From contig NC_086097.1 in assembly GCF_963921235.1 (NCBI RefSeq), positions 78,060,001 through 78,124,000 of the forward strand: a stretch of DNA of 64,000 bases. Reading direction: 5' to 3'. Shown in pieces: positions 1 to 64,000 of this stretch. Both the position numbers and the translations under genes were made by a program. The notes beneath the pieces are model-generated. The model searched no databases. It had not been told where the DNA came from and saw only the letters and a list, made by a program, of their open reading frames with translations. Positions within the stretch are counted from its first letter, which is position 1. Each line of letters begins with the position of its first letter. The stretch comes from Mobula hypostoma (lineage: Eukaryota).

Positions 1-735
1 ACCCTGTACAGATTACAAAAGAGGAGATGTTTGCTACCTTGAGGCAAATCAGGGTGGATAAATAATTATTTGGACAGACATGGACAAATTAAGGGCATGA
101 CTTTATGTGTGGTAGGTCATGTTTAACCAATCCTACAGAGTTTTTTGAGAAAGTTCCCAGGAAAATGGATGAAGGCACTTTATGAAGGATGAAGGATATG
201 GTCTACATGGACTTTCGCAAGGCATTTGACAAGGTCCTACATGGGTGGTTTGTCAAAAAGTTTCAGTCACTTGGCATTCAAGATGAAGTAGTAAATTGGA
301 TTAAGCATTGGCTTTGCGGGAGAAGCCAGGGAGTGGTAGTAGATGGTTGCCTCTCTGACTGGAGGCCGATGAATAGTGGTGTCCTGCAGGAATTGGTGCT
401 GGTTCCATTGTTCTTTGTCATCTGTATCAATGATCTAGATGATAATGTGGTCAACTGGATCAGCAAATTTGTGGATGGCACCAAGACTGGGGGTGTAGTG
501 GACAGCAAGGAAGGCTATCATGGCTTGCAGAGGGATTTGGATCAGCTGGAAATATGGGCTGGAAAATGGAATTTAAAGCAGACAGGTTTGAGGTTTTGCA
601 CTTCAGTAGGACCACGTCAGGGTAGGTCTTACACAGTAGGGTACTGAGGAGTGTGGTAGAACAAAAGGATCTAGGAAAGTCTTGAGGAAATTGTACTGGC
701 TTAGGTCAGACCATATCTAGTGTAATGTGTACAGT
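1..735 (+). mobile_element. CR1 LINE ORF2 (RT) fragment, degenerate
   Basis: ORF 189-647 has CR1 RT motifs (DMVYMDFRKAFDKVLH, SGVLQELVL, INDLD, SKFVDGTK); the YADD-equivalent motif is decayed. Confidence 0.9.
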
Positions 736-1233
736 ACACTCCTACTTTACAAAGAAAGCTTTCCTTGGATGTTGTGCAACTAGCTCAGTACACTTGTGTA
801 CTGGAAATAACATTAAATAATCTTGAATCTTGAAAAGGGAAATAAAATAGAGATGAATTAGACCATTACCCATGATCTTAATGAATGATAAAGAGATCAT
901 TTACAAGTATTTCCAATTATATCTTTGTGTTCGAATCCTTCTAATTGATTAGGGCATTTACTGCCCGTCCGAATTACGTTACTCATGATAGCTGATGATA
1001 TGCAATCATCTTGAACTGCTGCAGTCCTGTGGATGAACGTATTCCGGTAGTGCTGTTGGTTAGGAGTTCCAAGTTATGAATCCTGTGATAATGGAGTTGC
1101 AAAATATTTCCAGGTCAGTGTGTGGCATCAGAGAAGTCACTTACAGATCATGATAATGGCTCTGTCCTCCTTAGTGGTGGAGATCAGGGGTTTGAGACAG
1201 TACTTCCAGAGCAATTGAGAATCCTGGGATGAA

Positions 1234-1840
1234 TGCAACTCTCGCTTCGCCTAGCAGCTTAATATAAGGGGTGATAACCCCCTGTCCGGCCAAACTTAAG
1301 AAATTTCTTTTGTGTGGATGCTGTGTGATGTGTCCCCTGTTAAAAATCAGTACCCCGAAATAACAAACAGTACTCAATATGCAATTAAACGATTAAGCTT
1401 TATAACTCTTACCTTGACTATATGGTTAGTAGAGAAACAAAATTTTAAAAAAGGGCCTAAATGTTATTGAACAATCTGTGCGCAAAGTTGAATCTCAGTC
1501 ATAGGCTGATCGGTCCCCATCGACCTTCTCCGATCGTCGCTGCCCTTCGGACGCTTGTTCCAAGTCCACCCCATCTGGCGGTCCACCAAATCTCTCCATT
1601 CGCATCTTCTCTCTTCATCTCTCTCCCCCTCACCCTCTCTCTGGCAAAAGCCCGTGAAATCAACTGCTTCAGGATTCACAAGACAGGGCAACAAAATCCT
1701 GATTGGCTAACATGCATCCCATAGTCCTGTTATCTCCAGACATAACCCAAACATTGCTGCTACAGAGAAACCATTACTTCAGCAGTGAACATTACAAAAA
1801 AAGCCATTACATTAGCAGTGAAAACTTATGGCGTATTACA
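1234..1840 (-). mobile_element. Solo LTR (607 bp)
   Basis: TG...CA termini (TGCAA...TTACA) flanked by 4-bp direct repeat TGAA (1230-1233, 1841-1844); non-coding; orientation tentative. Confidence 0.65.
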
Positions 1841-2870
1841 TGAAAATGTAGCTTTGGCTTGAAATTGATAACCGCATGGGCCCAAGGCTACATTTAATAA
1901 TGCCTTATGTGTTTGTATGCACATTGAATGACAAACCATCTGCAAGCTTTTATTATGATGATACCTACACAGTGTTCTAATCACTAGATTTTACTGTAAG
2001 TGTTAAGATTCTGCCGCAAGTTGAGCTCATATTATTTTAGCATGATCTACTGAAGTTTATAGAGATCACTCCGGGATATGATCTGAAATGATCAAGAAGG
2101 ATTCCATAAAAGTTTTTGAAAAGCAATGTGAATCAATAAATGCTGAATGGAATAGTGTCTGGCACCTCAGAATAAACATTCCATGTGGATCTCAAGAACA
2201 AACTGAAGTGGTGAGAATTAAAATTAAGTTTTAAGCAAGAGTCTTGAAGTTAAAAGATTCCAACCATGCATCCCAAAAGAAGACCATATTTTCCCAACCA
2301 ATGTCTTTTAGGAATAGTATTAGCATTAATTTTCAAAAGGACTTAATTCTCAAGAGGTAAAACAAATCTATAAATCTGTATTCATTGTGTATCCTTAGCT
2401 GCTCCATGCATTTCTGCCCAATATCAGTACAAGAACCTATATGTACATGCAAGCAAACTAACCTGCTTTAGACAGGTACCAGGATTAGCTGAAAAATGGC
2501 CACACCAACCAAGTCAATGCAAACCTGTGGTCTTCCCACACTGTTTTGCAATGTGGAGGGTAAAGAGGTGAAAAAAACAATTCTCTTAATCTTCATTGAC
2601 AACCCAAATAACCTTGTTTGATGTTTCTAGCCTCCTATTGTCAGTCCACTATTCCTATATGTGACACTGTTTCCCACCATCCCCAGGATCTCCTTCGTGA
2701 CACTCAGCTGTAGCCCTTTCTGCTGATTTTCCACCTGGCTGAGACATCATAAATATGGAACACAAATACAAAAGGGAATAGAGGGATCCTTTACCCCCTT
2801 TCACCCCACAACCAGTCTCCCATGATAGGGGTGTCTAAAACTAGAGGCTATAGATTTAAGGCAGGGGTCC

Positions 2871-2997
2871 ATCAAGGGTCTCAGCCTGAAACGTCGACTG
2901 TATCTCTTCCTAGAGATGCTGCCTGGCCTGCTACGTTCACCAGCAACTTTGATGTGTGTTGCTTGAATTTCCAGCATCTGCAGAATTCCTGTTGTTT
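2871..2997 (+). repeat. Penelope-tail-derived short repeat, hammerhead core 5'-truncated
   Basis: AAGGGTCTCAGCCTGAAACGTCGACTG...CAGAATTCCT, near-identical to the copies at 8666 and 23883 but lacking CTGACG. Confidence 0.85.
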
Positions 2998-4204
2998 AAC
3001 TTATTTTTATTGTTTGTTATCGTTTTGCAAAACTGGACAGTTCAAATGAGAATTCTTAGCTCTCTGTAAGGCCAGCAGCCCTTTGACATAAGAGACTCCA
3101 TGTGCAACATTGGCCAAATTTCATAGTGTTTTTTGTGCAGAAGGTGTCTTGCGAACAGGTGAAACCAGCAAAACTGAAAAAGCACCTCAAGTCTGTCCAT
3201 CCCAAAAATGCATCTAAAGATGCAAATTTTTTTTTGTATGAAGAAAACTCAATTGGAAGAAGTTGGAACACTTCCGAAACTTGGATTTGCCATTTTGCAA
3301 AAATTTTTTCCGGAAGCATCCTTTAATGTTGCTTACCGGATTGCCGAACAAAAGAAGGCCCACACCTATTGGAGGGACTTTAGTAAAGCCACTTGCACTG
3401 GAAATGGTCGAGCTGGTTTATGGACTGGAACATAATTTTTTTAAATGGAAGCTGTTCCCTTATCAAATAATATGATTCCTTCTAGAATACTTGATATTCC
3501 CTTTCGCAATTCCCATTCAGTATGCAAGTGGATAAAACTACAGACATCTCTCAATGTAGCCAGATCCTTGTTTACATTCGTTGGTTTCAAAGAATTCATT
3601 GGAAATGGTAATAAGTCTTTTTTTGCCTGGAAAGAAAATCTTCATACACTTTGCATAAATGGAGCACCTGCGATGCTTGGTAATGCATTTGGTTTTGCTA
3701 CTTTAGTGTAAAAGGAAGCTCCTCATGTTGTTGTCATTCATTGTTTTTTACACAGACATGGAGTAACAACAAAGGCTCTTTCATCAACCCCGACTGAAGT
3801 TTTGTCAACAGCCATAAAAGTTATTTAATTTATTCAAAGCAGAACTCTGAATAAAGGACCTCACTGAGAATTAGGTGTAGAATATGAAGTGCTTCTCTAC
3901 CACACAAGAGGATAAGTCTTGAAGCGCTTGTTTGAATGGAGGACAAAAGTTTCACTTTTTTGAAAGAGAAAGAACCTCCACTCTTGGAACAGTTTGAAAC
4001 AAAAGGATTGCATCCATGCATTGGCTTCCCTGCAGGTATTTTTAACCACACGAATGAAATAAACCTTTCAAATCAAGCTCCTGAAGTTACCATTATAGAT
4101 TCTACTGAAAAAATACAAGCCTTCTTGGCGAAACTACCGATATGGAAGTAGACGGTAGAGGCAACATCTTTGCAAACTTACAAATGTTGGAGGAAGTACA
4201 TCTT

Positions 4205-5341
4205 AACGTTAAGGCTACAGTCAGTCTGTGCGGGCAGAGATGTCTCTTGTCCAATATGCTGAGCACTGACGCTCCCCAAGGCAGTGTGCTCAGCCCGCTG
4301 TTGATGCATGACTGTGTCGTAGGATCAAGTACAAACTGTGTCAGGTTTGCGTATGACACAACCATAGTTTGGCCTTACCAAGAATGATGACGAGGCGGAG
4401 TATAGAGAGGAAATGGAGTGGCTGGTGAATTGGTGTGGGAAAAACAACCTAGGCCCAAATGTAGAGAAGACAAATGAAATTATTGTGGACTTCAGGAAGG
4501 TGCAGATGAGCCATCCCCCTCTGCAAATACATGGCTCCTCCATAGAAAGACTTAAGTGCACCAAGTTCCTGGGAGTTCACATCACAGATGACCTCACCTT
4601 GTCCCTTAATATCACCTCCCTTTGAAAAGTTCAAAGTAAAATATATTATCAGAGTACGTACATGTCACCACATACAACCCCGAGATCTTTCTCTATGGGC
4701 ACACGTAACAAATCTGTAGAACAGTAACTATAAAGTAGAAACATCAGGAATTGCAAACTGTAACCAAACTGTGCAAATACAGATATACAAGAAGGCACAG
4801 CAGTGCCTCCACTTCCTAAGAAGGTTGAGGCAAGCGAGACTTCCCCGCCACACCCCTCCACCCATCTTAACTGTGTTTTACAGGAGCACCATTGAGAACA
4901 ACCTGACGTTGCATCCCCATTGGGGACATTTATCAGGAGTGCTGCGTTACCAGGGCCCTTGGTATTATTAAGGATACCACCCATCCATCGTGCATCCTTT
5001 GACTTTTCTACCATCAAGCAGGAAACTATGACGCATAAAGACAAGAATGGTCAGGATAAGAAACAGTTTTATCCCCCAGGTCATTAGGCTTCTGAACTCC
5101 CCGCTGCATCGTATTCTCTTCTGTACCTAACAATATTTAATATTTGTGCACTTTTGTTTGTTTTTTATGTGTAATTCATCTGTAGATTTTATCCTTACCT
5201 TCATAAGTTATTGTGTGTTATGTGTGTTACTGTACTTTACACCCTGGTTTGGAGAAATGTTGTCTCATTTCTATATACATTATATGGTTATATATGTTAT
5301 ATACATGTACATAGTTAAATGACAATAAACTTGACTTGACT
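4205..5341 (+). mobile_element. Rex1/Babar-type LINE, 5'-truncated, nested in Charlie
   Basis: DAPQGSVLSPLL, RFAYDTTIV, KKAQQCLHFLRRLR C-terminal motif; AATAAA plus (CTTGA)n tail; interrupted at ~4623-4790 by another repeat 3' end. Confidence 0.85.
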
Positions 5342-6009
5342 TTGCCAAGATTGAGTTGAGATACAAAATTCTCTGTCAATTTCTTTGAAGAGAGACATCT
5401 GGGAACATCTGGGAACACTTCAGAACTCTTTTGAAAGTTATTTCCATCTTGATGATATTAAAGTTGAACCATGGATCCACAGTCCTTTTCTTTCTGATAT
5501 AAACTGTATCAAAGGTGTTGAAATAGCCAAAGATGAACTCATTGATCTTAGAACACAAAACTTACTTCATTTGGAGTTTAAGTCTAAAAGCCTTGGATAA
5601 TTCTGATGTTCCTTGAGGGAAGCCTATCTTCACCTGGAAAAGTGAGCTATGGAAGCTTTAATTCCATCTGCAACAGCATATCTTTGCGAGTCAGGATTTT
5701 CAACACTTGTAACGTTAAAACAAAAAATCAAAATGGATTGGATGTCTGACATGACGTGTATTGCTTTTGTCAAAGACAACCCCACTTGTTCTTATAATGT
5801 TCCTATTCAAGTGGAGCAACAACAACTTCATACTGATATGTCGTTAGAAAATAAAATTTAATCGTAACTTGCATATATTTTTAATGTATGACTTTGTTAC
5901 TTACTGCATTAATAAAGAAGCCCATATATTACAATATCACAAATTTTGATGACCGTATTTCAATATAATTAGTTTCATTTGTAATCCTATGCATTTTATT
6001 TGATATACT

Positions 6010-6285
6010 TAGAACATAGAAGTTTACAGCACATTACAGGCCCTTCATCCCACCATCTTTGCCATTCATGTAACCTTCTCTATAAACTGGCTAGAATTTC
6101 CTTAGCGCATGGCCCTCTATTTTTCTAAGCTCCATGCACCTATCTAAGAGTCTCTTAAAAGACCCTAATGTATCCTCTTCCACCACCACCGCCAGCAGTG
6201 CATTCCACGCACCCACCATTCTGTGTGAAAAACTTAGCCCTGACGTCGCCTCGGTACCTACTTCCAAGCACCTTAAAACAATGTT
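6010..6285 (-). mobile_element. CR1 LINE 3' end
   Basis: Homologous to 6765-7025 and to the 3' end of the CR1 at 47507-48930. Confidence 0.85.
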
Positions 6286-6764
6286 ATCTTATGTACAGTT
6301 AATAATCAAACCACCTCAATAGGTATTTCGAATGAATCACTGCCCCAACTCACATTCACTTGAGTGTGATCCCACAGAACTGTAAACTTACCATGGACGT
6401 CATTAACTAAGGACTGTTCAGTAAATGGACCTAAAAACGCTATTGTTCCCTCCGTGATACTTGACATGAGCTTTCACCTTTGTAAATGTATTCTTTTACC
6501 CTCAGATATATCCCACATTTGGGTGTCTTCTCACCATCCTGTACAGGTGAGCAATCATCTACAAAACATAAATATTATTTATTTTGTTTGTCTTGGTTCT
6601 CAGATATTGCTTTCTGATCTTGTTCTACCACCCCTCATTATTATTTGATACAAATGGTGCCTTGGGATCATTTGTTATCGTATCCTGATGCCCATGTGGT
6701 TGTCCAGTACATTAAAAATATCTGCAAGGAAGGTAGAAACATTAATACCCTTTTACATAGAGCA

Positions 6765-7950
6765 TAGACCATAGAAATCTACAGCACATTACAGGCCCTT
6801 TGACCCACAATGTTGTGCCGACCATGTAATTTACTCTAGAAACTGCCTAGAATTGCTCAACGATGTAGCCTTCTATTTTTCTAAGCTCCATGTACCTGTC
6901 TAAGACCCTATTGTATACGCCTCCACCACCATCACTGGCAGTGCATTCCAATGCACCACTCTGTGCGGAAAACTTGCCCTGACATCTCCTCTATACCTAC
7001 TTACAAGCACCTTAAAACTATGCCCCCTCCTGTTAGCCATTTCAGCCCTGGGGCAAAGCCTCTGGCTATCCACACGATCAATGCCTATCACTATCTTATA
7101 CACCTCTATCAGGTCACCACTCACCCTCTGTTGCTCCCAGGAGAAAAGGCCAAGTTCACTCAATCTAGTCTCATAAGGTATGCCCTCCAATCCAGGCAAC
7201 ATCCTTGTAAATCTCCTCTGCACTCTCTCTGTAGTATCCACATCTTTCCTGTAGAGAGGTGACCAGGACTGAGCACAGTACTCCAAATGGGGTCTTACCA
7301 AGGTATTCTATAGCTGTAACGTTACCTCACGGCTCGTGAACTCATTCTCATGGTTGATGAATCTCAACACACCATATGCCTTCTTAACAACACTGTCAAC
7401 CTGCATAGCAGCTTTGAGTGTCCTATGGACATAGACCCTAAGATCTCTCAGATCCTCCTCACTGCCAGGAGTCTTACCATTAATATTATATTCTGTCTTC
7501 AAACTTGACCTACCAAAATGAACCACTTCACACTTATCTGGGATGAAGTCAATCTGCCACTTCCCAGCCCGGTTCTGCATCCTATAGATGTCCTGGTGTA
7601 ACCTCTGACAACCCTCCAGACTATCCACAACACCCCCAACCTTTGTGTCATCAGCAAACTTACTAACCCACCCTTCTACTTCTTCATCCAGGTCATTTAT
7701 AACCATCACAAAGAGGAGGGGTCCCAGAACTGATCCCTGCGGAACACCACTGGTCACCGACCTCCATGCAGAAAACAAACAATCTACAACCACCCTTTGC
7801 CTTCTGTGGGCAAGCCAGCTCTGGATCCACAAAGCAAGGTCTCCTTGGATCCCATGCCTCCTTACTTTCTGAAGGAGCCTGGCATGGGGAACCTTATCAA
7901 ATGCCTTACTGAAGTCCACATACACTACATCCACTGCTCTACCTTCATCA
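6765..7950 (-). mobile_element. CR1 LINE, 5'-truncated
   Basis: ORFs 7308-7934 (DFSKAFDKVPH, SGVPQGSVLGP, SKFADDTK) and 6900-7301 (VRPHLEYCAQSWSP). Confidence 0.95.
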
Positions 7951-8023
7951 ATTATTCTGTGAAGGGGTCCATAGGCTTTACTGGTCTGCCAAAGAGGTCC
8001 ATGGCATTAAAAAAAAGCCCTTG

Positions 8024-8255
8024 ATTTAAGGTGAGAGGGAGGAGTGAATCTGAGGAGTTAATTTTTCACACAAAGTAGTTGGTATCTGGAATAAACTACC
8101 AAGGACGTGGAGGTGGCAGGAGCAATAACAACATTTAAGAGGCATTTGGGCAGGTACATGAAGAAGTAAAGCACAAAGGCATATGGAATTGAAGCAAGTA
8201 ATTAGATACGATTGTCAGCAGAGGCACAGTTGGCTGTAGCTCTGTGTTTCTATGG
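8024..8255 (+). mobile_element. Old CR1 3' fragment (host of the Charlie insertion)
   Basis: Continues the CR1 sequence of 2821-2861 across the Charlie TSD; resembles other CR1 3' ends in the window. Confidence 0.65.
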
Positions 8256-8665
8256 AGTAAAACTTTCTGACTCAATTACCTTCCTTAAGCAATAGAGCCT
8301 CTTTTCCAGATGTACTTTGGATCAGAACAATAGTCCCTGATATTACCTCTTGTGCCCATTCTGCACCTGGAAAATACACTTCAAAATCTAATTTATCATC
8401 TAAAATATGTGCAACCTTGGACTTGTTTTAGCAATCACACTTTAATTCAAAGAACCATATCAATCAAGGTTTTGGACTACAAGCTTGTTATTTGCCACCA
8501 TCTTTTACTTCACAGACATCTGTCAGTGAATGGCAATTAAACTACAATGGTCTTTATCTTGGTTTATTTGTCATCAATTAGTCTTTACAGTCTTCTTGGA
8601 AAACCTTGGAGGAACATTTTAAACATAGGTACAGTATAATATGTCAAGATAATGTAATGTAACAT

Positions 8666-8794
8666 CCTGACGAAGGGTCTCAGCCTGAAACGTCAACTGT
8701 ACCTCTTCCTACAGATGCTGCCTGGCCTGTTGCTTTCACCAGCAACTTTGATGTGTGTTGCTTGAATTTCCAGCATCTGCAGAATTCCTCATGT
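8666..8794 (+). ncRNA. Short insertion with minimal type I hammerhead ribozyme core
   Basis: CTGACGA-AGGGTCTCAGCCT-GAAAC-GTC; 16-bp TSD with 2 mismatches (8650-8665, 8795-8810); stem I 5' strand absent. Confidence 0.8.
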
Positions 8795-8814
8795 TAATGT
8801 AATGTTTCATGCTC

Positions 8815-10162
8815 TGTCATGGTCCAGTCCATGAAGTCCCCATTCCGGTTCACTGTCCGGTCCGTGGACTCAGGACTCTGGGTCTTCCAGCTGTCCCTTG
8901 TTTGACTAAATCAAAGGCACCTGATTCCCATCCTCGGGCTTGCACCCTTGAGATTGAGTGTGGACAGCTGGTTTGTCTTGTCAGTCCCCCTTGGAGTAAC
9001 CTGCTGATGGAAGGCTAGTGAAACCATTCGTGATCTCTAGGCCTGGTTGGAGGACCACTGCTTCATGGAGCCTTGTTGCCACTCGTTGGAGTGGTCTTTG
9101 TGGTATGGATTTGGCTGTTTCCCGGGCCAGCTGAGTGGCTGCCAGCCACTCTGAGCTAGGTAGGGAGCTGGCTGCTTCCGTAGCAAGCTGAGGTTGCTGG
9201 CCAAACTGAGACTTGGAGCTTCCCGGAGCAAAGGTGGAACTCTCTGTCATTCTTTGGTGTTTGTCTCTTCTTGTCCTTGCCTCCGTGGGGTAAGTCAGGC
9301 TATTCTGCTGTTGCCCCGTGGGGGGTCATGTCTTGTCTTGTCCTCACCTCCGTGGGGTAAGTCAGGCCATCTTGCTGTTGCCCTGTTGGGGGGGGGGTGT
9401 TGGTGGTCATGTCTTGTCTTGTCTTTGCCTCTGTTGGGTAAGTCTGGCCATCCTGCCGTTACCCAACAGGTGGACCTGTCCCACCTTGGTGTGGAGATGA
9501 AGTTGAGTCCCGGCTTGTCATAGGATAAGTCCTGGCTCTATGTCTATGTTCTGTCCTGTCTCATGTTAGTGTTGTGTTAAAGATGAGTTCTGGCATGTCG
9601 AAGGATAAGTCCCAGCTCTATGTTGATGTTCAGTTCCCAGTCTGTCTCTCAGCTCCAGCCTCCGAGTTATCAGACTTCGCATTTCAAGACGACAATCCCG
9701 CAGCCAAGCTCCAAGAACCCTAGCCTCGATGATCCCGCAGCCAGGCTCCAAGAACCCAAGCCTCGAGGATCCCGCAGCCAAGCTCAAGACCCAAGAACCC
9801 AAGCCTCGAGGACCCCGCAGCCAAGCTCAAGACCCAAGAACCCAGGCCTCGAGGATCCCAAGCCAGGCTCAAGACCCAAGACAACAGCCTCAAGCCATGT
9901 CATGTCCTTGCCTGGTTCTGGGGTCTGAGCCCAAGGCAAGACCCAGGCTCTGGGTCCTTGTCCAGTCTCGGGCTCAGAGTCCAAGCCTTGTCTCCTAGTC
10001 TATGTTTCCTAGTCCTGGTCCTGCCTTCCCTAGCCCAACTCTGCGTTCTTGTCCCTGCTCCTTGCCTGAATTCTGTCATGTCCCTACTCTGGTCAAGTCC
10101 TGTCCTTGTACTTCAGTGTCTGTGTCTGCATTTGGGTCCGTTCCCAGCACCCCATTGAGACA
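8815..10162 (+). mobile_element. Solo LTR-like element with internal tandem arrays
   Basis: TGTCAT...GAGACA termini; both ends homologous to the reverse complement of 36738-37685; TSD not clean. Confidence 0.7.
9697..9880 (+). repeat. Tandem minisatellite (~37-44 bp unit, ~5 copies)
   Basis: Repeated CCCGCAGCCA(A/G)GCTC...CAAGAACCC..GCCTCGA(G/T)GA. Confidence 0.9.
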
Positions 10163-10204
10163 TGGTTACATTAATAAAACTTTTATGTCCAGAGTAAACA
10201 TCTA

Positions 10205-10448
10205 TCAGGTCCTGGCCCCGGCGGCTCCAAGTCTCAAGTCCTGGCCCCGGCGGCCCGTGATTCTGAGTCCTAGCCCAGACCCTTAGTCCCAGCCTAGTCC
10301 AAGGCCTGAGTCCTTGTCTGGTTCGCTATTCCTGCTTCTGCTTTGTTCTCCTTGTAACAAACAATAAACTCAATTTAGTTTACCTCACATAGTGTTTTTG
10401 TGTCTTGCATTGGGGTCCACCCTCACTCCCAGCCCTCCCACTGTGACA
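10205..10448 (+). mobile_element. 3' part of a second related LTR
   Basis: AATAAA, then GTGTCTTGCATTGGGGTCC...TGTGACA, resembling the 3' end of 8815-10162. Confidence 0.5.
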
Positions 10449-10859
10449 CATATAGTGTAACGCGAGGAGCAAATATTAACCACAACCCGGCTTAGAGCAG
10501 CACACCCAAAATGCTGGAGGGAGTCAGCAGGTCACCATCAATGGAGCCATTAGAACATGGCTTTACTGATAAGAACAAATCAATCTAGCAGATTTTGAGT
10601 TCAGTTGACTTGGAACTTGGCAATATAAAGTGAACACAGGAAACCGATCTAGCCTTCCCACACCTCAAGGATGGCCTTACACAGTGTGAGATCTTTTCAG
10701 AACAGTCTGTGACGGTTTGTCACCAGAGTGAAACATAACTTTAATAGCTGCAGAGAACAGTAGATTCGCCTCTAGATCAGAATCCCTGCAATGGTGCCTC
10801 TCATGTTTTGAGGATTACTCACTGTGTCACATATGATGATTTAAAACAAAACTTTAAGG

Positions 10860-12560
10860 TGTTGCTGATGTATACTGCATCCCTGTAACAACACTTCATG
10901 TAGATGTGCTCAATGGCGGGGAAGGCTTTATCCATGATGGACTGGGTTGTATCCACTACATTTTTAGGCTGTTCCACTCAAGGGCATTGTTGTTTCTGTA
11001 TCAGGCTGTGATGTAACCAGTCAGTACTCTCTCCACTACACATCTATAGAAGGTGGCAAAGTCTTAGATGTCATGCCAAACCTTCACAAACTCCTAAGGA
11101 AGTAGAGGCACTGCCATGCTTTCTTTGTAATTACTGGGTCCAGGAGAGCTCCACCAAAATAATAACACCGCGGAACTTAAGGTTGATTTTCCTGTCCATC
11201 CATGATCCTCCAATGAGGAATGTCTCACAGACCTCTAGCTTCCTTCTAAAGTCAATAATCGGCTCCTTGGTATTGCTGACATTGAATAAGAGTTTGTTGT
11301 TATGGCACCACTCAGCCAGATTTTCAATTTCCCTCCTATATCCTGATTTATTACCACCTTTGATTCGACCTACAACAGTGGTGTCATCAGCAAACTTGTA
11401 TATGGCATTGGAGCTGTGCTTAGCCTCACAGTCATAAGTGTGAAGTGTGTAGAGCAAGTAGAGCTAAACACACAGCCTTGTGCTGTTGGAGATTACGGTG
11501 GAGATGTTATTGCCAGTCCCAACTGACTGGTGTCTGCAAGTGGAAAAAATTGAGGATCCAATTGCACAAGGAGGTATTAAGGCCAAGATCTTGCAGCTTA
11601 TTGATTAGTGTTGAGGGGATGATGGTATTGAATGCTGAGCTGTAGTCACTGAAGAGCATCCTGATGTATACACCTTTGCTGTCCAGATATCCCAGGGTTG
11701 AGTAAAGACACAATGAGATGGCGTTTGTTGCTCTGGTAAGCAAATTGGAGTGGATCCAAGTTGCTTCCCAGACAGGAGTTGGTCTGCTTCATCACCAGCC
11801 TCACAAGACACTTTGCCACTGTGGATGTAAGTGCTAATGGATGGTAGTCATTAAAGCAGGTTACCACTTTCTTCTTAGGCAGTGAAGTGAAGTCTGTTTG
11901 ATGCAGATTGGTACCTCAGACTGCCGAAGCAAGAGATTAAAGATCTCATTGACCACTCCAGCCAGTAGATCAGAGACAGCTCTTTAGTACTTGGCCAGGT
12001 AGCACATCTGGGCCAGATGATTTTCATGGGTTCACCCTTCAGAGGGGAGCTCAGACGTTGGCCTCAGAGACTGAAATCACAGGACCATCGAGGGATCTGG
12101 GAGTGCATGAAGTTTCCTCCATGGCATAGAGGCATTGAGCTCACCTGGAAATGAAGCTCTACTGTTGCTTGATTTAACTTTATAAGAGGTGATAGCATTC
12201 AAGCCCTGCCACAACTGTTGAGCATCCTTCATTGATTCAAGTTTAGTCTAGAATTGTCACTTTGCTCATGAGATGGTTTTCCAGAGTTTGTAGCTGGATC
12301 TCTTGTATCTTCCTTGGGCACCAGACTTGAACACCTATGATCTGGTCCTCAGCAGATTGTGGATCTCATGGTTCATCTATGGCTTCTGGCTGGGGAAGAC
12401 TCTGAATGATTTTGTGAAGACACACTCCTCTGCAACTGTTTTAGTAAATCCATGACAGCCATTGTGTATTCATTCAGATCCACAAATGAGTCCTTGTAAA
12501 CAGCCCAGTTCACTGACGCGAAACAATCCCATAGCCGCTCCTCTACCTCTTGCAACCAAG
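10860..12560 (-). mobile_element. Rex1/Babar-type LINE fragment, degenerate
   Basis: [52 protein letters not shown]. Confidence 0.9.
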
Positions 12561-15099
12561 TCAGTCCACAAAAAAGGCAGAGGGTCTTATTCAGTTACCA
12601 AGGAAGGAAAATGAAATCAGGAAAAGTAGGATTTCTTTTGATAGAGCAGAACAATAACTAACAGTAACAGTTAAATATTAGCCTTGCTGATCATGCATCA
12701 CAAAGATCTTGCAATACTGGATTGTTTGAAGCCAGCTAAAAGAACAACTTCCACGTGGGTTTGAAGGGATGCATGACAAATAAATAATCTAGAAAATTAT
12801 CCATGGTTGGTAATGTTAAATCTGCTGTATAATTTAATCAAGGTGCGTACCCTTCCACTGAAATTCACTCTGCTGATGGAATGGATGCTGAAGCAATATA
12901 TAACACATCAAAGTGACGATATAATGTATTTAGCAGCATTGAACAGTGATGATCTTTCAATGTAACAAAATCATGATCATTCGCTTAGAAAGGATGGACA
13001 GCCAGCTACAATGTGGACACTGGAGATTGTGTCAACTCCTTGGCTCCTTGTGCAGCCTACTTTCTTTGAGCAATACTCAATACTTTCACCATATTTACTG
13101 CATGAGGGGGCCTGGCTGATTTTAGACACCTCTGTTTCACCCTTAACACCACCCAGTTTTTCGAACTGGCCTCACTTGCAATAGATGGCGACTTCAGCTG
13201 GATTTATAAAGATTTGGGCTGTCCAGCAGCATTCCAATTGGAAAACTGCTAGGAATGTTCAGCATCATTATATCCCAGCAATGACAGGCTAATCCCCATC
13301 CAAACTCAATCAGAACCAATTGGAAATTCATGAAACTAAAAGGCCAAATCAAGTGTCTTCACCTCCCTGCAATACCATGTATATGTTATTAACTTTTGAC
13401 ATGTTTTAAAAATCCTTGCAGGAGTCCCCGCAGGAATGTCAGTTTTTCATTGAAAACGTTCACATTAACCTACACTGTTCCACTAAATATTTTTGCTGAA
13501 AGTTTTGTCATTGGAATATAGAGGTAGCATTCTTCTCTCTCTAATCCTCAAAGCCAATTAATAAAATATTTATTTATAATTTATAAAATATTTTATATTT
13601 GTAGGCATACTGCACAAATTGCAGCCTGTCTGCACATCATTACATTTTAAGACGTGCTGACCAGATAGCTTTTCATTTCAAAACCTCTGGACAGAGGCTG
13701 CATTGTGCACAGACTGATAGCACCACAGTTAAACAAAATAAAGTCTGTCAAGGCATTGCTGAACCGCTCAGGAATGTGAAATGCTGCTCAATGCTATCAC
13801 AGGTACTTTCTTGACCTTAATTTGCACAGGAGGCTTGCTGGGTCTCAGAATAAAAACTGTGCACATTGGAACATCAGGATTTCTTATTTTCACAAACACA
13901 AGCTGATCTAGAAGTGGTGGAAGAATAATTTTCCATATGGCTTTCCAAGTCTGTCACTCACTCACAAGAGGAAATTGTTGGAGGCTGTGTTGTACCACTT
14001 GTCAGATACTTCATAGCATGTTATCATTCATTCAAAGAATGTCTGAGATGAACCATTTGTCACATGCTTTTACTGAAGTATCAAAGAAATCCAAAATGGA
14101 AGGTGTCTCAATATTAAAATGTCCTTTCTGTAGTAAATTACTATTTCTTAGTGACTGGTCCCAATTTAACTTGTTTCATGAGAGTGATAAGATGAATGGG
14201 ATGAAGGAGAAAGGGAGTGGTGATGATTTGGGGTGGGAGTGAAGGGAGACCACAATTCTACCATCTGAATATTGTTTCCTTTTTCATTCCAAGGCAATTA
14301 GCATTATATCTAAATACGGACTCCTTCCCGAAACCTACGGGAATGATGTGTCTGAGGGTTTGAGAAGAAGAAAAGGAAGCAGTGAATCGTGAAGGGGCTT
14401 TATGTTGGCTTAGAACCAAAGGCAATAACAGCAGGCAGCCTATGGCTGGGGCTGTCTGGTCAAGTTTTGATAGGGTTTAATGTGAGTATGACAAACAGAA
14501 TGCCTGAAATTTAAATGGAAACTGCCACTTGGCTTAATGTTACATTCCTTCACATTGTGCCAACTAAAACAACTAGGGTTAAGATCATGACAAATCCCAA
14601 CTTTAATTCTTAAGTAATATTGAGGGGTCTGCCTGTTGAGACTAGCCCCAAGATCAGCAGTTAAAATGGTAACAAGCACACTTGCAGCAGCAGCAAATCA
14701 TTATTTTTGACCTTCCTCATCCCTCACATTGCCCAAAGGCACTGTTAAAATCAGGAAAATGGTGCAAACATTAGTGAAGAGTTCCTTGACTGTACAATAA
14801 GAGGAGTTATTAAGGCATATTTCTATGTAAAGAGCCAGTGATTTGGCAGATCCCTCCAACTTAATATAATTCTGAATTTATTTATTCTCATTATTATTGG
14901 AATTAACTTCTATTGCAAAGTATAACATGACTTATTTTAGTTGGCCCTTGTACTTCTATGAGTATATTGAGAAACCTCATTCCGGCATGTTCTCAGTCTA
15001 GCACTAGCATGCCACCCCTAGTCTCTAATACAAGCCTCTTTCCAATCTACCTATCCCCACCACTCAAAGGTTAGCAGTCCTCCTCAAAAACGAGACATA

Positions 15100-15370
15100 C
15101 TTCTAAGCCACAGTGGCTAATATCTTAACTCAATAGTTTGGCCAGTTGATCTCCGAGAAATGAGTCTCTGTTTCTCTACAGGGAATGTTTTTCCATCTTC
15201 TCTAATCATCCAGTCTCTCCTCTGTGGATCTTGGCTGCAAATTAACAATGTGGCAAATGAATGAACATTTTCCTACCATACAACAGTGTTTCTACTTCAA
15301 AAATACTTTGGCTGTAAAGCACTTTGGGACACCCTGAAGTTGTAAAAGACAATAGGTAAGCACATAGTTT
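15100..15370 (+). mobile_element. Ancient DeuSINE-like (SacSINE/AmnSINE-type) 3' remnant
   Basis: ACAACAGTG...CTTCAAAAATACTT.GGCTGTAAAGCACTTTGGGACACCCTGA resembles the DeuSINE 3' region as recalled; not checked by alignment. Confidence 0.55.
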
Positions 15371-16448
15371 TTAAAGTTTTTGACATTGCTCAAGGCTTGA
15401 ATATGTAAATGTTTCTTCTCTTTTTATAACTGTTGGTATCTGAGCTTATAAATTATGGATTGATTGATCTGAATTAGAGAAACATTGTTTTGCCATTTAA
15501 CTTATAAGTACCGTAACAATTATTCTCCTGCTCTTATTCTTTACGTTCTAATGCTCTTATTTATTAGCTAAGATTAGGAATAATGTTGAGGATAGCATCA
15601 AAGTTATGCAGCAGTATCAGGCATTAAAGAATTCTCAAATACCACAGACCCATCTATTTGGTCTTTAAGAAAGTCTATTGTAACCAGTGATTCTCTTCAA
15701 TTTGTGGGATTATTCAGTCTCACAATGGAAAACAGATCCTTAACAAAGAAAAGTATTCATTTATTCTTCTGCTATTTGCATCATCAGTGATGATGGAAAC
15801 ATAATCCAAATTTGTCAAGGAGCCAGAAGACTGGTTGAGCTAATGTTCTACAAGTATCAAGCTACTACATACCTTACATAGCCATCTTGCAACCCTTAAC
15901 CACGACTCCATCAATGAGTTATGGTCAATTGCAATGCAATGACACACACAGCACCAAGAGCAGAATGAGATACAGTGGTGCTGTGTCTGTGAAGTGCAGC
16001 CAAAGTGTTTATTTGTCTTTGTGGTCTTTAAGTGCATGCTACAATGACTCCTGAGCTCAATTCAAAATATATATTTTCTCCATTTATCCATAAATATCTC
16101 ACATTGTTGGACAAACAAATTTAAAATATTACATTTTTCTGCGTGTTCTGTAAGGATATAATAACTTTAATCTTATCCAAACCTCCAGTGTCATGGTTCA
16201 CAACGATTTAATAAAATAAAAAAAAGCCAAAGTCTGTTACCTGGGATATTCTAGTTATGTGACCTATGAACTATTGTGTGGACATCCCCATTGATCTATG
16301 TGCCATGTTATCCAAAGGGCATTTGAGATGTCAATAGTAAATTGCAGATGCTTCAAATGTTAAGAAGCAAACATACACCCCTCAAAAAGGCCCTGCTAAT
16401 TCCTTGAGATGCAATGTATACTAGTGCATGACCTTCCTGATTAAAGAG

Positions 16449-18400
16449 TGTAACAAAGGGTGGTTACCAGGCTGGGTTGAACCGGGGTTGTTATCGTGAA
16501 ATTCAGTATCTTTAACCAGTGGACGACCAGAGGAGATGTAAACCATAGACCAGGACTCAAGTGCAGAGAAAACCAGAGATGAGGATGGAGTTGAAAGAAA
16601 AATCTGTACTTCAGGATTAGTTTGTGGGGACCTCAAGAATCGCCACACACAGACTGAAGAAGTTCAAGACTGAGTGAGCGAAGACATTCTCTGGAGAAAC
16701 AAGCAAGGCACAGATGCACTGGTATCTAAAACAAGATACAGGTGGAAATAATCAACTGGTAATCAGGGGAAGAGGAGCATTGGATTTTGGCAGATTCCTG
16801 AACCTCCTAGTGATCAAACCAAAGTATGACAGGACCACCTCGCTAGACCTAGCACCTGACAGCCCAGGGCAATCTGGGTGATGACACTGGAAGTGTCTGA
16901 TCCGGTCTGAGTCCAGGAGGTCATGGGAGAGAACCCACAACCTTTCCTCTGGGCTGTAACCATCCCAATGCACTAAATGCTGGAGCCAGCCATGAACCAG
17001 ACAGGAGTGCAGAAGCTGACAGATGGTGCATGACCGCTGAACATCACCAGGTCTTGGGATTGGTGCTAGCGGACTGCACTGAAGGGGTTTTAGATGGGAG
17101 ACATAGAAGGTGGAGAGATATGCATTGCATGAGGTAACTGGAGACAGTAAGTGACTGTGTTGATCTGACAAGGAACCTTGAACGGCCTAATGTAGCATGG
17201 CGCCTTTTTCCAAGACTCAACCCACATCAGGAGATCCTTTGTGAGAGCCAGACACTCTGACCAGGATGGAACAAAGGCCCCAGCTGCTGTCGACAGTTGT
17301 CATGTGGCTGTTTCTGCTGAGAGGCCTTCAGCGAGGCTGCCCAGCTTTCTTCTACTTCTGGTGGCAATGATGGGCCAGTTGTTTAGCAGCTGGGACCCCC
17401 ACCTCAGACACCTGCTTTGGAAACAGAGGGGATGGATAACCAAACTGACACTCAAAGGGAGATGTACCTGTGGAAGAGTAGTGCAGTGTTATGAACAAAC
17501 TTTGCCCAGAGCGGGTATCACTCCAAGAGGATGGGTTGCCCAACGCAAGACCCCTCAGGGACTTGTCCAGGTTCTAGTTAGTCTTCTCTGTCTGCCCATT
17601 GGACTGGGGGTGAAATCCATTGAGAGCCTGACTGTAGCTCTAATGAGCCAACAGAAGGCTTTCCAGAAGCAAGAGGTAATCTGAGAATCTCAGTCAGAAA
17701 CAACGTCTTGGGGAAAGCTGTGCTCTCTAAATACATGATGCAGCTAAAATTTGGCCCTCTCTGGAGCTGAGGGAAGCTAGAGTAGGGGTACAAATTGGAG
17801 GCCCTTGGAGAACCAGTCCATCACCATAATCATAGTATTTCCTTGTGATGGTGGCAGACCAATAATGAAGTCCATGGAGATATGGGACCAGGGACTGGAA
17901 GATATGGGCACTGGGTATACCAGTTCCTATTGGCATGATCTCGATTCCTTGTTCTCAACATTGATGTGACAGGCTGAAAGGTATAATTTAACATTCCCAT
18001 CCATGCCCAGCCTCCAGAACTGCCTGTTGATGAACTCCGCTGTTCAAGCAGTCACTAGATGTTCTGTGGTACATGACGCCTGCCCCCACTGTAACGCACC
18101 TAAATGGAGAGAGTGCAAAGACAACCATATGGGTTGTTCCCTGGGTCTGCTTCCTGCTGTTGTGCTCTCCCGAAATGGTCTCAACCTCCCATTGATCAGG
18201 TGCCACCAGTATGGACCTCGGGAGGATGCATTAAAGTGTTTAATGGATACATTAGACATTTACTTTAGGGACAATGGTGAAGAGAAACTTCATATACCTT
18301 TAGTGGTTTGATGATTGAGAAATAGAAAATGAACCCCTGATGGCCTTATTTTCAAAATTATAGTTTGTGAAGGCAGACTGACTTTGAAAATGGTGCAAGA
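16449..18400 (-). mobile_element. Gypsy (chromovirus-type) LTR retrotransposon remnant: integrase, chromodomain and 3' LTR
   Basis: Frameshifted integrase motifs (SSTGTSPFECQFGY; GFHPQSNGQTE-like segment); chromodomain-like LVHWDGYSPEERLWV; putative 3' LTR TGTCAT...GTTACA at 16831-16449. Confidence 0.8.
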
Positions 18401-18444
18401 CTTTTATTAAAGAGTTTTATCTTCACAATTTTTTAATAAGGCAG

Positions 18445-18722
18445 AGGTTAGGAAAAACTTCTTCACACAGAGAGTGGTGAATCTGTGGAATTCTCTGCCA
18501 CAGCAAACTGTTGAGGCCAGTTCATTAGCTATGTTTAAAAGGAAGTTAGATATGGCCCTTGTGGCTACAGGGGTCAGGGGGTATGGAGGGAAGGCTGGGT
18601 TCTGAGTTGGATGATCAGCCATGATCAGCCATGATCAGCCATGATCATAATAAATGGCGGTGCAGGCTCGAAGGGCCGAATGGCCTACTCCTGCACCTAT
18701 TTTCTATGTTTCTATGTTTCTA
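18445..18722 (+). mobile_element. Young CR1 3' end
   Basis: Near-identical to the reverse complement of ~27470-27730; (TTTCTATG)n tail; TGATCAGCCA triplication. Confidence 0.9.
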
Positions 18723-19264
18723 TTCAATGTGACTTTGACTGATTTGCTTTACTCTACAGACACCATTCTAATTTCCAACCATGAGCGCATGATTTTGATT
18801 GTGTGCTGCCCTGTATTAACATATGGGAGGCTACTCATTTAAACTGATGACAAAGTTTGATCCTTTTTGTACAAACAGAATACTCAGCATCCAATTCAAC
18901 TTCAGTGAATTCAATAGCCAAATGTTCCTTCAAGCACTGGAAGAAACTTTCATCTACTTCATTTTTCTATGTCATCTACAAAGTATTTTTATCAAATGTA
19001 GATTTATTAGTGTTTAGCCTAGTGAACATACTGTTTTCACAAAGTCATCAAAATCCTAGCAAAGTACTCAAAGGATGAATTAATCCAACTGACAGACTTA
19101 TAATAAGGCTCTGGTCTGAACTCATTAACACAAGTGACTTCCACTTAAGTTATCAGTGCTGCATTTGAAATTAAAAGCAAAAATTGACATGTGATGTAAA
19201 ATTTATTCAAATCTGTCCTAACAAGTATATTGTCCTTGAATATGTTTTTTTTTGGAATCTGTGG

Positions 19265-19830
19265 ATCACTAGCAAGGGCAACATTAATTTTTCATCTCTA
19301 ATTGTCAGTGGTGGTGAGTCACCTGCTTCAGCAGCTGCAGTTCTTTTGGTGAAGATGCTTCCACAGTACTGATGAGTAGGGTATTCAACAGCCTAGTCCC
19401 AATGTGAAGAAGAGATAGACATCTATTTCCAAATTATGATAATATGTAGCTTGGAAAGGAATCTAGAGGAAGTAGTGTTACCATGCACTTGCTATCACTG
19501 TCCTTCTTGGTGGTAGAATTTGTGGATTTAGGAGATGCTGTCAGAGTAGCCAAAGTGAGTAAGCACAGTGTATTTTGAATTTAGCACATACAGCCACAGG
19601 ACAACAGTGTCAGGAGATTCAATGACTATTAAATGGGCTCAGATTTATCCTTAATGGTGTTGAGAGTGTTTCTAAAGCTGCACTCATCTGGGAATTCATG
19701 CTGTAAATCTCCTCATTTTTTCCTTATAGAATGCAGAAAGGTTTGTGGTAGCAAGAGGAGAGTTGTTCACAGCAGGATACCTACTATAGCATCTGCCCTG
19801 TTCTTGTAACCACAGTCATCATACGATTGT
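19265..19830. mobile_element. Old LINE-like interspersed repeat remnant
   Basis: Similar to ~1010-1230 and ~35860-35960 (e.g. GCTGCAGT...GGTGAAG...CAGTACTG...GTAGGG); family not identified. Confidence 0.4.
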
Positions 19831-20249
19831 GAAGGTTGAAAAGGTCAGTGTGTCAAGGCCCGAGGTGAGGGACAGGCCAGTTTAGATCGCTGCACAGAAT
19901 ACGGGACTCTCTTTGCAAACTTCAGTTCCGAATGCTACTTGCTTGCGGTTACTGCTGGCATAATGTAATTATTTTCTTTCTGCACAAAGGGTGTTCGATG
20001 GTCTTTTTCTTATATGAGTTATTTTGTGTTTCTTTGTTTTGTGGTTGCCTGTTAGGAGACGAATCTCAAGGTTGTATAATGTACACATACTAAATGTACT
20101 TGATAGATTTAGTATGATATGATAATAAAAGTACTTTGAACTTTGAATGGTTTTATTGAGTTTCTCTAATTTTCTCTTAACTCTCCCTTCTTTGAGTTGA
20201 GTACTACCCGTCATATAGAGAACAGAATTGAAGTAAATGGATCATTTTC

Positions 20250-21228
20250 ATGCTGTTGCTAGTGGAGTGCACTACGGATCAGTTAGACTCTCAATTGATT
20301 ACTATTTATAATGTTTCCAATTTTGCTGAGGATACAGAATTAGGCAGAAATACATATTTGTGATGAGGATGTTGTGGTTCTGCAACAGGATGCAGGTAGA
20401 TTGAATAACTGGGCAAAAATTTGTCAAATGGAGCTTAATGTGGAGAAGTATGAAATCAGTAGAAGATTATTATCTATAAAGGCAGATTATTATCTAAATG
20501 TAGAGAGAGTGCAAATGAATGAAATTCGCAGAGTATTTCCCAAAATGGGAATTTTTATGCATGAATCACATAGAGTTAACAGGCAGGTCCAAAGTGTAGT
20601 TACAAATGGCATGCAGGCTTTCATTCTGAAGAAGTGGTAGTATAAGGACAGAGAGGTTTTGTTACAGTTGTATAGGGCATTGGTGACACCACATCTGGAA
20701 TACCGTTTTGATACCTTTGCCGAAAAAAACATATACTGGACTTGGATACATTCCAAGTGAGATTCACCAAACTAATCCCTGGGCTGAGAGGGTTGTCCTA
20801 TCAAGAGCAGCTAGGCAGTTTTGGTCTGTTTTCCTGGAGTCTCGAAGAATGAGAAATGATCTTACTCAAATATATAAGTTCCTAAGAGGACTTGACAGGA
20901 TAGATGATGAGATGCTTTCATTAGTGGAGGAGTTATAAGCAAGGGGATATTACTACAAAATAAGGGGCTAGTCATTTTTTTTTAAATTAGATTCTTTTTC
21001 TCCCAGATTGTAGTGAATCCCTGTGATTCTCTGAAAGTAAGAATGCTGAGGGCCAGAGCTTTAGATACACTTAAGATGGAGATAGACAAATATCTGAAAG
21101 ATCAAATAATTGAGGGAAAAAAGGGAACTGGCCACTAAAGAGGAATTGAGGGCAGCATGGATCAGTCATGATCAAATTGAATGGTAGAGCAGACCTGAGG
21201 GTCTGAGTATCATACTCCTGCTCCTATT
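20250..21228 (+). mobile_element. Old CR1 LINE 3' region
   Basis: LQQDAGRLNNWAKICQMELNVEK; YKFLRGLDRID; CR1-type 3' UTR. Confidence 0.85.
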
Positions 21229-22561
21229 AGAGTTAATAGATTTTCGGTTGTTTTCCTGGCTACCAAATATAAAGCATAAAATTTTGGTTCATTAAGGGTT
21301 AATTTTAGGATTATGTTATTTTTATGATCAATATCTGTAGTATGCAATTGTAAAAGAATCAAATGAGCAAAGCTAGCAAATATTTGCTTGGGAAATATTG
21401 TCTTTCATTGAAGAGATCTTGAAATCAATTTTTTTAATTTTCTAATGTGAATGTTATAAACCAAGAATGGAGAAATACTTCACATTAAAATCCATCACAC
21501 TGGGAACCCTGAAATTATATTAAGCTCCATTCATTAGAATTGTCAGCCTTATTTTTAATTCTGATGTAACTTGATTCAGACTCGGATGAGTTGTCATTTA
21601 TTCCAGAATCCAGACAGACCTACTGCACCTCAGTTTCCAACTATACTACTTTCACGTGACCAGTCTTCCGATTATGGTGAAGGAAAAAAATGCCCGTGAA
21701 AACTCTTTTGGAGCAAAACAGGGAATCTTCTGGACAGAATATACTATACTCTTGGAATCACGTGGAAAAAGGAAACATTCTTCACATAGTAAAAGAATGA
21801 ATATTGTAACTACCCTGGAAGCGACATTTCCAGCAAAACCAAATTCCCGGTAGATGATCGATTTTAGTTCCTTCCAACATAGTTGTGTCTGTCATGGAAA
21901 AGCTGAAAATAATGCTGAGGGTAACATATGCTAAACTAATATTCCACAAACAAGTGCTAGAACCTAATGTTTTAGCTTTTTTTTTCACCACAGTCCTAAG
22001 AATATTATAACAGCTGCTGATTTGATTTAATATATGCTTCTGGTTGTAAATTACAATAGACTACCACTTTCATAGAAGCGGCAACCAATTTTTGACCAAC
22101 AGTGAAGCTATAGTTGGTCCAACTCAAAACAATCTCCAATAGCAGTCACTTTAACCCCTCAACTATAAAAGGGATAATAGTAACATCTGTGTTTCAGTTG
22201 TAGATTTGTGCAGTTGATTAATCGATTCTCTGATTTGCTGTCAGAAATAAAAGGGGAAGAAAGGAGAAATTGTGGCAGTTCCATGTCCTCTAAAACCAAC
22301 CATCCAAAAGGACTTTCAGATAAATTGATGGTGTTATTCAATGCAGTTAAAATACAATAAAAGTGCAAAGAAATAAAACAGTAATTTTACACCTACAATT
22401 GAAAAACACTTGTAAACTGCTGAGATAAGGCTTATGTACTTAATTTCCAAGGTCAGTTTCCTGCCAGTTTGAATAACACTGCCTGTGCCATCATCTTCCA
22501 TAATGAGATCACGTCCACTATCAGTAGCACCATATTTCATATCAAGAGCATGTGCATTGAA

Positions 22562-23088
22562 CATTCAGTGGCAACTTTATTAGTTACGCCTGTCCATCTG
22601 CTCATTAATGCAAATATCAATCCAACCAATCATGTGGCAGCAACTCAATGCATAAAAGCATGCAGACATAGTCAAGAGGTTCAGTTTTTGTTCAGACCAA
22701 ACATCAGAATGAGGAAGAAATCTAATCTAAGTGACTTCGACTGTGGAATGGTGCCAGACAATGATTATTGGGTGGTTTCAGGATCTCAGACACCGCTGGA
22801 ATTTTCTAGAGCTTACACAGAATGGTGCGAGAAACAAAAATCATCCACTGAGCAGCAGTTTGGTGGGTGAAAATGCTTTTTTAATGAGAGAGGTCAGAGG
22901 AGAATGGCCAGACAGGAAGGTGACCGTAACTCAAATAACCACGTGTTACCACAGCGGTGTGCAGAAGAGCATCTCTGAATATCCAGCCTTGAAGTGGATG
23001 GGCTGCAGCAGCAGAAGACCACAAACATACACTCAATGGCCACTTTATTAGGTACGGGAGGTACTGAATAAAGTGGGCATTAAGCATA
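22562..23088 (+). mobile_element. Tc1-type non-autonomous DNA transposon (MITE)
   Basis: Degenerate TIRs (CATTCAGTGGCAACTTTATTAG... / ...AATAAAGTGGGCATTAAG), an extra TIR copy at ~23029, and a Tc1 N-terminal remnant (RKKSNLSDFDCGM, TVTQITTCY...QKSISE). Confidence 0.75.
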
Positions 23089-23882
23089 CATGCTAATTTT
23101 TGTATTGAGTCTGTGTACTATCAGCAGCACTGCCATTTGTTCTGAACTGTAGAGAACTGCACACACTTGAAAATACTGCCTTTTGCACTCAGTGGGTGTA
23201 TTGTCAGTAGGCACTTTTCCTATCGTGAGTTTGTGCATTTTCTTCACTGATAAGAGTTTACTCTCAGAGGTATGTCTTTCATGCTGAGAGTATAGGCAAC
23301 ATCAAAGATACTGGTTTTCAGCTTCTGATATTTACTCAAGATGTTGTTTGCTCTCTCAAAGGGGTAGAATTATCCCGTTGCACTATAGAGTAGTGAAGGC
23401 TGGTTTTCCCTGTGGCCAAACACATATATAAATCCATCAATAGCATTAGTAAATTATAATAGATATCGAACTGTTATGGTTTGTGTAGTTTGTTATTTTG
23501 TTACTTTGCATTGTTTGTCATTTTCTATACTCAACAATATTTCATTGTGTTGTGGCAAAATTTCATGTCCTGATTTTCTTTTCAACTTCTTCATTAGCGT
23601 TCAAAAGCAACCCTCTTGCTCAAAGTGTAAGGAAATACCAGTTCTATTTGGATCCATGGAGCAAAGCAGCAGGGTGGAGATGTTTGAGCCAATCTTACCC
23701 ATACTGACTGTTCAGCAGAGTTTTCCAATTTGTTTAGCTCCCAGGTTCTGTCCCCACAGCCCTATAAAAGATTTCTACATGAGTACATTTCCAATTACCC
23801 TTTAAAAGTAACCAATAAACTTTGTTCCTTTATGTTCTTAGCCAGAGGATTCCTGCATTCAACAAATATTAGCAAATAATAT

Positions 23883-23977
23883 CCTGACGAAGGGTCTCGG
23901 CCTGAAACGTCGACTGCGCCTCTTCCTATAGATGCTGCTTGGCCTGCTGCGTTCACCAGCAACTTTGATGTATGTTG
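23883..23977 (+). ncRNA. 95-bp insertion with minimal type I hammerhead ribozyme core
   Basis: CTGACGA (23884-90), stem II AGG...CCT, GAAA-C-G-TC then GACTG; 14-bp TSD with 1 mismatch (23869-82, 23978-91). Confidence 0.85.
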
Positions 23978-24714
23978 TTAGCAAATATTATGACCTTTTT
24001 CTCTTCTTTGTTCCATTAGGTTACTGCTATGTTGACTCAGGCCTAGGGGGCCGGCATCGGGCCTCCATTAGGTTCCTCCCCTGAAACTCAGAACCTCTGG
24101 TTTCTGCCTTGATTGCTGCTATGAATAGCTTCTCCATCTTTACAGACTTGTCCAGTCTGAGGATCAGTGCATGTCTTCTGGAGAATGAGGCAGACTTCAT
24201 GGTGAAAGAAAGAGGACAATAGGGAGCCATGAACAGAACACAGGAGGAACCAGATAGAAAGTGACCCGGGGTGGGGTGGGGGGGGGAGAGAGAGAGAGAG
24301 AGAGATGTCAAATATGAGCCAATTATTAAGCTCATATGCCTCCTCTGCTTTATCATTTTGTATATAATTTCAGTCATCCCTCAACCTCTCCTATTGACAT
24401 ATTTCCATTATTTTATTTCTGCTGTGTGTTTACAACATCTCCTTTTTGATGGTCTCTCAATTTTTTAACTGTTGTTTTGCCTCCTGATGTTTGAATTAAA
24501 TCTCATTTATTACTTACATTTACAATCAGCTTTCTTTCAAAGATCATTACTATATTATTCCATACCCTTTTCTATATTTACTTTACTTATCTTATTTTTT
24601 ATTTATTTCTCCAAATAATCTCTGGGTAATATCTGCTGACTTGCCCATTCTATTGCTCAGACTGATAGACTGTGAGGCCACTTTTACATGAGAGGATTGG
24701 CATCCTTAGTGACT

Positions 24715-24915
24715 TCCCACACAGGGTGGTGAATCTCCGCAATTCTCTACCTTGAAGGAATTCTGGAGACCGCGGATCATTTTTCTGGAAGATTGGGAAA
24801 TTGAAAGCTGTGTGAAACTGGCAGAGATGTGGAGTCTGCCATGATCATATTGAATAGTGGGACAGGACTAAAATGGTAAGTGCCCTTCCTGCTACTGTCC
24901 TTTCATATTTCTGTG
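24715..24915 (+). mobile_element. Old CR1 3' fragment
   Basis: CACAGGGTGGTGAATCTC...GCCATGATCATATTGAAT, similar to other CR1 3' ends here. Confidence 0.6.
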
Positions 24916-25253
24916 TCATCGTGAGTTTACATTGCTTTAATCATGTTTTATTTTTAAGGCCAAAATTCACTATGTCTGTCAAAAATATCTTATTTATTAT
25001 TCCTTTACTGAGAAAAATAGATCAGGTTAATGGAAGTTAAATTAGTAAAGATATCTGTATCTATTTTGCTGAATGACAATGCAATTTGTTACTCCTGCTT
25101 TTTCATTTAGCAGACAGCCTCCTGAGAAGACAAACAAGGAACTACAGTACATCAAGAATTCAGGGATTTTTATTTATATTATACACCCACATTTTCAGCC
25201 ATACAGAGATAAGGTGCAAGGTTATTGTGACTGAGTCAATTGCTGCACTATGA

Positions 25254-26825
25254 CAGAGGTCCCCAACCACCGGGCCACAAAACATGTGCTACCGGGCTGC
25301 GAGGAAACAATATTATTTGGCGGTATGAAGCGATATGAGTCAGCTGCACCTTTCCCCATTCCCTGTCACGTCCACTGTTGAACTTGAACGTACACGATGT
25401 CATCAATCTGTATGAGTAAAAAACAAACGTCGTTTGAGAGTTTCTTTGAAAGAGGTTGAAGATGACATAAAAGGCCTAATGATGATGATAACGCAGAGAC
25501 AGCTGAGGCAGAGACTGCAAAAATAAAGAAAACTTCCTTTAACAGAAAATACGACGAGTCGTACATAAAATATGGCTTTATTGCAACCGGTGACTCGCAT
25601 GCTCCAAGCCCCCTGTGTGTGATATGTGGAGACAAGCTGTCTAATGAGGCAATGAAGCCCTCAAAACTGCTTCAGCACCTTGAGTCCGAGCGCCCTGCAC
25701 TTAAAGACAAACTCGTTGAGTATTTCGAGAGGAAAAAACGTGAGCAAGCGGGACAGAAGCAAATGCTGAGAGTAACGACCTCCACAGATGTTGCTGCTCT
25801 GAGAGCGTTGTACTTACTGACTAGCTGTGTGACATCTTCAACCTGCTCAATGAACTCAGTTTGTCACTTCAGGGGAGAATGACAACTGTCAAGTTGGCAG
25901 ATAAAGTGTCTGCTTTCAAAGCGAAACTGTAACTGTGGGGATGGTGAGTGGACAGGGGCATATTTGACTTGTTCCCAACATTAACTGGGATTTTGGGAGA
26001 GACTGAGGCTGCACCGTCTTTCTCACAGCTGGTGCGCGATCACCTAACTTCACTGTCGGCAGAATTTGAGCGTTACTTCCCAACCGCAAATGACCGAAGA
26101 CGTGCAAAGGAATGGGTCCGTGACCCATTTATGAATGTCCCCGGTGAATCATCCATGTCAGCGTGGGAAGAAGATCAACTCCTCAAGCTTGCAAATGACG
26201 GTGGGCTGAAAAGTATGCTTGACATAACATCTCTGCCGGCATTCTGGATCAAAGTCAAGGCTGAATATCCTGAGATAGCCATGAAAGCACTGAAAACGTT
26301 GCTTCCATTTCCAACATCATATCTCTGCGAAGCAGAGTTTTCTGCAATGAATGCAACGAAAACTAAATTGCGGAATAGACTGGACATAAAGAACCCCCTT
26401 CAAGTATCGCTGTCTCCCATCACCCCTTGATGGGACCGTCTTGTTGCAGGGAAACAAGCCCAGGGCTCCCACTGATTCACTGATGATTGCAATGATTTTA
26501 TATGTTCAAACAAGGAAAATATGCGCTGTGTGTTTAATATCCAAACGTTACTTAAAATGTTATGATGCTATTGACTTATAAGTGACATTATTGGCTTATC
26601 ACTATATTCATGGGAGGAAAATATGTGCTGTCTGTTTAATATTAAATTTTTTAGATAAACCCTTTTAGAAATGAAATTGAGTGTATTATTAGCCACTTAC
26701 AAGTGACTTATAGTTTCAACTATATTCCAGGTCGCAATTAACAACCCACCTCCCGGTTGGCCGGTCTGCAAGAATATTATCAATATTAAACCGGTCTGCG
26801 GTGCAGAAAAGGTTGGGGACCCCTG
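25254..26825 (+). mobile_element. hAT-Charlie transposon, internally deleted
   Basis: 15-bp TIRs CAG(A/G)GGTCCCCAACC; 8-bp TSD CACTATGA (25246-53, 26826-33); BED-like N-terminus (CVICGDKLSNEAMKPSKLLQHL) and C-terminal dimerisation region (FPTSYLCEAEFS). Confidence 0.95.
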
Positions 26826-27279
26826 CACTATGACCCCACCAAGAGCAAAGGACTATGTTAATAAACAGATTCTGCCGACTGGTTATCGAGCCAACATTCC
26901 AAGTATACAACCTACAAGCTCTTTGTGTAGATTAATTATCCACTCGGGGCTCTGCCAGCGGTGCAGCTTGACAACTACCTCCAGGATTCTATTGCCATTA
27001 AAAACGCTGAGCTTTCGTAGCTGGAAGTGTCGACAATCTAGATTTATGCAGATACTGGAAGGATAAAATGTAGTTATTTCAATACCAAAGCCAAAATTAT
27101 ACCTTCACTGGATTTGAGGGAATTCTGTTCACGTTTGCATTCCAATTCCTTTCATCAGATCAGCTGGATGGCAACTCTGCCCAGATCTTGACTGCAAAAT
27201 ACTACAAGATAAAACCCCAGAACATAGAAGACAGCCACCTCATTATAGTTCTAATATTCTTTTAGACACTGGAGTTTAT

Positions 27280-27469
27280 TTGGCCCATTGAGTTGATGCA
27301 GGCCCGCACACTAGGTCATAATTGGCTCCTTGTTACCTACGCTCTCCAGATTTTCCTGCCAGTCACTTATTCTTGGGGTAGCTTACAATAACCGATTAAC
27401 AATACATCTATGGAAAGTGGGGGCAAACCAGAGCACTCAGAGGGGACCCACACAGTAATGGGAAACATA
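27280..27469 (-). mobile_element. HE1/V-SINE-like element, 3' half (split by CR1)
   Basis: GTGGGGGCAAACCAGAGCACTCAGAGGGGACCCACACAG is V-domain-like; continues at 30551. Confidence 0.6.
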
Positions 27470-30400
27470 GAAACACAGAAACATAGAAAATAGGTGCAGG
27501 AGTAGGCCATTCGGCCCTTCAAGCCTGCACCACCATTTATTATGATCATGGCTGATCATCCAACTCAGAACCACACCCCAGCCTTCCCTCCATACCCCCT
27601 GACCCCCGTAGCCACAAGGGCCATATCTAACTCCCTCTTAAATACAGCCAATGAACTGGCCTCAACTGCTTCCTGTAGCAGAGAATTCCACAGATTCACC
27701 ACTCCCTGTGTGAAGAAGTTTTTCCTAATCTCGGTCCTAAAAGGCATCCCCTTTATCCTCAAACTGTGACCCCTTGTTCTGGACTTCCCCAACATCGGGA
27801 ACAATCTTCCTGCATCTAGCCTGTCCAATCCCTTTAAGATTTTATACGTTTCAATCAGATACCCCCTCAATCTTCTAAATTCCAATGAGTACAAGCCCAG
27901 TTCATCCAGTCTTTCTTCATATGAAAGTCCTGCCATCCCAGGAATCAATCTGGTGAACATTCTTTGCACTCCCTCTATGACAAGGATGTCTTTCCTCAGA
28001 TTAGGGGACCAAAACTGCACACAATACTCCAGGTGTGGTCTCACCAAGGCCTTGTACAACTGCAGTAGTACCTCCCTGCTCCTGTACTCAAATCCTCTCG
28101 CTATAAATGCCAGCATACCATTCGCCTTTTTCACCGCCTGCTGTACCTGCATGCCCACTTTCAATGACTGGTGTATAATGACACCTAGGTCTCGTTGCAC
28201 CTCCCCTTTTCCTAATCGGTCACGATTCAGATAATAATCTGTTTTCCTGTTTTTGCCACCAAAGTGGATAACTTCACATTTATCCACATTAAATTGCATC
28301 TGCCATGAATTTGCCCACTCACCCAACCTATCCAAGTCACCCTGCATCCTCTTAGCATCCTCCTCACAGCTAACACTGCCACCCAGCTTTGTGTCATCCG
28401 CAAACTTGGAGATGCTGCATTTAATTCCCTCATCCAAGTCATTAATATATATTGTAAACAACTGGGGTCCCAGCACTGAGCCTTGCGGTACCCCACTAGT
28501 CACTGCCTGCCATTCCGTTTATTCCCACTCTTTGCTTCCTGTCTGCTAACCAATTCTCCATCCACATCAATACCTTACCCCCAATACCGTGTGCTTTAAG
28601 TTTGCACACTAATCTGTGTGGGACCTTGTCAAAAGCCTTCTGAAAATCCAAATATACCACATCCACTGGTTCTCCCCTATCCACTCTACTAGTTACATCC
28701 TCAAAAAATTCTATGAGATTCGTCAGACATGATTTTCCTTTCACAAATCCATGCTGATGATTTCACCGCTTTCCAAATGTGCTGTTATCACATCTTTGAT
28801 AACTGACTCCAGCAGTTTCCCCACCACCGACGTTAGGCTAACCAGTCTATAATTCTCCGGTTTCTCTCTCCCTCCTTTTTTAAAAAGTGGGGTTACATTA
28901 GCCACCCTCCAATCCTCAGGAACTAGTCCAGAATCTAACGAGTTTTGAAAAATTATCACTAATGCATCCACTATTTCTTGGGCTACTTCATTAAGCACTC
29001 TAGGATGCAGACCATCTGGCCCTGGAGATTTATCTGCCTTCAATCCCTTCAATTTACCTAACACCACTTCCCTACTAACATGTATTTCGCTCAGTTCCTT
29101 CATCTCACTGGACCCTCTGTCCCTTACTATTTCTGGAAGATTATTTATGTCCTCCTTAGTGAAGACAGAACCAAAGTAATTATTCAATTGGTCTTCCATG
29201 TCCTTGCTCCCCATAATCAATTCACCTGATTCTGTCTGTAGGGGACCTACATTTGTCTTTACCAGTCTTTTCCTTTTTACATATCTATAAAAGCTTTTAC
29301 AGTCAGTTTTTATGTTCCCTGCCAGTTTTCTCTCATAATCTTTTTTCCCCTTCCTAATTAAGCCCTTTGTCCTCCTCTGCTGAACTCTGAATTTCTCCCA
29401 GTCCTCAGGTGAGCCACTTTTTCTGGCTAATTTGTATGCTTCTTCTTTGGAATTGATACTATCCCTAATTTCTCTTGTCAGCCACGGGTGCACTATCTTC
29501 CTTGATTTATTCTTTTGCCAAACTGGGATGAACAATTGTTGTAGTTCATCCATGCAATCTTTAAATGCTTGCCATTGCATATCCACCGTCAATCCTTTAA
29601 GTGTCATTTGCCAGTCTATCTTAGCTAATTCACGTCTCATACCTTCAAAGTTACCCCTCTTTAAGTTCAGAACTTTTGTTTCTGAATTAACTATGTCACT
29701 CTCCATCTTAATGAAGAATTCCACCATATTATGGTCACTCTTGCCCAAGGGGCCTCTCACGACAAGATTGCTAATTAACCCTTCCTCATTGCTCAAAACG
29801 CAGTCCAGAATAGCCTGCTCTCTAGTTGGTTCCTCGACATGTTGGTTCAAAAATCCATCCCGCATACATTCCAAGAAATCCTCTTCCTCAGCACCTTTAC
29901 CAATTTGGTTCACCCAATCTACATGTAGATTGAAGTCACCCATTATAACTGCTGTTCCTTTATTGCACACATTTCTAATTTCCTGTTTAATACCATTTCC
30001 GACCTCACTACTACTGTTAGGTGGCCTGTACACAACTCCCACCAGCGTCTTCTGCCCCTTAGTGTTACGCAGCTCTACCCATATTGATTCCACATCTTCC
30101 CGGCTTATGTCCTTCCTTTCTATTGCGTTAATCTCTTCTTTAACCAGCAACGCCACCCCACCTCCCCTTCCTTCATGTCTATCCCTCCTGAATATTAAGT
30201 ATCCCTGAACGTTGAGTTCCCATCCTTGGTCACCCTGGAGCCATGTCTCTGTGATCCCAACTATATCATAATCATTAATAACAATCTGCACTTTCAATTT
30301 ATCCACCTTATTACGAATGCTCCTTGCATTGACACACAAAGCCTTCAGGCGCTCTTTTACAACTCTCTTAGCCCTTATACAATTATGTTGAAAAGTGGCC

Positions 30401-30550
30401 CTTTTTAATGCTTGCCCTGGAATTGTCAGCCTGCCACTTTTACTTTTCTCCTTAGTACTTTTTGCTTCTACCCTCACTTTACACCCCTCTGTCTCTCTGC
30501 ACTGATTCCCATCCCCCTGTTGTGAACTAACCTCCTCACGCCTAGCCCAC
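27470..30550 (-). mobile_element. Young CR1 LINE, near-complete ORF2 (APE endonuclease and RT)
   Basis: ORFs 28741-30570 (NARSIRNK, GITETW, VYRPPN, GDFN, SDHN), 28496-28744 and 27565-28503 (FADDTK); AAACA(C/T)AG tail; AACATA duplicated at 27464-69 and 30551-56. Confidence 0.97.
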
Positions 30551-30650
30551 AACATACAAATTCCACACAAACAGCTCCAGAGGTCAGGACTGAACCCAAG
30601 TTATAGCAGCTGAAATATCCAAACTAACTGCTGCAGCATTGCATTGCCCT
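30551..30650 (-). mobile_element. HE1/V-SINE-like element, tRNA-derived 5' half
   Basis: ACATACAAATTCCACACA...GGTCAGGACTGAACCC (B-box-like on the minus strand). Confidence 0.55.
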
Positions 30651-31003
30651 GTAATATACGTACTTTGTAAATCATAATCACTTAATATGCAGTGGTGCAA
30701 ATTATTCATCATTTTTGCACCAATATAGGCCGGCAAATGCTGCAGATGCAGGTAATTGAGATCACAATACCTTTTCAGTGTTTTGTCCCCTGAGGAAATA
30801 GTAGATGTGGCCAAAGAGTTTCACATTCTATTGACTTCCACCCACAAGTTGATCAGTCACTGAAACCAAAGAGATTTCAAAAATTCCCTGTCCGCTTTCT
30901 GGGGATGAAAAACCTCCATGTTTTTGGAATAGCTTATTCCCTCTACCATCAGATTGTCGAACAGCCCATGAACCCGTAAACACTACCTTGTTATTCTTCT
31001 TTA

Positions 31004-31568
31004 GGAGTGTATGGGGTGTCAGGGAGGGGTAGCACCTCTGGTGGGGGAACATGTCGCGTCCTTTTCAAGGTGGTTAGTCCACCTTTGGTCTCCACCTGGC
31101 ACTCAGCTCTCACCTATGGCTCCCCGTAGCTGTTTGCATGCGACAGCAGCCACACCCCGGGCAATGGCTTCAACAAGCCGGCTAAACCAGGTGAGGGTAG
31201 CCGATGGGTCTCAAACCCTCGGTGAGATAGGGAGTTGTCTCTCCCAGCATGTGAAGACAGACTCCGGCGGATTGAGCGGACGAGACCAATGGAAGGTCCA
31301 ACGGTCAAGAAGGCGGTCTCTGCAAGTGTCGTGGAACGTGTAGAGCAGGACAAGACACAGAAGACGTCCTGGTCATCCACTGCACCTAGTCCCATCTCCA
31401 GCCGCCTAGACTCTGTCTTGCCACTGGATCCAGATGGGAATTGGGAAGAGAGAGTGCGGCTGACGCTGCGCAACTCTCCCTCACTTAAATCCAAGTGACG
31501 CGCTAGTCTCGACACCATCATAATGGTGTCGAGGTCCTCATCGACATCAACGATGGACGAACAACAAC
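31004..31568 (+). mobile_element. Non-autonomous retroelement with (ACA)n tail, probably RTE-mobilised
   Basis: 11-bp TSD ATTCTTCTTTA (30993-31003, 31569-31579); tail type shared with the RTE at 59680. Confidence 0.75.
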
Positions 31569-34500
31569 ATTCTTCTTTAAAACTATTTATTTTTGTAATC
31601 TATAATAAATTTTGTGTCTGCACTGTACTGCTGCTGCAGACAACACACTGTACATCAGTAATAATAAACATGATTCTGATTTTGATCATCTCACTGCAGA
31701 ATGTGCCAGCCTGTGGGAGGCAAAATAAACTGTAAAATTTACGGTGTTTAATATTTATTTAGTGTTTGTGACTACTAAAAACAATACACTTATTTAAACA
31801 CATTAAAGTTACAAAAATAATGAAAATAACTAAATAAATAAAGTTCAGAAATGCTTTCCATTTACCTTCCATTACATTTTTACAGTCACAGGTGGAGTAA
31901 AGTGGAGAGGCCAGAAACAAAGTGTATCTAACCGCCCATTTCAGCTCATTAAAGAAAGTGAGTTGCATCATGACCATGGGTCCAACCACACACCAAATAT
32001 GGAGCATTCTGATATTTCTGCTATAGTGGGCATCCATATAAGTCTGGAGCACATGTAAGTCTCAAGCTAGCCCCTGTTCTTTTGGTCTGAGTAATCTGGC
32101 CTAATGCATTTGGACTGTAATCACTGTGAGCTGGAAATTGAGCTATCCCAGAAAACAGTTCCTCATGGGTCGGTGCCAATTTAGCACAGGGAAACCCAGG
32201 CAGTCGCAATCTTCCCTGCTTGAAGTGAAACTCTATATGTCCTTCCCACAGCCAGTTCTTGCCGCTGCAAATCACACAGCTGGCAGGTTACAAGAAGTGG
32301 GCGAGGATGGAATAATGGTAGAATGAGCATTGTAAGACATCCTGAAGAGAGGATCAAAAGGGAGAGGGAAACAGAGATGTGCTTAAACTTTAAAATATGT
32401 ACCACAAACTGGTTACAGCAACAGAAACTATAATTATTGGTTGATGAATTGGGTGGCAACTTTTTCAGGAATGGAGTTAGCAATGTTCTTTAGAGAAGTA
32501 ACCTTGCATTGTCTAGTCTAGGTTTTATTAACTTCAGGCCCAGTAATGTGCATTGTCTTCTAAAACAGCTGAGAGAAGCAGTGCCAATGAGAGACAGGCA
32601 ATAAATCCAAACTTTGTTAGTGGTGGTCAGAACAGATGTTTAAACCTCGGCTATTTGTGATCTTATTGAATGGCAAGAGGCCTAAGAAGCAAATTGGCCG
32701 ATAGACCATGTTCTTATTTTACTTCTTGCATTTGCACAAAACAATATTTTATAGAAATGTCTCAGATATTGAAAATTACCCTGAAGAATTAGAATTGAAG
32801 GTCAATCAGTATAATGGTCTGTAGAAATGCTACCCACCATTTCAGGGACTTCTGGAATGCTAGTATATAAGTCAATTATTATGAAAATTTGTGGAGAGTT
32901 CCTTTTTGTTGCTAGAAGATCCTATTAGCACTAGCAAAACAAAAATGATTAAATAATCTTCCATTGACTCAGTTGTCAGAGGCACTGCACTTATCTTTCA
33001 GCAGAAGTCTGCAGGTTTCCTGTGGACTAAAATTCTATCTACTTTCACTCATCCAATAGTTAAAAGACAGGGCAACCTCACTTAGATCCTTCAATCATTT
33101 GTTCCCTTTTTGACTTTACTTGACCTACACAAGATCCAATTAGGAAAAAACAAATATTTGCATGACTGTTCCTTAAATAAATACTGCTTCTGTGTATATG
33201 GTTCTTATCACAGTCAAGTGCAGGGTCAGCACTAAATTACCAAGAAATGTATTATTGCTAAGTATGAAGCAAATTCACTGGAAACATTGATACAAGAATG
33301 CCTGCATCTTGACATCGTGGGTCTGTACTATTGTAAGCTGCTTTCGTATTGGGAACTTTGAGAGCAGAATTCAGGCTGGTCAGTTCCACCTGTAGTTTCA
33401 ACCAAATTATATCAAATCTTCATTTCCAAACAATTTTGCACAATCAACCCCTGTCACCCTTCACTCCATCGGCCCTACCTAATAAAAATGCATCAGATCT
33501 ATGGACTCTACACAGAGAGTAAAGCAAGCCAAATATCCACTAGTCTTTAGCTGAATCTATATTGTTTGCTGAGGATAAGTCTGGATAGAAAATAACAGAT
33601 AGACATGGAAATTAAAAATTCTCCACGTGTCATTTTTTCCGGTCCCAGTGATGCCTGGGAAAGAAAGCATATTCAGGAGCCACCCCACCTTCTGTTCTAT
33701 CTCACTCTCAGTCTGTTACTCATGGTTGACAAATAACTTTTAAGTTAGTAGCAAGTAAATAGTGGGAACATTGGGTCATGTACAGAGGGGACGACAGGAT
33801 TAAGCATCTCATTTAAAAACTATTTATTAATCAAACACTGAATCACCACTTAAGAAAAGATTTCTACAGTTCAGTACATGCTTTATATAAAATCATTCCC
33901 CTAGGGTTGACAACAAATTGCAGACATCCTTTCAATGACTTCATTCAGCCTACACATGGCCAGTGAAGTATCAAACGATCTACTTGGTTCCCCTACAGGG
34001 AAATGCAATAATCAGCCGGTTAGCCGGAGCTGTTCCCTGGTAACATCCTGCTGCAATTCCCATGGCTCTCCGTGCTTCTTGGCCAGAGCACTAGTGGAGT
34101 CTATACAGCTGGAGGAACAAGGTCAACATTTTGTTCAGCTTACTACGTTGTTTAGTCTTTAATACATTCATTTCTACTGGAGTAGATTAATCGACTGGTA
34201 AAGAATGAAAATTTATTTACACTAACAAACAGCTTCATTCATCAAACTACTTTGTAGCATCAGTAAACAGTATAACAGGGTTGTTAGCTTTTGCTAAGCC
34301 CAAGATAAGATTATTTTTTGCGCCAAGCATTGACAATAAACCATCTCACGTAGCACATTTTGTTGTGACGATTGTCTAGTTTGAAAAGAATCATACAACT
34401 CAAGACAAGATATTTTGGACTTTTTTCAATTACATTGGGCTTATAAATATGGTCCTCATTGACCTCTTCAAGGAGGAGTATCAGGTAAAGAATTGATTCT

Positions 34501-34719
34501 GGGAAACAATCTCTACCTGCAATCCAGAGGGCAGTCTCTCCAGTAATTTTGAACTAAGCCATGGTGAAGGAGCTCTACCATCTCACTAGCAGGCCCATGA
34601 ACATCTTAAGGATGCACTTTAACTGCCTGCACAAATGCAGAAGCTCTTTAGCATCCTTCAGATCCATTCTCATGCCCAGCTTCGCCATTCAAACTGAGCT
34701 AAGCTTCCTTCTCTCATGT

Positions 34720-35833
34720 AATCAATAAGTGGTTGCTTCTCAATGAGAGGACAGCAGTGACACCCTCCCAGAAGGAAGCTGCCATGGGAACTCTTCAGAA
34801 TCAGCTTTATTATCAATGAGGGGTAGATAGTGCTGAGGAAGCATGCGATTGCAGCAGAACTTAGGCAAAAAAGGGCAGTGGAATACAGTGTTGGGAAATG
34901 CATGATAATACATTTTGGTAAAAGGAACAATAGTGCAGAGTATTTTCTAAATGGGGAGAAAATTCATACATCAGAGGTACAGAGGGACTTAGGAGTCCTC
35001 ATGCAAGACTCCTACCGAATGTTGATAGGACTAGATAGGGCGGATGTGGAGAGGATGTTTCCTATGGTGGAGTATCCAGAACTAGAGGGCACAGCCTCAA
35101 AATTAAGGAGCGACCTTTTAGAACAGAGGTAGGGAGGAATTCTTTTAGACAGACAGTATTGAATCTGTGGAATACTCTGCCACAGACTGTGATGGAGGTC
35201 AATTCCAAAAGTATACTTAAAGCAGAAGTTGATAGTTTCCTGATTGTTCAAGGCATCAAAGTTTATGGCAAGAAGGTAGGTGTACAGAGTTGAGTGGGAT
35301 TTGGGGTCAGCCATGATGGAATGGTGGAGTGGACTCGATGGGCTGAATGGCCCAATTCTTCTCCTATGTCTTCTTGTCTTAATACTTAGATGATGTGAAA
35401 ATTGTTTTGTGCAGTAGTACAGTGCAGACATATAACAATATGCAGCAAGTCCTGGTAACAACGCGGTACACAGCTCCATCGCTATCAAGCAACTCACTCA
35501 TGGGGTAGACCTGATGTTCTTAATAGCCAACAGTGTCTTATGATGGTGAGAAAGATATTAATGACAAACAATTTCACCTTTGGTTTTACCCGGAGAGGCC
35601 GCTGCAACCATGCTCGCAACCATCTTACCAGAACCTGCTCTCATCAGAAGACATTCTACCCCTTTCGTTCCTTTCTGTAGTTGGTCGTCCTGCTTTGCTT
35701 TAATTGGAATTACAGGAAGTGGTTGGACATGGCTGACAGTTTTGATTGAAGGAACGAAAGGGGTAGAATGGCAGCTTCCTTCTGGGAGGCTGTCATTGCT
35801 GTCTGGATCTTGAGAATTAACCACTTACTGATT
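34720..35833. repeat. Split long inverted repeat
   Basis: 34750-34785 complements 35768-35803 (34/36); 35652-35673 complements 35749-35770 (22/22); weaker extension 34720-34744 with 35810-35833. Confidence 0.9.
34816..35375 (+). mobile_element. CR1 3' fragment with internal deletion, nested in a Rex-type 3' tail
   Basis: YSVGKCMIIHFG, EVQRDLGVL, GLDRADVERMFP; CR1 3' UTR. Confidence 0.85.
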
Positions 35834-36284
35834 GAGATATTTTAAAATTTGTTCATAGGATCTGGCATTACTAACTATGCCAACATTTATTACCCATCTC
35901 TCATTAGCTCCCCATCTCCTCAGCTACCTTCGAGGGCAATATACATTACTGGGCCTACAATTACACACAACCCAGAGTGGATAATTATGCCAGATTTGCT
36001 TCCCCAATGAACATCTTTTTAAACAATGGAACATTTTAATGTCTGCCATTATTAAAAGAAAGAAACATTGGTAAATTCAATTACATTAGCAAATTGGTTT
36101 ATTAATGTCACATGTACAGAGGTATAGTGAAAACTTTGTTTTGCATGTTGTCCATACAGATAATTTCATTTACAACAGTTTATTGAGGTAGTACAAGGGA
36201 AACAATAATAGTGTGCAGAATGAAGTGTTATGGTTACATTGAAAGTGTAGTGCAAATAGTTAATCAGAGTCATTGCAAAGTACC

Positions 36285-36700
36285 TCCTAGAGAAGCACAA
36301 CCTTGTTGTGGTTTGGAGGCTTACGTGCCTTGCCTCAATATCCTGGAGAGTTACATTGGCTGGAGTCAGGGCCTCGTGTTGACTCTTGGTAGGGTCACCC
36401 ATGCCAAACAGGTCAAAGGGTACAGGCCAGTGGACAACGGTCCTCCAGGTTTGGGGCTTCAGCTCAGGGCTAACATCTCTGACTGGTCAAAAAAAATTGT
36501 TATGAAAACAGCAATGAAGAATCTTTCTCGATCTGTGCGTGAAGATATTCCTGAGTCTCTGCTTGGCATCTGCATGAATGACAGTAGTGGAAAGCAAGAA
36601 GAAGCTACTGAAATGATGGAAGAAGCAAAGAACACTGCCAAGACCAAGCAGAACCTTCATTGCTGCCTTAAATGCCAGCAGTATAAGAGGCAGTAACTAA
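36285..36700 (+). mobile_element. Short RTE-related non-autonomous element
   Basis: 5' part CAACCTTGTTGTGGTTTGGAGG...GGTAGGGTCACCCATG resembles RTE 5' UTRs; 3' part GCTGCCTTAAATGCCAGC...GGCAGTAA resembles RTE 3' ends (from recall). Confidence 0.5.
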
Positions 36701-36737
36701 CTGATTACAAGATAGATCATGAGGTGAAGAGTCTATC

Positions 36738-37685
36738 TGTCATATGGAGGTGCTGGGAGCAGACCCAAATGCAAGACACAGACACTGAAGTACTAGGAAC
36801 AGGACTTGACTAGAGACCTGGGACAAGAACACAGACTTGGCTAGGCAAGCAGGACCAGAACAAGGAACTAGGAACTTGGAACCCGGACAAGGACTCTGAG
36901 CCAGAGACTGGACAGGGACCTGGAACCTGGGTCTTGACTCGGGCTCGGACCCTGGATACAGGAGAGGATAAAACGTGGACAAATCCCCCTCCTTGGGAAC
37001 AGGACTTGGGACTGGGGCTCTACACAGAGTCAGGACCCCTCCTAGGGAGCAGGACATAGGGCTGGGACTTGTACACAGAACATTGAGAGACAGATGTCCA
37101 CTCAAGGTAACAGCAAACGGCCGGACCTACCCAGCAGAGCCGAGGGCACAAAGAGACGGTTCTCAATACAAGGTAGCGGCAAACGGCTGGACCTACCTAG
37201 CGAAGGCGTGGACACAGAGACAGTTCCCAACTCAAAGGAAGTGGCAAATGTCCGGACCTACCTAGTGAAGGCGTGGACACAGAGACAGTTCCCAATTCAA
37301 GGTAGTAGCAAACAGCCGGACCTACCTACCGAAGGTGAGGACACAAAGAGACAGTTCCAAACAATGAAAGACAGTTCCTTATCTAGACACAGCAAGGCCC
37401 CGGTCTTGCCCTGGTGGTTGAACCTGACGGCGTTACAGGCGAAGGTAGCAGGCGAGGCTTCAGGCGAAGGTAGCAGGCAAGGCTTCAGGAGGAAGGGGAA
37501 GGGGAGGGAACAGTCCAGCAACTGAAGCTGAACCTAGGAGCTGTTTATGTAGCCAGCCCAAAATGAGAATCATGTGCCTCAATTAAGGCACACAACAGAA
37601 CAAGGGAAAAGCAGAAAACCTGGAATAAGGATCAATAGACCGGACCGTGAACCGGAATGTGGACTTCACAGACCGGACCATGACA
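36738..37685 (-). mobile_element. Solo LTR (948 bp)
   Basis: TGTCAT...ATGACA termini; 5-bp TSD CTATC (36733-37, 37686-90); four internal ~60-70 bp tandem units. Confidence 0.85.
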
Positions 37686-38472
37686 CTATCCTTACCATAC
37701 AGGGGACCATTCAATTGTCTTAGAAAAAGGGAATAGAAGATTGTCTTGTCAAGAAACAAGTGATTGTCACACACTTCCCAAACTCATTTTGCTGTGTTGA
37801 TCACTCAGAAGCACAGCCTCGATTATCCTGCTATGTGGAAGTCCAAGTGAGACAGACTTGAGATTGCTTTCACAGAAGAAATCATGGAGTGATCTCCACA
37901 ATAACTCACTGATGGGCTTGACTCGACTTATCCTCACCTTATCAACTACACCTTGGGATTATGGCTCAAAAATAGTTTGTTGCCAGTCTGCGTTATTTCC
38001 CCTCATTTTATCAGCTTTATTACTGTTGTGGATTTGCAAGAAAGAAGGTCATAGTGAGCCCTCCAAAAAGGAAGTGCTGAGAGCATATCATTGTGAGATG
38101 CTTTGCAAGGACAACAGGTCAGTAATGCTGTGTCTAGTCACTAAAATTACATTGCTAATATATGCCCCTATCTTGATGGGCTCTGACAAAAGCAGACCTC
38201 TATCAGTTTATATTGGATGATATAAATATGCAGGATGAGGATTTGTTGGCCTGGACCTTTTCTGACTATCACATTTTGATGCTTTGCTGGGCTCTGTGTG
38301 CCGGGGTTATATTGTAGATGGCCCTGTAAGGATACTTACTCAGTATTTTTAAGAACAAAAGATATCAACATAAAGCTGGCCCGGATTGTTCTCTTTGGAG
38401 CGAGTTGATAGAAATATACATAACCATGACCACTTTAAAGAGGGTAAAGAGAGAGAAGTTGTTCTGCTAGTA

Positions 38473-38805
38473 CGAGGGGTGACTGATAAGTTCGTGGCCT
38501 AAGCTAGAAGGAGATGAGTTATACAGCTCTCGTTACATGCACGTGCAGTTCAACTCTTTGAGTGATTATGCAGAAAGTTTGAAGTTAATAACTCATCTCC
38601 TTCTACCTTAGGCCACAAACTTATCCATCACCCCTGCTGTGGACCACTTTCTGGACAGGTCCAAGATGCCGACTTCTACAAGGAAGGGATCTGCCTGCTC
38701 CATGACCGCTGGACTAAGTGTGTAAATGTAGGAAAAATAAATGTGCCAGGTTTTCTACAATTGACTCCTTATACCTTAGGCTGCAAACTTATCAATCACC
38801 CCTTG
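38473..38805. mobile_element. Mariner-type MITE
   Basis: TA|CGAGGGGTGACTGATAAGTTCGTGGCCTAAG is inverted to CTTAGGCTGCAAACTTATCAATCACCCCTTG; third TIR copy at ~38593-38635. Confidence 0.8.
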
Positions 38806-39859
38806 GAAATGGTTCAAAGGTCATAGGATGCATTTTAATAATTTGGCCAAAAGCTGCAAGTGAAATATAAGACAACATGTTTTTTAAACATGGAGTATCA
38901 CTGATCTGGATTTCACTCTCTGTAGCCCTTCAAACTACCATTCCTGTTTTCATAACTCTTCACCTAAACTTATCCCAAAATCTAATTATTATTTTATTCA
39001 TCTAGTTGACGATTCTTGTGACATGTTCAAAATATTCCAGTACAAGGCTTGAAACTAATTGTGACATTGTTAAGTGGATTATAGTCATTTTATTCCAAAG
39101 CTTTCACTGAAGGATTAGCAATGATTCAAATCCTAGGAATCCTTCCAAACTATCAGCAGGCATGTTTTTTCTGTTAATGCATAAAAGCTGCAGTTGAAAG
39201 TCCTGAAACTTTAGATATTTGTTTGGTGGTCACACTCTCCACTGAGTTCTTAATTACAGTCATGATCCTGAAATAGTATCCACTAGAAATGGTGGCACAG
39301 AATCGTTCAGTGACAGAGCACTTGAGAGATACACAGCTTGCTGGTTAAAAAGCAAACACGGTGGTTCTGAAGCCTTTCTCTCAGGAAACTCCAAAATCCA
39401 CTTTAAATTCAGAGATCGAAAAAAGAATTTCCTACCATACACAGTACAGAATACAGAACAGTACAGCCCAATTCAGAAAATTATGTACAATTGTGTCCAC
39501 TAACATGTATCATTAACAACAAACGTCAAGCTGTCAAAGCATAGACATTCCAGTCAATACGAAAAGATTTTTAAAAATTTAGATAAATAGAAATTTATCT
39601 ATTCAACACTTCTTAATGGTATTTAGGAATGTATTGCATTGGACCCAGCCCAAGTTTTGTGTTCATCACTCGTGAAAATTGTATCCGGCAAGATGGCATT
39701 GTTGAACAACAATCATGTGTTGCGGCCAACTTACAAAACTTCTAAATATACTTCTTTTGAACTACTCGCACAGCAATCTACAATTCGTAATAGCCCTTTA
39801 AGTAATGCATTATTGAACCTTCTTAATGAACTAGTGGTTTCACAATGTTTTGAAGGACT

Positions 39860-40430
39860 CAGTGGACTTAACTCCCAGGTGTGTTTTAAGCGGACGAACG
39901 TACATCACCATGGCCAAAAGAAAGGAAGGAGGGAGAACTCCAAGCCAGGCTAAAGTAAAGGGGCATGAAGATTCCTCTCTCCAGCATCTTGTTAGCAAAT
40001 GTACAGTCGCTGGAGAACAAGATTGAGTATCTAAGGGCAAGATTGCTGTATTGGAGGTAAATGAGGAATTGTTGTGTTCTCTGTTTCATGGAAACATGGC
40101 TCACTTCACACATGCCAGATACATTCATAAGACTAGAGGGCTTCTCAATACACAGGCTGCACTGGCCTGTTGATTTGTAGGGGAAGGGTCTAAGTTTCAT
40201 GATACATTTGTTATGGCGCTCAGATGCAGCTAAAATGCCACAGTCTTGTTCTACCAACCTGGAACATCTAATGATTAAGTGCCGACTGTTCTACTTACAA
40301 AGAGAGTCCTCCTCCATGATCCTAACCATAGTTTACATACTGCCAAAGGCCAATGTTAAACAGGCACTCAATGAATTGAGTGCTGCCTATCAGAAGACAA
40401 GAAACAGCCTACCCCAACATCTTTGAAATC
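39860..40430 (+). mobile_element. Rex1/Babar LINE endonuclease (5') fragment
   Basis: Encodes ILLANVQSLENK, CVLCFMETWL and LEHLMIKCRLFYL. Confidence 0.8.
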
Positions 40431-41470
40431 ATCACATGCAAATTGCTGGAGTAACTCAGCAGGCCAGGCAACATCTATGGAAAAGAGTAAACAGTTGATG
40501 TTTTGGGTTGAGACCTTCATCAAGACTGGTAAAAAATATAAGAAGTTAGAGCAAGAAGGTAGGGGGCAGAGGTGGAAGAAGTACAAGATGATAGGTGATA
40601 GGTGAAACTGGGAGAAGGGGAAGGGTGAAGTAAAGATTTAGGAAGTTGATTGGTGAAAGAGATAAAGGGCTGGAGAGGGGGAATCTGATAGGAAAGGGTA
40701 GAAGACCATGGAAGAAAAGGATTGGTGGGGAGCACCAGAGCAAGGTGATGGGGAGGTAAGGACATAAGGTGAGAGAGGGAAATGGGAAAGGGGGAACAGT
40801 GAGGGGTGGGGGGCAATTACCGGACGTTTGAGAAGTCGATGTTCATGCCATCAGGTTGGAGGCTACCCAGATGGAATATAAGGTATTGCTCCTCCAACCT
40901 GAGTGTGGTCTCATCATGGCAGCAGAAGAGGCCATGGACTGACATGTCAGAATGAGAAGTAGAATTGAAATGGGTGGGCACTCGGAGAACCCACTTTTCT
41001 GGCAGATGGAGCATAGGTGCTTGGCGAAGTCGTCTCTCAACCTACTTCAGGCCTCACCGATATACAGGAGGCCACTCAGGGAGCACCGGATATAGCAGAT
41101 GACCCCACCAGACACCAGAGGCGAAGTGTCGCCTCACCTGGATGGACTGTTTGGGGTCCTGAATGGTAGTGAGGGAGGAGGTGTAGGAGTAGGTATGGTA
41201 CTTGTTCTGTTTGCAAGGATAAGTGCCAGGAGGGTGATCAATTGGGAGGGACGAATGCACGAGGGAGTAGCGTAGGGAGCAATCCCCGTGGACAGCAGAA
41301 AGTTGGGGGGAGGGAAAGATGTGTTTGGTGGTGGGATCCCGTTGGAGGTGGCTGATGTTTTGGAGAATTAAGTGCTGGACGCGAAGACTAGTGGGGTGGT
41401 AGGTGAGGACAAAAATATCCTATCCCTTTTGAGGTATCAGTGGGGAGGGACGAATGGACATAGGAGTCAT
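40430..41470 (-). mobile_element. Penelope-like element 3' part (GIY-YIG endonuclease, 3' UTR, decayed hammerhead)
   Basis: GTYPCKQNK...QVRRHF and HFNSTSHS...LRLEEQYLIFHLGSLQPDGMNIDFSN; minus strand reads CAGTC-TTGATGA-AGGTCTCAACCC-AAAAC-ATC-AACTG at ~40528-40492. Confidence 0.9.
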
Positions 41471-41514
41471 GTATCAATGGGGAAACACCTGGAGAGAGTC
41501 TTCGCTTGCAAGGA

Positions 41515-41922
41515 TCTCAGGTTGGAGGAGCAACATCTTATATTCTGTATGGGTAGCCTCCATCCTGATGACATGAACACCGATTTCTCAAACCTGGTAA
41601 TTGCCTTCCTGCTGTGTTCACCAGCAACTTTGATGTGTGTTAATTGCCTCACACCTTTCACCATTCCCCCATTCCCATTTCCCTCTGACACCTTATCTCC
41701 TTACATGCCCATCACCTCCCTCTGCTGCTCCTCCCCCTTCCCTTTTTCCATGAGCTTCTACCCTCTCCGATCAGATTCCTCCTTCTCTGGCCCTTTATCT
41801 CTTCCACCAATCAATTCCCAGATCTTTACTTCACCCCTCCCGCCTCCCAGTTTCACCTATCACCTACCACTTTATCCTTCTTCCTCCTCTCCCTCCCATT
41901 CTTGCTCTAAGTTCTCATCCTC
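41515..41922 (+). mobile_element. Inverted partial Penelope copy (pseudo-LTR-like)
   Basis: LRLEEQHLIFCMGSLHPDDMNTDFSN plus pyrimidine-rich UTR, inverted relative to ~40540-40905. Confidence 0.85.
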
Positions 41923-42800
41923 TCAGCACAAGTGGTCCACAAGGCTGTGTGCTTAGACCCCTGCCCTATCTACCTTATACTTAAGACTTGTGAGGCTAAG
42001 TACAGCTCCAATGTCATATTCAAACTTGCTGATGACACCATTGTTGTAGGCCGAAACAAAAGTGGTGACAAATCAGCTTATAGGAGGGAGATCGAAAATC
42101 TGGCTGAGTGGTGCCACAGCAACAACCTCTCACTCAATGTCAGCAAGAAAAAGAAGGAGGAAACTGGAGGCCCAGGGGTTAATTGTCATTAGGGGAACAG
42201 AAGTGAAGAGAGTTAGTGACTTTAAATTCCTCAGTTTTATCATTTTATATCATTTGAGTCTAGCACATAAGTGCCATTACAAAGAAAGCACGACAATTCC
42301 TTTACTTTCTTACAAGTTTGCAAAGGTTCTGCATATCATCTAAAACATTGACAAACTTCTACAGATGTGGGGTGAAGAGTATATTGACTGGTTGCAGCAT
42401 TCCTGGTATGGAAACGCCAATGCCCTTGAATGGAAAATCCTACAAAAAGTAGTGGATATGACCCAGTCCATCACAGGTAAAGCTAACCATTGAACGCATC
42501 TACATGGAGCGCTTTTGCAGGAAAACAGCATCCATCATCAAGGACTGCCACCACCCAGGTCATGCTCTCTTCTCTCTGTTGCCATCAGGAACAAGGTACG
42601 ACAGCCTCAGGACTCACATCACCAGGTTCAGGAACAGTTGTTACCCCTCAACCATCAGGTTTTTGAACCGGGGGATAACTTAACTCAACTTCACTCACCC
42701 GCATCATTGAAATGTTCTCACACCCTATAGACTCACTTTCAAAGACTGTTCGTCTCATGCTCTCAGTATTTTATTGCTTGTTTCCTTGTTATTATTATTG
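41923..42800 (+). mobile_element. Rex1/Babar LINE RT/3' fragment
   Basis: FKLADDTIVVG, AYRREIENLAEWC, NLSLNVSK. Confidence 0.85.
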
Positions 42801-42809
42801 TATTTTTTA

Positions 42810-45800
42810 CTTTTTCTCAGGTCGAGCTGGTAAAACCTGAGGTATGGGCATAGACAAACACATTCATTTCTCAATTGCTAGAATTGTTTAATGCTATTGT
42901 GTAGTGATTTTGGAAAGATACCAGTTGTAGATATTACTATTGGGACGATATATACCCTGTTTATGTTCCAAAGTCTTTCAATTCACTCTTTTAATTCAGC
43001 ATATTTCTGGTGTTTTTCACATTGATTTCTATATGTTATGTGCGTTTCAAAAGGCTATATTTATTAAGTAAGTTGTTCTTGCTTGGTAATCCTGTAATAT
43101 CATATCAGGATAATTATTATTTCTATTTATTTTTTCTTAGCTTAAACTGGTAAAACTATTATTATTCTTTTCATTTTTTTCTCCAGTCATGCTAGTAAAC
43201 CCTAAGGTATGGGCAAAGCCAAGCACACTCATTTCTCAATTTCTAGGAACTTCTGAATTATTCAAGTGGTGTTTAGTATTAGCTGTCTGGATATTTTGCA
43301 TGAGTATTGGTGTGTAGACCTAATTGTTTAATGCTATTGTGTAGTGACTTTGGGATGATACCAGTTGTAGTTATTACTATTGGAACACCCTGCTCATGTT
43401 CCATAGTCTTTCTATTTCCTCTTTTAATTCAGCATATGTCTGGTGATTTTCATATATTGATTTCTGTTTGTTGCTTGTGCTTTGAATGGCTGTATCTATT
43501 AAGTAAGCTGTTCTTGCTTGTTTATCCTGTAATATTATATCCGAACAGTTATGATGGATTGTTCTATCTGTTATTATAGATCAGTCGTAATATAATTTGT
43601 AAGGCTCTAAAAATGGATCAGGCTTCAATTTATAGTAAAGTATGGTGTCCGTTGTGAGTTGTATTTTAAAGCAAGATTTTTGTGATTGTGCCTGTAGAAG
43701 TAATCAGATTCAGTTTAACTGCTGCAGGATCCTGTAATATGTTGAACTGATTCTGGTTTCTCTTGGCATTTTCTGTATTTATCATCAATTTATCTTCAAT
43801 TTGTTGGTCTTTTTTGTGTATGTGTTAACCACTTGGTCCTATATTGCCAAAAGGAACCCCTCTGTTTCTGGTAAGAGGTCTCCATCTCTAAGCCAAGCAT
43901 TTGACAATTCCTTGTCAACATCTAGTCTGCTCAGATAGTGGGGATGACTTCCACAGAGGGTCATGCTCTTCATTTGGTTAAATTCTTTCTTCCGCAGAGA
44001 TAATTTCTTCATTTTTCTGGGTTGTGCTTTCACTTAAATTTATTGATGTGTACTTCTTACCAGAATTGCATATAGTTGTATGGGGTGCTGAATACTGTTT
44101 CCGTTGATGAGAAAATATCCTTAGAAATTTTGTATAACTGTTGTGTAATTTTTTTATGTTTGTTTTTTCACTTCTTCCTTCTGTGCTTGGTAGTGTTAAT
44201 CCAAGTGTGCTTGAGTGTACATAGTGTTTTCTAAAATTTGTCACTTCAGTTCTTATTTTTCTTTGTAAATTTTCCAGATCAGTTTCAGACCAATGTATTA
44301 TGCCAGAAGACTATCTTAATGTGGGTATAGTGAAAGTGTTTATTGCTTTTTTTTACTATTGAGCTTTGTTTGGCAGAATTTCTTGAGCCTTGATGTAAAT
44401 TCTGTTGAAAGTTTTCCCTTTATTGCACTAAGACCTATTTTCTTTGCTTGTTGGGATCCCAGATACTTATATGTTTCATCTTCATCCATCAGTTGTATTG
44501 TATCCTGCTGCTCTAATATAGCACCTTTCTTTATGTTTAATGTTCCGCACTTATCTGATTTTTCTCAGCTCAAGCTGGTAAAACCTAAGGTACAGACATA
44601 GCCAAGTATGCCCATTTGTCAATTGCTAGGAACTTTCAGAATATCCTAGTGGTGTTTAGTATTGTGGCTTTCTGAAGATTTACGCATATGTTATTTCCCT
44701 AATTGTTTAATGCTGTTGTGTAGTGCCGTTAGGATGATACCAGCTGTAAATATTATTATCAGGACAGTGTATATGTTGATCATGTTCCAAAGTCTCTCAA
44801 TTTCCTCTTTTAATTCAGCATATTTCTGGTGTTTTTCACTTATGGAATTCTGTATGTTATGTGTGTTTAGACTGGCTATATCTATCAAGTATGTTGTTCT
44901 TGTATTATTATATCTGAATGGTTATTATGGATTGTCCTATCTGTAATAACTGATTGGTCATAATATAAGTTGTGATATTCTGAGTCTAAAACTGGATCAG
45001 GCTTGTATTTAGAGTAAGGTGTGATTTCATTTATGAGTTTGTATTTTAGAGCAAGATTTTAATGAATGATGTTTGCCACTTGATTGTGCCTGTGTAAGTA
45101 TTCAGAATGTGTTAAACTGTTACAGGTTCCTGAAATGTGCTGGATTGTTTCTGGTATTTCTCAGCATTTTTTACATTTATCATCTTGAATTTGTTGGTCT
45201 TTTATTATGCATTTTAGATTTTTTTTATGTTAACCATCTGGTCCTGTATTGCCACAAGGAACCTTTTTTGTTTCTGGGAAGAGGTCTCCAACTCTGAGCT
45301 AGGCATTCGATACTTCCTTGTTGCCATCTAGTTTGCTCAGATCATAGGGATTGAATTGAATTAAATTGACTTTATTTCTTACATCCTTCACATATATGAG
45401 GAGCTACGTTACGTCTCCGTCTAAATGTGCAATGTGCAATCGTAGTAACTTATAATAAATAGAACAGTCAATGTAACATAGAAATACACTCAAATCAGCG
45501 TGTGTTAATCAGTCCGTTGGCCTGGTGGAAGAAGCTGTCCTGGAGCCTGTTGGTCCTGGCTTTTATGCTGCGGTATCATTTCCCAGATGGTAGCAGCTGG
45601 AAGAGTTTGTGGTTGGGGTGACTCAGGTCCCCAGTGATCCTTCAATCCCTTTTTACACACGACTTTGTAAGTGTCCTGAATCATGGGAAGTTCACAACTA
45701 CAGATGTGCTGGGCTGTCCACACCACTCTCTGCAGAGCCCAGTGATTAAGGGAGGTACAGTTCCCATACCAGGCAGTGATGCAGCCAGTCAGGATGCTCT

Positions 45801-47340
45801 CAGTTGTGCCCCTGTAGAAAATTCTTAGGATTTGTGGGCCCATACCAAACTCCATCAACCGTCTGAAGTGAAAGAGGCCTTGTTGTGCCTTTTCCACCAC
45901 AGCACTGGTGTGTACAGACCATGTGAGGTGCTCGGTGATGTGGATGCCAAGGAACTTAAAGCTGTTTACCCTCTCAACCCCAGATCCATTGATGTCAATA
46001 GGGGTTAACCTGTCTCCATTCCTCCTGTTATCCACAACCAGCTCCTTTGTTTTTGTGACATTGAAGGAGAGTCTTCCATGGAGAGTCATACTCTTCCATT
46101 GGTTAACTTTTTCTTTAACAGTGATAATGTCTTCATTTTTTGGGTTGTGGCTTAATTTAAGTTAGTTGTGTATACTTCTTATTGGAATTGCATATGCTTG
46201 TGTGGAGTGCTGATTTCTGTTTTTGTTGATAAAAGCATATCCTTAGAAGTTTTATCTGACTGATGTATAGATGTTTAATGTCTGTTATTCCTCTTCTCCC
46301 TTCTGTCCAGGTACATATTGTTTTCTGAAATTTGTCATTTCATTTCTTATTTTTCTTTGTAAATTTTCCAGATCGGTTTTGGACCAAGATAATATGCCAG
46401 AAGAATACATTAACATAGGTACAGAAAAAGTAGTGTTTATTGCCTTTGTTATAATTTTACTGTTGAACTCTGTTTGGCAGATTTTCTTAAGCCTTGAAGT
46501 AAATTCTGTCAAAAGGTTTTCCTTTATTACACTATAATTTATTTTCTTCCTTGTCGATTTTCCAGGTACTTACAAGTTTCAACTTTGTGCATCAATTCTG
46601 TTGTATCCTGCACCTTTCTTTATGTTTAGTGTACTGCATTTATCCAGTCCAAAGTTCATAGTTATATCTTTGGAAAACAGCTCTGCTATTTAAATTAATT
46701 GTTTGTCCCTGTATCCTATCACAACTGTCTCAAATTCTGTTACTCGGTAGTATACACGCATTATAAATGTGTTTATTTTTAATGACCATTTCATGCCTGA
46801 CTTTCTTCTTTTAGCTGCTTGAGTGGTTGCAGTTATTATTATTATTATTATTATTTCTTTTTTTATTTTTGTATTTGCAGTTTGTTGCCTTTTGCACATA
46901 GATTGTTTTCCCATCCTGTTGGGGGTGATCTTTCATTGATTCAATTGTATTTCTTGCATTTACTGTAAATGCCCACAAGAAAATAAACCTCAGCATTGTG
47001 TATGGTGACATATTTGTACTTTGAACTTCATACTTAGCTTTATTTTATGGGTCTAAAATTGTTATTTTTCTCATAGTTTAACATTTCTTCTGCTTGCTTA
47101 TGACTTTTTATAATCACCTATATGTGTGTAATGGTGGTATATTGTTCTGCGAATTTTCAGTAACCGTAGTGTAGCTGATTCTGTGTTTTTCTTGAAGTTT
47201 CTCTGCAGCCTGTATCACACCACTGAATTCAACTATTTCAAAGGTTACCATTTATCAATGGAATGTCTTGTTATCCGTCTAGTTTGTATAAGACGACCAA
47301 GACTTCTTTGATATTTTTCTTGGCTTTTCTTTGTTTGGCT
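42810..47340 (-). mobile_element. Tandem cluster of degenerate R4/Dong-like (RLE-type) non-LTR retrotransposons
   Basis: LPETEGFLLAI, AINTTFSVPMLMYSSGILSW and IDIAS...EKHQKYAELKEEIERLW (RLE); the same 3' end recurs at ~42816, ~43136, ~43190 and ~44565. Confidence 0.8.
45350..46075 (-). mobile_element. Rex1/Babar LINE 3' part nested in an R4-like copy
   Basis: NVTKTKELVVD, FKFLGIHI, KAQQGLFHFRRL; (TCAAT)n tail. Confidence 0.9.
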
Positions 47341-47506
47341 GTTTGTTCTTTGTTTTCACCCTTCCTAACATTAGATTAAGATGGTTACCATTAATTCATT
47401 ATGATGAGCTCCTTATAAAATGGCTGTAACCACCAAAAGTTATGCCTCATTCTTGACTTCCAAAGGACATCTGGATCACAATATCACCAGATCCAAGAGC
47501 TTTCAC

Positions 47507-48930
47507 AACCCTGAAAATTATAGATCAGTGAGTCTTACTTCAGTGGGGAAATTATAGACCAGTGAGTCTTACGTCAGTGGTTGGTAAGTTGATGGAGAAG
47601 ATCCTGAGAGGCAGGATTTATGAACATTTGGAGAGGCATAATATGATTAGGAATAGTCAGCATAGCTTTGGCAAAGACAAGTCGTGCCTTATGAGCTGAT
47701 TGAATATTTTGAGGATATGACTAAATACATTGATGAAGGTAAAGCAGTAGATGTAGTGTACATGGATTTCAGCAAGGCATTTAATAACATACCCCATGCA
47801 AGGCTTATTGAGAAAGTAAGGAGGCATGGAATCCAAGGGGACATTGCTTTGTGGATCCAGAATTGGCTTGCCCACAGAAGGCAAAGAGTAGTTGCAGACA
47901 AGTCATATTCTGCATGGAGGTTGGTGACCAGTGGTGTGCCTCAGGGAACTGTTCTGGGATCCCATCTCTTCATGATTTTTATAAATGACCTGGATGAGGA
48001 AGGGGAGGGATGGGTTAGTAAATTTGCTGATGACACAACAGTTACTGGTGTTGTGGATAGTGTAGAGGGCTGTCAGAGGTTACTGCGGACATTGATAGGA
48101 TGCAAAACTGGGCTGATAAGTGGCAGATGGAGTTCAACCCAAATAAGAATGAGGTGGTTCATTTTGGTAGGTCAAATATGATGGCAGAATATAGTATTAA
48201 TGGTAAGACTTTTGGCAGTGTGGAGGATCAGAAGGATCTTGGGGTCCGAGTCCATAGGACACTCAAAGCTGCTGTGCAGCTTGACTCCGTAGTTAAGAAG
48301 GCATATAGTGCAGCGACCTTCATCAACCGTGCGATTGAGTTTAAGAGCCGAGGGGTAATGTTCCAGCTATATAGACCCCTGGTCAGACCCCACTTGGAGT
48401 ACTGTGCTTGGTTCTGGTCCACTCACTGCAGGAAGGATGTGGAAACTATAGAAAGCGTACAGAGGAGATTTACAAGGATGTTGCCTGGATTGGGAAGCAT
48501 GCCTTATGAGAATAGGTTGAGTGAACTTGGCCTTTTCTCCTTGGAGCAGCAGAGGATGAGACTGACCTAATAGAGGTGTATAAGATGATGAGAGGCATTG
48601 ATCGTATGGATAGTCAGAGGCTTTTTCCCAGGGCTGAAATGGCTGTCACAAGAGGGTACAGTTTTAAGGTGCTTGGAAGTAGGTACAGAGGAGATATCAG
48701 GGGTAAGTTTTTTTATGCAGAGAGTGGTGAATGTGTGGGATGGACTGCCAGCAACGGTGGTGGAGGCGGATACAATAGGGTCTTTTAAGAGACTTCTGGA
48801 TAGGTACATAGAGCTTAGAAAAATAGAGGGCTATGGGTAACCCTAGGTAATTTCTTAAGTAAGTATGTGTTTGGCACAGCATTGTGAGCCAAAGGGCCTG
48901 TATTGTGCTGTAGGTTTTCTATGTTTCTAT
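47507..48930 (+). mobile_element. CR1 LINE, 5'-truncated
   Basis: ORFs 47684-48181 and 48100-48570 with RT motifs; TTTCTATG tail; ~34-bp tandem duplication at the 5' end. Confidence 0.95.
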
Positions 48931-50497
48931 CTCCTAACAAACTGCTGGTCTCACTGTTATCAGCATTCCAGAAGGTAGTAGTCATAGCTGATGACAAAGC
49001 CTAAGGCTCACTCATACTCAATCAGGGGCATTTCTCACTATTCCTAAATGTTTCCAGTAACAAGCACATTTAGAAACAACTGAATGCAAACAAATAGCTG
49101 TAACAAAAATAAAAACTGAAAAAAAATTAAAGGCATTTTCAACTTACGTGAATTAAAGATAGAAAGTGTCATTTAGCATTTTGGTGAACATCAGCCCACT
49201 TATTTCGTGAGTGTGGTGACACCAAAAGTGACAACATTGTCTCATGTAGAACTGAGGGTGCAGGTACAACATACAACTGCATCTTCGATCAGGTCACCAG
49301 TGGGATCCAAACCATTATTATTTTATATCCTGTTAATTCCTTCACTATATTACCAGCTCAATCTAAACTTACCGCATCACATTATTTTGCATGCTGACCA
49401 TTGCAGTGACCTCCAAAATACTCTAGTTCTGTCAAGGCCTAATTCTATGCTTGTAAATCATAAAGGAGGTTAGAACACATTCACTTGTCATGTTCTGTTC
49501 ACATCTGCCAAAGTGCCACGCTAGTGCTTATTAAACAAATGACATTGCAAGGGGGAATTATACTGGCATGGATTGAAGACTAGTTAACAGAGAGACAGTG
49601 TAGTCTGGTATTAAGCTAGTGGTTTGGGCTGCATTTTCCCGATTCCTCTGCTTGCACATTGCAACACAGAAGTACAGAATATGCTGAAGTTCAGACAGCA
49701 TCATGTCTGATCTCCTTGGCTGCCATCACACTCAGCTGAGAATTCAGAAGAATCCCATAATGTCCCAAACTGAAGAGCCAGATACACTGCAAATCTGCTC
49801 CTCCCCCATCATTAAACCAGCAGTAGTTAGCATTTCTTTTATCTTCGCTATACAGATAAGTGAGGGAATAGGTTTTGCATGTTTTTTTAATTAGCTTAAT
49901 GGTGACTCTTACTTAAAATAAATCAATATTATTTCTTTAATTACAATAATGTTTTTCAACTGTTTAATGATGCCTTTGATTGCCTCACGTTAATTCCTCT
50001 TCAAAGTTCAAAGTACATACATGTCACCATATACAACTCTGAGATTCATTTTCTTGTGGGCATACTCAATAAGTCCATAATAGAATAATAACCATAATAG
50101 AATCAATGAAAAACCCCACATCACCTTGGGTGTTCAATCAATGTACAAAAGACAATATGTGCAAATACAAAATAAAAGAAATAATAGTAATAAATAAATA
50201 AGCAATAAATATCAGGAATCTTTTGGTCTAAACAGAACCCCCATAGCCTAGAGAGTCTCACAGACCAGGTAGAGGCAATCTGCCCCCATGTCCTGAAGGT
50301 TTACAAGTATACTATATGTCTTTACCATTCTAAAAATAATAGATCTTCATTCACCACCTTATTCTTACACAAGCTTGTCGAAATGTATTATTTCTTGAAA
50401 ACATTTGTTGACTTTTCATTCCCTCTTATTGATATTACTTTGCAATCTCTGGAATATTTGGTGTCAAGAACTGATATTCTGTCCACTTAAGTCAATA

Positions 50498-52052
50498 CAA
50501 GTTTCCCCCGCCATCCGAAGGTAGAGCGTTCCTATTAAACGGTTCGTAAGCCGAAATGTCGTAAAGTGAAGAAGCAATTAACGTTTACTTATATGGGAAA
50601 ATTTTGTGAGCGTTCACAGACCCAAAAATAACCTACCAAATCATGCCAAATAACACATAAAACCTAAAATAACAGTAACATATAGTAAAAGCAGGAATGA
50701 TATGATAAATACACAGCCTATATAAAGTAGAAATACTTTTCCACAATCATTACTGAACTGTTCTCCGTAGCGAAAATCTCACGCAAGTGCCTTCGGCAAA
50801 AAATCTCACACAAGCGCTGTTGGCAAGCACACTCTCTCCTGTAACCTTTAAGCTATGAAGCTGCCAAATCATACCAAATAACACGTAAAAATACACTGCC
50901 AATATAAAGTAGAAATAACGCATGTACAGTGTAGTATCACTTACGGGAATCGGGAAGACAGCGCAGAGCACACTGATGATGGTGTGTTAGACTGAGTCGT
51001 TGCAGGTTGTGTGGTACAGTGGTCCCCACCGTCCAGGCCACTGAGCGATACATTGCTGCGAAGAACGCAGGGGTCCAGCGGTAGCCGGGAGGTACACAGC
51101 ACATCTTTAAGAAAAAAGCCGAAACAAACATGCTAATTAATTAGGTGCCACCCGTAATTGTCGGCCCAAATCAGTGCCGATTTCCTTATTGTGTCGTCTC
51201 TGATCTGGGCCAACAATTAGGTGTCGGCGGCACCTAATTAATTAGCATGTTTATTTCGGCTTTTTTCTTAAAGATGTGCTGTGTGCCTCCTGGCTGCCTT
51301 TGCATTCTCTGCGAATCGGTATCTCTCCATGGCCTGGGGGTTGGGGTGGTGGGACACTGGGGTGTCATCTCGTCATCTGTTTCCATTACAGCAGGCAGCT
51401 CATCTTCTTCTATCTCTGCCCGCCTCGATGTCGAAGGTCAAGGTTCGTCGTCTGCTGTGGCTGATGTGGAAGGCTTGCTTGACTGCTGAGCCTCGTGCAT
51501 TTTTCTATCACACAGTTCTTTAATAAGAACTCAAACCATCCTGCAAATATCCCCTAAACTGACGTACCCTTTCAAAATTAAAGTCGTACTTTATCATTAC
51601 TCATTCGGTTTCGATTGTTATCCTTTTTTCTTCCAGTTGCATCAGCTCTTCATCTGTCAGTTCTTGGTGATGGGATGTCAAAACCTCTTCAACATCATGT
51701 TCGTCAGCTTCCACAAGCCAAACTCACGCTGTCCTTACTTCATTCACCACGATCAAAACGCTTAATTATATCTAGTTTTACCATAAGTGTAACACCCTTA
51801 CGAGCTCTTTCAGGCTTTTCCGATACTATAGAACTCATCTTGCAAACGGCTGCTTGCAGGCACATGTTAAAGCAATGCTGTTCCGAATCTGGGGGAGAGC
51901 AGCCTCTCAGGGCGCGCTGCCTTTTATCGCGTGCTGAGTTTTCTTTCGTAACAGTGAAAACACCTTCTGAAAGCGAAAACAGAGTACTAATGTAGGTCTT
52001 TCGTAACAGTGAGGTTTCATAAAGCGAACATTCAAAAAGCGGGGGACACCTG
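50498..52052 (-). mobile_element. Tigger/pogo DNA transposon, internally deleted
   Basis: TA TSD; TIRs CAAGTTTCCCCCGC / GCGGGGGACACCTG; CENP-B-like N-terminus RARKGVTLMVKLDIIKRFDRGE. Confidence 0.9.
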
Positions 52053-53702
52053 TAATGTCTTTCTTGCGCATTTGTCAAAATCTAATTCCAGGTTTTGCCA
52101 AGCACTGCTTTTTCCATTCATAAGATAGATTCAAAGGGGTAGAACTTGTCGCACACATTAAGCATGTGCTGTTTCCTTTACTTCCATAATTCATATCCAT
52201 GATTTTCGATGGAATCCAATATCAAATATCTAAAATAGATTCTATTGTGTATATACTACCGAATTCTGTATTCAGCACCTGCAATTGACAACTAATGGTA
52301 GCTGAGGTTATGTTTCTTCTCTTACCATTTATCCTTAACATTGTGACCTACAGTACCTTTAAATCTCAACACAGTATATTTCTGCTCCTCCAGAGATATT
52401 TTACCTGACATAACTTATATTGTAACCTCCCAAATCTTCTGTTTATTATAGTTGTCTCAGTTTATCAGTGCTAGCTAACGATATTTGCCAGCCTCCAATC
52501 CTCCATCTGCAGACTGAGCTTCTTTTATGAATTTTCATGTGTATATCCATGTAGACATTTTCAGTATAAAGAGGTAGTTTTAACTACTACCCAGCTTGTA
52601 CTTGTTTTCTTGGCTTTTAACAAACTAAATAAAGGATCAACCCTTTATTATCTTAAAGAACCTGAAGACTTTTTGAGGTTATTAACTTTGTCCATCCCTA
52701 CAGCAAACTGAAGAGCTGAAATTCCAAAATGATTAATGTTTTGGCCTTATATTTCTTATCATCTCATCCAAACTAATACAACTTCCAAGAATCATTTCGT
52801 CTTCATTGCAGTCCTCAAACCCAAACTGCTGCCACTGAATCAACCAAAACATGAACACTTCCTTATAAACACCCATCGACCCACCATGCTCTTGTTTTGT
52901 TGGCTTCATTGCTTCACAAAACTCAAAATCATGCAAATTACAATCTCTTAGTCAATGTTTAAACTAACATTGTTTTTATTTTACTGATTGATTTAGATCA
53001 GCTTATTGCTTTCATTACAGCTTGGAAAGTTAAGTGACTATTTTATCATTAAAATTATAGAATGAGAGTTTCCACAGTTAGAATATGCTCTCTTAACAAT
53101 GAAATTCTATGTCCCTGAAGAAAAACTCTGTGCCTAATTACTTATGGCCTTCCTGAAAACTTCACAACATTTACAAAATTTTCAACAATTCATATTTCAT
53201 TCTTGATTTTTTAAAATAATGTATAATACATTCAAGTTCAAATGGAATAAAATAAATCAAGTCTGTTTCCACCAAATAAGAATACAAAAGTACAGTATAT
53301 TAAAGCAAGCTGTAAGGTTGACAAGCAATTTCATGCTTATCTACTTTTGTATATTTATTTCCTTTAACTTTAGATGAAAACAATAGGTTAGTGCGATATG
53401 ATCAGAATAATAAAAAGTTGTCCAAGTTTAAATATTAACTTGCAGTCATGGTTTCATATTTCTAGAGGTAATACATTACCCCTATTCAAGTTCGTTTAGA
53501 TGTTAAAAGCATGACTATTCATGAGCTACCAATACATAGCATTATGGGAAAAATATGCTATTCAGACTAGTAGCTTATAGAGTCTTGGAGTTGTACAGTG
53601 TAGAAATAGGGTTTTCAGGCCACCACATCTACTGCATACCAACCACAGGACCTCTTTATACTGATCCCAAAAGCCTGCATTAGTTTCATATCACTCTGTG
53701 AC

Positions 53703-54105
53703 TTCAGAATCAGAATCAGAATCAGGTTTATTGTCACTGACCTAAGTCATGAAATTAGTTGTTTTGTGGCAGCAGAACGGTGTAGACGTAACAAATTACA
53801 ATAAATGACAATAAATAAATAAATAATGCACAAGAAGAACCATGAGATAGTGTTCACAGACTGTTCAGAAATCTGACAGCAGAGGGGAAACTGATGAAAT
53901 CACCCTGACATTTGAGAAGGAGAAGCTAAACTCAGATGTATCAGTATTACAGTGGAGTAAAGGGAATTACAGAGGCATGAGAGAGGAGTTGGCCAAAATT
54001 GATTGAAAAGAACACTGGCAGGAATGACAACAGAACAGCAATGGCTGTAATCTCTGGAAGCAATTTGGAAGGCTGAATATATATACATCCCAAAGAGGAA
54101 GAAGG
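53703..54105. mobile_element. Rex-type 3' tail (minus) followed by a CR1 internal fragment (plus)
   Basis: (CAGAAT)n tail like that at 54108; 53900-54105 has CR1-like KGNYRGMREELAKID. Confidence 0.65.
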
Positions 54106-54107
54106 AT

Positions 54108-54720
54108 TCAGAATCAGAATCAGGTTTATTATCACCAGCATGTGACTTGAAATTTCTTAACTTAGCAGCAGCAGTTCAATGCAATACATAATCTAGCAGA
54201 GAAAAAAAATAAATAAAATTTAAAATGATAATTATAAATAAACAAGTAAATCAATTACGTATATTGAATAGATTTTTTTTAATGTGCAGAAACAGAAATA
54301 CTGTATGTTAAAAAGAAGTGAGGTAATGTCCAAAGATTCAATGTCCATTTAGGAATCGGATGGCAGAGGTGAAGAAGCTGTTCCTGAATTGCTGAGTGTG
54401 TGCCTACAGGTTTCTGTACCTCCTACCTGATGGTAACAGTGTGAAAAGGGCATGCCCTGGGTGCTGGAGGTCCTTAATAATGGACGCTGCCTTTCTGAGA
54501 CACCGCTCCCCAAAGATGTCCTGGGTACTTTGCAGGCTAGTACACAACATGGAGCTGACTAGATTTACAACCTTCTGCAGCTTCTTTCGGTCCTGTACAG
54601 TAGCCCCTCCATACCAGACAGTGATGCAGCCTGTCAGAATGCTCTCCACAGTACAACTATAGAAGTTTTTGAGTGTATTCGTTGACATGCCAAGTCAAAC
54701 TCCTTCAAACTCCTAATAAA
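54108..54720 (-). mobile_element. Rex1/Babar LINE 3' end
   Basis: LKNFYSCTVESILTGCITVWYG...HPGHALFTLLPSGRRYR; (ATTCTG)n tail. Confidence 0.9.
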
Positions 54721-54724
54721 AACT

Positions 54725-55757
54725 CCATCCACAAGGCTGTGTACTCAGTCCCCTGCTGTACTCACTGTACACCCATGATTGTGTAGCAAAGTTTCCATCA
54801 AACTCAATATATAAGTTTGCTGATGACACAACAATTGTAGGCCGTATCTCGGGTAATGATGAGTTTGGGTACAGAGAGGAAGTTAAGAACCTGGTGGCAT
54901 GGTGCGAAGACAATAACCTATCCCTCAACGTCAGCAAGACGAAGGAATTGGTTGTTGACTTCAGAAGGAGTAGCAGACCGCATGACCCAATTTACATCGG
55001 TGGTGCGCAAGTGGAACAGGTCAAAAGCTTTAAGTTCCTTGGGGTCAATATCACAAATGACCAGACTTGGTCCAACCAAGCAGAGTTCACTGCCAAGAAG
55101 GCCCACCAGCGCCTTTACTTCCTGAGAAAACTAAAGAGATTTGGCCTGTCTCCTAAAACCCTCACTAATTTTTATAGATGCACCGTAGAAAGCATTCTTC
55201 TAGGGTGCATCACAACCTGATATAGAAGTTGTCCTGTCCAAGACCGAAAGAAGCTGCAGAAGATCGTGAACACGGCGCACCACATCACATAAACCAATCT
55301 TCTGTCCGTGGTCTCACTTTACACTGCACGCTGTTGGAGAAGTGCTGCCAGGATAATCAAGGACATGACCCACCCAGCCAACACACTTTTCGTCCCTCTT
55401 CCCTCCGGGAGAAGGCTCAGGAGCTTGAAGACTCGTATAGCCAGATTTGGGAGCAGCTTCTTTCCAACTGTGATAAGACTGCTGAAAGGATCCTGACCCG
55501 GATCTGGGCCATTTCCTCCAAATGTCCGGACCTGCCTCTCAGTTTTTTTGCACTACCTTACTTTCCGTTTTTCTATTTTCTATTTATCATTTATAATTTA
55601 AATTTTCAATGTTTACTAATTTTTACTATTTTTACTATTTTTAATATTTAATATTTGTGACCAAGGGAGTGGGAAGCGCAGAATCAAATATCGCTGTGAT
55701 GATTGTACGTTCTAGTACCAATTGTTTGGCGACAATAAAATATAAAGTATAAAGTAT
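54725..55757 (+). mobile_element. Rex1/Babar LINE, 5'-truncated
   Basis: PQGCVLSPLLYSLYT, YKFADDTT, KKAHQRLYFLRKLK; AATAAA plus (TAAAGTA)n tail. Confidence 0.9.
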
Positions 55758-56099
55758 CTTTCTATTTACCCCCCACCCCCTTTCCCCATACCTCCACACA
55801 CGATTTTCCCTCAATTGCTTATCCAATTCCTTTTTGAAAGATTCAATTGATTTTGATTCAACATCTTTTACAGGGAGAGGGGCCAGAGCATACATTATAC
55901 TCTCATTGTATACAAAACAGTTTTTTCTTCATATTTGCCTTGCATCTCTTACCCATCACTTTGAATTCCAGTTAAGATGACACTACCGAATGCATGTGAC
56001 TGCACACTTATAGTTAAAAAGTTAAGAAATATGAATAAAAAATCACTAAAAATACTTTTTCTGAGGTAAATTGTATTTAATTATTACCACAACAGTGAA

Positions 56100-56785
56100 G
56101 GGCTGAGCGATTGTGAGGTGAGTTTGGGAGATGAGCCGAGATGGTATGTTGCAGAAGGGGTTCTGATGCCCATATAACTGGACTGGATGTGAGGTTGGAT
56201 CACTCTGGGTGCCCGGGGCCCAGGCAGAGGAGATTCGATGCCTGCACACCTGGCCCGGGTGCGAGGTTAGGCAAGGACTTATTTCACTCACTCTCTGCGA
56301 TGTTCAGTCCTCTCTGCAGGGTGCCAGAGCCTTTCGCTGTTCCATTGTTTGGTCAATTTAAATGCCGGCCCAGATAGACTGAAAAGACAGGGTGTTGGGA
56401 TCTGGGACGAGAGGCAATTTCACTTGTTCTCCACAATGGTCACTCCTCTCTCTGTGGCACTTAGGCTATGAAGGCTGTGCTGGCTACAGTGCTCTGTGCC
56501 CGCTAACGTGATGAATTGGTAAATGAGGCTCTGGACCTACTCCAGGCTGTTCCGGGATTGGGATCTGAGGACTGAATCTGGTTTGGAATGTTGTTGTTTG
56601 CTTCAATTGTTTGCGTGGTTTGTAGTTTATTTTCTTTCTCTTGTGCATTGGGTGTTGGTCTTTTATTTTTTTTCTTTAATTGGGTTGTTTCAGGTTTCCT
56701 GCTTTGTGACTGCTTGTGACCAAGCTAATCTCAAAATGTTGTATAATTTATAGATTCTTTGATAATAAATATACTTTGAATCTTT
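56100..56785 (+). mobile_element. Non-coding interspersed repeat (LINE-tail-type, non-autonomous)
   Basis: 3' end AATCTCAA..TTGTATA...TTTGATAATAAATATACTTTGAA; related tails at ~20060-20145, ~46980-47030, ~50000 (-) and ~4623 (-). Confidence 0.55.
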
Positions 56786-56944
56786 AATCTGTTCTCTCTA
56801 TCTTTGATCCACCTACTAACGGAAACAGGCCCTCTGCTAACTAATCTAAAATCATCATCATTTATACTGTAGGTGTAATATTGTGATATATAATTAGTGT
56901 ATTTGCTAATTTACACATAGTATGAGTTTTTAAATCTTAGCTCA

Positions 56945-57260
56945 AGATATCAAGAAAGGCGTTAAGAAAAGCCTATACATTTTGCCATGAAAAGTAGGGA
57001 TTCTGGGCAGTGAAGTGGTCGAAAATCCACTGCTCGGTTGCATCATGGCCTGATGTGGCAATTCCAAAGACCTGGAATGCAAGAGGCTGCAGAGAGTAAT
57101 AGGCATAGCCCAGTCCATTACGTACATGGCTCTCCCAATTACAGACAGTGCTGTCTCAAGAAGAGCATATTTCCCAAGGATCCCAGCACTTCTTGCTACT
57201 GCCATTAAGCAAAAGGCATCAAAGCCCGAAGTGTTACACGATCAGCTTCTTTCCCACAAT
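56945..57260 (+). mobile_element. Old Rex1/Babar 3' fragment
   Basis: GGTTGCATCATGGCCTG...GCTGCAGAGAGT...GCCCAGTCCAT, homologous to other Rex copies here. Confidence 0.6.
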
Positions 57261-58614
57261 AGCTTAAAAATTGCTGCTGAACATGGGGGGACACAAACCA
57301 GGAAATCCACACTTGGGCCAAGAAACATCTGCTGTAATACTTTTCAGCACAAAATCCAGCTCAAGTGGACTTTAAAATAGTAAGTGAATTACCTATATTT
57401 AAATAATTTAATTAATTCACCTTGTTTATAATATAGATATTCTGGTCCTTATTTTCTTTAAAACATTTTTTTCCGTAAAATATTTTTTTAAATTGTTAAT
57501 TTTTCTGTTTCTTTCTACCTTACACAAATTCCTCAATATTTTAAGCAGGTCGATGACATCAGTAAAGTTAAATGGCATGGATCCCAACAGCACCAATATT
57601 GGAAAAGATGAAGAACGCATTGCAGGCCTCGGCCTTCTTGCGTCTTCTGCCAGCAATCCCACAGCATCAATGGGTTGTGACGAAGCCATCCACCCACCCT
57701 CCCAGATATGGGGGAGATGTGGTCCGTTAAAAGCCAAAAGCACTGAAAGATTTCAAGTGAAGGTTTGTGGTGTATAATTTTAAATAGGTTCATGATGTAG
57801 AAATCAAATGCTATTTTAAATCAAATGCTACTTTTGCAACAAGTTGAAAACTCTTTAAAGAATATCCAATTATTGAGAACAAAATAATGCAAACCACAAT
57901 ATCAACACAATTTCAGTAATTAATCTTTTACATAGTCACAGAATTATTCATTTGGGATCATGTCAACATCTGCTCTCTATTCAATTTGCAACTTAAAGGA
58001 TTGTCCACTTTTACAGATAAAAATCAGGCAAGAATATCAGACTTATACAACTTCATTAATGGAAAAGAGAACTACAGGACAATATCTGAAGTGCTTCAAA
58101 ATATGAATGAGAGTACACAAACAGAAAGTATGTTCTAGATCAATAATAATACAGAGCAGTCTTAACATTCAAGTTTTTTAAATGAAAAGGGCTTGGTGAA
58201 ACTTATTTCAAAAACTGTTTCAAATATCAAAATGATAAACTTGAGCTTTTTAACACTGTGCAGCAGAAGCGGAAAGAAGTTTTGATTTGATTCATGCTGG
58301 TCAACTAATGTTGCTTTAAAGGTCCAAAATACTTTGACGGTTGGGAGCTGGAGAGGATTCTGAGAACCAGAAAGGTCTAATTTTAACCAAAGGAGCCACT
58401 CACAAATCCAGAGAAACCCCTTGAAGTGCATTGTATGATGTCACACAGTGCCTGCTTGCCTTACAAAGAATTATTATAAAAAATGAAGGAAAGGAGGGAA
58501 AATAGTAATATTAATTTATATAGTTTTTTTCTTGATCTCAAGTTGTTTAATGAGCAAGGTAAAGATAGTAATGTAATAAGCTGCTTCTCTTACTGATATT
58601 TATAGGAGAATAGA

Positions 58615-58812
58615 TAAAGACCAGGATGCCTGGGGGGGCTTCCCTGCTTTACAAATAGTGCCGAGAGATCTCCTGAGTTCAAGTGACAGAACAGATGGGG
58701 TTGAAGCTTAACATTTCATTTGATAGGCAGCAACTCCAGCAACTCCGCATTAATGCACCGCGATGAGACAAGAAAACCCAACCTTCTGATTCAAAAGTGG
58801 GAGTGTTATCAG
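58615..58812 (-). mobile_element. Ancient DeuSINE-like 5' remnant
   Basis: CCCTGCT..AAATAGTGCC..GATCT...CAGATGGGG...TTAACATTTCAT...CAACCTTCTGA resembles the DeuSINE head on the minus strand (from recall). Confidence 0.55.
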
Positions 58813-59679
58813 TAATTACTTCCAGCTTTGAGAATGGCATCCTCTGAGTGTAGGGCCTGGCAAAGCTCAAGGGCCAGTCTCAAAGTGTCCAGCTGGGTGA
58901 CATAATAGATGGTGATCAAGATCTGTGGAAGTGGACCCCAGGGGAAGGCTAATATTGGTGGAAGTTGAAGGATGGAAGAAAAATTATACAGCAGTGTAAT
59001 AATTACCATCGTAGGAGGATGAGTCATCATTTCAGTATGGCTCAGTAAAACAAGAAAGAAATAAACTCAATCTGCATCATGTTGCCAACAACAAGTCATG
59101 AAAGAAAATAGTTCGTGAGAAAGTTTTAAAATTCCTATTCTTCCGTGACACACTTAGCCAAAGCAAAAAAAAATCCTGAGAAATGTTTCAGCTATAATAA
59201 ACAGGACACCACAAACTGAGCGGTATTGTACTGCATAAGAGTCATGTTAGAAAATTGTGTTATTATTGACTGGACCGGCATGATTTTCTATTGTTTTTTT
59301 TTCCCCACACTCTCTCTAAAAGGACCTCTTCCTTGGACAGTCAGCAATAATCCAGCTGGATCCAACACCATTGCTTGATCAGTCCAAAGGGACCAGATAG
59401 GATAATGCTCTTCTCTTCAGCCACTCAGTAAAGAATCCACCCCAGAAACTTCTCACTGATGTAGCAACATCGCAGGTTTTAAAGATTTATCCTGTTCCAT
59501 GACCATGAAATGCTGCAGAATTCAAAAAGGCTATATTAACATGAGAGGACGTGATGCTATAAGTTAAGGTCCATTTCACATCATGATCTGGGGAAGAAAA
59601 CACCCCAAAACCTAAAACTGGAAAACCATGACAAAATGGCTTGTGGAGAGGGGATATGAAGTGAGAAGAGGTTTTAGGT

Positions 59680-62600
59680 CGTTGTTGTGGCTATCGCTCA
59701 AGGTCGAGGATGATGGTCTTCATTCTGTTGATCTACTTATGGGCTCTCAAGTGGCTTATGAGTCCAATCTTGGCTTTGAAAGTTCTTCCACATTCAGGAC
59801 AGGTAGTTCCAGATGGCAGATTGGGCTTTGGTTGTTGCTGCCTCTTTTTCTATTTTCTTCTCTTTTCTTCTAATTCTGCGTATCTGCTGGCTTCAAAAGT
59901 TGCTGTTCCTTCTCGGATGATGGCTTGCCAGAGTTTCCTGTCCTTGGCATTGGTTTCCCAATTGTTGATGTCGAGGTTACATTTCTTCATGTTGGCTTTT
60001 AAGACGTCTTTGAATCTCTTCTGTTGTCCACCTCTTTTACGTTTGCCTTCTTTAAGCTGGGAGTAGAAGATTTGTTTCGGCAGACGTTCGTCTTTCATCT
60101 GAACAACGTGACCACTCCATCTTAGTTGGTTCTTGATGACGTAGACTTTAATGCTTGTTTTTGCTTCATTTAGCATACTGACGTTGGTTCTTCTATCTTC
60201 CCAGCTGATATTTAAGATGTTTCGAAGACAGTGTTGATGGAACTTTTCAAGTGCCTTCAGATGTCATCGGTATGTTGTCCAGGTTTCTGATGCATACAGG
60301 AGCGTTGGGATTACCACTGCTTTGTACACTAAATTTTGGTGTCTGTTCGGATGTCACGATCATGAAAGACTCTTGTTCGAAGACGTCCAAAAGCTGTTCC
60401 ATCGCATTTAAGACGATGTTGAATCTTGTCATTAAGGTCGACATTGGAGGAAAAGTGACTTCCAAGATACGGAAAGTGGTCCACGTTTTCCAGAGTTGTT
60501 TCGCCAAGTTGAATTGATGGTTCTATCCAATTTGTCTCAATTGGTGATAGTTGATAGATGATCTGAGTCTCCTTGGAATTGATGGTAAGTCCAAGTTTCA
60601 TTTATGCACGGTTGAAGGCAGTCAGAATCTGTTGTAGGTAGTTTTCTGAAAGAACTGCAACACTGTTGTCATCTGCGTATTGGAACTCGATGAGGGAACT
60701 CGTGGATGTCTTCGTTTTGGATTTGAGATGGGCAAGATTGAAAAGTCTGCCATCTGTTCTGTAGACAATTTCGATTCCTGGCGGTAGGTCGTCCTTGATA
60801 ATGTGGATGATTGTTGCAATGAAGATGGTGAACAAAGTTGGAGTAATCACGCATCCCTGTTTTACTCCTGATCTAACTTGAAAAGGCTCACAGTTACTGT
60901 TGCTGACCATGACTGTGGCAAGCATGCCATTGTGAAGGAGTCTCAGGATTCAAATGTACTTTTCAGGGCATCCATAGATGGATAGGACATCCTGTAGGAG
61001 TTCCCTTGATACCAAGTCAAAGGCTTTGGTGAGGTCAATGAATGCCATGTACAAAGGTTGAAGTTGTTCAGGACATTTTTCTTGTAGTTTTCGCATTGTG
61101 AAGATCATTGCTCCACATGATGGTCTAAAACTGGCTTGTGTCTCTGGAAGGATCTTCTCAGCTAAAGACTTGAGCCAGCTGTTCATGATGCAGGTGAGGA
61201 TCTTTCCTGCTGTTGCTAACAGGGAAATTCCACTGTAGTTTCCGCATTTGGATCGATCACCTTTCCTTTTGTAGATGGTAACAATTGCTGAGTCTCTAAA
61301 GTCTGCTGGTACGTCTTCATTTATCCAGATCTTGATGAGAAGCTTATGCAGTTGATAATGAAGCGGGTTACCTCCAATTTTGTAGACCTTGGCTGGTATT
61401 CCATCGTGTCCAGCGGCCTTGGTGTTTTTCAAGGTTTTGATGGCTTCCTTGACTTCTTCAAGTGTTGGTATTTTGCTTAGGGAGTCATCAATGGGCTTTT
61501 TTTGGAATGTTGTTAATAACATTCCTGTCAAGTGAGACAGTTTGATTTAGAAGATCTTCAAAGTGCTCCCTACGTCTAGAATTGATGTCAGCATTGCTCT
61601 TCAGGATGGTTGAACCATCTTTGCTTTTGAGAGGGGCTTGACCGTGAGTGGATGGGCCAAAAATAGCTTTAGTCGCGTTGAAAAAGACATGAGTGTCGTT
61701 GGCGTCTGCTAGTTGTTGGATTTCCTGAGCTTTCTTCCTCCACCATTGGTTTTTCAGGTTTCGGGTGCTCTACTGGACTGCAGCCTTGCATTCCTGATAG
61801 CATTTCATTTTGGTAGCTGATTGTTGGTCATTTTGTAAGGTAATGAAAGCTTTTCTCTTTTCATCGATGAGTTGTTGGAGTAGTTTGTCGTTATCATCAA
61901 ACCAATCCTGATGTTTTTTCATCTTGAACCCAACTGTTTCTTTGCAGGATGTGATAATAGCGTTCTTCAATGGATTCCAGTGTTCTTCTACAGATGGTGG
62001 GATTTGTTGAGGCAGTTGTTCTTGAAGATTTTGTTGGAACTTCTGTACATGGCTGATGTCTTGAAGGATATCAACATTAAATTTCTTAATAATGTTCTGA
62101 TGTTGGTGTTTCCTTTTGGGCCAAATCTTCATTCTCATGGTGGACGAGATGAGCCGATGGTCTGTCCAACATTCGTCAGCACCAGTAACAGCTCTTGTTA
62201 TCAGTACATCTTGTTGGGCCTGAGATCGTACGATGATGTAGTCGATGAGGTGCCAGTGTTTGGAGCGTGGATGCTGCCAGGAGACTTTGTGTCTGTTTTT
62301 CTGGCGAAATACGGTGTTTGTAATCACCAGGTTGTGCACAGCACATTTTGTGAGGAGGAGTGTTCCATTGGCGTTGACCTTGCCAACTCCTTCCTTGCTT
62401 ATTATTCCAGTCCAGAGCCTATGATCTTCCCGACTCTGGCATTGAAGTCTCCCAAGAGAATGATCTTGTCATTGTTGGGAACAGAGGAAAGGACGTGGTC
62501 AAGTTGGGCGTAGAAGTTCGTCTTTACTTCATCTTCAGCATCCAGAGTTGGAGCGTAGGTGCTGATGATGGTAGTGTGTTGGTTCTTGACAAACTGGATT

Positions 62601-62870
62601 CGCAGGGTCATGAGACGTTCATTGATTCCTAGTGGTTGCTCTGTCAGCTTCTGAAGAAGGCTGTTTCAGATTGCAAAACCTACTCCATGGATCCTTGGTT
62701 GTTCAGGATCAAGTCCTTTCCAGAAAAAGGTGTATTGACCTTGCTCTTCCTTTAGTTGCCCTTCTCCAGCTCTGCGGGTCTCACTCAGAGCAACAATGTC
62801 AAAGTTGAAATTTTGGAGTTCCCGGGCAACAAAGGCAGTTCTCCTTTCTGGTCGGTCTGAGTTTGGTTTT
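59680..62870 (-). mobile_element. RTE-clade LINE, near-full ORF (APE and RT), frameshifted
   Basis: 13-bp TSD AGAGGTTTTAGGT (59667-79, 62871-83); YAPTL, GDFNARVG, HPRSKHWHLIDY, FIDLTKAFD, GVKQGC, QYADD, QLRWSGHV; ACAACAAC tail. Confidence 0.95.
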
Positions 62871-62914
62871 AGAGGTTTTAGGTAATCGTCTATTAACTAA
62901 CAGGAGAGACGGAG

Positions 62915-63735
62915 CGAAGTCAAGATGGCGCTAAACAGTGACTCCTTTGCTTGCATCTTCGGAAACAGCTTTATTCCTATCTTTGATATCTCTTTTTTTC
63001 CTTTTCAAGGTTCTTTTCAAGACCCTGACTCTGACTTCAGTTCTTTGTGGGAATGGGACCCACTCTTAGGGCCTCACGACTGGCCGCCTTTTGATATCCC
63101 AAGGACACGGCCTGGAAGGCGAGCGCGCCTTCAAGATTCCAGATTTTCATGGCTCTGGAGACGTGCTGATTCTAGGCCGGTGCCCCTGACTGAAGCTTCG
63201 GGGGAGTACACAGAACATCTGGAGCAGCGGGCTAGCTGCCGGGAGTTGTGCATCCAGAGAGCTGAGCCTTTTTGGTGCCGACTCCCCGGGCACAGAGCTC
63301 GGAAAAAGCGACATGACAGACTTTTAACATCATAAATCAGCGAGCTGTTTGTTATGTCTCCCCTCTCTCTGTGAAATGGAGACATCTCTTTTTCCCTTAT
63401 TAGGGAGAGAGAGAGCCTGTCGTACGGTGAATTGCCGGGTGAACGATTAGGTTTTGGGGTACTGCAAGTCTGTGTCTTTATTGATGCTTGCTGCATGCTT
63501 AAGTGCCCAGTGGAGTGTGCTGATGCTTTTTTGCTGGTGTGGGTGGGGGTGGTCGTTGCCTTGCTGCTGCTCGTGCGTGGGAGTGGGGAGCAGGGGGGTG
63601 CTTTGGGGTTCTAATGTTTTAACTGTCAGTCGTTCTTTGGGGCACTCCTCTGTTTTCATGGATATTTGCGAAGAAAGAGAATTTCAGGATGTATATTGTA
63701 TACATTTCTCTTGACATTAAATGTACCTATTGAGA
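62915..63735 (+). mobile_element. Non-autonomous interspersed repeat with CAAGATGGCG 5' motif
   Basis: Begins AAGTCAAGATGGCG; ends GAATTTCAGGATGTATATTGTATACAT...ATTAAATGTAC, related to the tail class at 56100-56785. Confidence 0.55.
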
Positions 63736-64000
63736 CCCCAAATGAAAAACAATCACCACTCTAGCCCATCACTGAATTATCTTACTATGTACGGGACACA
63801 GTGGAATCATCAGGAGCTTCCATTTTTGGCCTGCCGATGTGCTGGGGAGTATTTGTGTGACCCATATTCCCATTGCTCTGTGTATGACCTTCAGCTCTCA
63901 GTAGCGGAAGCAATATTTCATAAAACATCAACATTTCTTGTTCCAAATCAGTCTTTTTATTGCATGTTTACAGCACTAGAAGGAATTCATAGCATTCGAT

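Follow-up and report, generated by a model that had tools for sequence, protein, structure and literature searches.

Minimal hammerheads (min-HHRs) are known from the pLTRs of metazoan Penelope-like elements (PLEs), and the accessible text of PMC4209133 states that most of them are found singly, 'probably related to truncated PLEs'. Biochemical work is available for PAc, the Poseidon element of Anolis: according to the sections of PMC11167929 used here, the Penelope-like protein nicks and extends both target strands in vitro, reverse transcription starts at two internal sites, which define the tail, and hammerhead cleavage is unneeded for insertion in vitro; the PAc hammerhead itself requires the element protein to cleave. 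Other related systems are the retrozymes, which, in the available portions of PMC7229834 and bioRxiv 10.64898/2026.07.22.740005, are described as tandem repeats of 150-450 bp that carry a complete hammerhead per unit and are expressed as circles.

The 95 bases analysed here, within a window that is the whole 64-kb stretch of DNA under study, belong to a kind of sequence that is already known: they are a copy of an EN+ Penelope-like element's pLTR that is truncated and in which the minimal hammerhead has been clipped. It is highly probable that they represent the 3' end of a ~3.5-kb Penelope-like retrotransposon present in tens of thousands of near-identical copies, and that the element's endonuclease and reverse transcriptase likely inserted them as a short, dead copy; the hammerhead of this copy is without the stem I strand and is predicted to be non-cutting. 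The insert itself is ordinary and likely inert; the family, with its tens of thousands of young copies, represents a fossil record of the poorly understood Penelope mechanism.

The insert, its parent element and the hammerhead motif

Positions in the family are numbered from window base 23883, the C before CUGACGA, which is taken as +1; the preceding base is -1 and the predicted cut lies between +29 and +30. The features are collected in Table 1.

Table 1. Penelope-related features in the window and parts of the hammerhead motif of the insert
Feature	Positions	Strand	Remarks
Left target-site duplication (TSD)	23869..23882	+	last T, 23882, also matches element position -1
Insert, pLTR positions +1..+95 of a Penelope-like element	23883..23977	+	ends at 3' site 1, no tail
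Right TSD	23978..23991	+	sequence
Hammerhead core C3-U4-G5-A6-N7-G8-A9	23884..23890	+	sequence; conventional hammerhead numbering
Stem II, best register GGGU/GCCU, CUCG loop	23892..23903	+	unpaired A at 23891 precedes
GAAA, palindromic ACGU (23907-23910, dimer-type stem III) and C17	23904..23911	+	predicted cut after 23911; sequence and dimer model of PMC4209133 (accessible part)
Stem I 3' strand GACUG	23912..23916	+	partner UAGUC missing save last two bases
Sister stub, +1 to about +130, with tail	8666..8794	+	11-bp exact TSD at 8650-8660 / 8795-8805
Sister stub starting inside core (no CUGA), with tail	2871..2999	+	no TSD visible by eye
34-bp sister stub, +61..+94, no hammerhead	41608..41641	+	9-bp TSD at 41598-41606 / 41641-41649
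Older 5'-truncated Penelope-like copy, GIY-YIG remnant	40434..41410	-	about 78% to young family

The insert is a genuine TSD-flanked insertion. As the first-pass annotation had described, a minimal hammerhead core of Penelope type is present at 23883 between 14-bp repeats; these are identical at 13 of 14 bases, a match whose chance is ~2e-7 per offset pair and 6e-5 over 289 offsets. The insert is 94/95 identical to the 3' end of a long copy (L164) and 90/95 identical to each pLTR of a full-length one (L163), and in a host-gene check the three reading frames flanking it gave no Pfam match at E<=1. The full-length element is organised as pLTR, ORF (RT, GIY-YIG) and pLTR, with the two pLTRs lying 3,497 nt apart; its upstream pLTR has 314 bases, the tail runs directly into the ORF, and a 13-bp TSD surrounds the whole. 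Going upstream in the long copies, one passes a pyrimidine-rich stretch and then reaches the ORF, in which RT and GIY-YIG motifs and the linker CxxxxCxxC are seen; the zinc-finger linker CX2-5CxxC between RT and EN, a feature of the Neptune/Nematis clade, is present in the translations as CKRNKCYTC. Pfam analysis of the ORF matched RVT_1 (E=1.1e-6) and GIY-YIG (E=0.0024 and 0.014), all below the curated cut-offs, and C-terminal pieces of the ORF were without match at E<=0.001. The hammerhead lies about 95 and 131 nt upstream of the two 3' end sites.

The earlier proposal of a high-copy family was borne out by a genome-wide count which, like the other family counts, was made by sequence-pattern matching: in the genome of 3.48 Gb the core 34-mer is matched exactly 37,833 times, and 0 times when reversed as a control, a 29-base anchor 3' of the core has 65,600 copies and a degenerate pattern for +30..+63 has 86,983 matches. 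Nine matches at ~90% identity, and 17 that are older or shorter, were found in 200 kb of windows not chosen by motif.

Positions 23883-23916 read C-CTGACGA-AGGGTCTCGGCCT-GAAA-CG-TC-GACTG, and C17 falls on 23911, in agreement with the cleavage predicted after this base. The conserved core, helix II and the palindromic 15.2-16.2 are all present; stem I consists of two pairs only (UC with GA), short of the 4-5 bp helix I expected of minimal hammerheads, and the loss of most of the stem I strand had been correctly recognised. In the young family stem I is UAGUC/GACUG, and its 5 bp, with the whole strand at -5..-1, are kept in 28,864 of the 37,833 exact sister cores (76%).

Stem II had been drawn as AGG/CCU, a register that did not hold: GGGU/GCCY, which closes a CUCG loop and leaves one A unpaired, fits the family better. 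Among 147 motifs, a sample biased by the picking of loci by pattern and by a regular expression that fixed some columns, 127 have U and 20 have C at position 21, and either base pairs with G10 (144/147 paired); the GGGU/GCCY register is preferred because the C form pairs with G10 but would mismatch A9. This register agrees with the conserved G10.1-C11.1 pair and the extra base of the min-HHRs, as given in the accessible part of PMC4209133. At family position +21 (window 23903) the young subfamily has U, not C, at 11.1, so that the conserved G10.1-C11.1 pair becomes G-U; the change may have arisen at a CpG and become fixed in the master copy, and activity could be altered by it.

Confirmation by the Rfam hammerhead models, envisaged earlier, did not come: a scan of the 64-kb window gave no hammerhead family match at E<=1, and the insert strand folded no better than its shuffles (z 0.46 and 0.34), so that the case for a hammerhead is made by the conserved letters together with what has been published on minimal hammerheads. 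Modelled hammerhead dimers had energies of -12.9 (intact pair), -7.5 (solo with intact) and -2.1 kcal/mol (two solos), whereas the best alternative folds of the same pairings reached -32.7, -28.5 and -25.3 kcal/mol; since the dimers are less favoured, even an intact motif would need help, which agrees with the low or protein-assisted hammerhead activity reported in the accessible parts of PMC4209133 and PMC11167929. Lacking most of stem I, the insert hammerhead is predicted to be inactive. Its completion in trans, which had been suggested, is topologically possible, and in the two-strand model a solo RNA could at most serve as the cut strand for an intact partner, but the modelled fold is not favoured.

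Four solo pieces had been counted in the window; those at 8666 and 23883 have the core, whereas that at 2871 starts inside it and that at 41608-41641 is wholly downstream of the hammerhead position in the element. The 8666 stub shows CpG changes in loop II and stem I. Between its left TSD and its first base, four bases (8661-8664) match the reverse complement of the site-1 end and are possibly a minute partner arm; a clearer minute partner arm, of 11 bases, is seen at another locus (L092). The Penelope copy at 40.5 kb had been taken to display the source layout, with CAGUC supplying stem I: CAGTC does precede the decayed hammerhead (near 40500-40527) of this older copy, but the young family has UAGUC. 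The inverted second arm of the older copy lies at 41516-41896.

Other repeats were observed around these pieces. Near the insert lie a decayed hAT-like transposase (25466-26427, + strand, Pfam E=0.025) and a LINE RT fragment (27568-28518, - strand, RVT_1 E=2e-12), which we take to be CR1-like. Two short MITE-like elements, at 51080-51298 and 38475-38635, have terminal inverted repeats that are long, with arms of 73 and 48 nt, and the Rfam microRNA matches to both are below the gathering score. Tandem units of 65 bp (37086-37363), 37-43 bp (9262-9876) and 67-81 bp (42802-46548) occur alongside a block of 1.4-2.1 kb duplications with 76-84% identity.

Copy lengths and the relation to retrozymes

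Ends were mapped in the first 86 of 100 listed 3'-anchor copies, from the first 3.65 Mb of one contig, by a script that misplaced some ends (e.g. L057, L090, L093). The 5' ends extend from -1890 to +61 as a continuum of copy lengths, with 32 copies at or beyond -100, 20 at -99..-8, 20 at -7..+9 and 14 further in; the 3' ends fall on two sites, with 44 copies at +91..+107 and 42 at +124..+135. The two 3' end sites match the known Penelope 'tail', an optional 30-40 bp. Copies clipped like the insert, with T at -1 and not G at -2, number 1,389 genome-wide, and the 30 inspected comprised 15 inversion junctions, 8 single-arm ends and 7 longer copies with a substitution or indel. A TSD is present in 5 of the 8 single-arm copies, the insert among them; the flanks are unrelated and either 3' end is used.

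The solo pieces had been interpreted as a retrozyme-like, non-autonomous family, a ~95-bp unit that would copy itself via tandem or circular RNA cut by dimeric hammerheads. The true TSD, the very high copy number and the dimer-type core intact in the family are in line with such a model, as is the proposal, in the accessible part of bioRxiv 10.64898/2026.07.22.740005, that retrozymes derive from pLTRs. Tandem cores at a period of 92-122 do occur, some with 3-6 intact units, yet they amount to 23 genome-wide against 37,833 exact cores, and their periods and junctions differ. The unit length is not fixed, no circular permutation was found among the copies inspected, the insert is nearly identical (94/95) to the end of a coding copy, and a dimer of two solo hammerheads is modelled at -2.1 kcal/mol against -25.3 kcal/mol for the best alternative. 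A purine at +29, before the cut site, was found in 1,029 of 86,983 copies, and 13 of 30 inspected were true ends, which gives a corrected share of ~1%; cleaved RNA as the template was rejected, since such copies would start at +30, yet ~1% do. Thus, the variable ends, the 23 tandems and the ~1% of ends at the cut site indicate that a monomer of fixed size is lacking, that tandems are very rare and that cleavage has left no mark. The locus has no tandem with two complete hammerheads and no defined monomer at the cleavage site, and by these criteria it is not a retrozyme; the model is largely refuted at the DNA level and is given a very small probability. The idea was partly right in spirit, the 5' ends of the short copies being uneven and peaking at the front edge of the hammerhead.

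When 20 tandem loci were fetched, 17 proved to be short arrays of 2-6 units with periods of 40-121, two pairs being the same array. In several of them (L217, L221, L222, L227, L231, L219/L220, L223/L224) most units keep stem I and the core, and the 40-bp units are little more than a hammerhead. Since a few short tandem arrays with intact hammerheads exist, retrozyme-like seeds do arise; the rare arrays are possibly seeds of retrozymes, or local slippage. Sequencing contigs, from runs not on record as RNA, had no pile-up of ends, a result from which neither the starts nor the strand nor the level of any transcript can be read.

The stem I edge and the inverted insertions

The loss of cores is 24% across -1..-5 versus 11% across -6..-10; therefore, plain random truncation does not describe the short copies. 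Exact-core copies without T at -4 number 2,799, and 95 of 100 inspected were true ends (56 inverted, 39 single); a further 975 are without T at -5, with 29 of 30 inspected being true ends and ~745 of this class expected from a chance T before an end at -3. The losses at -1 and -3 combined come to ~3,980, a figure obtained by subtraction and roughly scaled for the length of the patterns. It is estimated that ~3,700 copies end at -3, corresponding to ~10% of 37,833, with a shoulder downstream and a drop upstream, where the loss per base at -6..-10 is ~600, substitutions included. The start of about a tenth of the core-intact copies at -3 suggests an RNA start or a copying barrier.

The inverted insertions add a strict rule on the 3' side. 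Divergent arm pairs were found at 73 places (loci L011-L212), 63 of them with a TSD around the whole and 62 classifiable, and in all of these 62 TSD-flanked insertions one arm ends at site 1 and the other at site 2, which would have a probability of 2e-19 if the arms picked sites independently and equally. The count leaves out 10 of the 73 pairs, which are without a TSD of at least 8 bp, and one TSD-flanked pair with an unclassifiable end; among these 11 excluded pairs, 5 also combine site 1 and site 2, and 3 are same-site pairs without TSD that join neighbouring insertions. The arms of the inverted insertions tend toward equal length. At two loci, L034 and L086 (G000:C1:170461 and 2960832), ~350 bases of upstream flank are common at 98.6% and the 3' ends differ; either a duplication or a transduction could be responsible.

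Taken together with the in vitro work in the accessible part of PMC11167929, the TSDs suggest that the enzyme would nick both target strands 10-17 bp apart and that cDNA would be primed internally, at one or other of the two sites, on RNA that is still uncut. The inversions, with one site per arm, would correspond to a single staggered cut that was primed twice. In many copies the copying has gone as far as -3, the outer edge of stem I, or has stopped a few bases before it, where the RNA may begin or the enzyme may stall; the insert would be a site-1 arm that ended at this edge, minus 2-3 bases on joining, with no recognisable partner arm. This two-priming model would draw on the genomic pattern and on in vitro work in a different clade.

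Within the preferred reading, in which the insert is the end of a coding element inserted by its own enzymes, the edge at -3 may be explained in two ways. According to one of them, which is possible although its probability is placed somewhat under even, the A at -3 would be the first base of the element RNA, and run-off products of ~98 or ~134 nt would result when site 1 or 2 of the 5' copy of the pLTR is primed. This A is the first base of four Watson-Crick stem I pairs, and it is here that the estimated ends, ~10% of the exact cores, exceed by far the loss per base further upstream; in addition, the letters at -5..+2 fit YYANWYY, which we take to be the initiator pattern. The cap-G signature that appeared in the first 13 single-arm copies (7 G) is gone in the full set: an extra cap G is absent, with G in 10 of 39 single-arm -3 copies and an expected share of 0.26 (p=0.60). 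The partner arm passes -4 in 13 of the 56 inverted -3 copies (12 to -6..-15, one far upstream), which counts against an RNA start because one RNA starting at -3 cannot give such arms, and 0 of 4 distinct copies with the tail joined to the ORF begin there (they begin at +42, +22, -56 and -179). Penelope transcription in Drosophila virilis starts inside the pLTR, as reported in the accessible part of PMC2377424, but that start lies upstream of an intron ending at helix I (PMC4209133, PMC2377424, accessible parts).

The absence of a cap G, the arms past -4 and the ORF-joined copies are explained by a stall or joining hot spot, a prospect that we rate as not far from even. The reverse transcriptase would stop where a folded or protein-bound hammerhead, or a factor on the upstream AG-ending pyrimidine tract, ends, and microhomologies of A, AG or AGT would fix the junction. 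In favour of this, the peak lies just where stem I has its outer end, the partner arms cross the edge in the 13 of 56 cases just mentioned, 8 of 22 single-arm copies with a TSD have it extending over the first 1-3 bases of the element, and a stretch made up of a branch-point-like motif, a pyrimidine tract and CAG runs up to -6; the need of the PAc hammerhead for the element protein to cleave, as stated in the available sections of PMC11167929, implies binding. However, a reverse transcriptase moving 3' to 5' should stall on entering stem I (+34), where there is no peak and 1 of 86 ends lies at +27..+33, and the hammerhead fold is not favoured in the folding models.

The tract at about -30..-6 of the family (e.g. 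L083:4900-4927) consists of a branch-point-like motif, a pyrimidine tract and CAG just before stem I, which, by the splice consensus, might be read as a splice site. An AG tract before stem I recalls the D. virilis Penelope intron that ends at helix I (PMC4209133, accessible part). Near this motif no strong splice donor was seen and no spliced copy was found; the joining of spliced host or element exons at AG sites found no support, no common upstream sequence being present in the single-arm copies inspected.

A more far-reaching version of the mechanism, which we regard as less likely than not, has the RNA start with the base that opens stem I and has the uncut RNA primed twice by a dimeric RT/endonuclease, once per start site and per strand of one staggered cut; the 95-135 bp 'solo hammerheads' would then be run-off, strong-stop-like 5' leader products. 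If this were true, thousands of solo hammerheads would map a Penelope transposition intermediate to the base. The site pairing, the lack of cut-site ends and the sharp stem I edge give exact, testable predictions on priming, stopping and joining in PLEs, and the same features bear on whether the hammerhead serves to cut or acts as a signal through its structure or through binding. A literature search, with most subscription papers and Repbase outside its scope, retrieved no report of a 5'-end pile-up at the hammerhead edge and none of twin priming in Penelope elements.

Comparison with described systems

The animal non-LTR retrozymes (Cervera and De la Pena 2020, PMC7229834; Li et al., bioRxiv 10.64898/2026.07.22.740005), as far as their accessible descriptions go, resemble the copies found here in being non-coding, in the type I hammerhead, in the larger TSDs and in the pLTR-related sequence. 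Unlike the retrozymes of the available part of PMC7229834, the locus holds one clipped copy on its own, and tandems are very rare in its family.

Closer parallels are found with PAc (Frangieh et al. 2024, PMC11167929), where the sections drawn on describe, as here, two 3' end sites ~36 nt apart downstream of the hammerhead and no sign of cut RNA as template. The likely ORF start differs, being downstream of the tail (about +167) in the present family and inside stem II in PAc according to the same sections. PAc belongs to a different clade and has been characterised biochemically, whereas the present family is known from genome sequence.

The EN+ PLEs of the Neptune/Nematis type (Craig et al., bioRxiv 10.1101/2021.04.23.441226; Arkhipova et al. 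2013, PMC3846280) share with this family, in the accessible parts of both papers, partial tandem pLTRs with an inverted 5'-truncated partner, a 30-40 bp tail that is usually at one end only, TSDs of ~8-17 bp and the CxxxxCxxC linker before the GIY-YIG domain. The sharp pile-up at the stem I edge and the strict rule of one site per arm were not found in the parts of these Neptune/Nematis descriptions that could be consulted.

Finally, the min-HHRs from the pLTRs of metazoan PLEs (Cervera and De la Pena 2014, PMC4209133) have, in the accessible part of that paper, the same core without a real helix III and with palindromic 15.2-16.2, and, like the present family, an extra base between 9 and 10.1 and a helix I of 4-5 bp; they too are mostly single truncated copies, with opposite-strand pairs 100-700 bp apart. 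Helix II has 4 bp here and 7-8 bp in Schistosoma, as given in the same text. The 37,833 exact cores counted here exceed the 4,000-9,000 motifs reported there for coelacanth and Xenopus, figures obtained by a different counting method. Two further traits set this family and this copy apart from the min-HHRs as described in that part of PMC4209133: the young family has G-U at 10.1-11.1, and the copy at 23883 is without most of helix I.

What the first reader, a model, noticed from the sequence alone, without database searches (positions are those of the whole stretch)
34720..35833. Split long inverted repeat: one arm pairs with two segments ~870 bp apart
Seen: the right arm 35749-35833 is complementary to 35652-35673 (22/22, 75-nt loop) and, contiguously, to 34750-34785 (34/36), with a weaker outer extension; the two left pieces overlap by CAT. 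The spacer holds decayed CR1/Rex fragments, yet the inner pairing is nearly perfect. This suggests a selected long-range RNA duplex (ADAR substrate, splicing control) or arm homogenisation. On the minus strand the arm lies in an open frame with possible splice sites (~35810-35579), and A35796 faces a C. Editing there would recode AAU (Asn) to Ser. A disrupted palindromic MITE is the alternative.
Basis: partly seen in the sequence, partly recalled or inferred. Interest (0 to 1): 0.7.

Follow-up and report, generated by a model that had tools for sequence, protein, structure and literature searches.

The report
Old DNA fold-back split by retroposon
A single-copy, backwards-duplicated stretch in what is probably a ray genome, likely left by a DNA-copying slip and likely split later by jumping-gene insertions, changes about as fast as its neighbours and lacks its inner stem and open frame in two relatives, so it looks like an ordinary genomic scar rather than an RNA-editing switch.

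Summary
The split inverted repeat is real and far beyond chance. Contigs of three relatives show both arms single-copy at 80% likeness, so no MITE family is seen. The spacer is multi-copy, present in all three relatives, and bounded by a 9/10 direct repeat: likely one retroposon with a nested CR1 piece. Leaving it out gives a compact 275-nt palindrome with a 20-nt bulge.

In the two relatives about 9-10% diverged, the outer arms change at flank rate (6/132 vs 18/297, p 0.65). None of 8 changed pairs changes on both sides, the 22-bp stem is absent (z about 0), and the proposed exon loses 7 nt and its frame. The close relative keeps the stem.

Best reading: an old template-switch inverted duplication, split by a retroposon and drifting neutrally. 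Whether the perfect inner stem was newly corrected in this lineage or destroyed in the other is unresolved. Asn-to-Ser recoding is not supported. One residue stays odd: a 41-bp perfect run across the junction.

The parts
34720..34785 (.). Left outer arm (L1); pairs with 35768-35833, 55/66
   Evidence: single-contig depth in organisms B, C, D
34702..34712 (.). 11-nt inverted copy of the L1 core (34770-34780), inside a segment missing in organism D; possible further templated insertion
   Evidence: table 8 (D has 3 letters in place of 34679-34713)
34791..34800 (+). Left copy of a 10-nt direct repeat, candidate target-site duplication
   Evidence: 9/10 match to 35640-35649; 2.6% of random 41-mers match the left-edge window as well
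34795..34819 (-). 3' end of a LINE-type tail (Rex1/RTE-like; family name recalled)
   Evidence: aligns with tail copies at 53700, 54104, 31690
34820..35385 (+). Decayed CR1 3' pieces nested in the tail
   Evidence: nhmmer E 1e-29 to 27842-27485 and four more window copies; depth in the thousands or more
35390..35435 (-). Continuation of the same LINE tail beyond the CR1 piece
35436..35639 (.). Moderately multi-copy segment of unknown family; inferred rest of the same retroposon
   Evidence: bin depth 36-204 vs 3 single-copy in B, 382-2333 vs 19 in D; no other copy in the window
35640..35649 (+). Right copy of the candidate target-site duplication
   Evidence: 7/10 in C and D
35652..35673 (.). 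Left inner arm (L2), 22/22 with 35749-35770 in the window; 3 substitutions and 1 deletion in C and D
35674..35748 (.). 75-nt loop; faint internal symmetry, not significant (P 0.08)
35749..35770 (.). Right inner arm; in D 6 nt shorter with 2 substitutions; C has the same 2 substitutions and lacks 6 nt in 35711-35767
   Evidence: tables 2-4
35768..35833 (.). Right outer arm; 5 shared substitutions in C and D
35578..35808 (-).
35841..36015 (-). Decayed repeat abutting the right arm (HE1/HER1-like tail; name recalled)
   Evidence: 72% to 32483-32606

Best explanation
This is a single-copy inverted duplication, likely made by a DNA-polymerase template switch and likely split afterwards by a retroposon, whose outer arms change at the rate of their flanks and which probably has no RNA function. 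Shown: single-copy arms, a multi-copy spacer already present in all three relatives, no compensated pair, and the inner stem and open frame missing in two relatives. Inferred history: (1) a switch copied about 105 nt of upstream DNA backwards and skipped 20 nt between two CAT triplets, giving the 85-nt right arm 75 nt away; (2) a LINE-derived retroposon inserted into the 17-nt skipped segment of the left arm with a 10-nt duplication, and a CR1 piece later inserted into it; (3) the arms drifted; (4) the 22-bp inner stem was either re-perfected by a further short template switch in the A/B lineage or destroyed by a mutation cluster in the C/D lineage. These two directions are about even and unresolved.
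For: Arms at exactly single-contig depth in B, C, D (e.g. bin 35768-35824: 3, 4.7, 19.1) beside a multi-copy spacer. Shared differences: 6/132 in the outer arms vs 18/297 in flank plus loop, Fisher p 0.65. Of 8 changed pairs in D, 0 changed on both sides; non-Watson-Crick pairs 11, at least 12 and at least 13 of 66 in window, C, D. D-like inner hairpin z -0.75/-0.17 vs -5.8/-7.3, longest stem 5 vs 22. The inner difference cluster (2 substitutions, 6 nt of gaps in 19 nt, perfect reverse-complement template 75 nt away) fits the four-point template-switch profile (PMC5453318 section 6; PMC7954356 passages: median copied piece 12 nt, maximum 128, template within 100 nt, 65% lengthen the sequence). 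Direct repeat 9/10 at the spacer ends; the empty site folds as one palindrome. Overall arm mismatch (11/85 in the window, 13/66 in D) is roughly what arms as old as the CR1 piece would show.
Against: The window keeps a 41-bp perfect run across the junction: P 0.004 for 11 independent mismatches, 0.06 for 7 events, though the locus was picked for this. The 36-bp core (2 mismatches) is better than an assumed 16-22% pairwise decay predicts (P 0.06-0.008). L1 alone has only 1 shared change in 66 (p 0.22), and 8 changes in 132 nt vs 11.4 expected (P 0.20) leaves room for mild constraint. The D-like right inner arm is no more like L2 than chance (P 0.6; 0.3 against the window's L2), so a common origin of inner and outer stems is inferred from geometry only. 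The direct repeat has a 2.6% chance rate and overlaps the tail repeat. Only 40 of 227 substitution rows and 12 of 24 indel rows were shown.
Confidence: 0.7

Rival explanations
1. A selected long-range RNA duplex in an intron or non-coding transcript: the right arm pairs with both left pieces as a three-way junction that serves as an ADAR substrate or masks a splice site. It would be kept or improved in the A/B lineage and weakened in C/D.
For: Strong predicted duplex in all states (-88 to -101 kcal/mol); 41-bp perfect run; no difference listed at 35796 or 34757 in the shown rows; L1 has 1 shared change in 66; 4 of 5 transition mismatches are G-U on the plus strand.
Against: No excess conservation (p 0.65) and 0 of 8 changed pairs compensated. 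The pair-breaking transitions between lineages give G-U twice on each strand, so no strand preference. Inner stem absent in C and D. No host exon recognised in the window.
Confidence: 0.1
2. Remnant of an old, low-copy palindromic DNA transposon (MITE) whose arms stayed alike by hairpin correction and which was split by the retroposon.
For: The empty site is a 275-nt palindrome; the window holds other palindromic repeats with 18-31-bp perfect stems (51080-51298, 38475-38635).
Against: No extra contig laid on the right arm or inner stem at 80% likeness in three species, whereas the old repeat next to it (72% to its window copy) does raise depth; no other copy in the window; arms 83-94% alike would be odd if all other copies were under 80%.
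Confidence: 0.12
3. A minus-strand cassette exon (35808-35578) whose downstream complementary sequence guides ADAR to recode AAU (Asn) to AGU (Ser) at 35796.
For: 231-nt open frame between AG and GT, same phase at both ends; A-C mismatch at the codon's middle base.
Against: Net loss of 7 nt in C and D, with stops in all three frames of the D-like state; acceptor near the window median; 35578-35640 lies in a multi-copy repeat. No credible homologue: none of 54 candidates, no Atlas hit, no Pfam, and one hit among 1.84 billion proteins that is a tandem-repeat translation with single matches of at most 24 bits.
Confidence: 0.03
4. A young, template-switch-born microRNA-like hairpin formed by the 22-bp stem.
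For: Template switches are reported to create miRNA stems in one step (PMC10710096, abstract and section 6); stem present in A/B and absent in C/D.
Against: The stem is 22 bp perfect with a 75-nt loop, against the preferred 35-bp stem; no Rfam match in the window.
Confidence: 0.03

Closest known systems
Short-range template-switch mutations, four-point model (Loytynoja and Goldman 2017, PMC5453318, passages and section 6 read; Walker et al. 2021, PMC7954356, passages read)
   Same: A cluster of substitutions and small indels between relatives that is fully explained by a perfect reverse-complement template within 100 nt; net length gain; short matching letters at the switch points.
   Different: Direction not established here; the full arm would need a further jump over 20 nt (multi-switch cases are noted in PMC10710096 section 6); the template arm was later split by a retroposon.
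Template switching that creates or repairs hairpins (Monttinen and Loytynoja 2022, PMC8794818, abstract and opening seen; Monttinen et al. 2023, PMC10710096, abstract and section 6 read)
   Same: A stem that is perfect in one lineage and unstructured in relatives.
   Different: No sign of an RNA gene; loop of 75 nt and stem of 22 bp are unlike a pre-miRNA.
Pairs of conserved complementary regions (Kalmykova et al. 2021, PMC8052449, passages read; authorship recalled) and exon-intron editing duplexes of the GRIA2 type (recalled)
   Same: Long near-perfect complementarity about 1 kb apart, predicted energy far below -30 kcal/mol, an A-C mismatch.
   Different: Arms not more conserved than flanks, no compensatory change, no conserved exon, no host gene identified.
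Palindromic MITEs / fold-back DNA transposon remnants (recalled)
   Same: About 275-nt palindrome once the insert is left out.
   Different: Single copy at 80% likeness in three species; no outer target-site duplication evident.

Membership tests
Template-switch mutation (four-point model) | Cluster of substitutions and indels between close relatives | tested here: met
   2 substitutions and 6 nt of gaps in 35749-35767 against D; C has the same substitutions and the same 6-nt deficit in the bin
Template-switch mutation (four-point model) | Perfect reverse-complement template within about 100 nt | tested here: met
   22/22, 75 nt away
Template-switch mutation (four-point model) | Direction placed on a tree: ancestor lacks the copy | tested here: inconclusive
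   No outgroup. Internal duplicates mark 5 of 7 shared differences as C/D-derived (3 of 5 without the two edge positions), so loss in C/D is possible
MITE / palindromic DNA transposon | Many dispersed copies of the arms | tested here: not met
   single-contig depth in B, C, D at 80% likeness; none in the window; copies under 80% not tested
MITE / palindromic DNA transposon | Terminal inverted repeats with an outer target-site duplication | tested here: inconclusive
   inspected by eye only: the right end abuts another repeat, the left end an indel-prone segment
ADAR recoding site with editing-complementary sequence | Target A in a duplex, often opposite C | tested here: met
   (predicted, minus strand)
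ADAR recoding site with editing-complementary sequence | Conserved coding exon in frame | tested here: not met
   231 vs 224 nt, stops in all frames in the D-like state; no credible homologue
ADAR recoding site with editing-complementary sequence | A-to-G in RNA against matched DNA | not testable with these tools
   no RNA holder listed; only contigs available
Conserved complementary regions (PCCR) | Both regions conserved above background | tested here: not met
   6/132 vs 18/297, p 0.65; few taxa, low power
Conserved complementary regions (PCCR) | Compensatory substitutions | tested here: not met
   0 of 8 changed pairs; some rows hidden
pre-miRNA | About 35-bp stem with apical loop | tested here: not met
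   22-bp perfect stem, 75-nt loop; no Rfam match
pre-miRNA | Phased small-RNA reads | not testable with these tools
   no small-RNA data
LINE-derived retroposon insertion (spacer) | Multi-copy body with a LINE-type 3' tail | tested here: met
   that tail and 35436-35639 are one element is inferred
LINE-derived retroposon insertion (spacer) | Target-site duplication | tested here: inconclusive
   9/10 direct repeat, 2.6% by chance, overlaps the tail repeat; no empty allele seen in B, C, D

The most novel reading that the evidence does not exclude
In this lineage a template-switch-made arm pairs with two distant left pieces as one 41-bp perfect, 85-bp total helix that loops out an 870-nt retroposon stack, and selection has kept or perfected it as an ADAR-edited or splice-masking duplex around a young, lineage-specific exon.
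Probability: 0.07. Interest if true: 0.55.

Novelty: new member of a known kind. Interest (0 to 1): 0.15.

Why it matters
As most likely read, it matters little: one more template-switch scar. It is a tidy case showing that patchy near-perfect pairing around decayed transposons can arise without selection, and that two relatives suffice to expose a false editing-duplex candidate. If the novel case held, it would show a replication error building a working long-range RNA duplex across a transposon insertion within one ray lineage.

Tried and rejected
No whole genome was held, so copy number came from contigs of three relatives, not from organism A's own DNA runs. No RNA holder was listed for 35330-35900; the one presumed RNA run laid had no contig on 34400-34798 or 35654-35824. 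Neither is evidence on expression.

Host gene hunt: 280 of 469 stop-to-stop frames of 50 aa or more went to Pfam (most of those left out lie in evident transposon stretches). The only hit above cut-off was ALKBH8_N at 4720-4968, which I read as a LINE piece (recalled). A sub-threshold EST1 hit at 19972-20241 had no PDB support. A splice-site scan gave no recognisable exon.

Peptide searches gave nothing credible; one search covered only proteins of 141-2000 aa. Rfam: 0 matches. A 21-nt arm pattern in metagenome contigs: 0. No tandem repeat in the feature. Earlier-finding look-ups near, by relatives, by sequence and by words were blank.

Loop symmetry not significant. A literature search for shark or cartilaginous-fish editing duplexes listed 6 papers (listing only); none concerns such a locus by title.

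Full report
Observation. 35652-35673 pairs with 35749-35770 at 22/22 over a 75-nt loop, and 34720-34785 pairs with 35768-35833 at 55/66. The inner 36 bp have 2 mismatches and the outer 30 have 9, six of them consecutive at 34744-34749. Chance does not give this: BLAST E 3.9e-12, best perfect stem 15 bp in 200 shuffles, fold z -5.45 and -6.82. The window is otherwise a field of LINE and DNA-transposon remnants with no recognisable host exon. Other notes on this genome call it a ray (unchecked).

Anatomy of the spacer. A LINE-type tail starts at 34795 on the minus strand, is interrupted by CR1 pieces (about 34820-35385), and resumes at about 35390-35435; both halves align with consecutive parts of three other tail copies in the window (the Rex1/RTE label is recalled). 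Contigs show that 35426 to about 35640 is also multi-copy, with single-copy depth again at 35644. A 10-nt direct repeat (34791-34800 and 35640-35649, 9/10) bounds the stack; 2.6% of random 41-mers match as well, and it overlaps the tail repeat, so it is suggestive only. Read as a target-site duplication, it leaves 17 nt between L1 and L2. The empty site is then a 275-nt palindrome whose left arm carries a 20-nt bulge between two CAT triplets. That the whole spacer is one element plus a nested CR1 is inference.

Relatives. One search listed organism B (57% of words) and organisms C and D (5% and 3%). laid one run of each and one presumed RNA run at 80% likeness. B differs from the window by about 1.2-1.3%, D by about 8.6%, C by about 10%. 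The table showed 40 of 227 substitution rows and 12 of 24 indel rows. As far as I can infer the ranking, rows shared by C and D in single-copy stretches are complete, D-only rows stop at 34754, and C-only and B-only rows are hidden, so counts for single species are lower bounds. The right arm and inner stem sit at exactly single-contig depth in all three species; the bin holding the end of L1 is slightly raised where the tail begins. Contigs of B, C and D run from L1 into the spacer and from the spacer into L2, so the insertion predates their split; no listed piece spans the whole stretch.

Outer duplex. Shared differences are 1/66 in L1 and 5/66 in the right outer arm, against 13/222 in the left flank and 5/75 in the loop (6/132 vs 18/297, p 0.65). 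Of 8 changed pairs in D none changed on both sides: 4 are broken in D, 2 are broken in the window, and 2 were already mismatched. Predicted duplex energy stays at -88 to -101 kcal/mol, as any 80%-alike 66-mer pair would. Power is low: 8 changes vs 11.4 expected, P 0.20.

Inner stem. C and D share three C-to-T differences and a 1-nt deletion in L2, and two substitutions in the right inner arm. D lacks 6 nt there in three gaps; C lacks the same first 2 nt and 6 nt in the bin overall. The D-like region has no significant fold (z -0.75, -0.17), a longest stem of 5, and halves no more alike than chance. B has the window's letters at every listed position and no gap there. This is the pattern of a short template switch (PMC5453318, passages and section 6; PMC7954356, passages; PMC10710096, abstract and section 6; PMC8794818, abstract and opening). 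Direction is open: the duplicated arms and direct repeat mark 5 of 7 shared differences as arising on the C/D side (3 of 5 without edge positions), so decay in C/D is about as plausible as correction in A/B.

The exon. The frame 35808-35578 is open in the window, with phase-matched AG and GT, and A35796 is the middle base of AAT opposite a C. Against it: the acceptor has no pyrimidine tract and scores near the median on my recalled-frequency matrix; its last 60 or so bases lie in a repeat; and C and D lose 7 nt, giving 224 nt with stops in all frames in the D-like state. The peptide has no credible relative. The one hit among 1.84 billion proteins is a tandem-repeat translation summing matches of at most 24 bits.

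Age argument. The best long contig on the CR1 piece differs by about 11% (X12 record 13). With an assumed pairwise decay of 16-22%, the window's 11/85 has P 0.27-0.025, the core's 2/36 has P 0.06-0.008, and D's 13/66 fits well. The 41-bp perfect run has P 0.004 for 11 independent mismatches and 0.06 for 7 events. Selection of this locus for its perfection, or one correction event, accounts for that without function, but this residue is why I leave 10% for a selected duplex.

Mechanism and verdict. Most likely a polymerase template switch copied about 105 nt backwards with a 20-nt slip at CAT, a retroposon and then a CR1 piece landed in the left arm's bulge, and the arms have drifted since, with one further clustered event at the inner stem. 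It works like published template-switch mutations; membership rests on two met features and one inconclusive. It fails the tested features of a MITE family, a conserved complementary pair (PMC8052449, passages), a recoding exon and a pre-miRNA. If the locus is transcribed, incidental editing of the duplex would be expected (established ADAR behaviour) and would not show function. Literature searches were made; no supplements were read. Interest 0.15.

Noticed in passing
window 34679-34713: Indel-prone segment just left of L1 (3 letters instead of 35 in D; about 19 missing nearby in C). It holds an 11-nt inverted copy of the L1 core, possibly another templated insertion.
   Followed up: partly
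window 35644-35687: Eight shared differences from C and D in 44 nt (18% against about 6% in flanks): a local mutation cluster of unknown direction.
   Followed up: partly
window 35436-35639: Moderately repeated segment with no Pfam or Rfam match and no second copy in the window; family not identified.
   Followed up: partly
window 51080-51298: Palindrome (82% self-complementary, 31- and 24-bp perfect stems) near a transposase-like frame at 51740-52081 (Tigger-like by recall; no Pfam hit).
   Followed up: no
window 38475-38803: Palindromic repeat (71% self-complementary, 18-bp perfect stem) with a third copy of its end at 38765-38803; mariner-type MITE by recall.
   Followed up: no
window 35681: A strong plus-strand acceptor (99th percentile on my matrix) whose pyrimidine tract is the L2 arm; no matching downstream donor within 35900, and its G is A in C and D (35680).
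   Followed up: partly
window 19972-20241: Minus-strand frame with a sub-threshold Pfam EST1 hit (24 vs 25 bits); no PDB support, probably chance.
   Followed up: yes
window 16755-17299: Weak chromo and Tf2 SH3 hits on the minus strand: decayed Gypsy-type retrotransposon piece.
   Followed up: no
window 40538-41918: Two inverted copies of a 400-nt repeat (75% alike) about 600 nt apart: a longer potential duplex than the finding itself.
   Followed up: no
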